A DNA stretch of 58,831 bases, filler included, from Sluysia triapertura (Eukaryota), in the NCBI GenBank assembly GCA_046118255.1. It is 4 parts of 4 records of this genome, joined end to end, with 100 filler letters (N's around TTAATTAATTAA, not from the genome) between each part and the next. Parts side by side here need not be neighbours in the genome. Positions count along the whole stretch, not along the records: positions 44,375 to 58,831 come from JBJNIA010258626.1; 3 more parts are not named here. The stretch is one strand, 5' to 3'. The position numbers and the translations under genes were made by a program. Positions 1-58,831 of the stretch are shown piece by piece; position 1 is the stretch's first letter; each line of letters opens with the position of its first letter. Under the pieces are notes generated by a model. That model was given only the letters and a program-made list of their open reading frames with translations. It ran no database searches and was not told where the DNA came from.

Positions 1-122
1 GATTATGATCCTTAAAAATAAATAGTTATAACTTTTAAGGACATAATCAAGATACATTAAAATTACGTAACAAAAATATATATTCTTAATAATCGTACAA
101 CAAAACAAATCTGACATTTTAA

Positions 123-354
123 CCCATTAACGGCCAACATTTTTTTGAATTCCTGACAGGAAAAATTGTACATGTACACAAAAAGTTGAGTAACAATATA
201 ATTATAATCAAATTATCTTTTGTTAAAAAAATTAAGATTGACTTTTGTGTATAAAATGACTTCAAACTGTCAAATGCATCTGATATATTCTTTTGCGCCA
301 AATGGTGTACGTGAAATTCAAAAACCACAAATGCGAATTGTGGCAGTTTCTGGG
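123..354. mobile_element. piggyBac-type MITE (non-autonomous)
   Basis: TTAA at 119-122 and 355-358 flank imperfect TIRs: CCCATTAACGGCCA on the left, CCCAGAAACTGCCA as the reverse complement of the right end. TTAA|CCC...GGG|TTAA is the piggyBac signature. Confidence 0.55.
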
Positions 355-2722
355 TTAAAATGAAATCAAAAAGTAGGACAAAATAAAAAAATGCAAGAAA
401 CCTATATCTCGACACATTTTCGGAGAACAAAAAACTATGATTTTATTAAAATAGAAATGAAAAAATGAATTTTAACACAAATTAATACAAACTATTACAT
501 ACTACCAAAGAATGTTTATGAATGTACACTTTAGCCAAACACAGAGAAAATTAATTAATGTATAAGTGATATTGACCATATTATCACGACAGTGCTTGTA
601 TTAGAAACTCATATAATATAAGCTATATAAATTGCTAGTTTTTTCTTACTATTGTAAACATGAATTAATTTACATTACGCATTCGGCTACAGTATAGGTT
701 TTGTATTCCTTATAAATATGCACTTGCAGAATTTTAATTGCTCAACAAGTACGTTTCCAGACTTGAATTATTGTGCAAAATGTTAACTTGATTAATATCG
801 CAATTCGGGTTTAAAAATCACTAGAACAATTGATTTAAGAATATGTAAAAAGTAACACAATGATACGAATATTGTCTACAAAAATTATGCGCATAGCAAC
901 TAAATAAATCACAAATATAATTAAAATGATAAGTTTACTAATATATACGTAATTAAAAACAATTTATTTGCATTAATTAACTCCTCAGATTGAGTATTTC
1001 AAATTAAATTATAATATAGCAATTTAAATTTGAGTTGTGAAAAACTGAGTATATCACATTCATATTACTAAGATTTTGAATTACTAAGATTTCCCTTACA
1101 TGTATGTAAGGTAAAAAACATAATAAACTTACGGATTTTACAAAAGGAAATAGCTCGATCGTTAATTTGATTATTGATTAGCACGAGCGAATATTGGAAT
1201 AATATGAAAGAGCAAAAAATAACCTAAGAAATAAGTGAACTGGATCAAGAAAGCGTTGCTTTTTGTTAAGCCATTTCAATTTTATCTGATATTTAAAGAG
1301 ATTTTCTGTATAATTTTCAGTAAATATAATTATGTAGCTTATATCCAAAATACAGTAAATCTTTTATTTTCTTTTTAGCACAACAGAAAAAATTATTGGT
1401 AATATTTTTATTGCCATTTTATTTTTAGAGATTTTCTATATTCAGAAGAAAATGATAAATGGTTTTATTTTTTATTTTTAATATTATTTTTAGCAAGAAA
1501 ATTATTGGTCAATTAATTTTCATTTTTATCACTATTGTTATTATTTTCTAATTACAGGTACTAATTAAACTATAGGAAGTAATTAATTATAAAAAAATTG
1601 TAGAATGGAATTGAAGAATTTATTAGCCATAATATAATATAAACACTATATAAATACACAAAATATTGTTCGATTTAAAATATTATAGTAGAGCTCTCGT
1701 TTGATATAAACAGTTATTGTGTGATTTACAATATTAATTAAAACAGATTGTGGTATGACATATTGATCAACAAGTACTATGCATAAATTAAATTTAAAAC
1801 AATTTCAGAACTAATCTCCACGACATAAAGCGATTTGGTAGGTAAAATTTGTCGAAATAAAAATTACCACTATAAGTTAAATATATATAATAATTATGAT
1901 ACTTTTTATAATCGTAGTATAATGATAAAATATTACAACATTAGTTAAATTATAATTTTATAAGTCTAGAATAAGACATTTCATGCGACCTAACAAGGCT
2001 ATACTGTAATATTTAGAATAATATAGGAATATTTCTTACTATTTACAAATATAAAATTTGAAAATGTTTTATTGTGTAGTGTTATGATATCGATTTTCGA
2101 TTGCAATAGAAATTTTGTACGTTGAAGAAAATTATTTCTTCAGTGTAGATATGAAAGTACGTTTTTTATTTGGACAAATTGCAATGCATTAATTTGCTTC
2201 CAAAAAGAAAAATTACTTTAGTTTGAAATATTATAATCACTGGAAAATTATGAAGTATTTAAGACAAGGTTCCTTCTACCTAACAAATATTATGAATATT
2301 ATGAAATATTCTAAGCGCTTTTAAGTAACTTACTTTATAGTAGATATCAGCGCTTCAAAATTATTAAGTAATATAATTGATAAAAGATACAACTTGGACC
2401 GTGTACAAAAACGAATCATTTTATAATTAAAATAAAGATTGATAAATCGTCTGTATTTTTCAATCAAATAATAATTTGATTATATTGCCGATTATGTATG
2501 TAGCGTTTCTGGCTTAATGTTGCATATATGCTATTTCCTCATAGTAGGACAAATGCATTTATTTTTCTTAATATTTTTCATTTAGTTGTAATAGAGTGTT
2601 TATAATTTGTTTTAATATAAATTTAAATTTTTTATCGATATTAAAAAATGTTTAATAATTACTAAACTTTAAACTTAAAACATGATAAAATTTAGTTCAA
2701 AACAATAAATGAAGATATTTAA

Positions 2723-4891
2723 CTAACTTTCTTTCAAATTACCAAGAGATGGTGCCATATAATACTGATTGGACATCATCATCGTACTAGGTCTTCTTTT
2801 AACACAAACAATTCCAATTATGAGAAATAATGCAATAACCAAGGTGATAACAACCATACTGACTACAATAATCAAATTGAGACCGGATAAAGTTCCACCA
2901 GATTCCAATACATTGATAACTAGTATAGTTCTATTACTACGAGGTGGTCGTCCCATATCTCTGACAATCAATAAAACTTGATGTGTTCCACGAGGTAAAG
3001 GAGATATTCGTGTTATCATTATACCAGTTGTTACATTCAAATAAAACAAATCCTCCTTACTTGGTTCCAAGAAATAACGAACTCTACCAGCATCACCTTC
3101 GTCTACATCAATTGCTTCCAGTTTAATTATTTCTTTTCCAGCACCATATGTTTCTGTAACATTTATGTTAGGTGTTAACAGTTGAGGTGTGATCCATTGT
3201 GGATTATTATCATTCTCGTCCGTTACAATCACATAGACTTTAGAACTAGTAGATAGTTCTGGACTCCCATGATCACGAACTGTTACCAGCAAAGTATAAT
3301 TTGGATTCCTTTCTCGATCAAGCTCATCCAAAGCATAAATATCTCCAGTTAGTTGTATTTTGAAAATGTGATTACCTACTCGACCTCCAGTACTGTTAAC
3401 TACTTCTTTTAAATGAAATGTTATGTATTTATTTTCTCTATTAACATCATTATCAGTAGCACGCAATTTTCCTTCGAGCTTCGTATCCAATTTAGAATTT
3501 TCTCGAATATAAAATGTTAAAGAATCCTCATGAAATATTGGTGGATTATCATTTACGTCGTTTATTGTTACATAAACTACAACCTCATTGCTCTTAATAG
3601 GTTCAAGAATGGAATCTGTAACAACAACAGTAAATTTGTTTCGATTAATTTGTTCTCGATCAAAACTTGAAATGCCCGTCCAAATAACGCCAGTTTTTTC
3701 GTCTATTTCATAAAAATGTGTTTTCGATATTTCTTTGATTTGATAACGAAGATGTGCATTGCCATCTTGATCTGTGGCCATAACTTGAATTAATCGTACA
3801 CCTGGTACTGTATTTTCATTCAAATCTATTCTATATACACTTTCAGAGAATTTCGGTTGATATTCATTTATATCTTGAATGTTTATTTCAATATCTACAC
3901 TGCTACGTTGTGGAGGTTGGCCATGATCTTGACAATTAAATGTGGCTGTAATCCTTTTCTGCTGCTCATAATCAAAACGCATCCGAGTTTGTAATTCATA
4001 AACACTTGAATCTCTTTCGTTCAAAGTTAATTCACGTGCACCACCTCGTAATAAACACTCAACTTGCTTGTTTTTATCTAAATCATCATCTGTTACACGA
4101 AAAGCTAATAATTTCTGTGGTGATTCGTTTTCATTTAACCTAATAATTAACTTACCAGCCATTTCTATCACATTATTCTTTTCGAATACCTGTATCGTTG
4201 GGGCATGATCATTAATATCCTTTACACGTATACTTACAGTAGCATAATTGTTCTGATCAACTTTTAATGAATTTACATCGGTAGCAGTCACACGAAAACT
4301 AAACTGTTGAATTGCTTTTGCAGTTAAACGTTTACGTAATTTTAAATCACCGGTTCTTTCATTTAAATCAAAAGTATGCATAATTAATCGATAATTATTT
4401 GTATGAGTACTAGAAATTTCATACTTAGTTATATTGTATGGTTCATCATCTTTATCAACTGCTTTCAATGATAAAATTACTTGATTAAGTGGAAAATCTT
4501 CATTTATTTCTTTTTCATAATGAGACTTTGTAAAAATAGGTAGATTGTCATTTTGATCTATTACTAAAATACGAATAGTTCGATTCGCTGTTTTTGATCC
4601 ACCATCATAAGCAGTCAAAATTCCCATGTACATTTTCTGTTTTTCATAGTCCAAATCTTTGTGCAAGATCAAATACAAACGGTTAATGTCTATTTTTGAT
4701 AACTGAAATGTATTTGTTCTTTCAGTAAATGTATAACTTGTAATTTGGTTCGGTACAGAAATATCGTCATCACGCGCACTTTCGATAGAAATCATAGTAG
4801 ACATTAAACTATTTTCTTTAATTTTCACTATTTCAACTGGAGTATCAAATTTTGGAGAACAGTAAGATATATCAGGATCAGATATATTGTA
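2723..4891 (-). CDS. Protocadherin (delta/lophotrochozoan-type) large ectodomain+TM exon; N-terminus defective as assembled
   Basis: Six cadherin repeats with Ca-binding motifs (LDYE, DQNDNLP, DINDHAP, FDYE, DINEYQP, FDRE, DVNDNPP, LDRE, DENDNNP), then TM LNLIIVVSMVVITLVIALFLIIGIVCV and KRR. The frame stays open upstream of the annotated GTG as far as a TAA at 4892-4894. The ORF end overlaps a likely splice donor (AA|GTTAGT, ~2727), so cytoplasmic exons probably lie further left; none were identified in the window. Confidence 0.9.
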   Translation of the reverse strand, partial: YNISDPDISYCSPKFDTPVEIVKIKENSLMSTMISIESARDDDISVPNQITSYTFTERTNTFQLSKIDINRLYLILHKDLDYEKQKMYMGILTAYDGGSKTANRTIRILVIDQNDNLPIFTKSHYEKEINEDFPLNQVILSLKAVDKDDEPYNITKYEISSTHTNNYRLIMHTFDLNERTGDLKLRKRLTAKAIQQFSFRVTATDVNSLKVDQNNYATVSIRVKDINDHAPTIQVFEKNNVIEMAGKLIIRLNENESPQKLLAFRVTDDDLDKNKQVECLLRGGARELTLNERDSSVYELQTRMRFDYEQQKRITATFNCQDHGQPPQRSSVDIEINIQDINEYQPKFSESVYRIDLNENTVPGVRLIQVMATDQDGNAHLRYQIKEISKTHFYEIDEKTGVIWTGISSFDREQINRNKFTVVVTDSILEPIKSNEVVVYVTINDVNDNPPIFHEDSLTFYIRENSKLDTKLEGKLRATDNDVNRENKYITFHLKEVVNSTGGRVGNHIFKIQLTGDIYALDELDRERNPNYTLLVTVRDHGSPELSTSSKVYVIVTDENDNNPQWITPQLLTPNINVTETYGAGKEIIKLEAIDVDEGDAGRVRYFLEPSKEDLFYLNVTTGIMITRISPLPRGTHQVLLIVRDMGRPPRSNRTILVINVLESGGTLSGLNLIIVVSMVVITLVIALFLIIGIVCVKRRPSTMMMSNQYYMAPSLGNLKES

Positions 4892-5059
4892 TTAAAAAGA
4901 GTATTGAAGGAAAACAACAAAAATAACAGAAAGATAGATTGATAGTAAAAATGACGAAAAAAATAATAGGAATAAGGAAATAATAATAATGATAACAATT
5001 ATGTGGATATTATGTTTATTAATACTACCATTATGAAATTTATTATAGAAATTGTCGTA

Positions 5060-5297
5060 AAAGTTATTGTAAAAATTACTACATGATAATTATATTATCA
5101 AACAATAATGACTATATTTATTATATATATTTTAATACGATCTGAATTGTAATAATAATAGTGGTAGTTTCTGATGATTAGGTGTAATGATTATGTTTGT
5201 TTTTTGAATGAGTTTAATAGTTTGTTTAATAATCTGTGTATATGTGAAGTGTTTTTATGTGATAGACTGTGATGAATTTTGTGTGATGAATTCCCTA
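5060..5297 (-). repeat. Probable 5' untranslated start of the protocadherin exon; paralogous copy at 44375-44641
   Basis: Begins on the minus strand with a splice-acceptor-like TTTGTAG|GGAATTC. The copy at 44375-44641 is colinear and diverges a few bases beyond the same AG. Confidence 0.6.
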
Positions 5298-5299
5298 CA

Positions 5300-5333
<34 letters not shown>

Positions 5334-6291
5334 CAACATTAAACTACGTAAAAATTAATTACACAAATTAATACTACTTTTAAAGTAAATTCTTGTGAAA
5401 TTGTATTGATATGATACTGTTCCAATCAGATGTGCACTGGTTACGTTAGTGCTAATTCATATTTCATTGGAAGAATCCCTCATTATTAATCTTATAGTGA
5501 TTGACGAATACATTGAAAAATACCACAAATTTTAGTTACAATTATTAGATAGCAAAAATAAAATGATGGTAAAAAATTAGTAAGCAAAAAATGAAATTAT
5601 TGATAGATAAAATATTAATGAGTGAATTACTAACGGAATAGATTCCTATTTGGACTGCAGATGAATTAACTGAGATTGACGATAAATTATGAAAATTAAA
5701 TTATAAAAAAGGATTATCATCTGTTTATTCTGAATTCGATGATAATGAGATCAACAAAACATTTAAATAATAGTCATTTTACGTATTTATCAATTAAGTA
5801 AAATAAAGAATCAGTTTGAGTGATACTGAGAAAAATCTGTCATGTTTGGTTTATCTTTACTGTTACTAGAATTAGATTTTATGATATTCATATTTATCTC
5901 AAAATTTCTTACTCCTGGTTATATAGTATTTAAACTAGGTTCAACTTTAAAGATTAAAGCTCATTATTTTTATTTTACTTTCGTTTAATGTTTGATATTT
6001 CGTTTAAAAATTTTATTTTAATTATCTTAAAATTTAGTTTTGAAATATTTGAAGCTAGTTTAGGCCTGGCAAACTAATGCAACAGATTTTATATGACCAG
6101 TTAGCCCTTTAATATAACATCAAAAAACGGATGATCAATTAAACAAAAAACGAAAAATACAAATCTAACAAAGTTCGGTATTAGCAAATCATCGTTAAAT
6201 ATCATTGTCATTGAAACATGTTCTTTTAGTAGGGAAAGCATAATATTAAAACTTTTGCATACAATAAATATTATATATTACAAATATTAAA

Positions 6292-6426
6292 TGGACTGAC
6301 CGGGATTCGAACAGTTGGATGTTCTGACCATTAAGCTATCACCCCCAACTAACAATTTTAATTTTTTTATTATAGTCAATGATAATATCATTATTCTAAA
6401 TGGAACTTTAGGCCTGTACCTCAACA
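6292..6426 (-). repeat. tRNA-derived dispersed repeat, copy 1 (degenerate)
   Basis: Remnant A box (TAGCTTAATGG) and B box (TTCGAATCC) on minus. Shares the upstream flank TGTTG...AGGCCTAAAG..CCATTT..TTGACTATAATAA with copies 2 and 3. Confidence 0.65.
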
Positions 6427-6899
6427 ATATTATAGAATACAGATTTTTTATTTTACGGATCAGTAATAAAGTTTTGGAAATGTTTATTTTTTAAATGCTT
6501 TGATTTTGTTATTAACAAACTTGGTGTTGACCTAAAATGATTTAATCTAGTATAAGTAGTAATGATTTATAAACTTCATTTAAGTTAAATTTCATAAAAA
6601 TTCCATTAAAAATAACATCAACATTTATTTCATGTGGGCTTGATACAAACTTATACATACATAAACAAGAGCTTAGATAATGCATAAATTCTGTAAAGGT
6701 GTACAAAATTTTTATATTTCTATTTTATAAAAAATTATTAAAATTTATATTATTTAAAAAATTATTAGTTTAATTATATTAAAATTAAAATTATTATTAT
6801 AAATTAAAAAACATTATAAAAGAAACATCTAGAAACAATTTTGTTTAAATACATCTAATTTTATGTATATATAGACATGCACAAATAGAAAGCTGCCAT

Positions 6900-7952
6900 T
6901 TGTTAAATTAGAAGCCATCATTAAAAAATCAGATAAAGAAAACAAACAAGGAAACAATCACGTAATTTTCATCGTCAAGTAAACCCATTACAAAGAAATC
7001 GTTAGTGGCATCATCCAGTTCGTCGTCAACAAATTCATTATCAAATTTTTACAATTATTGTGCGATCCCCTAGTATTCGATTAGAGGGGTAGAATTTCCA
7101 AAGCAGCAATAATTAGATTTGACAATTCAATTTCAAGCAATATAGCCGGAGATTTTAAATAATTAATTAAAATTCATAAGTTTGATTTATATAAGTTGCT
7201 AAACTCACATAGAGTTATAAAATACACTTAAAATACTATTTTTCACGGTTTGTCATTAAGGCCAATCACAAAATCAATCTAAAATATAAAATCCTAGACC
7301 TTTAGTTGGCCCTTAAGGTCAGTTGTAAAATAGTTATTGTAAGGTAGAGTTTTTTAGCTAGACCCTTATTATAATTTAAAGATTATCTTTATTATAATTT
7401 TATTATTTTTGTGTTGTTAATAATTATTTAATTTACTAATTTATCACCATTTTTAATCTCATTTAGTGTAATAAAAAGCTTAGAATAATTTTGAGTTCTT
7501 TCTGTTATATAAACGTGTAACCTAAATTGAGTTTATAGCTATTTTACTTTACAAATTAATTCATAATTAACATATATTTTCTTGCAACAAAAAGTTACGT
7601 CGATTTCAATATTATTTCATTAAATACTACGTCGTTATATTAAGATTTAAGACATAAGAAGAGATACGTTTTTATACCATCATTATTTATTTGATTTGTT
7701 AATTTAAATATTCCATAAGCTAACGTTGGTCTTAATTAGTTTTTAGGTTATTTATTGTTAATTGACAAACTACGATTTTGCCCATTATTGTTAAGTTGAG
7801 GCAAAGAATATTTTTGTACGATTAATTTTGATTATTGCTTTCACGTAATTTTTACAGGTACGCCATTAGTGAGTCATATACTGAAACGGACTCATAATAA
7901 TTAATTATTTTTGCTGTAGGTTAGGTTTTTAGATTAAGAAAAACACCCAGCA
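6900..7952 (+). mobile_element. Solo-LTR-like block, homologous to 47060-48046
   Basis: Several colinear matches to 47060-48046. Both end in TTTTGCTGTA(A)GG...AAAACAC(C)CAGCA, similar to the 3' end of the LTR at 57419-58247. Left boundary uncertain. Confidence 0.45.
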
Positions 7953-8385
7953 CATATAATTAATTTAATATAGAGCATTTCTAACTTCCTTTAAGTCAGT
8001 TACAAAATCTTAGTTAAAATAATTTATTGATAATTACGGATAATCTAAAACTTTATTCAAAACTTCTTTATCGTTATTATATCATTGTATTTGTTTAATA
8101 AAATTTGACTTTTATAGTGACAATTTTTAGTTGAGTTTTTACGTTACAACATTTGTATAAAACACTTCGATAAATAAACTTTCTTAGTATTACATCATTT
8201 ATTTGTGAGATTTAATAAAAAATAACACAGTTAACCTAGACCCTCAAACTAAATATTGCATGATTATATTTTTGTAGTCCAAGCAAAGTCAGTGTAATGG
8301 ATAACTGTTATAACTCCTAAAATTTTAAAAGAAAAAATTAATTAAACCTGATACACACTCACAAAACAGTTCATTTGTCTAAATT

Positions 8386-9404
8386 AAACCATATTCACAA
8401 TCTCATAATATACAAACCACAATTACATACAATACAATCAACCTTCACCAACAAACCTACCAAAAACATAACTCAACATCAACTTCAACCAAATAATTTC
8501 CACATTTAAAATTATTTACTTTATACATTCGAATCAATTACAACACCTTAAATTCAGTTTTCGTCACTACCTGATCACCAACAACACAAAATACAACATC
8601 ACTTAAAAACAACGAATAAACAAACCACATAAAACACTGCGCATTAACCTTTCAAAAATAATAAGAATTGTATTACAATCCACCTTTTCACATTTACCAA
8701 ACTACACTCTTCTTAATAGGTCTTTTATTCACGATCTCCCAATATTCAAATATTACTCTCAACAAAAAACATAAATTAATATCTAAAAGTTCATTCTAGT
8801 GTTCTACACTGCATAAGAAATACTATCATACCTAGAGACCTTAACTACATATATAAAATTTATTTAAACTAATCTGTACTCAAAGATTTTTAGTTCCAAA
8901 ATATGTCAAGAATTAAAGAAAGAGACATAAAGATCGTGTATAGTTATTACAAGAAGTTTATGCCTTTTCTTTTTAACATTGGTAATAATAATAACAATAT
9001 TGCTGTTGTTATTGTTATTATCAATTTTATCATTATATTTGTACTTTTGATATTATCATCATTATTATTTTGGCCTTTTCAAATTTTTAAATCACAAAAA
9101 ACTCAGTAACTACCACTATTAGTAGTTAATTCATTTCTGTACATTTCAATCAACGTCACTATTGATAGTGGTTAGTTTGTTAGTTTATTAATTTACTAAT
9201 TTATCAAATTTGCACTGATATTACTGGCCATCCAACCAGAATCGTATTCATTTTTTGTCAGACAAACAATTCTGGTTGGATGACCAATCACCGGTCAACA
9301 GGTAATAAAAATTAAATTATAATAAATGTCATTTATTAGACTAGAGGTGCCATTTTTGTCTCAGTCATTGTCTCAATTTTTTAAACAATTATTTTTTTGA
9401 TACA
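8386..9404 (+). promoter_or_regulatory. ~1 kb repeated upstream module (CA-rich tract, TATATAAAA, CCAAT-containing hairpin); inverted homologue at 14960-16060
   Basis: Colinear anchors shared with the reverse complement of 14960-16060: AAACCATATT, TATATAAAA, GTCAAGAA..AAGAAAGA..AAGATC, AACT(C/G)AGT(A/T)ACTACCA, the hairpin, CAATTTTTTAA(A)CAATTA. Promoter function is inferred. Confidence 0.45.
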
Positions 9405-9869
9405 ATGTACGAATCCATCCTTGCTAATCATAAAGAAATAGCTATAAACTGCATTTATAATTTATCCGATATACTGGAAACCAGCTTATATCTTAGTAAT
9501 ATATTGTTTATCGAATACAGTCTAACTATTTTAGCAATGCATGTACCGCCGTAAAAGATTTTACTGTTGCTAATATGTCGTTCGAAGATCAACGTCAGAA
9601 AGATTGTAAACCAATATCAACAACTAGGCATCACATGTTTATGAATCGATACTGTGTTCGCTGAAAAGCACAATCGAAGTCAGAGGTTAAGTCCGAAATT
9701 CAGTTTAGAGCCAATCGGGTTGATTATATTTGTTTATCAAATTTCAAATGTTCGTAACATGGAATTAAATGCTAAACCAGACCAATTTGTTAGACTATAC
9801 TCTGATAATGAAATTCAACTTGAAAACTCGGTCAAACTAATTTCATGTAATATCAATAATGTCCACTAA
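9405..9869 (+). pseudogene. Degraded intronless orphan ORF
   Basis: ATG at 9405 (MYESILANHKEIAINC...), broken by stops/frameshifts, running into the 9654-9869 ORF. No recognisable domain. Confidence 0.3.
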
Positions 9870-10429
9870 AAAATATTAATGATCCTTCACTTCTGATAAT
9901 GACCAACGACAAATTAAAGTAAAATTCTTTATACTCAAGTTTCAAGAAAAATGTAAAGTTAACAACTATATTAATTCAAATTTTATATTTATTTCATATA
10001 TATGTTTATTTATGTATTTTGATATTGAATTACTGGATTCACTTAATAATCACGATTCTAGTTTTGTCACATTTTCTACTTTTAGTTCAGAAGTTGATCA
10101 TATTAATGTATACTTTGTTTTTGAAATCGATTGATATAGTCATAGTGTACACGTCCAGACTATTAGTTTCGATGAAGAATTCTAATCTAATTAGGTTTTA
10201 ATTGTAACAGTATCAAGTACAATGAACTTAATATTAGTATTATGAATAAAGACGCAATGAGAATTAATTATAAGATGAAAAGATTTTGTTATCACTAAAG
10301 GTTAAGGTTGAAGTTCTATCCTGAAGTATTATCAAATGTACTGAAGCTTAATACAATAAATTTAAACACACTATAACACCTTATCTAAAAGATTATTATT
10401 ATTATTTATAAATTTTTAATTCTTATACA

Positions 10430-10960
10430 AAAGACCTCTATATAACGAACACCAACATGTTCAATAAAAAAATAACGAATAATCTAATTAACATGTATTC
10501 ATAAAACAAAAATTTTCTACTAATGTTTCATCCATTAAGTCTTCTTTTCTTGAAATAGCATTTGAACTGATATTATTAATGCATTTGAAACATTCAAGCC
10601 ATCCATTTGAAGCTTTAAAAATATCCTTTCCAATTTTACTAGCAATTCGTAAGTATTTTTAAACTATCCATTTTTAAAGTGAAGTTTTTGCATCTTTGAA
10701 CTCATTTTTATTTACAATATCCATTCTATTTTGTTTATGGCTCTAATAATCATGTTAAACTTCGCTGCCAAATCTCTTCTTCAGTATTTGGTCAATAGTT
10801 CAACTTTTCCAACTTTTTTCTAATTATTCCGCACTTTCATTTAAGGGTTGAAAAATATTAAAATTTCAATAAAATTTAATATTAAAACAAAATGTTTTTT
10901 AACTTTATTTATTTATTCTTGAATCGATAATTCCACTTTTTCAAAAGTGGCGGTGTGACA
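10430..10960 (-). mobile_element. pogo/Tigger (CENP-B HTH) transposon remnant
   Basis: Minus-strand translation FKASNGWLECFK at ~10585-10620 matches the CENP-B-type HTH motif FKASxGWLxxFK. Tigger-like terminal sequence ACCTCTATATAACGAAC at ~10434. Confidence 0.65.
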
Positions 10961-12055
10961 ATATTTATAAATATTTCATAATTATATTTGTAATAAATAT
11001 TATTTTAATATAATATAGTATAGAAATAATACAAAAGATAATAAAAACATTATTTTATTTTAAAATTTTGTAAGGTTTTGCTATTTTAAAACAAATCAAT
11101 CTTTAAAAATTCTATTAAATGAAATAAAAACGGAAATATACGATTAATTTTAAGTAAAACAAAAGTATTATTTAAACGTATTGTTTATTTAGATTTAAAA
11201 ATAATTTATGAATACTTCTATAATATATAAGAACTAAGTTGCTAAAAAACAAAAAATATTTAAAACATTGTATAATTTTATATAAAATAAGTGAAAAATT
11301 CAAACAAAAATCAATCTACAGATATTTTTAATGAAGTATCCATTGCAATATAAATGTAACCAATAATACATTAAGTATTTGAAAAAGTTTTTGGAACAAA
11401 TCTTATTATTGTAAGTCAGTTTTTATAATTATTAAACGTGAAATATATTTTAAAAATATTATATTAGCATAAATAGATTGATATAATAAGTAATTAAATA
11501 TTTCTTTTGAATAATCTTAACTTTGTATATTATCTTCAAATAAATATGTAAAAATTAAATCAAATTTGAATATTTAAATAATGGATAATTTAAATATTCT
11601 TTGAAAACTATTTTAAATTGAAATGTATCACAATTGTTTATATTTTGTAATATTATTTTATTAATAATGCTATAATTATTAGGTATAATTTATCAAAATC
11701 TATCTCCTCTCTATTCAGTAGTAAATAAATTTTGTAAAATAATATTTATTTATAATATTATGTTACGATATACATTTGTTATTGAAGTACATAGGTTAAT
11801 TTTGATATGCTTATGCTTTGTGTTTTATTTTTGAAGTTTTTATTTTTAACTATTTTCAATTTTTAGTTTAATATTCTGTGGTACTAAACATTTGCTGTTT
11901 TAAACAATATTCTAATTAATTAAAATTTAAGCTGCACTTTTTTGTCTTGTGAAAATAAACTGCCTGAAATATGGATTTAATTATTTTTTATTTAAATTAT
12001 TATTTAATTATTAAATAAAGATATATTTAAAAACCGTAAATTTTATATATATATA

Positions 12056-12155
12056 NNNNNNNNNNNNNNNNNNNNNNNNNNNNNNNNNNNNNNNNNNNNT
12101 TAATTAATTAANNNNNNNNNNNNNNNNNNNNNNNNNNNNNNNNNNNNNNNNNNNN
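12056..12155. other. Artificial contig spacer (N44-TTAATTAATTAA-N44)
   Basis: Exactly 100 bp with a central 12-mer giving stops in all six frames; identical spacers at 24332-24431 and 44275-44374. Confidence 0.95.
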
Positions 12156-24431: not shown

Positions 24432-24869
24432 TAAAATTATACTTGATATACTATCTATTGAAATTATTAAGGTTTAAAACGATCAAGATAATAATAGTGA
24501 ATCTTAATGATTCATAAGTTTTCAAGACGCAATAATACATATATAATTTTGGTACAAAATGTCTTAATACATAATTTTACAACAATTTGACAACTATTTG
24601 ATTTTTAATTTTAAAAAAATGTATAATTTATATCATTTTTACAACGAAATTTTAAATCTACATTTAAATATACAGTTTGTCAATTTCAAATTTACATTTA
24701 TTTTTTATATTTACATTTATTATTTACATTTATATTTATATTTAAATACATACATTTACATTTCTATGGCTTAGTTAAGTATTTGTAGATGTCGTATCGT
24801 AACTCGTTTAGTTATTCTCCTAATATCAGGTTCATACTAGTTTTATACAAAGAACTCACTCGACATATA

Positions 24870-25550
24870 ATCTGTGTTACTAAATTTAGTTCGTGAGTCT
24901 TGAACTTGTTTCTGCTATTCGAGATAGATGTAAGTACTTAATCAGTAAAAGGTTACAAAATTAATTTATATGAACTTTATGTGTTTAACTCTGTAAGTGT
25001 CCTTTCTTAAAAAGAACTTACTCAGCAAAAGGTTATCCTCTGGAGACAAGCTCGGCTAATTAGAGACGGTTTACGTCGTTGGTCGATGACGGTCTTATTA
25101 GACTTATGACAAGATTAACTATGAAAGATGACAAAAATACTGACAGGATTTAAATTCAAATAGCGTCAAATTACTGATAGAATTACAAAAAAATTAATTT
25201 TTAATTTAGTTCGTAAATTAAGATGGCCTTTTTATTGTCTGTTAATCGATTTATTTGATTTTATATATTGAGACAGCCTTTTTACGGTCTGTCAAATATT
25301 TAATTATTTTAGAAGTTAAATCAGCCTTATTACGGTCTGATTATAATTTATGGTTGATTTTAGTTAAGAGGATAAGACACTAATATATATTATATACAGA
25401 TTATACACAAACATAAAAGTATTAATAAGCATAGGCAAAGACAAGATATAAAACAATGATTATAGTAACGATAATATTTTAAGTCTTATGGTTTCCCTTA
25501 GACTATTTGATTTTAGCCAAAAGGTAGAGATAGCCTTTTTACAGTCTGTC
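24870..25550 (+). mobile_element. Fragment of a relative of the 48-58 kb LTR element: polyprotein C-terminus plus stem-loop array
   Basis: RRFTSLVDDGLIRLMTRLTMKDDK/ILTGFKFK aligns with KTYTCKISEGRIRLIFTLYTNSGDVLLGFKIVK (50490-50610, minus), and is followed by four AGCCTTTTTACGGTCT-type hairpins. Confidence 0.6.
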
Positions 25551-26409
25551 AATAATTAAAAAATATTTTAAGTCGAAGTTTAATAATCCTATTAATTACA
25601 ATTAGGATTTTATTAAGACTTATAAAAAAATTACTTTTGCATGGAAAATAAGTTTTTTGATTCCTATCTGACTTCTCGAACTAGAAAATTCACTTCGGAA
25701 ATTTAGAGATTTTTTTATTGTCTTACGCTGAAAATGATTAATATTTATATTAGATTTACCTGCCTCCATGTTGGATTTTAATATTTATTTATTTTTTACT
25801 TCAATAAAACAATTAAAAATTAAAAATTTTTTCTAATAGATTTTTATTGAAAATTTTACTAAATATAATAATAAAAAAATTAATAATTTTAAATTAATAA
25901 TTTTAAAATTAATAATTTTAATTAATAATTTTATTAATAAAATTAATAATATTAATAACTAATTTATAAAACAGAAATAAAATAGATAAAATACTAAAAC
26001 TATTTTCAATCATTTTTGTTAAATATCAATTTCAATCACATGATGAGTTTTTTCCAACATTTTCTCTTCCCATGGAAGATTTGTCCCAAATCTTAGAAAT
26101 CAACATCATCGAAGGACATTCCCGGTGGTGATGGGGAATCGGTGAACGCTCCATGTGATGACCGCGGTCTAGGTTGTGGAGGTGGTGATAACAGTGACGG
26201 AGAACAACACTAGTACTTAATTAATGTATCACTTTAATTTATATAGACTTTAGTCCTCAATACTTGTATATTAAATTACAATAAACAAATAAATCGAAGT
26301 TTTATTTCAGTTCAGTAAAATTTTTATTAAATAACACAAATGGATAGCAATTTAAATAGTTCATTAATAATTATTTAATAATTCAAACTGAATTTTTATT
26401 TTAAATTAA

Positions 26410-26606
26410 AAAAAATGAGGCCTGCAATCTTTGTGAATTCGTGACTCCGATTGAATAAGTTTTAAAAAATTTTCAACTCCTTTAAGCATGAGAAGTCTAA
26501 TTTTGAATAACTTTGAATACAATTATTCTTTTATTTTAATCCCTAGGGATCGTGAAAAGATTGGGGTCGTAAAGTGGGTCGCAGCCAAAAAGTGTGAATA
26601 TCACTG
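26410..26606. mobile_element. Right end of a hAT-type MITE
   Basis: GGGGTCG..GGGTCGCAGCCAAAAAGTGTGAATATCACTG followed by GTTTAGAT resembles typical non-autonomous hAT termini. Left end not found. Confidence 0.4.
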
Positions 26607-26617
26607 GTTTAGATTAC

Positions 26618-26654
<37 letters not shown>

Positions 26655-29099
26655 TCTGTGGTTTTTTAATTGAAACTCAAGTAAATGATTAAGAATGGGT
26701 CCGCTTACGTTCCTTAGGTTTATGCTTAATGCGACGTAATAAATATTTTCTTAACGGGGTTCCAATTAGTAACTTGCGAATATCTTAATTATATTCTTGT
26801 GTGATGAGGGTTTTCCCTTGTTAATATTTTATTTTTAAACTTCTAAATCTCTTAATCACTGAAGTAACTTCTTACAAATAATTTATTAAACTTTCTCACT
26901 TAAAATTAATTTATTGAATTTTGATTTTAATGATTTTGCTTCTATTTCTTTGAAACTCTTATAGTTTGATTAATATTTATAAATCCTGTAAGTGAATTTT
27001 AATTAATTAAAACTCAATCCTTCCAATTAGACCTTTTGAATGATATTACTCTTTTAATTAATTATTAATCCACATCAAAATTCTAAGGCAAAGAAGATTT
27101 AATATATAATAGAAACCAAAACTAAAAAGACAGCTATAAAAATAAAGATATATTTTATATAATAAGGTATATATTTAATAAAATTAAACTAATTAGGTAT
27201 AAACGATTATGATTTTTAAAGTATAAACCTTTATTATTAAAATTCCTTTTAATATTTTTACAAAACTTTAATTTACTATCATTATGACTAGTTTAACCTA
27301 GTACTGATTTTTAAAATTAAGTCCAAAATTTATTTTTCAGTTAAAAGAAAATCAACTTATGAACAATTAACTTAGTACTAAAATCATCGAAAAATATTTG
27401 TTAAAATGATCAAACACTAATAAATGAAAATTATCCCAATATATTGTCCGTTCTTGATTAATCAAACGTCTTCAGAATGCAAAATCATTGTTCAAAATCT
27501 TAACAAATTCATGAACCGATTTTTCGACAAAAGCTCGTAAAATTATAAACTTGTAAATGCAGATAATTTTAAAAGTGTATGTAATTTTAATGTAAATTTC
27601 AATGTATGTAATTAAATTAATGTAAATATGTTTTAGAAAATTAAAATAAATAAAATATTTTAAATCTAATTTATTTTAGAAATAGTTGTTAAAAATTAAT
27701 ATTATACTTTTATTTTTATTAATATTATTATTACTAAAATTAATTATTAAAAATTAATATTATTAAAAGTATTAATAGTATTATTATAACAAAGTACTTT
27801 TCAAAATCTAGTGTTAAAGTATAAATTGATCACATTTATCTAGAATATTATTAATTATCACTTTATGTACTATTATTATGACTAATTCAATAACTATTTC
27901 ATCAGCTTACTACATACAGTTGATCATAAGGTTAAATTTTGATATAGTGTAGATAAATAGCATTAAAACATTGTACGCATTATTATTATCATATAAAGAT
28001 TTACAATTTTGAATAATTTGAATTATTTGTAAGTGAAAACCATTTTTAAATTATCAATTTGAAAATTATTCATTATTTGTAATATACTAGTCATATTTGT
28101 TTAGCTACACGATTGATCATTATTTTTGAGAATCACAATTCAACACTCAATTGACTGTAACTTCGAATTTATAAATCTATTAGTGCAAAAGTAAAAGAAA
28201 ATTTAATAATCAAGATTATCCACAAGAAAATTTTATTATTTCAATATTTTACGTTACTTTATATAAATTCTTAAGTGATATTTTAAAAAAATAATAAAAT
28301 CTACATTAAAATTTTTGAATTAAAGTAAATTTTAATTACTCATACAAATTGCAATAATTTTAACGAAATTAATATTACTGAGTATAATAGTATCCAAACC
28401 AATAATCATTATTATTCATTCACATTTTAAGGAGTCAAATTTTGTTTATAATTATATATTAATTGCTTGTGACTTTGTAATCAAAAATTACGCATACATA
28501 ATCAAGTTTTATTACACATTAAAATGTTTGTATCGTAACATTTCATTATTGATTTAAAACGTTGAATTTTTATTTCCAATTATTAATTAATTACACATAC
28601 GTAATCGAATTTGTTTTTATAAAATCAATTATTTATATTGTAAAATTTTAATGCACGTATTTGACGAGTTTATTTTTAATTCATTTGAGAAACAAAGAAT
28701 TTTTGTTGATATCGATTTTACATTTAAATATATAAACGACAATATTGCGTTAAAAAATAAAATCCACAGTTATAATCAACAATGTTATTGTAATAAATTT
28801 TACCCAACAGATCTATTTAGATCATATTCAGACTATTAAAAAATACGTATTAATATTAAAATTTTTTGTTGAATATATCCTTATAATATTTTCTGTATAT
28901 ATAAATATCATATAATCGAATATTTTGTGTATCATAAACATTTTTATAAAATAATTACATATCGTGCTAGAACACTATATAATTAACATTTTTGTATTTC
29001 ATGATTACTAATTATAACATTATTAATTTTTGGTTATTGATTCATTATTAAAATAACATTAATCTCATTGACGATAACTTTAATATATAATTTATAACT

Positions 29100-29227
29100 T
29101 TTTGAATTTCTTCTTTTGGATAAACATAACGTCATTTAATCAAATTCTATAGTTGTAAATTATTTTAAAACAAAGTATTTTAATGATATTTTACATAATT
29201 TTAGAGGGTCATCATGGCAACCTAGCA
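29100..29227 (-). mobile_element. 5'-terminal fragment of an LTR of the same family as 57419-58247
   Basis: Minus-strand TGCTAGGTTGCCATGATGACCCTCTAAAATTATGTAAAA versus TGTTAGGTTGCCACCACAACCCTCTAAAATTATGTAAAA at 58247. Confidence 0.7.
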
Positions 29228-31297
29228 AGACCAAGAATGAGAATTAAGAATCTTCTTATTATAGAATATGGATCACGCGAAGATGACTTGAAAGACGCAA
29301 AAGATATCACGGAAATTCGAAAATTCTGGTTGGCATCATTATATGACAAAGTACTTGTAGCCTACCTTCCGGAATTCATTGTTAGAACATTTCAAATACC
29401 ATATGGTTGGTTAGTATCATATTCATCTTTTCATCCATCTAATAGTGCTAAGAAAACTCTCAAAATTTTATATCCATTTTCACCACAATCTACTTCCCTC
29501 ATTTAGATAAGGATTATATACCACCTTTGATAGCACAAGACAAAAGGATACATCGTTTCTACCGCAAGTAATTTAAAATTCGATAGAAATTCAACCTTCT
29601 TATACTACTCCTAATTCTAATCTTCTTTTCAGCATAACACATTCCGCAGAAATTTTTACATAAAAGCATGAAACACATAAATATAACATTGACAGATAGT
29701 GATAGAAATAACAGTGAAACACCTATAAAAAGAAGCAAGAATGAAGATTTTTATGAAGACAAAACGAGTAATAAAGAAGGATCAACATGGAATGTGGAAC
29801 TTGATTCGAATTCAGTAGACTATATTGGCGATGAATCTGAACATAATGTGATTCATTTGGAAGACGATAAATCGGTGTGATTCGAGTAGACTTAGGTGAT
29901 TGTGACAATATTATTAATTTATGTGACTGACTTTATTTTAATGATTAACAAATGCTTAAAATTAATAATCTTTTATGAAAGTTATGTAAATTATATAAAT
30001 GTTTAATAATTAAATGTTAATAATTAAATGTAATATTAAATGTGTAATATTAAATGTTGTAATGTATAAAATGTAATATATAATATGTAATATTTATGTA
30101 AAATTTTAATTTAAGTGTATAGTTGTCATTACTCCTTTTATTATCCTTGTATAATCCTTTTACTATTGCATAAAATTATTATTAAAATATTAAAAAGTAA
30201 AATTATTATTATAAAAATATTATTGAAATTATATTATTAAAAATATTATAAAAATATTATTAGAAAATAACTATTATCATTATTATCAAAAGTACTATTG
30301 CTACTAATTATCATTTTAAAAACTTTAAAACTTTATTAAATCTTTATCAGCAATATAAATCAAAGTTGAATCAATGTCAATGACCCTACGTTTAGTTCTA
30401 ATATAAAACATTGATAAATTGAAAACTACGCGCAAGCATAAATCATCTTTTAAAAGTTTGAATCATTTTTTAATAAAGAAGTTTAAACCATTTTAAAAAT
30501 TTATATCGGTTGAGTTAGAATCACCTTTTGTCACAGTGTCATAAAAAATTGTTGATCTAAATATATTGATGATCGGAAAATATTGTTGTTATAATCGTCA
30601 ATTCTCAAGACAATATCCACAATAAAATAGTTTCATTGACAAGTTTGGATAAATTACATAAACGGAAAAAATTTAAAAAAACAAAAATAATTAGTAATCA
30701 TTAGTTTTCTATATTTGTACATTATCTATTTTAATAAAAGAAAATAAATTGATTACATAAAATCTTCTCGTTAATGTTGTAGTAAACTTTAAACAATTGC
30801 AAAAAACTTAAATTTTATAATTTAAATTAAAATTAAATTATTGCAGGAGTCAATAATAATAGAAAATATTTTTTACTTATCGAATCTCTCATTATAGTTT
30901 TATTCTTTTGTAATTTGATATAATGATTGTATTATAATATTATTTTGCACAATTGGTAACAGTATTTATATATTAGTTAAATTTTATTAAATTATTAAGA
31001 ACGCTCATTATTGCAAATCAATATTCATTATTTAATTTGTATTTACTCGCTTCGATTAATAAAGTTTAGTTTTTTGACAAACACCCCTTATTAATTAATA
31101 ATTATTTCAACCTTTGCAACGTTTATAAACTCTGATATCAGGAAAATAATAAAAATTTATTATTGATAGTAAATTAAAATAATCTTAATTCAAGATCCTT
31201 ATAAATGGATCTCACATAAATTACACAAAATTATAGCCTCGCTATAACAACAGCGGATTTGAATCGTTTACACAGACTGAGCATTCTATTTTAGACC

Positions 31298-34290
31298 CAG
31301 AGGCGGACGAAGGCCTAAGCAACCTAGGCACGTACCTGAGACTCGTAATTTTTGGGCCCGAAAATTAGGTTTTTAATTTTTTACTTTTTATAATTAATTT
31401 TTATTTTTATTTAACAGAAAAACGTGATATTCATAATTATTGATGAAACATATCCAAATAATGCCGAATCGTTGATTGATAAAGTCGATAAGTGTGGACG
31501 AGCATTCCCCTGCTTATGCATCCACACCCGAGAATGTCGATGTGTAAATACGATCAAGCCTCTACTATTCACGTGTTTAAAAAATCAAACGTAGCTAATT
31601 AAAATCAGTGTCTCTTGAACGCATTGCATCTTATGTGAGTTGTGATTGAAAATTGTGCAATTAAGACTTAAGTACCTAGACTTGATTGCAAACAGATTGT
31701 TTTGGATTGTTAATATTTTCTGGAATTCCTAAAATAAAAATTTAAGTTTTTATAAAAGTATTACATTATTTAATTAAATAATATATAATATAAAATACCA
31801 CAAATTGTGATTGTGATATTGAGTAAAAATAAATTTAATTAAAGATCATTTTCTTCTTTCTTTTTAGTACGTGGTCTTTAAAATGAGTTCCTATAAACAT
31901 TTAAGTGGAACTGAAAAAAGAAAACGAAAAGCAGATCGAGACAAAGTGGCAAAACAAATGAAAAGATCGTTGGACAAATTTTTAACCGTAGATGTTGAAC
32001 AATTACAACATTCGTCATCATTTTCACAGATTTCACCTGCTCAAACTCCAGACACATCATTTGTGTCCGAAAGTATTCTGCAAAAAGACCAGCAGGAAAA
32101 TCCAAGCAATTCCGTTTGTGAAGATGAAACAAAAGGAGAAAATATAAATTTAAAATCATCTCAAAATAATGATGTAAACAATATTGCATTATGGCCAGAA
32201 TACTGAACAGATGCCAAAATCGATGCAACGAAGGGTCAAAAAAATCACAAGAAAATTAACTATTGCCTCCTTCTTCAGAACAATTAATAGCGGGAAAACA
32301 TTAAAAGAGATTAGTTGGCTTATACTGAAACCAGAAATGATTGGAAAAATATACTTAAAAAATTGTAAGAGCATGAAAACTCCACTTTAACTCCATTTTA
32401 ATTTTTATAACAAAGTCTAAAATTACCGGACACATTGACACTGAACTAGAAAAACAAATTATAAATAAAAAAATATTAGAGGGAAGTACTTAAACGTGTT
32501 TCATGGCAAGAATGAAGTGCTTTTAGCGAAAATTATGGTAATTATATAGGTGCTTTCGAATATTTATCCGAGTTCGATCCATTTTTGAGGAAACACTTGA
32601 AAACATATGCAAACTACGGCACCGGTACTATAAACCATTTGAAAGTCTACAATATGTGATGAATTTATTTCTATTATATCGAAAGTTTTACAACTCACAA
32701 TAGTGAACGAAATAAAGGAAGCCAAATTTTACTCTCTAATTATTGATTCAACACCTAGTATATGTCACGCAGATCAGCTGACCGTCATTATTCGCTGTGT
32801 TCTTCCAAGTGGTATAAAAGAAAGATTTTTGGGATTTCTATTTATTTTTTCTAATACTGGTGAAAACTTGGAGAAAGTTATTTTAGAATTTTTAAATAAT
32901 ACAGATTTATAGACATCACTATCTGTCGGGACAGAATTATGATAATGAGTTTAATATGTCAGATAAATATAAGGGACTCCAATCCAGAATAAAACAACAT
33001 ATTTTTTCTGCCCATTTTATACTATGCACATTTTAAATTTAAATTCAATTGAAAATATTCTGCGTCGAAAGTTGCATGGAAATGACCATTCTTTTCAATT
33101 TCGTTCAGGAATTATACGCATTTTTCAAGTTCTAAACATTGGTGGAATGCATAACAAAAATTTTGTAAGAGAAAATATTTGAGTATTAAACCTATTTGTG
33201 ACACCAGGTGGTCTGCTCGTTCCGATGCTGTGAAATCTTTAAAGGAAAATTATGAAGAAATTAAACACTTTTACGTCATTTTTCCTCAAACGAAGATGAA
33301 AAACCATTAACAATGTCCGAAGCTGCTGATTTACATAAAAGATTGATACATTAGAGTATGCACTGTTGCTTACTTTATGGGAAAATATTTTAGAAAGAAC
33401 AGATGCTTCAGCAAGACTTTCAACAAAAAGACGAATCCTTAAATACAGCAGTTTTTATATATGATTCATTGATAGATTTCATAAAAAATGTTAGAGATGA
33501 TTTTGACAATTTAGAAAAAGAAGCAGCAAAAGTTAAAGATATTGCATATACTAATGATAAAAAACGGCTGAAAATTCGAAAACTATTTCGTGATGAAATT
33601 CCAGAACATGAAATAAGATTCAGTGGCAAAAACCATTTTAAAGTTAATATTTTTTTGTTAATTATCAACATTAAAAAAAGATCTGAGGGATATAAAATTA
33701 TTAACAATAAATTAAAAACAATTTTTCAAGATGTTAGTGACTCTTCAAAATAGGAATTAAAATGTTATGAACAAGATTTAAACCTAGAAGAACTGAAAAA
33801 TGAAGTAAATAAAATATAATGAAAATAATATTATTGCAACATTCCCTAATTTAAATATAATTCTGAGTACTTATTTAACTCTTCCAACAAGCAATACAAG
33901 CGGTGAAAGATCATTCTCAGTAATAGTCAGAATAAAAAATTTTTAAGATCCACATTAGGCCAACAAATATTAAATAGTTTATCATTACTTGATATAGAAA
34001 AGGTTATTAAATAACTCTATTAATTATGACAAACTAGTTGACGAGTTTGCAGAATTAAAAGTGAGAAAAAAGGCAATCTGGCTATATTTGTTTAAATATT
34101 ATTGTTTGTTTTAATAAATTATGTTTTAATTTTTGTACATGTACATTAATTTTTTCCTTTTTTTCTTGGAATCCGATAATTAAATAGAACTACATACTAC
34201 ATGCTTAAAGACCAAACTACCAAACGCAAAGTATGTGAAAAATAAGCCCGAAATTACAATGTTGCTTAAGTCCACAACTATAGTAACCTC
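31298..34290 (+). mobile_element. Decayed hAT DNA transposon (ZMYM1/DUF4371-like transposase)
   Basis: Left end CAGAGGCGGA.. with subterminal CCTAAGCAAC, mirrored by GTTGCTTAAG at 34261. Right TIR eroded. Confidence 0.8.
31883..34080 (+). pseudogene. hAT transposase pseudogene
   Basis: Motifs in order: SGTEKRKRK; AKFYSLIIDSTP...DQLTVIIRCV...ERFLGF; GQNYDN..NMS.KYKGLQSRIK; CDTRWSAR; FPNL...LTLPTSNTSGERSFS (dimerisation domain). Many stops and frameshifts. Confidence 0.9.
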
Positions 34291-36418
34291 CAAAAGCTTG
34301 TATCCTTATTCTTTCACTGACATCTATAAGTTGGCCCTTAATGTCATAGGAACTCAAATATAAAATAAAATAAATTTTTTTTAGAATTTATATAAAAACA
34401 ATCTTCACATAAATAATAAAAATAAATATAAAACAAACATGTTATTTTCGAACAAATTTATATTGTAAATAATTGAATTTATCTAATTAAATAATTTTAA
34501 TTACAAAAACTAATATTTTGTATAAAATCAAAAAATAAATTGTCTGTAATATGACCATTAGGCAAAGTCATAAATTAACGAGAAAATCTACTACGACATA
34601 TATACATGTTTTGATTAAAAATATTTGAGTTTTGATCCAAGAAGATTATTTGAGGTAAGAAGAATATATACCATCTTGACTAATTAAGGATACGTTCCAG
34701 TTTAACTAATTACATCAAAATAATAAGTTATTTAATTCTTTCAACGAGAAAGTATCAATCATCGTAAAGGAACGCTATTTTTCCAAGAGTTTATCGATTG
34801 AAACTGCCATTTTTTGAATCGTATTCCGAATTTTTTTGTAAGTTTATTTTGTTAAGTTCTGCCTCTGTTACGGAGACATAAAATAAAGGCAAATTCATAA
34901 AATTCTAACCTCTTTTAGCTAGAGATAATTTCTTTATGAAATTGAAAATTTAAATTAGAATCAAAAATTCGTTTAACAAATATATATATTCGGATTAGTT
35001 TTGATTGTATTTAATAAATCTTAGGTATTTTCTGTCTTTGTAATTTATTTAGAATACTAAGAAAGAGGTTAAATCAATAAAGAGTAATCATTTTAGTAAA
35101 AACTTATAAAGTAAAGTCAACAGAATATTAATCAAATTACTAGAAAGGTTAATAAAAGAGAAGTTTTGTAAAAAAAATTAACATTAGAATATTAAAAGTT
35201 ACTAAAGTTAGTAAAGATCGAATTAAATTAAATAATATACCAAGAAATAATAAGATTTCTTGAGAAAGTCAATTAAAAATTAGAAATAAAATTAATTATA
35301 TAAGGAATTTAAGGTTCGTTTAAGATACATTTGTTTATACATTTGTTTAAACTTTTATAAATTGTAAAAGATAACAATTTCAGTAGTTAATATAATTTCA
35401 AAGGAAGTTGCATAAACTTTTTAAGTCATAGATTTTGAATTTAAAAAGAATACATTCATACGATGTAGCACATACAGACCATCATATTAAGAAAATTACG
35501 CATACAAAACCCCACAGACATGTCGCGTAAAAGTAAAACATATAATACAAAAAATTTTATATTAAACTGCATAAAATGTCCTAGAAGTTAATTTCTAGAA
35601 ACATTTTTATTTTTTATTATAATCATTTAGAAATTAACCGTGATGATGTTTTTTAAACCTTTTTAATTCTTTTTTATAATATACCTTCGAGTGTTAATAA
35701 TCAAAGAGCTTAAAGTTGTTTTAAAAGAATTAAATTAAGTAATTTAAGGAAATAACTACTTGTAAACTACTTCAAGCTATAATTCTCAAACAATTTCCGA
35801 TAAATTATTAAAGGATATTGTTGTAGTATCACCGATTATAAATGAATTTCTGAATTTTAAGAAATAGAGAATTTAGTTAATAATTAATAATTTGTCGAAT
35901 TGTAGAAGAATATTGAGATGATTTACAAAACATAATAACAATGTTTATAAATTTTATTTTATTTAATAAGATGTTATGTCTTTATTTTATTATTTATAAC
36001 AATAATTTAATAATAAAGCAAACTTAACTTAAAATCTTACTGAATTTTAATAATTGTTAAATATAATATAAATTATCATGAAGAATTTTCTTTACTTATA
36101 ATACAAATTAATTTATTACTTTAATGACTTCTTATTTCTATCAAAACTGTCTTAATTCCTCTATTAAAATTCTAAGATAAATAAAATCAAAAGATAAAAC
36201 TTTAATTTGATTAATTATAATATAATTACAAATTAGAGAAATAAAAGCAAGTGGCTCCAATTATTTTCTCTTGGATTAACTATTCTTAGTATTATCAATC
36301 TAACATTCAAAACTACTATCACCTAACAGTAGTTCAAAATAAGATAAGATGTATAAATAAAATAATTAATAAAAATGAAATAAAAACCAGGGTTGACGTA
36401 ATGTTAAACTTCATAAAA

Positions 36419-37208
36419 TGGACTGACCCGGGATCAAACCCGGGACCTCTTGCTGCGCAGTTCGATGATTAAAAAACATGTATTAATATAATAGTTTTGG
36501 TCTCTTCTTTCTCTTTTTTAGAGAAGGAAGGTAATCTTCTTTCTTCTATTCAGGGACCTTGTAAGACATGGTCGCGGTATGCGTTATTCGAGGACTCCAC
36601 AGCTAGTCATACGCACTGTCGTACCAGGGTCTTGATTTCGGTCTTGTGGAAGTGCCTTGAGAAGCTTGTCATTCTCGGGATCCCATGAACCCAAGGCTCC
36701 AACGACGAATGTATCTAGAGACACCTTGCACTTCAGTTGTTCCTGTAGTTTGCTCTGTAGATCAGAATACTTCGAAAGATTGGTGGTTCGGGCTATTTCG
36801 AAATTTTTCTTCAGGTCCATGGGAGTTTTGACAGTTGCGATGAGGAAGTACCGCGGGCCTGTATGTCGTCGAGTGTCACTGATAATTGGTTTAGGCGAAT
36901 CCTTGATGACCAAGAATCCCTTTTGGGTCATTTTGTCCGCTAGGTAATTAAGGATTTTGTTGTGCCGGAGTGTTCTGGCTGTGCTTGTGTGAAGACATCG
37001 ACGGAGCACGTTTAGAAGGGATTCAGATTCGAGGCCACACCATCGACATGATACTGGCAGATGAAGACGTCAGTTCTGTGGACTGAAATTATGACTAATG
37101 ATGTTGTTCCGGGCCTTGATCATATACATCCATGCACTGAGCTATAATAAAAATTATTATTATTATAGTTAACCATACCAAATGGCACCTTAGGCCTATT
37201 TCGCAACA
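36419..37208 (-). repeat. tRNA-derived dispersed repeat, copy 2, split by a retrotransposon (parts 36419-36467 and 37135-37208)
   Basis: 3' half CATCGAACTGCGCAGCAAGAGGTCCCGGGTTTGATCCCGGGTCAGTCCA and 5' part TAGCTCAGTG plus the shared flank lie on either side of the insertion. Confidence 0.8.
36468..37134 (-). mobile_element. 5'-truncated non-LTR retrotransposon with restriction-like endonuclease (NeSL/R2/Utopia-like)
   Basis: WMYMIKARNN; degenerate CCHC CRWCGLESESLLNVLRRC; RHNKIL; ARTTNLSKYSDL; FVVGALGSWDPEND; terminal SSNNAYRDH; ~80-nt 3' UTR. Confidence 0.85.
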
Positions 37209-38249
37209 AGATTTAAATTCTCTGTCACAATGTTAACATAATTTTCACACAAATAAACTAAATTATGATAATGAAATTTCAAGATAAAAAACTCGTCCAT
37301 TATTCAATTAATATTGCCTATTTTTCTTATATGTACATATTCTAACAATTTAAAATAATTTTAAAATAATTAACGTTAAACAGCTTCGCAAACAGTATTT
37401 CTCCATATTGCAAATAGCACAAAAATAAGTCGTCATAAAGCACATCCGAAACAGGTATAATAAGCATAGTATATACCTATTGTTATATTTTTTTATTGGT
37501 TTTTATGTTGGTGTACTAGGTCTACATACGATTGTATATTTGTTTAATATTTTGAGTGTTAAATGTGCTGCTTTGTTTATTTATATTTGGTGGGATTTTA
37601 AATGATAGGTTTGAACCATCACGTTTTATTTTTAATTAATTTTTCTCTTTCAAATTTCTAAATCTTTAAATGTAACTTTTTTGTAGAATTAAATTAGATA
37701 ATAAAATTTTGAAGTGTCTCACCAAACATTTATACAAATTGTGCTATTCCTCATTTATCAATCATCATATATAAATAATCAACATGTGTTATAATCCTCA
37801 AGAAACACAAGTTATTGATTCATTCTTCTTTGTTATTTACAAGCATCAATATAGTGTTACATTAAATATCAAATCGCGATACAGAAAACCATCAAAATAT
37901 CAAAATATCTAGTCATGAAATGTATTTTAAAAGTTTTCATAATACTAATAAACCATATAAGTAACAACACTTTATAATCAATGTGACAAATAATAATTAT
38001 AACCAAATAATAATTGTAATAATTTCATTTATTAATGCAGTTTTAATGGTACAATAAAAAATTGTGATTCAATATTTCTTCAAATGTGTCATAGTGAATA
38101 TTTTCTTAAATACTGCAATAAAAAATACTAAATATTTACATCTTCGTAAGGATGAAGATGTAACTCTCAAAATATTAAACATATATGTAATCGCATATAG
38201 ACTTAGCACACCAACATAAAAACCATTAAAAATATAGTTTATATTACAA

Positions 38250-38660
38250 TGAAATTTCAATAAAAACGATCTCAATTCTTCCTAAACTTCTATCATACTT
38301 TTTATCTCAACTTGTGCCTTCTTGGCACCCCACCATACTCAGTTATTACTTTTCCTTTTTTCTAGCCTCCACAATCAAATAATCGAATTATTGATGGTCG
38401 ATGATGTACCTTACTTTGCAAAGTGCAGAATTAATCAATCAACTTCACAATCTGACAATGTATCTAATTAAATGGGGATCCATGAAAAGTACCTGACAAA
38501 TGCTTTTGTAGTTGTTCGTCTACTGGAGATTATTTGCAAATGAATTGTTTTTACGGGGTATGTGTTTAATCTCGATTGAATGACCTTGCAGTATTAGCAA
38601 CCTCTGCTGGATCTAGATATTCGATTTATCAGTTGAAATAATGAATTTTCTATCTATAAA
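38250..38660 (-). mobile_element. Ty3/gypsy pol remnant (RNase H end to integrase start)
   Basis: DRKFIISTD...QRLLILQGHSIEIKHIPRKNNSFANNL(SR) matches the gypsy RNase H C-terminus; EELRSFLLKFH resembles the integrase Zn-domain start. Confidence 0.65.
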
Positions 38661-38805
38661 TAAAACATTTAGACATGGTCTTAAATTTGAAAATGATTAT
38701 GATTTATTATAGTAGTTTTTATTGGTTGCAATGGAAGTATCATCACTGTTTAGATAGAGGTGATATATCTTTTCTATTTTTAATATAATTAAAAATTGAG
38801 ATGAT

Positions 38806-38930
38806 TGGACTGGCTGGGGTTCGAACCCAGTCAGTTCGATGCTCTACCACTGAGCTATCAGCCCGTCTAGCGATTTTATTTTATTATAGTCAATTTTACC
38901 AAATGGCACTTTAGGCCTTTTATCCCAACA
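38806..38930 (-). repeat. tRNA-derived dispersed repeat, copy 3
   Basis: GGGCTGATAGCTCAGTGGTAGAGCATCGAACTG-(deletion)-ACTGGGTTCGAACCCCAGCCAGTCCA with intact A and B boxes, plus the shared upstream flank. Confidence 0.8.
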
Positions 38931-39948
38931 ATTGGATCAAAGGAAATTTAAATAATTATGACTGTTATGAATATAGAAAGAAAAGAACACGCAAGATCCG
39001 AATTTTTGTACTACAAAATTACAAAACAATTTAGTTATGGTATTAGTTATTAATATTTATAAGGAACAAGAAACAAAACATTTTTCAATTTTAATACTTA
39101 TAACAAACGAAAATTTGATATATAAACAATTGATTTTAGAAAATCTTTTTTGCAATCATCTAAGCAAACATTGTGAACCATCAAAGCGATTACTCTCATA
39201 AGATCAGGTGGCTGTAAGTTCTCATAGTAGCTTATTTAGTTATACATTGAGACTTTAGCGGGAGTTTTAACTTCACGTAAATTGGATTGAGATGAATTTA
39301 TTTTTCGGGATAAATAATTCATGTTAATTCATCTCTTGAAAATGTATTTTTGTGTGGTTTTCTTGGTTTATTTTGGACAGACGACAATTGTTTTATTATA
39401 TCTGTTACATTTAGCGTTAAATTTGCGTTCATTTCATTTTTTGGGTCAGGGCAATTTAATAATAATAATAGTAAATATTAATTATATGTTTGTCTCTGTA
39501 ATTATTGGTAGCAATAAATCAATATCAGTTTAATTTACTTAAATGAAATCTCAATAATTTCTTATACTCACGATTGTGGTGGCCCAACTCATTATCCAAA
39601 ATTTCCTTACTTATAAGGCACTAAACATAAACAAATGCACAACCACATAACACTTAAATCACTCAACGTATTAAAATTTACTAAACTCATTTAAAAAATC
39701 AAAAAAATGAAATAAAATTTCTATATAAACGTCTTCTATTTCCCTTATTTCTCTTTTATAACTCTTTTTCTTACTCACTCTCACTTCTTTTTAACCTTCC
39801 ATTCATCTGCATGTTAATTTACTTCTCCCTTTCCGCTACCACCAGCGATACAAATGACTAAAAACTCTGAATGAAGAAGAAGTGCAACATTTACTTGGTA
39901 AAATGAGAGTAACTTGTCAGCAATCATTATACAAAATTAAGAATAAGG

Positions 39949-40120
39949 TGTAGTGTCACACCTGTACACATCATTTTGTTGTTAAATCCACAAATACAAT
40001 TCACTTCAAATTCATTCGTGAACATTTCATCCATCGTATAACATCATCATATCTCGCATAACTTATAAATTCATACGACAGAAATTCATTAAGACAGAAA
40101 AGTCTTATTATTTATAAATT
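39949..40120 (+). repeat. Diverged direct repeat, second copy 41467-~41665
   Basis: Both copies start TGTAGTGTCACA.CTG.ACACATCATTTTGTTGTTAAA and share CACAAATACAATTCACTTCAAA and ATAACATCATCATATCTCGC. Confidence 0.8.
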
Positions 40121-41859
40121 AACCATTCTTTAAATTTTTATATATTGTTAAAGTACTTTTCGGGAATCAGTGTAATAATAATTGTAATAAAATTAATTAA
40201 TAATCATCATCATAATAATATTAGTAACAGCAATAATTATGATAAAGATAAAATTTTATAACTTACAACAACGTATTTATTATCTTCTCACTTCATTCTC
40301 CCATTTGATAACAATTTTAATGCAACAGCTTCGAATTTTTATTTTGAATTTTTATTTTATGTTATTTCAATTTGCTTTTTAAGGAGAATAACATAATTAA
40401 TTGTTTTATAAATGAATTTAACATTTATTTTAATAAAAAGTTTGGAAGTAGACATTTTAATAAATTTTACACTAAAACTAGATCAAATATAAATTATCAC
40501 AAATTCTATTATTTTAATAATGATTTTTATTCAACCAAAATATTGCGTCTTAAATGAAATTAATAAGAACAATTTAATAATTACAAAATCACATACAAAT
40601 TCTTATTATAAGTTTTTGCTTTAACAATAATAAAAATGACAAAATTAACAATAATGTTTATAATAATATTAAGGACAAAACAATCTAACCAAAGAAATCA
40701 GAGGTGACGCAACACTAAAAAATAATAACTATTATTCACGATTATTCCTTAAAAGTTATTTAGTAGTTTCTAGATGTTTTCACTTTCACCTCCCTGATTG
40801 TTTTTTATACTTCTTTATGTTAATTATTACCATAGTAGATTTATCTTTAATACCAATAACAATGATTTTATATCTCACTAAAGGATTTCAAGTGCTTATC
40901 GACGTTTCAAGAATACTTAAAGGTTAATAAGGTCTTAAATGATACCTTAATGCCTTTATATGTTTTCCAAGTCCATCTCAAGCTTCAATAAGGTCTCAAA
41001 CCCTTTTATAAGTCTTTGTAACTTCACTGTATTCTTTAACTCTTAACATTATTAGAGACTTTCGTACTTTCATGATTTCTATTCCAACACTGTTTATCAT
41101 GTTCAATCCATCACTTTGTATCAGTTTTTCCTTCATATAATAGCTCTATATGTTTCTCACTCATCTCCTGATCTACTGTTGGACGATCCCAACAACAATA
41201 ATGAAATAATAATAAAATACTAATAAAAATAATAATAATGTAATAATAAAAATGTAAGTAGAATATTAATGAATTATAATTAAATAATAAAATTCACAAT
41301 AATAATAATAATAAGAGTATTATCTTTACATATATTTAATTTTAAACTTTCAATTTTTATTGATTTATTAAATTCGAACTTATTTTTTTGTTTTCATGAT
41401 TTCATTTTTAACACTTGCTAATAATATTTCATCAATTTCAATAAAAGGATTTATTTCGCAAGCCGCTGTAGTGTCACAACTGCACACATCATTTTGTTGT
41501 TAAAACCCTTTCATCAATAAACATAGACATAAGCACAAATACAATTCACTTCAAACGCATTCATTAACATTTCATCTATCTCATAACATCATCATATCTC
41601 GCCAAACTCACAAAATTCTTACTACTAAACCATTAACACACGAAGGTTTCATTAGTCATAAATTTAATATAGCCTTTAATTAATTATAATCATAATCGTA
41701 ATTAATTATAGCCTTTCTTGCTAATATCCCTTTCTCCGTCCTCTATTGCGTAAACATATATAGTTAGAAATGTATTGTGTTATTTCTTTATGTTTTTGAT
41801 GACTATAAATTTATGTTTGTTTTAATGTCACACTTTTTTGAAAATATGTCAAAATGTCT

Positions 41860-42620
41860 TAAAATTGCATTGAGCATTTGTGTCAGATATATTATATGGT
41901 TCGATGAATGGTAAATGAGTGTTACAAGTTATTACTACTAAAATATCTAATACGATGAGAACGTCATGCTGGATCAATGGCTATTTCATCATATGGTGAA
42001 GGTTTATCACGCGTCATGGAAAGTTTGGATGATGATGAAAATAACCGACTGCAAACTTATGACGATGAAGCTTTTGTGAATCTCTTAAAAGCTATTTCAA
42101 AAGATGTCAATCTGATTTATTTACCTACAATAGCAAAAAAGCATTACCAAGTTCTTGAATTAAAATTTAGCGAATTGATTAATTGTGGCTGTAAATTAGT
42201 AATAATAGTAGCTCATGCTGTTACTATTAGCTTTTCACTTATGCCTTATTATGATCAATTTATGATCCTAATTATAATACTGTCGCAACATTGTTTTACT
42301 GTGCATTTATCACGTTTATATAAAAGTAAAACGATTGAATGTATTTCATTTATGGACCTTGCCGTGGGTCGAGATAAATTCTTAGTCGATGATAGAGATG
42401 TCATGATGTTTTTATTTAAAAGTCAAATTGAATTGGACACAGAAATCGTTGATTCTGATTCAAAATGTGCCAATTTAAGTGTAGATGATTCATTTTCTAA
42501 TTATATGATTTGGCTCGAATTTGTAAGTTTACAGCTCGACCGCAATTGTTTAAACCACTACCAAAAACTATTATGTCAATGCCTCAAGTCTCTCATTCAC
42601 ATATTGAGTTCCAGTTTCGA
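41860..42620 (+). pseudogene. IPO5: Importin-5 (karyopherin beta-3/RanBP5) processed-pseudogene fragment
   Basis: RHAGSMAISSYGEG, DDENNRLQ, LKFSELINCGCKLV, PYYDQFM and KTIECISFMDLAVGRDKFLVDDRDVMMFLFKSQ match recalled importin-5 HEAT repeats ([47 protein letters not shown]). Internal deletions, no introns, drifts off frame at the 3' end. Confidence 0.8.
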
Positions 42621-44274
42621 AAATACGTACTACAGAAACTTGTCCCTGCTCTTTATATATACAAGAACCAATCCAGATCGTGTCCATGACATTACAAAAT
42701 TTGAACTTCATGAAGTATTTTTATTTTTTTGTGATTTTTGAGTGCCTTTGCATTTTTGAAATTGTTGTGCGTCCAATACATTTTGTCTTAAACTATTTCT
42801 TTTTTTGTTCTTACAATTTTAATCGTTATTTTCAAGTTTTTAATAAAATATATTTAAATTTTAAAATTTTAGATTTTTCCTTAAGTAATTTAATGCGGGA
42901 CCTTAAGTTCTAATTTCTTTGTAATTTAAATTTTAATGTAATATTAAATCAACAAAACTTGATTAATGTTGTGAAATTAAACGTCCCACGACCATTATAG
43001 TGATAGTCAAATTCATGTATCTTTATAGTAATAAAAGTTAAACTTATTTCAAGACTGATAACAATAAGCCGATAAAAAAATTATTTACTGTCTACAAAAT
43101 GTATTATTTATATATACAAAATTTAATATCTGCGTTTTACATATTGGAATATCGTTTACATACTTTTACTTATTAAATATAACATCCTTATTGATATTTA
43201 TAATTTTATTTATAAACGACTAATGAATTAATTTAAAACTATCTAACAATAACTCACCTCTATCAGTTACATAATCCTTCACAGTCAAATCAAACTTTAA
43301 TTTGACAATTTGCACTCCTAAATCTTCCGTGATCCAACTAGTAGCAATTTAATTTGTTTTGATCAAACATCCACATAAATTGATTCCTTGTTGTGTATTA
43401 AATCCTTATTGCTCAATTTATATTAGATTTTTGCATATAATAATCGCAAAACAATAATTATCGGTAGTTAAATCGCAATGTAATGTTAATTATTAAGTAG
43501 ATATAAATTGTTATAAAAATTATTAAAGTTAACTTTAATTCATGTAGTCAAATATTATTACACATTCACATACATTCCATTTAATACGACTTATCGTCTT
43601 ATTAAATCATTTTCGGCATTAATTTAATAATCAAATATTAAATTAAACATTTAATGTGCTTCACCATTAAATCATTTTATATATTCACATTTATAAATTC
43701 TCACCATCATTTTATTAAACCACTTTCAGCATTCTAAATCAAATATTCGATCATAATATTTTATAACTTATTCTTAAACATTCATCAGATATTAATTTGT
43801 AATGATAATATTATTATAATTTACATTTTGCAAGCATTCAATGATTTTTCTAAGGATTCATCAAATCATCAAATCATCAAATCATCAAATATTCATTTTT
43901 ACGATTTCATCAGATTTCTAAAGATCTGTAAGATTCAATCAGTGTAACAATTGTTGCAATAATTTTTCCTTGTGAAATTATAGAAAATTGTGGTTCTTTA
44001 TATAGTGTTTAAATAATTTCTAGGAAGTTAGGAATTCTACTTAATTATTGTGCTTGTCGACAACAGATGCATATTTCGTAGAGTTGGTTTTATGCTTACC
44101 AATTACATTAATTAAATTTGAACATTAATTTCCATCGAAATTCCATCTTAATATTATATAGCAATTATCCAAAGGTAATGAGTTTTGTGGCAAACAAAAT
44201 AATAATAATATATTAATTTATATTGCGCTCATATCTACCGCGAAAGTACTCAAAAGCGCTTAAGGTAAATCATT

Positions 44275-44374
44275 NNNNNNNNNNNNNNNNNNNNNNNNNN
44301 NNNNNNNNNNNNNNNNNNTTAATTAATTAANNNNNNNNNNNNNNNNNNNNNNNNNNNNNNNNNNNNNNNNNNNN
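44275..44374. other. Artificial contig spacer
   Basis: N44-TTAATTAATTAA-N44. Confidence 0.95.
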
Positions 44375-44452
44375 TATAAAAGTTATTACTTGATAATCAT
44401 ATTATATAACAATAATGACTATAATTATTATATATATTTTAATACGATCTGC

Positions 44453-44503
<51 letters not shown>

Positions 44504-44641
44504 GCGGTAGTTCATGATAATTATATGTGATGATCATGTTTGTTTTTTGAATGAGTTTAGTAATTTGTTTAATAATTTGTGCACATGTAAAGTGTTTTTA
44601 TGTGATGAAGTGTAATGAATTTTGTGTGATGAATTCCCTAC
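44375..44641 (-). repeat. Paralogous copy of the protocadherin 5' exon start, truncated by the contig end
   Basis: Colinear with 5060-5297 and has the same GTAG|GGAATTCATCACACAAAATTC junction. Confidence 0.65.
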
Positions 44642-47059
44642 ATCTAGAAACGTGGAAATCAAAAAGAATCGAAACGAACGACAAGTAACTCTTAATTTTA
44701 TGCACAATCATGACCTTATAAATTTTGTTTACTTTTTAGGTGCAGAACATGGTCGTACGAAGATCGTATGCAGGATGCTGTTTTTAGCGTTTTACAATAG
44801 CAAAATTAATAACATCTTATGTAATTTTATAAAAATTAATAAATCATTGTCTATCTTTGAGTTGTTTCTAAAAAAATTGATCAACACCCAGTTCTTAAAA
44901 GAAATTATTATAAGTCAATTCAGTATTATATTATATAATTGTCATCAAACTTATCAAGTAAAATTAAAATTTAATTTAATATATTATAAATATACTAAAC
45001 TACAACACTAACTAGACAATCCCAACACGAACATATATAACTGGATTTAATTGTGAATCCATGGCAAAGATTAGAAATAACAATTTTGCTACTTTTATTT
45101 TGTATAATTTTGAAATGCACTGACCGATTTTGAAGACATAAACGATGTCGCATTAAATAAGGATATATTTGAATTTATATTCTCACAAAACGTTATTTTT
45201 AATTTTATTCTAAGTTTTGAAGTCTTAATTCAAAATGTTACATCTCAAAGTATGTCAACCATTTTGAAAGCTCTAAAACTTATTAGTCTTATCTTTATTT
45301 TATAGCTTAAAGTTTTTAATTTAAATTTTTTGATGTTAAACATGTTTTAATCTTTAAGATTTATGAAGGCCTTTATATCGATTTGAAATTAGAATATGTT
45401 GATAAATTGAGTAATACGATTATGTTAATCTTTAAATTTTATAAAATTAATAACGTTAATTCGAATTATATTAATAGTTTTAGAGAGATTGTGTGTTCTT
45501 TGATTTTTATGAGTTACAGGCAATACACCTATTATGTTGAATATTTGCTTTCCATTATTTTCCTTAAACCTTGTTATAAAGTTTTAAAATGCATGTCTCC
45601 TTGTGCAATGGTTTCAGACATCATTAACATATATGTATTAGAGAATGGTAGAATTATAGATCACCTACATGTGGATAATCAGAATGCTGTTGTATATATT
45701 CATAAAGAAATGGTATCAACAAACTTAAATATTATTCTGTGGCAAGGTATTCCTGTCTATTTGGGATCACAACCAGTTTAGAATGTCAAAGTAGTTTAAT
45801 TAATATTATTAATTATATCTATGTGTCAAGAGTGATTAAAAATTCAATTTCGTGGATATTAAATAAATCTATGCTGTATTATTATATTATAAATATTTTC
45901 TTTAACAATATATCTATTACGTGCCTTAAGCACCAATTTTGTAATCATAATCATTTAAAATTTTATACGAATTTTTACATTAGATTAAACAATAGAGTTA
46001 ATTGTAAAACAAATAACAGTAACCATTCATTAATAATCTCTAAAGATAAACAATATAAATTTAATATCAATACAAATATATCCACAATAACAATATTGAC
46101 TTTAAATAATTTTAAATCTTAGGAATTATATTAGGTGACTTATAATTGTGTAGTTTACATCGAATTCGTTAAAGGAATTCGAAAATAATATTTTACACTT
46201 AATCTATGAAAAAATTCAAAGAAAAAACAATTTAAATCATAAAACTTTATGAATTACACTGAGGTTTATTATATTACAATATCAATATACAAGGTTAAAG
46301 TAAAACTATAATAATATACAATAAAAATTTACGAGAATTAACTTAAGATAGTTAATTTAATCGATAGTTTAAAATCTGATTTTACGAATGGAAATATTAA
46401 AACGTTCCAAAAATTTGTTACAAAAAAATTCAAAAGTTTTGGTAGATTTTACGAAGGTACCTGACGGTACTAATCCTAAAATAATAAACTAACGATTCTT
46501 TGTCCAGACAAATTAAAGTCAACTCGAATCTTCAAATTAGTTGCTGAAAAATAATTGCGAAAAATGGTGTGTGTGTATGTTCTGATTGAAAATATATTGT
46601 TTAACGAGTTGACCTTGACTTTGGTCAAACAAAAATTAAGAAAAAAATTTTAATTAATTTAATTTGAAAGTAATACATTTAATATGAAAATATAATTAAT
46701 GAAAATAATTTTATTAATTAAAAATAAGCTAACATTTTTAATCAATATCAAAATTTTGTTATGAACTTGTCAGAATTGCGTGCAATAAAATTGTTTAAAA
46801 ATAATTATTAAATCATAATTGTGTTGCATATAAAATCATAAATCACAAAATCAATATCGGTCTGTTAAGTTACAAGTGTTAATTGTAACAAAAGTAATAT
46901 TTAATTATTTTAAAATTAATTCAAAAAAGGAACCTTCCACATATGAATTGTTTGAATAAATAAAAAATTATTAATATGACTCCAGATAACCATTATTCTA
47001 TAAATAAAGCTACAAAAATAGTAGTAAGACACAATTCAGACAATAGTCATAAACAACGC

Positions 47060-47552
47060 TATTTTAGAATCTTCATTAAAAAATTAGATAAAGAGAAATT
47101 ATATATTTGATTTTTCGCAAGTTGATCAAGAATAAAGAAATAAACAAAGATTGATTTCTTCACTCCAGTATATTACATAAGTTTGTGATACAAAGCTCCG
47201 GTTATTGAATCTAAGCGTTAAAGACATCATTTTGGTTGTACAATATTTACATTGCGAAAAATTTATTTATTCAAAATCATAGTGGTCACCAAGTTGTTCA
47301 CATTTAGCAACGAAATTATTTATTCAATCAATATCGATAGAACATTTTTAAGTTTAATTTAAGTAGCTTGTAAACTCATAAGAGTTATAAAATCAACGTA
47401 AACTTTCCAATTTTCAGTTGGTCCCTAAGATCAATTATAAAATCTCATTTAATTCTAAAATCATATTATTTTCGTTGGTCCATAATGCCAATTATAAAAT
47501 ATAAATTCACTTGACCGAGTCCTTGGGGTAGGCCATTTTACTTAAAATTCAA

Positions 47553-47608
<56 letters not shown>

Positions 47609-48046
47609 TATCTTATTATTTGATAAAAATGGTATTTGTATTTTTTATTTTTTAAATATTGCACCTTCTATAACTTTTGATGTTGTGATATAAAGTTAAC
47701 GTAAAGTTTGTAACATAAATCTGTAACGTAAATCTGTTTGTAACAGTATAAAACTAAAAGCTTAAATTTACATTGTTTACTGTATGAATTGAGATAATTT
47801 TATTTCGATTTTGGCCGTAGTGACTTAGACTTCTCTATAGTAACATTTGATAAATAATTGAATTTAAAAACATTAGAGAAATACGTCATTACACGGACAT
47901 TTTTTATATCGTTATTCCTTAGGCATATTTTCACGTTACTTACAGATACGCCAATGGTAAGCCGCATACTGTAAGCGGATTCTAAATATCAATTTATTTT
48001 GCTGTAAGGTAGTTTTTAAGTTTTAGATAAAAGAAAAACACCAGCA
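47060..48046 (+). mobile_element. Solo-LTR-like block, homologous to 6900-7952
   Basis: Colinear matches to 6900-7952; ends ...AAAAACACCAGCA like the LTR 3' end at 57419. Confidence 0.45.
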
Positions 48047-48119
48047 TTACTATAATATATGCACAGACCTAAACAATTAATTTATTTATAAAAGAAAAGA
48101 GGAAGAAAATTAAAAGAAG

Positions 48120-48541
48120 TATTTGCGTTTTAGAAAAGGGTTGGGTTTGTTATGGCGATGTTTGCGACACAGGCCATTCGCCTTAGAAAAACGTTTTAAT
48201 TCCTGCCTCCGCCTATGTCGTCTTTGGGACTTTGTGAGGCCGAGAGGTTTGAAATAGGCGGATTAGCAAGATGTGGATCATACGTGGAAGTTGAAGGGAA
48301 GGGAGACAATTCCTATCAGAAGATTGATGAAGTAAGTGTTATAGTTAAAGAAGATGAAATATGAACGATGTCAAAGATATACTGATGTTTATATCAATTT
48401 TTATAGTAAAATTTATAGTAAGGGCAAGATGGATAGTCTGTAGGAGCATTGTCATAAAGAAAGAAGATGGGTGCAAGGCATCGCACGAGTTTGGTACTTA
48501 CGTAAAGGTCTAAGGCATATTGAGCAGCGATAAAATCCCAT
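48120..48541 (-). pseudogene. Accessory ORF remnant: N-terminal RING finger, S/P-rich linker, Arg-rich tail
   Basis: MGFYRCSICLRPLRKYQTRAMPCTH...(frameshift)PSCPY; later KSQRRHRRRQELKRF. The ATG is preceded by a strong acceptor TTTCATTTTGTTTCAG. Confidence 0.55.
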
Positions 48542-48879
48542 AACTGAAACAAAATGAAAGAGTTGTAACAATGAATTTCATAATTAGAATTAAATGGAAT
48601 TAAATGAAATGAGTTAAATTTTAATTGAAATTTAACAAAATCCTAAAATTATTAATGAATTTATCAGATAATGCTACGACAAGATATTGTATATTTTCGA
48701 ATAATTAAGACGAGGTGAATAGTGATTTCACTGCCACCGGCCGGTTATTTAAACGAAAAATATACTGTCCTTAAACTACTAGAATATTTTTACTCTTTCG
48801 TGTTCAAAAGAGATGGAATCTAATAGCTTCAACCGTAAGGTTGGCTGCAAGCAGAGTGAAAATTATAAAGATCATTTCA

Positions 48880-49800
48880 TGGATAGAGTAATATAAGGAA
48901 TAAAAATTAGGATTTTGTATAATGGTATTGTTAACACTAAATTTAAAATTAATTGGATCGATTGATTTATTATTCCTATTAATGATATTTGACTTATACC
49001 TGACTTTAAATTTGTCCGCCTTAATTAATGATTTAGTGATTATAGGTACCGAAAAGTCGTATAATCCAAAGTTTGACGGAGGCTTTAATATAACATAAAT
49101 TTCACTACTACGTAAAATCTAAATTTTAATTATTGGTAATAGTGAGGTTGATACGTAACGTAAAAGAATAGTCGAGTTTGTAGAACGATTGACATCAATC
49201 TCATAATAAGTATAATAATGGATTTTTTAGTTTTACCAAGTCATTGTTCGTTTTAGTAGCCAATATTTTTAATTTATCATGAAATTTGAACGTATGCGAG
49301 TTTTGTATTATTTATTGCTATAGTTATAGTGACTGTGACATTAAATAATTGATTTTCAGATAGGTTACCACAAAAGGTGATCCAACGATTATAAATCTTA
49401 TTTATGGAAGTTGTTAATTTACACCACCTATCTAAACAACATTCTAACTTGTTCGCTAACTTAATCTCAGTGTATATTTCTTTGCGTCCAGCGGTAATGT
49501 TGACTTGCGATTATTCATTGTAGAGAAATGTGTCAAAGTACACACGGCAGAAATGCATACTACATAAGCTAATAATGTGGATCGCAGGTGGGTCATTTGA
49601 ATTCCATAATGGCAAAGCGGTGTAGTTGTGCACTGGTGATGAAAATTATTGTAATTCTAATGGTGTTTGTGAGCTAAAACGATAAAGAATGGAGTACTGA
49701 TCATTATCTATATTAGAATGAAGATTGGTAGAGTTATCCTTATTTCGAGTAATTGTATATGCGACCACTAAAATAATGATAATAATATTACTACTTATGT
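48880..49800 (-). pseudogene. Accessory ORF remnant, predicted secreted or membrane protein
   Basis: Long frame with sparse stops, hydrophobic N-terminus IIIIILVVAYTI, several Cys, and sequons NST, NYT, NIT, NLS, NVT, NRS. Confidence 0.4.
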
Positions 49801-50070
49801 TTACTCATTTGAATGAAAAGTGTAACTGCTTTGTATATTTTCCGTTTAAATGAATTTGTACTATTATATGTTTATCTTCACTTGGTAAAAAGTCTGAACA
49901 AATTGTAGAGGAATGTATTTTTTAAAGGAAAATTTTACTGGCAAAATTTTTAGTTCCAATTTTGTTTACGATGTCCATGCAATACAAGTAATTTTTATTG
50001 TTAAGTTTAACGTTTTCAGCATAAGAGGAGAAGACTAAAATCTTACTCAAAATATTAATTAGTTTTTGGA

Positions 50071-50407
50071 GCTAGATCTTAAAAAGACTAGCGAAATATA
50101 ATTTTAAACTTAAAAATTCGTCGAAACACTTTAATCGTATTTATATTATAAATGAACAACTTTTGTTAATTAAGTTTATAACTATTGTAATTATTAAGTT
50201 TAGTTAAAAGTTGATTTTTAATAAGGTAACTTTGTTTTTCAACACTAGACCTTAAAAAAGCTTGTGAAATTTCTAAATTCATATATTGTTTTTATACTAG
50301 ACCTTAAAAAGGCTAGTGAGATTTCTAAAATAATACTGTTTTTATACTAAACCCTAAAAAGGCTAGTGATATTTATTTTTCTGAACTGTACCTTAAAAAG
50401 GCTAGTG
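50071..50407 (-). repeat. Array of five stem-loops (~40-52 bp period for four of them)
   Basis: CACTAG-CC-TTTTTAA-GG-T-CTAGT(A/G) and variants at 50071, 50243, 50295, 50345 and 50384. Confidence 0.85.
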
Positions 50408-50659
50408 AAACGTAATAAAAATATAATTTAATTTAAAGTGACGACATAAAATTTTAATCTCTAAGGAGCTAACGCACACAATTTAAGTTTAGCTTAGGTT
50501 AAATTTGACTATTTTAAATCCTAATAAAACGTCTCCAGAATTGGTATAAAGCGTGAATATTAGGCGAATCCGACCTTCAGATATTTTGCAAGTATAAGTT
50601 TTTAAGTCTATTTTTTGATAAAATTCGTGCATTAGGTTGTGGAAATTTAACTACCTTAA

Positions 50660-51040
50660 CCATATTCTACTTGTTCCTCTGCCCATACGCATTTAGTAGG
50701 TTTAGTTTTTAATCCATCAATTTGTAATCAACTTGTAATTTTTTATGTCGGCAACATGTGCGTCAAAATTCTTTGAAAATATTACAAACGATTACATTCT
50801 TACAACCCGAAAGGACGAAATTCATACAGCACCGAAATGTTGCAGGTGCTCCTGTTAGACCGAAGGGAATTTTTTTGCATTCGTATAATTGATCTCAACA
50901 AGGGAATGCAGTTTTGTGATTATCTTTTTTAGCTATTTCTATCTGCCATTAACAACTCTGTAAATCTAATGTAGTAAAGAATGCTGCGTTTCCTAATTTA
51001 TCTAACATCTCGTCAATTCTTGGTAAGGGAAAACATCTCT
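50660..51040 (-). pseudogene. Ty3/gypsy reverse transcriptase fragment
   Basis: DVFPLPRIDEMLDKLGNAAFFTTLDLQSC*WQI...KTAF...IPFGLTGAPATFR, YxDD deleted, then GLKTKPTKCVWAEEQVEY. Confidence 0.92.
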
Positions 51041-51299
51041 TCTACTAATTTCGCTTAATTCTCTTACTTAATTATCTTACCTTCACAAATGTTACAAATA
51101 GAATCCGCTATTCCTATATCTAATTTTTTCTGATTACCTTCGGATGTGATAAACATTATTGAACCTGTTAACAAACTATTGGTTCTTCCTGGATTAATAT
51201 ATTCTGCCCTACTTAATAACCAAAACGGTTCATCTACAATAATATCGTTATCATCTATTGTACGATTCGTATAGCTACCCATTAATTTCGCCTTATCAA

Positions 51300-51530
51300 A
51301 ATCTAAGGTAATTCCTTTAAGATGTGATAACACGTCCATACCTAAAATCATATCTTCGAGACAGTATCTCATAACACTTAATCTAACTTCAAATTTATTT
51401 TTTCCTAATTCGCAAAAGGCTTTCATTACTTCTACTATTTTTATCGCATCTCCTCGCTTGTTAAGAAAGATTTGTTCCTGTGTCAGTTAATGCTGCAATA
51501 ACTCGACCATTAATTCTAATTTTAACCATC
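51300..51530 (-). pseudogene. Retroviral-type aspartic protease
   Basis: VKIRINGRVIAALTDTGTNLS (DTG at 51476-51484) and DMILGMDVL. Confidence 0.9.
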
Positions 51531-51739
51531 GCACCATAATAATTTACATTCTTTGTTGGTGAAGTTGGAAGAATTGGATATAAAAAATTTTTTATTGTTT
51601 TTAGGTTTTTCTTTATTTTCTTTATATCTTCTGTGTTTCCTTTCTTAATTTCGTTATTTCGATTCGAATCTATGTTTTGTAATAATATGTTTTCATTAAT
51701 GTTTGTACGTTCCTTTTTTAATGCGTTTATTTGAGAATT

Positions 51740-53300
51740 TGCGTGGTGATGAAGTAAATATTTAGATAAGAAATGAAAACATCCTATAATATAAATTCCT
51801 ATTAAACCAGAAAAGCAAAAGAAACTATCTCACATTTGTTTTAGTGTATTTTAAGCAGCTTTCTTAAAATGATCAGGCCCTAATAATAGTTCAAAATTAA
51901 CTTGACCGTCTTTTCTACAATAGCTTTATCTGTTAAAACCTTAGATTGCTTAATTGGGAATAAAATTGCATGTCATTAGTATAAATACCAGAATTAGGGA
52001 TCTTTTTAGTTGCTAAGAATTTTAATTTACCTCTTAATTCGGTTAAACCTATTACTTCTGGCATCTTAACCTGACTTCTATGCGGTAATGAAATCCATAA
52101 ATTATCATCTATCCTGTACTCGGGTGCCATGACATTTGAGCACTACGTGGTTTTTATTTTAATTTTATCATTTAGTAATAATACTCGTGTTACCGGTTCT
52201 AAATAGGTTTGTAATTTTCCATAAATCCGATTCTTGTATTTAAACTTCGACTTTCTTATATTTTTCTTATATTTATAAGTATATAATACTTCACCCATTA
52301 GTCTACAAAATACGCCTTCTTCTAAAGGTAAAAGTGGTGCCACTAGATTAGGATTAGTAATCGCGATTGCTAACATAGTTCATAAAATTTCCTTATTTAG
52401 TTGACAATCTCTTGTTATCATTGCATAAACTTTTTCTAGCGACATTAGTCCTAAAAAATAGTAAAAGTCAATCTTATTGTTAAATTATGTGTTTAATTTT
52501 AAATTCTTAGGGTCACCTCCCTTTTTTGCTTGTGGAATTATATGTTCAGACAAATAAATACTTTGATAGTTAGTCTCAGTTACTTCTTTACCACATCTAA
52601 TGATTGAATTTTTTGACATAAATATTAAACCGTCTTCTTCCTTATTTGCCATAAGAATTGTAGGAGTTTCTACCTCTTTCAATTTTTTTCTTTCTAAATT
52701 TTCCTTATGTATTTGTTTCTTACTTAATTCCTCAATGAGTAATTCATGATCATTTTGAAATACGAATTCTGATACAAGATTAAACTTAATTTGTTTTAGA
52801 AATATCAAAGGACACTGAAACCTATTTAATTCGCAAAGTAATATTGATTCTATTTTACAAAAACGTACCTGATATATTCTACAGACCCCTTTCACATGTT
52901 CCATCTAATAATACATTTCCTGCTGTCCTTACATTATAAATAATCTTTGCATTATCTTTTATTTCCAACTTATCCCCTTTATTTAAATTTATATAAACGG
53001 TTTCGAATGTATCCATAAAGTTATTGGGTGATATTTGAAAAGGTTTTAGAACGTTTGAATATCAATAATCGATGAGTGACTTTGATGTCCACAATACCAT
53101 ATTACGACTGATCATTTAAACGAATATTAAATTACACATTCAGTATCTTACTATCCTTAAATATTACTCTATTGGGTCATGACTCCGGCCAATCCTCTCT
53201 CTGGAGCAATGAAAATTTTTTTATCTATTTAAGGTCTACTACAATTCCATTTGTCTTATTTATGCCGAACATAGCAAGCAAAATAATTACGAATAACATA
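51740..53300 (-). pseudogene. Envelope glycoprotein of chuvirus-G / herpesvirus gB-like (class III) type
   Basis: Signal-like MLFVIILLAMFGINKTNG; FSLL; WYCGHQSHSSII; AGNVLLDGTCE; CGKEVTETNYQSIYL; GVFCRLMGEVLYTYK; YLEPVTRVL; CSNVMAPEYRIDDNLW; SGIYT; TM SGLIGIYII; FLSKYLLH. Order and spacing match recalled chuvirus-like glycoprotein motifs. Confidence 0.8.
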
Positions 53301-54049
53301 TTATTAGTAGAATTACCTAATCTAGGCAGTATATATTATTCAATAGATTATTATTTTCTAATATATTTGTGGACCAATTGAGAGTTTCATTAGAGTTTAA
53401 TTTGTCGCTTTCTTTAATTATATTTTTCTAATCACCTTTGTTTTCAATCCATAACTTAAGTTTTTTGTCTATAAAATTTAATATTTGATATATCTTCTCC
53501 TTAGTAAGAAGTTTCTCTTTATCACATTGGAACAATGTGTAAGTAATGATGATTTTGAGCTTTTCTCTATTTAATCCAGTATTAATTTGTTTACCTATTA
53601 TCAACTTATATTGCCCCGTGTCTGTATAATCACTTATATCCTTATCTCTATATTTTTCTTCTAATTATTGCGTTAATTGAGTAATTGCACTTCTTGTCAA
53701 ATACTTCTTGATAATACTTGTGAAAATTATCAAACTTATCCGACAATAGTGCATAAATTAAACTTGTTGTATCTATTTCAATTTTATCGCTAAATCTATA
53801 GTATTCCTATTAACATAATTAGGAGTTATAAATTGATCACTGCATTCCTCTTTTCTGGGTCTGCCTGGTCTTCTCTTGAGAGTATTTGTTTCCTTATTTA
53901 ATGTCTCTATATGTGGATTGTCATTTAAATCTATTATCTGGTTGTTCATTATCTGTATCAGTATTAATATCCACATTAATTTGTATCCATTTGTATTCAT
54001 TTGTATTCACATTAACTTTATTAGGAGTAGAACAATTAAATGGTATATC

Positions 54050-54280
54050 ATAAACAATAGTAGCTTTTAATATATCATCATGAATTCCAAGAGGTTAACC
54101 ATAATCATTTAAAAAATAATCGGGCACCAGATTTCTATCATTAAAATATAAGTTGACAACCGTAGTATTAGAGTCATTCATTTTAATTAAATCTATAATT
54201 TCTTTGAATCTCGTAGTGATAGGCAATTCCATTACTACATTTATTAAATCATTAATTAATATTTTAATATTCAATAAGGT
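54050..54280 (-). pseudogene. Ubiquitin-like domain within the polyprotein
   Basis: LNIKILIND..VVMELPITTRFKEIIDLIK...NLYFNDRNLVPDYFLNDYG*PLGIHDDILKATIV parallels ubiquitin [29 protein letters not shown]. Confidence 0.5.
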
Positions 54281-55124
54281 TGTTGGTGTTTCATTTCGTT
54301 CCATGTGTGCAATTTTCTTTAATATTTTTCTTGCTTTAACTTTATGATAATTTTCTTCTCTACTTAACGCAACTAAAATAGACTTAATTTTATGGCCATC
54401 TGGAAGACTTAAGTCGGACTTATATAAATTTTCAAAATTAATTCGATGTCTTCCTTATTTAAACATGAAAGAAATGCATTAACTTCGTTATTGCAGATAA
54501 TTCTAACGTGTTTGCTTTATTCTCCTCATTGACAGAGGTTCATTTTCGCTTTCTAGAATAACTTCATTGCTTGTATTCGAATTACTAATTTCACTTTTAT
54601 TTGAACCTTCATATTCACTTATACTTGATTGTTGAATTTGTTTCGAGATATTCGAGATATCCAATGTTAAACTCGAATTGTCACTATTGTCATCTATGAT
54701 TTTTATTATTTACTTCGCTTGCGTTTTTCTCCTTCTCTAACTCCTTATCTTTCAACTCTTGTTTTCTTTTTAATATTTAAGATAATGCTCGTACATATAA
54801 TTTATAAATGCATCCTCTTCTTTTTGTCTATTATATCTATCTTCATTTTCATCATCATCGTCACCGTCTAATTTTATTCTAGAAAACTCTTTAATAAATC
54901 CATCTTTATGTCTCCTATAGTTTCTTCTTCTGAATCATAATCTTCGTGCGTTTCTTCATCATAATTATTGTAACTATTTCGCATTTTATTATATTATAAT
55001 TTATTTGTTCCTTACTCTTATTCTTAACGTCATTAAACCTTACTTTTCTATCTGAGTTTGTCTCTCTCGAATAATCTTGCATTTTAGTAATATTTTGATT
55101 AAAAGTTTCAGCTCTTAATTTCTT

Positions 55125-56068
55125 ACAATTTCTAGCGTAATGACCTTGCTTATCACAGTTATTACATATTACATTCTCTTCTGTTTGTTTGAGTCTTATG
55201 GTTATTAGCAGGACTTCTTTTTCTATTCACCAGCCGAACTTGGCCAACGCGATGCAGGTCTTTGTTCGTAACCTTGAGGTTTTGTTATTACTTTTAAAAC
55301 CGAAATTATTATTAATTCTAAAAGCCTGAGAGATATTTTCTCAAAAATTATTTCTAACTCCTCATCGTACCTTAGTGCATTATTTGTTCTGAAATTATTT
55401 CCTCTACTAAAATTATTACTTCTGTAATTAGAATTATTTCCTCCAAAATTAGGATTAGTAGTATTATAACTATTTATTCTACAGTCCAAATTATTATCAT
55501 ATCCAGCATTAAAATTAGAGTTCTTACGTTCTTAAAATTTCTTTTTTTATAATTATCTTGAGATTTCTCGATGCCCCTTAACATATGCTCTTAATTCTGA
55601 GCGTAGACCACTTTTTAACTTATCAATTAAAAGATTCTCCTTTTATCATCAACTTTAGCTCTAAAGACTTTAATGCGCATGCAAGTTCATAAACTGTTTC
55701 CTTACATTTCCTTACATAAACTGTTTTCTTCGTACATTGAGCATCTTAATGTAATATTTACCTATATCGCCGAGATCTATTTCTTCAGTGAAGGCATTTA
55801 CAAACTCTTGCCAATTTTGCTTATAAATTTTATCAATTTCCTTATAAATCTGGATTGCAACTCCAGTTAAGTAGTTTTGTATACGCTTAATCTTTTCAAT
55901 TTCTATCCAGCCATTTGCCTCTGTAATACTATCATACTCAAAAAGAAAATCACAGAGTTCTTCCTCTGCGCCATAAAATTTTCTTAAATCGGGGAATGCC
56001 ATTGTAAGCCTAATATCCCTAGCAAATTGAGACATATAGTCTCTAAATTCTTCTATTGGTAAAGACAT
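55125..56068 (-). pseudogene. Gag (capsid plus CCHC zinc knuckle)
   Basis: KFYGAEEELCDFLFEYD...ANGW...YLTGVA...WQEFVNAF capsid signature; KSGLRSELR; CNNCDKQGHYARNC at 55125-55166. Confidence 0.9.
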
Positions 56069-57395
56069 CTTATTTGTTTGTTTAGAGTGATTTCTTCTAG
56101 GCTTTTTCTTATTCTTAGTAAATTCAATTAAACTTCGTGTATCAATTCTGAAGACTTAAAAAGTTAATATTCAAATATCAATATTTAATAACTTGAATAA
56201 TAGTTCAATAGGTACAAATGTAAATCGGAATCAAATATTTTAAACTTAAATCAAGAAAACTTAATAAAATTCAATTAAACTTGACAATTACAAATCCAAA
56301 TCTTATAAATCTCAAGAAAATATCAAAAACCTTATCAATTACTTATCAAACAATGTAAAGACAATTCAAAATAATACCATAACTCAATAAAATCGTAATT
56401 ATAAACTTAACTTTAGTCAAAATTAGGGGTAAAACTTACTTAAAACTTATGTAAAATTCAAATAATCAAATGAAACTTAACAAATTCTATGAAAACTTAA
56501 TGAAATTATAAAATAACTTAAAATAACTGTTAAACTTATACAACTTAATGTCATACTTAAGTAAAACGTACAAAACTTATGAAATTAAGGCATATACTTA
56601 AGAAACGTATAAATTCTTACTTAAACTTATACAAAAACTTATAAAAATCAGCTCTAAATCATCACATACTTAAGGGGTAATCATAATAATAAAAACTTAA
56701 TAAAAACTTAAATACTTAATAAATACTTAATAAAAACTTAACTTAATTATCAAAATATTCGATAAAACGTAGACTTATAATTTAAAAATTCAAAATATAA
56801 CACCTAAAATTTTAAAATTCACAATTAAAAAGCTTAAATTTAATGGTAACTTGACTTAATCGCAAAATATACAATATAACTTACACTTATAGCTTAAAAA
56901 TGCAAAATTACACACTTAAACTTAATTTTAACTTATTATATATCTAAATAATTCAAACTTAGAACCTTAAATTCTTATCAAAACAACTTTAAAAACAACT
57001 TATACGAGATTAAACTTAAAACTCAAATAATAACGTATTATAACTTATATCGTCGAAAATCAAACTTAATTTTACTCTTAAAAGTGTTCAAACTTAAAAA
57101 TTATCAAGAGTTCAATGCTTAATTTTAATTTCAACTCGTTTAAAAACCTTATAATCAATGAAACACAAACTTATAAACTTAAATTCTATGAATTACTAGT
57201 CAGAATTACTTAAAAGCAACGGATAAATACAAAAACTTGTCAAAATTCAAATTTTAATATCGAATTATAAAGTAAATCATCAAAACTTAAAAATTCAATG
57301 TTCTGTAAATACAATCAAACTTAAAAAATTCAATGCAAAAATGATAAAAACGTCGTTAAAACTCAAAAATTTAACGTATGTCTTAACTTATGTAA

Positions 57396-57413
57396 GTCCC
57401 AATTCGGGCGCCA
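57396..57413 (-). promoter_or_regulatory. Primer-binding site, tRNA-Lys(UUU)-like
   Basis: TGGCGCCCGAATTGGGAC matches the canonical tRNA-Lys3 PBS TGGCGCCCGAACAGGGAC at 16/18 and lies 5 nt inside the LTR terminal CA. Confidence 0.85.
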
Positions 57414-57418
57414 AATTT

Positions 57419-58247
57419 TGCTGTGGTTTTAACTCTTAACCTGCAGCAAAATAAAATTGAGCAGGGTCCAGTTACACTAAAAGTCTTATGTCGTAAAGAT
57501 GTAACTAAAACAAGTTAATTCCAATGCTAAAAACTTAATCTATTAATTAAATTAGAAAGTCTCTTTAATTACTTTAATTATCAACTTATCCAACTAATAT
57601 AATTAAAATAAGTAAACTAATTTAGCTATTTAACAGAAAAGAAAAGAGTTATGAAACCAAGTTATAAAAATATTTTTAAATTTATAATCAAAACCCTATG
57701 GATCTTTGATTTTATTTTTATAAATGATGTGAATTAAAAAACGTTTTGATAGTGCCTTAAATTGAATTTACCTGGATTTTACATTTCGATTCTTTAATTT
57801 GAAACTTCCTTATAAAAATAAAGCTTACCAAATACTAATTAAAAATAGCTATAATAAATTCCGGGGATTGTTCGTCACAAGTAAACAGATCGAATCCAAC
57901 GAATAAACCGCGTCAATGAGTATTGTAAATCAATAGTGTTAAAAGACTAAATAAATTTCCATTGCGTTAATATGGCGTTAGCAAAAATTAACAATATCTT
58001 GACGAATTATAATGAGAATAACTTGTGATGAAACTTGAACTGATGCTAGTTTATATACTAGTCATCAGCCAATAGAAATCGGTGGAACATTTTAGAAGCG
58101 TCTATTCTATTTTTAGAAGCTTATTTTCTTTTTTGGAAAATAATAGTTTGCTAGTTATTTGGAAGCTTTTAAATATGTTTTTAAATGGTTTTAAAATTTT
58201 TTAATGATTTTTACATAATTTTAGAGGGTTGTGGTGGCAACCTAACA
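57419..58247 (-). mobile_element. 5' LTR (~830 bp, TG...CA)
   Basis: Starts TGTTAG (boundary supported by the second copy ending at 29227) and ends CAGCA before the PBS. Contains ATTGG (CCAAT) and TATATAAA at ~58050-58073. Confidence 0.75.
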
Positions 58248-58728
58248 TACCCAATGATTTTAATTATCAATTGCATTTTCGTTACGCAATAGAAATTACT
58301 AAAAATTAGACAATAACTTAAATGTATTTTATAAAATTTTATTCAAATAAAAATTCTTAAAATAAATAAGTAACAAGTATGTTAAATTTCCTTGTACTGA
58401 TAATGAGAATTCAAATTTTAAAGTTCGTTTGTTATCGTTTAAAAAAATGAACAGAGAAATCAAATGTAATATCTTTCCCGTTGATAAATTTTTTAAAACC
58501 CAAAAAACTTTAAAATACAGCTCTTTAGAATCACCTTAATCAATTTACAAAAACTTTCAAATTAATAGTAAAAGTAAAGCGTTTTTAGACGTGTGAGAAT
58601 AAGGTCATTTGACCTTTAAACATAAGAATAATTATTGTGATGAATTAGTAATTAATAACATTAGACACAAAACTTATAAATAACTATGATAAATAATAAT
58701 ACTTTTATTTCAAATAAAAACATAAGTA

Positions 58729-58831
58729 CACCTATCCCCCGATTTACACGGTACTCGTTTTACACGTTTTCGTTTTACACGGTTTTCCAAATAAGTTTTT
58801 TTTACGTTTTTCTCAGGAACGTATCTACCGT
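58729..58831. mobile_element. pogo/mariner-type MITE truncated by the window end
   Basis: TA|CACCTATCCCCCGATTTACACGG followed by repeated (T)TTTACACG subterminal motifs. Confidence 0.55.

Follow-up and report, generated by a model that had tools for sequence, protein, structure and literature searches.

A probable structure-selected RNA hairpin array in two homologous clusters, one inside a decayed Burro-like Gypsy element of Sluysia triapertura

What might a set of nine small, similar hairpins, some of them in the remains of a retroelement, be doing? The hairpins lie in a 58,831-nucleotide stretch of Sluysia triapertura sequence (the window), animal DNA of ~25% GC, where they form two clusters. 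Cluster A holds five copies on the minus strand (50071-50406) and cluster B holds four on the plus strand (25222-25550). A sequence-only reading had counted nine copies, and we found all nine in these clusters, one of them degenerate (Table 1). They share a 22-nt unit whose stem has five outer and two inner pairs, separated on the 3' side by a bulged U, and whose loop is seven letters long and rich in U. The loop starts with U in 9/9 copies and the bulged U is invariant, so the conserved loop and bulge described earlier stand, as does the inner-pair switch from C-G to T-A (U-A in RNA), which is found in the hairpin at 50071-50092. The spacing of about 50 nt previously given for most copies holds for four of the seven intervals (48-52 nt) and fails for the remaining three, which measure 39, 173 and 209 nt. 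Linkers between the hairpins are A/U-rich and unfolded.

Table 1. Features of the two hairpin clusters and their surroundings, in window positions.
Feature	Positions	Strand	Remarks
Cluster A hairpin 1	50385-50406	-	two stem mismatches
Cluster A hairpin 2	50346-50367	-	
Cluster A hairpin 3	50296-50317	-	fold z -3.4
Cluster A hairpin 4	50244-50265	-	
Cluster A last hairpin, lone	50071-50092	-	173 nt on; C-G to U-A change; fold z -4.3
Cluster B hairpin 1, degenerate	25222-25243	+	
Cluster B hairpin 2	25272-25293	+	fold z -3.2
Cluster B hairpin 3	25320-25341	+	fold z -2.8
Cluster B last hairpin, lone	25529-25550	+	209 nt on
Stretch after cluster B, homologous to the post-A stretch in two competing registers	25551-25770	+	
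Coding-like remnant before cluster B, GC-richer (33%)	24790-25152	+	no pol match
Decayed ORF downstream of cluster A	49280-50071	-	4 stops in 264 codons
Other decayed coding remains: hydrophobic, signal-like stretch and part of a RING finger	48394-49118	-	RING finger E 0.0025
Reverse transcriptase (RT) remnant, cut at both ends	50545-51041	-	E 9.5e-12; lower end placed by eye
Broken protease with the spacer region that follows it	51073-51541	-	
Env remnant between gag and protease, a broken fusion glycoprotein of Monjiviricetes type	51710-53314	-	PF24664, E 2e-16
SUMO/ubiquitin-like remnant	53951-54250	-	PF11976, weak, E 0.034; ubiquitin domain at the same place in relative L025
Broken gag: capsid-like part and CCHC knuckle	54915-56155	-	E 1e-4 to relatives
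Primer-binding-site-like sequence	57396-57413	-	

The stems carry the main evidence that the RNA shape has been maintained. The earlier statement that the outer stems differ in sequence yet mostly pair was borne out: of 63 stem cells in the nine copies, 52 are Watson-Crick, 6 are G-U and 5 are unpaired, so that 58/63 pair. Two-sided changes occur in four of the seven pairs, and G-U intermediates are seen at both switches of the A-U/G-C type. When the register was slid as a control, merely 14-40% of cells paired. The covariation score was 0.587 against 0.310 in shuffles and none of 500 shuffles reached the observed value, in a control that ignores kinship among the copies. The copies being related by duplication, hand parsimony leaves only about five independent two-sided changes. 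A covariance model scores 32-44 bits on the nine copies, matches that hold by construction since the model was built from them; the next-best match in the window scores 16 bits. A descriptor derived from the copies, and therefore post hoc, hits five sites in the window and one across all 300 shuffled windows. The two clusters are homologous (p=0.002) and have one linker in common. Both show the same architecture, in which a tight group of hairpins is followed by a gap of 173 or 209 nt and a lone hairpin. Because covariation with G-U intermediates is joined by homology of the two clusters, we consider the RNA motif to be real and probably structure-selected, judging from the sequence. In this respect the proposal, an RNA element of an LTR retroelement that is present in several copies and selected for its structure, is supported; the position assigned to it is a separate matter, taken up below.

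Thermodynamic signals are uneven. Folding is clearly better than in shuffles in only four of the nine copies (z -2.8 to -4.3), and neither cluster region as a whole folds better than its shuffles (z -0.70 and 0.08) or gives any signal of a larger fold or pseudoknot. The strand signal is weak: there are six G-U cells on the sense strand versus two A-C cells, and the better-folding strand is sense for five of the nine copies and antisense for three, with one tie. These results bear on a neutral origin, in which a palindromic unit spread by tandem duplication and kept its symmetry through template switching during copying. Cluster A does contain a tandem repeat (a 50-nt unit, 2.6 copies, 87% identical) that includes three of the hairpins, and tandem repeats are marked on the Burro maps in the accessible part of PMC6431247; the lack of whole-region folding would also fit. 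Template switching should, however, erase the bulge, yet the bulge is kept in all nine copies. A comparison of spacers between clusters A and B found the loop letters kept while the long spacers were without significant similarity (p=0.89). We therefore regard a neutral by-product as decidedly improbable.

Domain similarities place cluster A in a decayed Burro-like Gypsy element on the minus strand. The copy spans ~9 kb, is interrupted by stops and deletions, and has a primer-binding-site-like sequence, putatively of the tRNA-Lys type. Its gag has one CCHC knuckle (PF00098, E 1e-4). No BCL2-like domain was matched by Pfam in the window; the relative P0001 gave E 0.2. A search for a pair of LTRs within the window, which ends 1.4 kb beyond the primer site, found none. 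A representative search with the env piece gave 99 relatives. Of 11 long ones scanned, 4 combine env, protease, RT, RNase H and integrase in one chain, and loci L024 and L026 do likewise; a single in-frame polyprotein is present in P0047, P0051, P0064, P0071, L024 and L026. One sequencing run, possibly the window's own source, covers all 30 bins between 48.5 and 58.8 kb, and the contigs that do so are many and diverged, which indicates a repeated element family, depth not being equal to copy number. Trees, both built without L139 and with a mis-cut row for the distant env of L002, fail to place the window element firmly. Viral contigs contained no relative of env or pol and no match to the paired strict hairpin pattern; 109 stretches in them fit a loose paired pattern and were treated as chance. 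Troyka (PMC12440569) and the Anakin/Jingchuvirales EVEs (PMC10084718) were rejected as matches, each having a different layout as far as the accessible text describes it.

Several observations on the relatives stand apart from the hairpins. The complete env-pol polyprotein P0051, of the window element's lineage, is deposited as a Flavobacteriaceae protein, a likely case of bin contamination. Several relatives, among them P0001, P0047, P0053 and L024 ORF1, have two to four aspartic protease domains in tandem and, beyond the integrase, a tail anchored in the membrane and containing repeated cysteine units. Loci L139 (G004:C146) and L002 are more distant Gypsy elements whose polyprotein includes the same fusion env, and they are present in a bacterial genome bin as contaminants; L139 has a second ORF of 453 codons.

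The sequence-only reading had put the arrays just after the pol stop of two diverged elements, and this placement was not confirmed at either cluster. At cluster A the RT similarity ends near 50545, so that RT is cut off at ~50.5 kb. RNase H is present in 42/45 RT relatives, and L024 and P0051 continue for ~1,100 residues beyond RT that are missing in the window; a profile of 50 pol relatives found neither RNase H nor integrase anywhere in it. Given an RT without these ~1,100 residues, either a deletion joins RT to the array or the array is part of a neighbouring piece. Before cluster B (24.7-25.2 kb) no pol was found by the 50-relative profile, tblastn or Pfam, and an RT thumb or RNase H upstream of the cluster was rejected since profile and Pfam were negative. 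By these comparisons, the apparent upstream stop follows a deletion inside RT at cluster A and coding-like DNA at cluster B. The arrays precede a predicted downstream ORF and do not lie in a plain 3' UTR.

We compared what lies on either side of the two clusters. Upstream sequences are not significantly similar (p=0.15 and 0.42), and the downstream stretches are homologous (p=0.0005). Both downstream stretches contain a common ATG context, 95 nt (A) and 93 nt (B) after the last hairpin core. In cluster B a competing alignment (p=0.0015) sets the homologous part 125 nt farther downstream. After cluster A a low-stop frame has 4 stops in 233 codons versus 17 expected, and this frame already opens at the last hairpin. 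The ATG at 49978 may thus be the start of the ORF or an internal codon, the latter because the frame is open from the last hairpin and because a second alignment competes in cluster B. The decayed ORF was the best of 459 window segments when compared with the membrane-protein unit that ends relatives' polyproteins, a weak likeness (E 0.12, probability 2.5%) that scored above 100/100 shuffles. Searched among longer proteins, it had no homologue, and the peptide comparison for the stretch downstream of cluster B gave p=0.24.

These downstream features raise the alternative that the hairpins, standing in an unstructured leader rich in U and A, serve to recruit ribosomes, by internal entry or reinitiation and perhaps at a non-AUG codon, to translate the downstream ORF from unspliced RNA. 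The distance from last hairpin to ATG context is similar in clusters A and B and amounts to 88 or 101 nt in the relative L024. TTGCATG occurs six times in the window, and two of these sites are the ATG contexts after the clusters. The three intergenic stretches, those of A, B and L024, contain few ATGs (8 versus 17.9 expected, P=0.008), and the cluster A frame that opens at the last hairpin would suit such entry. The rival alignment in cluster B, and with it the prospect of an internal ATG, weakens the argument from spacing. L024 also has an out-of-frame ATG 13 nt upstream of its ORF2, neither cluster region shows a larger fold or pseudoknot, and no Rfam IRES matches. On balance we judge a ribosome-recruiting element unlikely. 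In a broader version, Burro-like enveloped retroelements would express their genome as a two-gene RNA, and the array would be an undescribed signal at the junction that gives access to the second gene with no need of an ordinary capped start. Ribosomes would enter internally at the last hairpin or shortly beyond it, or the trans-splicing machinery of the host would be called in, as in an operon; this seems to us rather improbable.

The ATG contexts (49976-49984, minus strand, and 25637-25643, plus strand) equal the last 7-9 letters of a published Macrostomum spliced leader, and partial leaders inside flatworm LTR elements have been reported (PMC12582326). As a spliced-leader relic the contexts were rejected: the full leader had no match, and the two sites ranked 50 and 84 of 3295 segments for the single, non-host published leader that was compared.

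Relatives with DNA comprised 23 loci from genome bins, at least three from metagenomes and one further contig. Four env-bearing loci (L024, L026, L002 and L139) reach beyond the polyprotein stop. L024 is intact and is the closer of two by env similarity to the window piece (177 bits, against 81 for L026). Its polyprotein stops at 10282, hairpins follow at 10448 and 10500, 52 nt apart, and an exonuclease ORF of the RNase_T family begins at 10617. The L024 hairpins share the core AGCC-N7-GG-N-CT with the window copies. Strict-core matches number three in 379,128 nt, two of them being L024's, and the chance of one in the 334-nt gap is 0.00135, a post hoc figure. For the L024 pair the predicted fold uses a different register and has a GNRA loop, with pair probabilities of 0.0 for the window register, and the covariance model run on L024 missed both hairpins. 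Adding them to the alignment lowers pairing to 78% (eight pairs). Because the predicted register differs and the model misses them, the L024 hairpins may be unrelated to the window motif. In L026, L002 and L139, all more distant than L024, the motif was not found after the polyprotein stop. A model scan of 13 loci gave nothing convincing (best E 0.078), and a scan of five contaminated genome bins gave one unconvincing match (E 0.53), located where a bacterial operon ends.

The L024 comparison is one argument for a site read in DNA, in which repeated sites about five helical turns apart would bind a factor and form part of an internal promoter or enhancer of the accessory gene. The AG-CC and GG-N-CT core is common to L024 while the predicted RNA fold is not, L024 repeats the 48-52 nt interval seen in 4/7 cases, and the strand bias is weak. 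Matched-pair changes in the outer stem with G-U intermediates would be needless for a double-stranded site, and we find a DNA element improbable. That the L024 hairpins follow the polyprotein stop also fits an element stabilizing the polyprotein message, which would protect the extended 3' tail against nonsense-mediated decay, or else a Roquin-type decay site of the host. The U-rich loop ending in UA loosely recalls Roquin ADE loops. ADE loops are six letters long with a purine first, according to the accessible portion of PMC11609897, and our hairpins have seven letters with U first. We rate a stability or decay element highly improbable.

Splice signals near the L024 hairpins were also examined. 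On the sense strand of the L024 contig, three of the five GTAAGT donors sit just before hairpins (P=0.00015), and AG stands directly before the ORF2 ATG. The gap at 10283-10616 is thus laid out as a compact candidate splice-control unit, with three GTAAGT, two GNRA hairpins and AG at the start codon. No GTAAG or GTGAG donor precedes the hairpins of clusters A and B, and there is no aligned acceptor.

Our preferred reading, held tentatively and at a little under even chances, is that the array is a multi-copy protein-binding RNA element between the polyprotein and the accessory genes that acts on splicing or on export of unspliced RNA. The element would work as RNA on the sense strand, and its hairpins would let one protein dock at several places along the unspliced transcript. 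Matched stem changes with G-U intermediates, together with a fixed bulge and loop, fit a protein that reads RNA shape; it would contact the loop and bulge, and candidates are a host factor, Gag or an accessory protein coded by the element. Four or five copies in unfolded linkers would fit multivalent binding. Docking would set the balance between genome-length RNA, to be exported and then packaged, and the spliced message for the accessory gene, the controlled step presumably being splicing or export. The array would normally occupy the junction of polyprotein and accessory gene (in the window a deletion joins RT to the array), and cluster B would belong to a related element. Control of unspliced versus spliced RNA is indicated because the site precedes a second ORF and because extra ORFs of LTR elements are typically expressed via spliced messages, as the accessible part of PMC5408684 has it. 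Retroviral export elements likewise act on intron-retaining RNA (PMC5341730, in the text accessible to us).

Packaging could also be the direct role of the array, as a packaging or dimerisation signal 3' of pol through which the element's own Gag would select genome-length RNA, with no part in ORF2 expression. Small multi-copy hairpins with a fixed loop and bulge would suit this, as would a Gag with a CCHC knuckle and the survival of the array in a copy that lost much coding sequence. Known packaging signals lie mostly near the 5' end, and the model finds no copy of the hairpin in the element's 1.3-kb 5' leader. The homologous spacing to the downstream ORF would also be left unexplained, and a pure packaging signal is, in our estimate, rather improbable, on a par with the junction signal.

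We compared the element and its hairpins with known systems. Like Burro/GYPSM1 of planarians, as described in the accessible part of PMC6431247, the window element has env between gag and protease, a CCHC gag and accessory ORFs, and Burro has mapped tandem repeats. Burro-like elements also have SUMO-like (PF11976) and BCL2-like domains before env, and to the first of these the window gives a weak match. On the strength of the Burro match, the host is probably a flatworm. Burro has two or three CCHC knuckles where the window gag has one. Elements of the Burro-like class have long LTRs and measure 25-30 kb, whereas the window copy, at its ~9 kb and with no LTR pair found, is broken and without RNase H and integrase. 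The Burro/GYPSM1 description contains no hairpin array in its accessible part, and the word stem-loop has no occurrence in the paper (PMC6431247). Juno and Vesta of bdelloids, with a DEDDy exonuclease as ORF3, resemble L024 and its RNase_T-family ORF in having an accessory ORF after pol, and differ in having no env inside the polyprotein, according to the accessible text of PMC5408684; hairpin, stem-loop and UTR element do not occur in that paper.

Among RNA elements, the M-PMV CTE and HIV-1 RRE are alike in being structured cis elements in the 3' part of intron-retaining RNA with more than one protein site, putative in the case of our hairpins. The CTE is one extended stem-loop of ~150 nt that binds two NXF1/NXT1, where the window has separate 22-nt hairpins (PMC5341730, accessible part). 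Identity with CTE or RRE by sequence or fold was rejected for want of an Rfam match. Roquin ADEs share a small hairpin with a U-rich loop, CC/GG near the loop, several copies and, in Ox40, a bulge (PMC11609897 and PMC5603727, as far as accessible); identity was rejected on the loop rule already given (six letters, purine at position 1, against seven letters and U first in 9/9 copies). The sequence-only reading had likened the motif to the histone stem-loop while denying a match. A U-rich loop on a CC/GG-containing stem is indeed common to both; the histone 3' stem-loop has a four-letter loop on an unbroken six-pair stem and stands as a single copy at the mRNA end. The seven-letter loop and bulge of our hairpins, with no Rfam match, uphold the denial. 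No hairpin matched Rfam at the gathering score, E-value scans stayed at chance level, and nothing credible appeared at either cluster.

The motif is thus absent from Rfam and sits in a known class of element. Our search of openly accessible article text turned up no description of it; Burro sequence files in primary papers may already show the array. The case bears on the means by which giant enveloped retroelements express their many accessory genes and on how introns are retained in the packaged RNA. RNA signals of this sort are familiar among retroelements, which makes the array a new example and not a new principle; were internal entry or trans-splicing the true explanation, the gain would go beyond that. 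Being only 22 nt long, present in several copies and naturally varied by compensatory changes, the motif could serve as a compact bait for the protein involved and suits reporter tests.

The rest of the window holds several unrelated features. An intact, single-exon cadherin ORF (protocadherin-like, 722 codons, six repeats, E 1e-66) lies at 2723-4891 on the minus strand. Another minus-strand ORF, of 397 codons with six 36-nt repeats and no Pfam match, lies at 22507-23700. Broken pieces of a leucine-rich-repeat gene occur at 21292-21908 (plus strand), and a broken DNA-transposase-like gene with a weak DUF4371 match occupies 31868-33753 (plus strand). Inverted repeats of 79 nt, 86% complementary and 593 nt apart, mark a likely miniature inverted-repeat element at 37486-38236. 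Finally, a tRNA-like Rfam match at 38806-38864 (minus strand) falls inside a dispersed repeat, with related pieces at 6292-6428 and 37154-37209.

What the first reader, a model, noticed from the sequence alone, without database searches (positions are those of the whole stretch)
51300..56068. Envelope glycoprotein embedded inside the Gag-Pol polyprotein (gag-env-pro-RT order)
Seen: order on minus is Gag/CCHC, extra domains, internal signal peptide (~53300), glycoprotein ectodomain, TM, protease, RT. A stop-free 122-codon frame (51829-51464, absent from the ORF track) runs DSFFCFSGLIGIYIIGCFHFLSKYLLHHH...LYPILPTSP...VKIRINGRVIAALTDTGTNLS, joining the Env TM/tail directly to the protease active site. 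Known: retroviruses and errantiviruses place env after pol, usually as a separate spliced ORF. Inference: one membrane-threaded polyprotein (cytosolic Gag, luminal Env, cytosolic Pol) cut by signal peptidase and the element protease, a flavivirus-like layout in a retroelement, possibly an undescribed infectious lineage. Gag-to-Env continuity cannot be proven in this decayed copy. The giant planarian Burro elements are the obvious comparators.
Basis: partly seen in the sequence, partly recalled or inferred. Interest (0 to 1): 0.92.

Follow-up and report, generated by a model that had tools for sequence, protein, structure and literature searches.

The report
Decayed Burro-like enveloped retrotransposon copy
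This is a broken copy of a retrovirus-like jumping element, likely from a flatworm, whose viral fusion-protein gene sits between its capsid and enzyme genes, an odd layout that is real but was already described for the planarian Burro elements.

Summary
On the minus strand lie, in order, Gag capsid, CCHC knuckle, SUMO-like and Bcl-2-like segments, an internal signal, a Monjiviricetes-type fusion ectodomain (Pfam PF24664, E 1.9e-17), a membrane segment, protease and RT. RNase H and integrase are missing, and the copy has many stops and frameshifts. Natural database proteins carry this order in one chain: P0012 and P0034 run CCHC-Env-PR-RT-RH-IN. A nested insertion or misassembly is therefore unlikely. 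A model of a 38%-identical relative matches herpes gB (Z 10.4) and, ahead of the signal, Bcl-xL (Z 9.5). The novelty fails. PMC6431247 (2019) reports in-frame env between gag and pol in planarian Burro elements, with the same SUMO-like/BCL2/env/PR order. PMC13524379 lists GAG-ENV-POL gB-type elements in flatworms, nematodes and bryozoans. This scan also noted such elements on other DNA (e1-8072000). Still untested: the membrane threading, and the idea that the Env signal also anchors the Bcl-2-like domain. Verdict: new member of a known kind.

The parts
57396..57413 (-). Primer-binding-site-like motif beginning TGGCGCCC; resemblance to a tRNA-Lys site is recalled, not tested
   Evidence: Seen. 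High summed contig depth over 57128-57555. No paired LTR in the window (self-blast).
56069..57395 (-). About 1.3 kb T-rich non-coding leader
   Evidence: T 46-50% and many stops in all three frames
55580..56068 (-). Gag capsid domain (broken), ATG at 56068
   Evidence: Profile of 4 relatives E 5.4e-16; tblastn P0043 E 9.5e-7. The P0043 capsid hits dArc2 in PDB at E 0.007.
55122..55528 (-). Asn/Arg-rich stretch and one CCHC zinc knuckle
   Evidence: PF00098 E 1.1e-4, above the curated cut-off; the N/R-rich stretch is also in P0006
54098..54394 (-). Helical plus SUMO/ubiquitin-like module
   Evidence: Profile of P0007/P0012/P0022/P0043, E 2.3e-7, the only hit in six frames; 0 of 1000 shuffles reach it; PF11976 weak, E 0.11
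53851..53877 (-). AT-hook-like basic motif
   Evidence: Seen directly; similar motifs by eye in P0007, P0011, P0013, P0043; function not tested
53422..53736 (-). Bcl-2-like domain remnant (BH1/BH2 side)
   Evidence: Profile of 4 relatives: only hit, E 0.094 in six frames; 2 of 1000 shuffles reach 12.2 bits. Relative P0014 residues 3-71 fold like Bcl-xL, Z 9.5, rmsd 2.9, 69 aligned.
53246..53299 (-). Internal signal-like hydrophobic segment opening Env
   Evidence: Hydropathy 1.85. All 14 relatives printed have a hydrophobic segment before the conserved Env start; profile hit from 53299.
51830..53245 (-). gB-type (class III), Monjiviricetes-like fusion ectodomain, broken over several frames
   Evidence: PF24664 E 1.9e-17; 34-37% identity over about 300 residues to the closest single-chain relatives; relative folds like herpes gB, Z 10.4
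51464..51829 (-). Stop-free frame: shortened membrane segment (about 51823-51767), cytosolic tail, protease N-half with D-T-G
   Evidence: collinear with P0007 1409-1602 and P0012 906-1103; RVP weak, E 0.15
51073..51453 (-). Protease C-half and the linker before RT (where Burro has a dUTPase-like motif)
   Evidence: Profile E 4.2e-9; tblastn P0109 E 4.5e-9; dUTPase identity not shown (no Pfam hit)
50662..51041 (-). Ty3/gypsy-type reverse transcriptase, broken; no RNase H or integrase follows
   Evidence: RVT_1 E 6.1e-11; 55-60% identity to RT of P0011, P0012, P0017, P0106, P0109; RH-IN absent

Best explanation
This is a dead, 3'-incomplete copy of a multi-copy Burro-like Ty3/gypsy retrotransposon, likely from a planarian, whose active form likely made one polyprotein with a predicted herpes-gB-type fusion protein between Gag and protease. 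Shown: the gene order, the family of each domain, and single-chain relatives. Inferred mechanism (about 0.7): the internal hydrophobic segment sends the ectodomain into the ER lumen and is cut by signal peptidase. The Env membrane segment returns the chain to the cytosol. Gag (held by the signal) and Pol (held by the Env tail) then sit on the cytosolic face of one membrane. The element protease would free capsid, RT and integrase there, perhaps once Env trimers bring protease monomers together, and particles would bud with gB-like spikes. This copy can do none of this.
For: Of 16 natural proteins of 900 aa or more held, 13 carry Env and protease in one chain, 7 carry CCHC and Env, 7 carry Env and RT, and 2 (P0012, P0034) carry CCHC-Env-PR-RT-RH-IN. 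Of the 11 hits below 1e-30, 9 carry a non-Env domain in the same chain and 2 are Env-only fragments. The window matches these relatives collinearly from capsid to RT. Related contigs in run X1 cover every 428-base bin from 50280 to 56699 at summed depth 3,400-28,000, against about 300 at 46000-47283. A contig with no differences spans 53100-53297 across the signal/ectodomain boundary. AlphaFold model of relative P0014 (mean pLDDT 80.5): herpes gB fills the top 20 rows, best Z 10.4, rmsd 7.5, 387 aligned; Bcl-xL Z 9.5. The same order is in print for Burro.
Against: No continuous ORF can be read in this copy. The 900-aa cut favours fused proteins. Nine of the 16 long proteins have no CCHC, and several begin shortly before the signal (P0011, P0013, P0106), so Gag may be a separate frame in some lineages. 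P0019 and P0111 (one cluster) and P0007 end after their proteases without RT. Relatives have a second hydrophobic stretch behind the membrane helix, so the number of membrane crossings is not settled. The fold was of a relative, not the window's protein. The VIA search was a second look at Foldseek's list, and the gB rmsd is high. X1 may be the source sample of the window, so it is not independent. The host was not identified.
Confidence: 0.88

Rival explanations
1. Same element, but Gag and Env-Pol are separate frames joined by a programmed frameshift or read-through, or Env-Pol is made from a spliced RNA, which would lower Env and Pol levels relative to Gag.
For: Nine of 16 long proteins lack a CCHC, and P0011, P0013 and P0106 begin 130-190 residues before the signal. 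The window has breaks between the knuckle and the SUMO-like module. PMC13524379 allowed gaps between ORFs and does not use the words polyprotein, fused or in-frame.
Against: P0007, P0012 and P0043 carry CCHC, the SUMO-like module, the signal and Env in one chain, and this module is shared with the window. Burro ORF1 is one protein of 4,873-5,140 aa.
Confidence: 0.15
2. The env is a separate insertion (a chuvirus-like viral relic or a nested element) in an ordinary gypsy copy, or an assembly artefact.
For: Stand-alone glycoproteins of about 650 aa with the same Pfam family exist (P0033, P0037). The stretch 53100-53225 is covered only at single-copy depth.
Against: Those stand-alone proteins are distant (E 1.9e-12 or weaker), whereas the nearest hits are polyproteins. 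The TM-to-protease spacing is 107 residues in this shortened copy against 118-378 in the 9 relatives where both motifs were found. A contig without differences bridges the signal junction.
Confidence: 0.03
3. The gB-like protein is made but does not make the element infectious: it acts inside the cell or in cell-to-cell contact, and the element moves like an ordinary LTR retrotransposon.
For: No particle or infection data were found in the papers read. BURRO1 transcripts are described only as derepressed in tissues (PMC8532177 passages).
Against: The gB fold is kept over about 400 residues at 10-13% identity to herpes gB, and 15 of 20 near-invariant alignment columns survive even in this dead copy. 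That points to a working fusogen in the active form.
Confidence: 0.3

Closest known systems
Burro / GYPSM1 gypsy-like LTR elements of planarians (PMC6431247, section 7 read in full; Grohme 2018 and Jurka 2007 seen only as cited there)
   Same: Gag with CCHC, then SUMO-like (PF11976), BCL2-like, env related to mononegavirus fusion proteins, protease, RT. Env lies in frame between gag and pol. The review also notes decaying fragments with stops and frameshifts in Dugesia japonica.
   Different: More compact here: about 5 kb from Gag start to RT, against an ORF1 of 4,873-5,140 aa. One recognisable knuckle instead of two or three. No MATH, BIR or ankyrin hit. LTRs not delimited; RNase H and integrase lost.
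GAG-ENV-POL errantiviruses with HSV/gB-type ENV, Platyhelminthes C1a group (Smed_errantivirus_1-6; PMC13524379)
   Same: Same ORF order and Env class. By eye, 21 of 40 residues are identical between window Env and Smed_errantivirus_2 at the end of the printed domain I-II alignment. The size fits elements 1-4.
   Different: This copy is not intact. It is not shown to be any one of the six listed elements. The passages read do not describe the extra domains or call the product one polyprotein.
Non-canonical nematode endogenous retroviruses (Sacco 2022; not held, seen only as cited in PMC13524379)
   Same: ENV before POL, glycoprotein captured from an RNA virus
   Different: GAG-ENV-POL elements are not one clade according to PMC13524379; relation not tested here
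Flavivirus and hepacivirus polyproteins (recalled; PMC5402940 seen as a search listing only)
   Same: Works like them in the inferred sense: a cytosolic capsid ends in the signal of the next glycoprotein, and the enzymes follow the membrane anchor
   Different: No homology; an analogy only

Membership tests
Ty3/gypsy (Metaviridae) LTR retrotransposon | Gag capsid and CCHC, then retropepsin and RT | tested here: met
   the relative's capsid hits dArc2
Ty3/gypsy (Metaviridae) LTR retrotransposon | Pol order PR-RT-RH-IN | tested here: inconclusive
   RH and IN are lost from this copy; the order is met in relatives with 55-60% RT identity
Ty3/gypsy (Metaviridae) LTR retrotransposon | Paired LTRs with primer-binding site | tested here: inconclusive
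   PBS-like motif at 57413-57396; no second LTR in the window; no genome held
Ty3/gypsy (Metaviridae) LTR retrotransposon | RT phylogeny inside Ty3/gypsy | not tested
GAG-ENV-POL errantivirus, HSV/gB type | ENV lies between GAG and POL | tested here: met
GAG-ENV-POL errantivirus, HSV/gB type | Ectodomain with herpes gB fold between a signal and a membrane segment | tested here: met
   Relative P0014 (38% identical to the window Env): gB Z 10.4, rmsd 7.5, 387 aligned. PDB profile search: 29 of 34 rows are gB, all weak, best E 0.043.
GAG-ENV-POL errantivirus, HSV/gB type | Cysteine-bridge configuration C1a | not tested
   Defined in figures that are not held; the N-terminal ectodomain is damaged in this copy
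Burro / GYPSM1 | SUMO-like then BCL2-like motif directly before env | tested here: met
   the Bcl-2 signal in the window itself is weak (2 of 1000 shuffles)
Burro / GYPSM1 | One in-frame Gag-Env-Pol ORF | tested here: inconclusive
   Not readable in this copy; met in P0012 and P0034
Burro / GYPSM1 | Giant size (ORF1 near 5,000 aa, over 30 kb with LTRs) with MATH, BIR, ankyrin cargo | tested here: inconclusive
   The copy is truncated. The part present looks more compact and gave no such Pfam hit, so it is filed as Burro-like, not as Burro.
Burro / GYPSM1 | Planarian host | tested here: inconclusive
   GC 20-30% and a cadherin-repeat ORF fit an AT-rich animal genome. The organism is coded. Unchecked notes on the same genome call it planarian.
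BEL/Pao elements with gB-like env | BEL/Pao-type Gag and Pol, env after pol | tested here: not met
   Env precedes the protease. That the relatives' RT_RNaseH and Integrase_H2C2 set is gypsy-like is recalled knowledge.

The most novel reading that the evidence does not exclude
The Env signal does two jobs. It sits a short way behind the BH2 end of the Bcl-2-like domain (48-78 residues from BH2 end to the Env start in 4 of 4 relatives measured), about where cellular Bcl-2 proteins have their tail anchor. One signal-peptidase cut would therefore yield both a luminal gB-type fusogen and a membrane-anchored viral Bcl-2 that also tethers Gag. With a second signal-FN3-like-TM module after integrase in relatives, these elements would be infectious planarian retroviruses whose single polyprotein threads the membrane twice and blocks host cell death.
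Probability: 0.3. Interest if true: 0.6.

Novelty: new member of a known kind. Interest (0 to 1): 0.24.

Why it matters
As a discovery it matters little: the layout has been in print since 2019 and this copy is dead. It adds a compact, high-copy family and a direct fold match showing that the Env is gB-type, with a Bcl-xL-like fold just ahead of its signal in a relative. The open question it points to is how a retroelement with Gag, Env and Pol in one chain assembles particles, and whether planarians carry infectious retroelements. Intact natural copies, not this one, are the place to ask.

Tried and rejected
No whole genome is held, so copy number and LTR pairing could not be computed. Self-blast of 47001-58831 found no paired LTR. 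phmmer of the window Env against PDB gave 0 hits. Atlas search of P0005 1-160 gave only scores of 0.83 or less, not used. I tested whether 49981-48807 is the second membrane module seen after integrase in relatives: not supported (311, 163 and 181 of 1000 shuffles score as high for P0008, 174 of 1000 for P0009; pairwise null). The third homologue search returned only its query. No RNA holder was listed for this stretch. The bacterial promoter scan at the PBS was uninformative. Foldseek-only searches of the PDB and viral libraries never ran because the machine was busy. Sacco 2022 and Grohme 2018 are not held. Look-up of earlier findings by sequence was blank. P0040 (11 repeated stretches) was counted as a miss among the 16 long proteins.
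Full report
Observation. The window is AT-rich (GC 20-30%) and holds a cadherin-repeat ORF, so it is animal DNA. No whole genome is held. The 122-codon frame 51829-51464 is as quoted. Three-frame reading of the minus strand shows a PBS-like motif at 57413, a 1.3 kb leader, a Gag ATG at 56068 and then coding-like sequence broken by many stops and frameshifts down to about 50500. Pfam finds RT (E 6.1e-11) and a CCHC knuckle. The stretch 52904-51936, one frame with three stops read as X, matches PF24664 Monjiviricetes_fusion at E 1.9e-17.

Relatives. The window Env stretch found 98 proteins at E 0.001 or better among 1.84 billion representatives, 11 of them below 1e-30. Pfam and motif scans cover the 16 natural proteins of 900 aa or more. 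Thirteen carry Env and protease in one chain, 7 carry CCHC and Env (two of these are one cluster), 7 carry Env and RT, and P0012 and P0034 carry CCHC-Env-PR-RT-RH-IN. The length cut favours fusions. Among the 11 nearest hits, 9 have a non-Env domain in the same chain and 2 are Env-only fragments. tblastn maps these proteins onto the window in order, from capsid through Env, membrane segment and protease to RT. Against a universal single ORF: 9 of the 16 lack a knuckle, and P0007, P0019 and P0111 end after their proteases.

Extra domains. Profiles built from four relatives each hit the window once, in the expected place. A helical plus SUMO-like module lies at 54394-54098 (E 2.3e-7; 0 of 1000 shuffles) and a Bcl-2-like segment at 53736-53422 (E 0.094 in six frames; 2 of 1000 shuffles). 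In relative P0014 the segment before the signal hits PF00452 (E 0.00096, below the curated cut-off) and Bcl-xL by sequence (best E 0.0099; all 60 rows shown of 85 are Bcl-xL or Bcl-2).

Fold. P0014 was modelled on a 48-row alignment (mean pLDDT 80.5, pTM 0.58). A VIA second look at 985 Foldseek-ranked chains put herpes gB in the top 20 rows (best Z 10.4, rmsd 7.5, 387 aligned) and Bcl-xL on residues 3-71 (Z 9.5, rmsd 2.9). A profile search of PDB sequences also returned gB in 29 of 34 rows, all weak and largely the same few proteins. The fold is of a relative, not of the window's broken protein.

Insertion or artefact? In the one run listed (X1), 13,123 contig pieces lay on 46000-58831, most at 85-95% identity. 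Summed depth was 3,400-28,000 in every bin from 50280 to 56699, against about 300 in the left flank. Depth is no copy number, but Gag, extra domains, Env and RT are all repetitive together. A contig without differences spans 53100-53297. X1 may be the source of the assembly. The copy is damaged: its membrane region is about 30 residues short, and RNase H and integrase are not in the window.

Mechanism. Shown: order, domain families, single-chain relatives, and a hydrophobic segment before the Env start in all 14 relatives printed. Inferred: signal-peptidase cleavage, one net crossing back to the cytosol after the ectodomain, Gag and Pol both tethered to the cytosolic face, protease release, budding with gB-like spikes. 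A second hydrophobic stretch behind the membrane helix in relatives leaves the count of crossings open, but a luminal protease and RT could not be packaged. The distance from the BH2-like motif to the Env start is 48-78 residues in 4 of 4 relatives measured. That suggests the signal also serves as the tail anchor of the Bcl-2-like domain; this is untested.

Known work. [quoted passage not shown] PMC13524379 (abstract, passages, section 5 part 1 of 2, sections 6 and 14 in full, rows of supplementary files 2, 3, 5 and 6) reports GAG-ENV-POL elements with gB-type ENV in Platyhelminthes, Nematoda and Bryozoa, and lists six from Schmidtea mediterranea. PMC8532177 was seen as passages. Sacco 2022 and Grohme 2018 could not be read. 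The explicit topology and the Bcl-2 anchor idea were not found in two searches (7 papers listed, 0 papers) or in the passages read. The unread papers, Repbase reports and figures may contain them. Earlier notes of this scan reached the same verdict on another genome.

Side finding. P0011, P0012, P0025, P0106 and P0109 end in a second signal-ectodomain-membrane module after integrase. In four of them a short motif is mutually recognisable (0 of 300 shuffles each in leave-one-out, but the segments were picked on that motif). The Atlas ranks fn3 families at 0.91 for the P0012 module, with low recognition, so it is a lead only. It was not detected in the window.

Verdict. A real, decayed member of a described kind: Burro-like, GAG-ENV-POL, gB-type Env. 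Interest 0.24.

Noticed in passing
P0011, P0012, P0025, P0106, P0109 (C-terminal 350-500 aa): After integrase the same chain has a second signal, an ectodomain with an FN3-like motif in four of the five, and a membrane segment. Earlier notes of this scan describe it on other DNA.
   Followed up: partly
P0005, P0007, P0011, P0013, P0019, P0106, P0109: Two to six retropepsin-like repeats in one chain, some placed after integrase; the window shows only one
   Followed up: no
window 48807-49981 (-): Decayed coding-like stretch with a hydrophobic segment near each end, repetitive in X1 (summed depth about 1,000); no Pfam match and no match to the relatives' second module
   Followed up: partly
window 50058-50413: About 50-base tandem repeat (2.6 copies by TRF, more degenerate units by the repeat finder) where the element's homology ends
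   Followed up: no
window 57984-58831: Very high summed depth in X1 (up to 72,600) upstream of the PBS-like motif; may be LTR or a separate repeat; 58179-58247 recurs at 29153-29227 (80%)
   Followed up: no
window 2723-4891 (-): 722-codon open frame with six cadherin repeats and a hydrophobic end: a protocadherin-like host exon
   Followed up: partly
window 36584-37069 (-): 161-codon frame that by eye resembles the end of a non-LTR retrotransposon ORF (zinc knuckle and restriction-like endonuclease, recalled); no significant Pfam hit
   Followed up: no
window 22507-23700 (-): 397-codon frame with 12-residue acidic repeats; no Pfam match
   Followed up: no
P0012: NCBI names this full Gag-Env-Pol protein a hypothetical protein of a Flavobacteriaceae MAG; probably animal DNA binned into a bacterial genome
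   Followed up: no

Follow-up and report, generated by a model that had tools for sequence, protein, structure and literature searches.

The envelope gene at positions 51740 to 53300 of the window (the whole stretch of DNA analysed, 58,831 nucleotides with filler) very probably belongs to a dead Ty3/gypsy LTR retrotransposon, old and truncated at its 3' end, with the GAG-ENV-POL arrangement; it would be an 'HSV/gB-type errantivirus' as Chary and Hayashi use the term, most like those of Schmidtea. A primer-binding site, gag, env, protease and reverse transcriptase (RT) follow one another in this order on one strand, with env between gag and pol. This arrangement, in which env and protease share a reading frame, is the most distinctive feature of the copy and was absent from the initial annotation of this DNA.

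Anatomy and decay of the element

All parts of the element described here lie on the minus strand. A tRNA primer-binding site of Lys(UUU) type is assigned to 57396..57413; over its first 12 nt it is perfectly complementary to the tRNA end in the Lys_UUU entry of supplement 1 of PMC13524379. The match is the only one in the window, and 0 of 100 shuffles had one; an 18-nt pattern for the site was composed after the site had been seen. The 5' LTR is expected just above this site, where its limits could not be drawn, and a search of the window for a repeat of any stretch of 56000-58831, as an LTR pair would give, was negative. From the primer-binding site down to the first ATG of gag there is probably a long (~1.3 kb) AT-rich 5' leader (56069..57395), in which no ORF reaches 100 aa.

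The capsid-like N-terminal part of gag, at 55653..56068, was recognised by tblastn matches to the N-termini of database relatives of the window env, which are given P-numbers here (P0037, E 2.8e-7; P0003, 1.1e-4; P0028, 1.3e-4). It is followed at 55119..55169 by a gag CCHC zinc knuckle (Pfam zf-CCHC, E 5.8e-4), whose 20.3 bits are slightly below the cut-off of 20.8. A decayed linker of ~590 codons (53330..55100) then separates gag from env; it gave one weak tblastn match (E 0.54) and no Pfam family. The linker carries an RPGRPR motif at ~53851-53877, which we take to be AT-hook-like, and a similar motif stands ahead of env in 3 of 12 relatives.

By its hydropathy peaks, env has a first membrane segment, an ectodomain and a C-terminal anchor. 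The hydrophobic segment that opens env (53237..53293, Kyte-Doolittle peak 1.85) aligns with the corresponding segment of P0005 and P0004 and is probably an internal signal sequence. The ectodomain, of the class III (chuvirus-G/gB) type as judged by PF24664, occupies 51972..53236 and is broken, its pieces lying in three frames. The membrane-proximal region and transmembrane anchor (51767..51913) are shortened; the anchor peak (2.01) falls at 51767-51823, and just after it the copy has a 29-residue gap relative to P0002 and P0003. The cytoplasmic tail runs in frame into an aspartic protease (51088..51766, DTG at 51484), with no stop codon from the anchor motif to the DTG. The second half of the protease sits in another frame, and the protease piece gave no direct Pfam match, but tblastn matches to P0005 and P0039 span the env-protease junction. 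A Ty3/gypsy-type RT remnant at 50662..51059 (RVT_1, E 8.5e-12) is 59% identical to both P0004 and P0005. The element ends at this remnant or slightly below it (~50520 by eye). Just below the break there is a family of ~50-nt repeats (five copies) at 50058-50413, with a tandem array at 50244-50374.

The copy is an old, dead, 3'-truncated pseudogene. Its env survives as five segments that between them show at least four shifts of frame and nine stop codons, the catalytic motif YxDD is absent from all three frames of the RT, and neither RNase H nor integrase has a match in the window; on these grounds we regard the copy as dead. Sequence has also been lost within it, the N-terminal half of the ectodomain being ~30-40 codons shorter than in relatives and ~160 residues being missing between protease and RT. 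Chary and Hayashi include elements with intact ORFs and a full RT and integrase; beside these the window has a decayed copy, incapable of any polyprotein, cleavage or fusion step. A single reading frame is established in intact relatives; in the window copy the gag-env stretch is too decayed to read.

Class and fold of the envelope

The initial annotation had listed envelope motifs in the order of Jingchuvirales glycoproteins. The six literal ones have a single occurrence each in the window, all on the minus strand, CGHQSH at 53093, DGTCE at 52905, GEVLY at 52295, EPVTRVL at 52199, SGIYT at 51992 and GLIGI at 51808, so that the order holds from 53093 to 51808 across three frames. Where the copy has kept its sequence, the spacing of these landmarks is that of intact relatives: CG to GxC measures 64 codons (63-64 in 6/6 relatives), TNY to GEV 93 codons (94 in 6/6) and GEV to GIY 102 codons (104-106 in 4/6, the pattern having mis-hit in the other two). 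The distance from GxC to TNY, at 109 codons, is below the 136-150 of intact relatives. The motifs by themselves are not specific to a lineage, since stand-alone members of the family carry GEV-like (43/47) and GIY-like (42/47) motifs as well.

Family membership was examined with profiles. The longest single-frame piece of env, referred to here as the core frame (51936-52904, 323 codons, stops read as X), matches PF24664 (Pfam Monjiviricetes_fusion) with E 1.9e-17 and 63 bits against a curated cut-off of 27. A profile built from 35 database relatives only scored 165 bits on the core frame and gave small matches, in the correct order, on the flanking frames. When the region was base-shuffled 200 times (1200 frames, of which 709 scored), the top score was 2.8 bits, and the env signal is thus not a product of chance. 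Identity of the ectodomain to its best relatives is 35-41%, and five of eight near-invariant cysteine columns are kept in the core, three being lost. None of the three frames matched an F-type Pfam family at E up to 1, and no F protein stood among the PDB fold rows shown for the intact relative or the leading rows for the window fragment; a baculovirus F-type env is thus not supported.

The fold was approached through an intact relative and through the window's own fragment. P0007, which is 35% identical to the window core in the alignment, was modelled with a mean pLDDT of 75. Against the PDB (Foldseek) the rows shown for this model were all herpesvirus gB, with a best E of 2.7e-14; against viral models the best matches were chu-like and related G proteins, headed by the G of Tacheng tick virus 4 (E 4e-41, 22% identity). 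Searching PDB sequences with the family profile likewise gave gB in 32 of 32 matches, over the central helix, at a best E of 0.01, and phmmer of the window core against the same sequences gave no match at E up to 10. The 323-residue fragment of the window was modelled with a pLDDT of 79. Foldseek found no match for it at E 0.001 or better; the leading rows were gB (best E 9.3e-3), thogotovirus GP and GP64. With VIA four gB chains led (Z 5.1 to 3.7), the best match having an rmsd of 11.2 over 193 residues, which is weak to middling on the scale of that tool. The Foldseek comparison proposed in the initial annotation thus came out clearly for the intact relative, which folds like gB, and weakly, with a leaning to class III, for the window fragment. 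As the window's own fold match is weak, the class III assignment is drawn from homology to intact relatives with a clear fold. The N-terminal half of the env probably belongs to class III as well, judging from sequence alone.

The initial annotation had proposed a chuvirus-G/gB (class III) envelope rather than a baculovirus F-like one, and this reading is borne out by the PF24664 match together with the gB and chuvirus-G folds of the relative. It had staked that proposal on a class III profile or structure match, and the core frame supplies one at the E-value given above. Herpesvirus gB itself shares its fold with P0007 at ~10-12% identity, with a weak sequence signal. The G proteins of Jingchuvirales/Monjiviricetes share the PF24664 family, the predicted fold and the CGxxSH, GEV and GxY motifs; they differ in being stand-alone proteins of ~650 residues, and the best fold match among them is ~22% identical to P0007.

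Relatives, descent and proposed workings

Homologue searches with a word index were insensitive and returned two matches in each of two runs. A phmmer search of 1.84 billion representatives returned 98 matches, all of which were scanned with Pfam; PF24664 was present in 94 of them. Env was joined in one chain to a protease, an RT or a zinc knuckle in 13 of the 98, and these chains made up nine of the top 12 matches. P0005 and P0028 contain a CCHC knuckle, env, protease, RT, RNase H and integrase in one stop-free chain. Nematode elements with a single continuous gag-env-pro-pol frame were reportedly described by Sacco et al. in 2022. P0034 proved to be a false positive with HYR-like repeats and was excluded from the tree.

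Several further features were seen in these relatives. Residues 9-70 of P0007, upstream of env, gave a weak Bcl-2 family match (E 0.00096, below the cut-off), and the N-terminus of P0002 looks Bcl-2-like by eye; planarian Burro retroelements bear a Bcl-2-like domain. P0004, P0005 and P0019 have long C-terminal extensions past the integrase with more hydrophobic segments, which suggests that the polyprotein closes with a second membrane protein. At least two aspartic-protease-like domains follow env in P0002, P0004, P0006, P0008, P0009 and P0013, and P0009 has four DTG-type motifs there.

A maximum-likelihood tree was built from 65 rows; left out were P0034 and 34 of the other 99 sequences, which covered fewer than 200 profile positions. 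The tree is unrooted and without named viruses, and the window row fills 44% of its columns. An 11-row clade (100/98) contains the window and is itself nested in one of 18 rows (100/99), to which all 11 polyproteins kept belong; the remaining 47 rows, outside the 18-row clade, are stand-alone glycoproteins and fragments. The window branch is long (0.88), and its exact place within the clade is not fixed by the tree. Pairwise identities agree with this grouping: they are 25-37% to the 18-row clade (67-191 bits, 17 rows) against 20-32% to the other 47 rows (43-74 bits). A YQE[STR] motif 24 residues before the CG motif occurs in seven of the ten sequences that share the 11-row clade with the window and in none of the 47 outside rows; it is not literally present in the window. 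A second motif test failed to separate the clade (5/18 inside, 4/47 outside). Among the window and five relatives, env and RT identities co-vary (Spearman 0.70; 11 of 720 Mantel permutations as high), which fits a long joint descent of env and pol, six taxa being few for such a comparison.

On virus-retroelement exchange the tree shows one thing only, that no sampled lineage is the source of a recent capture of this env. The initial annotation had held that the case bears on the direction of that exchange; this found no support, as a tree without a root or named viruses gives no direction, and the env lies deep in a retroelement clade. The kinship of these envelopes with the chuvirus glycoprotein family is detectable by plain sequence search. 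It is nonetheless a long shot that the flatworm-type gag-env-pol lineage, with its Env internal to one Gag-Env-Pol polyprotein, forms a deep branch of that family and that the viral fusogen is perhaps derived from retrotransposons. Were this true, so that a rooted tree nested the Jingchuvirales and related G proteins inside the retroelement envelopes, negative-strand RNA viruses would have obtained their class III fusogen from retrotransposons.

If this gypsy lineage had taken up a chuvirus-type G recently and on its own, apart from the published flatworm elements, that would account for the long and unplaced branch of the window. It would also sit well with the statement in PMC13524379 that GAG-ENV-POL elements are not monophyletic, and with a host phylum that the protocadherin-like ORF described below does not pin down. 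We consider it very unlikely, since the stand-alone glycoproteins score at most 74 bits with the window, against up to 191 for the polyproteins, and even the best viral fold match shares only 22% identity with P0007; the long branch, for its part, would be expected from pseudogene decay.

Similarly, a chuvirus-like glycoprotein EVE might have integrated independently and come by chance to lie inside a gypsy element, a situation described in insects, where Dezordi et al. 2023 found gypsy fragments beside Jingchuvirales glycoprotein EVEs (PMC10084718). The Pfam family does take its name from the Monjiviricetes, and chu-like G proteins lead the viral fold matches. This origin is nevertheless largely refuted, and we rate it as highly improbable: the reading frame of the env tail continues into the protease, the nearest relatives have the same env-protease fusion, and the env is nested among polyproteins with env and RT distances that co-vary.

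The Ty3/gypsy carrier named in the initial annotation is upheld, in that the RT is closest to Ty3 among solved structures and the relatives' domains are of gypsy type. The RT remnant had three matches in the PDB, of which the best two were Ty3 (4ol8, E 6.7e-17; next, 3.6e-16). The window pol keeps only protease and RT, and the order protease, RT, RNase H and integrase is complete in P0004, P0005, P0019 and P0028. A BEL/Pao (Anakin-like) carrier or an F-type env is barely credible: mosquito Pao elements do bear a chuvirus-type G (PMC7642597) and CGMHSH, the form given in the initial annotation, is present in a mosquito BEL row of the PMC13524379 sheet, but the best solved RT relative is Ty3, the relatives show RVT_1, RT_RNaseH, Integrase_H2C2 and rve in gypsy order with no Pao-specific Pfam family among the domains listed for them, and the env searches gave no F-type family at E up to 1 and gB for 32 of 32 PDB sequence matches.

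Since the relatives show gag-env-pol as a single polyprotein, an unusual, membrane-threaded making of Gag, Env and Pol is implied. In the living element the three would be translated as one polyprotein. The hydrophobic segment after Gag and the linker may serve as an internal signal, threading the ectodomain into the ER, and the anchor after the ectodomain would bring the chain back to the cytosol; protease, RT, RNase H and integrase would thus be carried on the Env tail. The parts could then be released from one another by signal peptidase together with the protease of the element. Membrane fusion by class III fusogens is established for herpes gB, and by analogy Env trimers on budded particles might bring about fusion of the particles with neighbouring or germ-line cells. 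Hydrophobic peaks mark the start of env in eight of the 11 relatives in which this part is present, and the end of env in all 12 relatives. P0013 has two separate peaks after the ectodomain and P0028 has two before it, so that the one-in, one-out topology is not cleanly matched. No discussion of the membrane topology of the polyprotein was found in the available part of PMC13524379, in a search that most subscription papers lay outside. For entry, gB requires partner glycoproteins (PMC13524379).

Known elements, host and surroundings

Envelopes of gB type on Ty3/gypsy elements across animals have been described by Chary and Hayashi (eLife 2026, PMC13524379), and that paper reports the GAG-ENV-POL arrangement for gB-type elements of Nematoda, Bryozoa and Platyhelminthes. 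Phrase searches of the literature for this gene order found the eLife paper alone, most subscription papers not being searchable. The surprise implied by the initial annotation, a gB-type env on a Ty3/gypsy carrier, had therefore already been published, flatworms and bryozoans included. The copy confirms gB-type envelopes on Ty3/gypsy elements in gag-env-pol order; as a dead copy of an element kind already in print it is one data point and sets out no new principle.

PMC13524379 lists nine flatworm elements, six of them from Schmidtea mediterranea. These six, Smed_errantivirus_1-6 (Platyhelminthes_C1a), likewise have a Ty3/gypsy carrier and a gB-type env between gag and pol; they differ in that the window copy is broken and truncated and bears a primer-binding site of Lys(UUU) type, the tRNA type of all six being entered as 'none'. 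A hand-picked stretch of 41 residues from the window core is identical to Smed_errantivirus_2 at 21 of 41 positions without gaps, by hand count. In the 230-row sheet of the same paper five of the six matches to YQES/YQET are Schmidtea rows; the 124 insect rows were covered by this motif search only. The nematode non-canonical ERVs and bryozoan GAG-ENV-POL elements of that source likewise have a gB-type env before a Ty3/gypsy pol, but their env rows differ from the window by eye and are without the YQES-type motif in the sheet as accessible. By eye the window core resembles the Schmidtea rows far more than the nematode or bryozoan rows examined, and one clade motif agrees with this; the link to the Schmidtea elements is provisional.

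In insects, Pao elements are among the carriers of a chuvirus-type G (Dezordi et al. 2020, PMC7642597), and the accessible text of PMC12440569 cites insect chuvirus-type G on retroelements and goes no further. The mosquito Anakin elements (PMC7642597) are also retrotransposons with a chuvirus-type glycoprotein; their carrier is BEL/Pao, in contrast to the Ty3/gypsy-like RT of the window.

Elsewhere in the window, an intact ORF of 722 codons at 2723-4891 (-) encodes six cadherin repeats, and a membrane segment can be made out by eye. From its sequence it is probably a protocadherin-like host exon; its matches were mostly protocadherins, with none above 30% identity among the 120 matches listed. 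Protocadherins are not known from arthropods or nematodes. On the strength of this ORF and the Schmidtea-like env, a flatworm host is likely. If the host lay outside flatworms, nematodes and bryozoans, the known range of the gene order would widen.

The window is AT-rich (GC 16-34% per kb), and ARAGORN found no tRNA in it. Nine N runs (assembly gaps) lie between 12056 and 44374 and two dispersed two-copy repeats were seen (5070-5299 / 44377-44642 and 29189-29251 / 58209-58271), none of them inside the element. A 397-codon ORF at 22507-23700 (-) contains a 36-nt tandem repeat (5.4 copies) and has no meaningful Pfam match, and a 260-codon ORF at 41959-42741 (+) has none. The 161-codon ORF at 36584-37069 (-) has no Pfam match; by eye it resembles the end of a non-LTR retrotransposon that carries the endonuclease. 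A decayed transposase at 31868-33900 (+) gave a weak DUF4371 match (E 0.0065) and, by its motifs, is presumably hAT-like. Finally, a short ORF at 21292-21627 (+) appears leucine-rich-repeat-like by eye.
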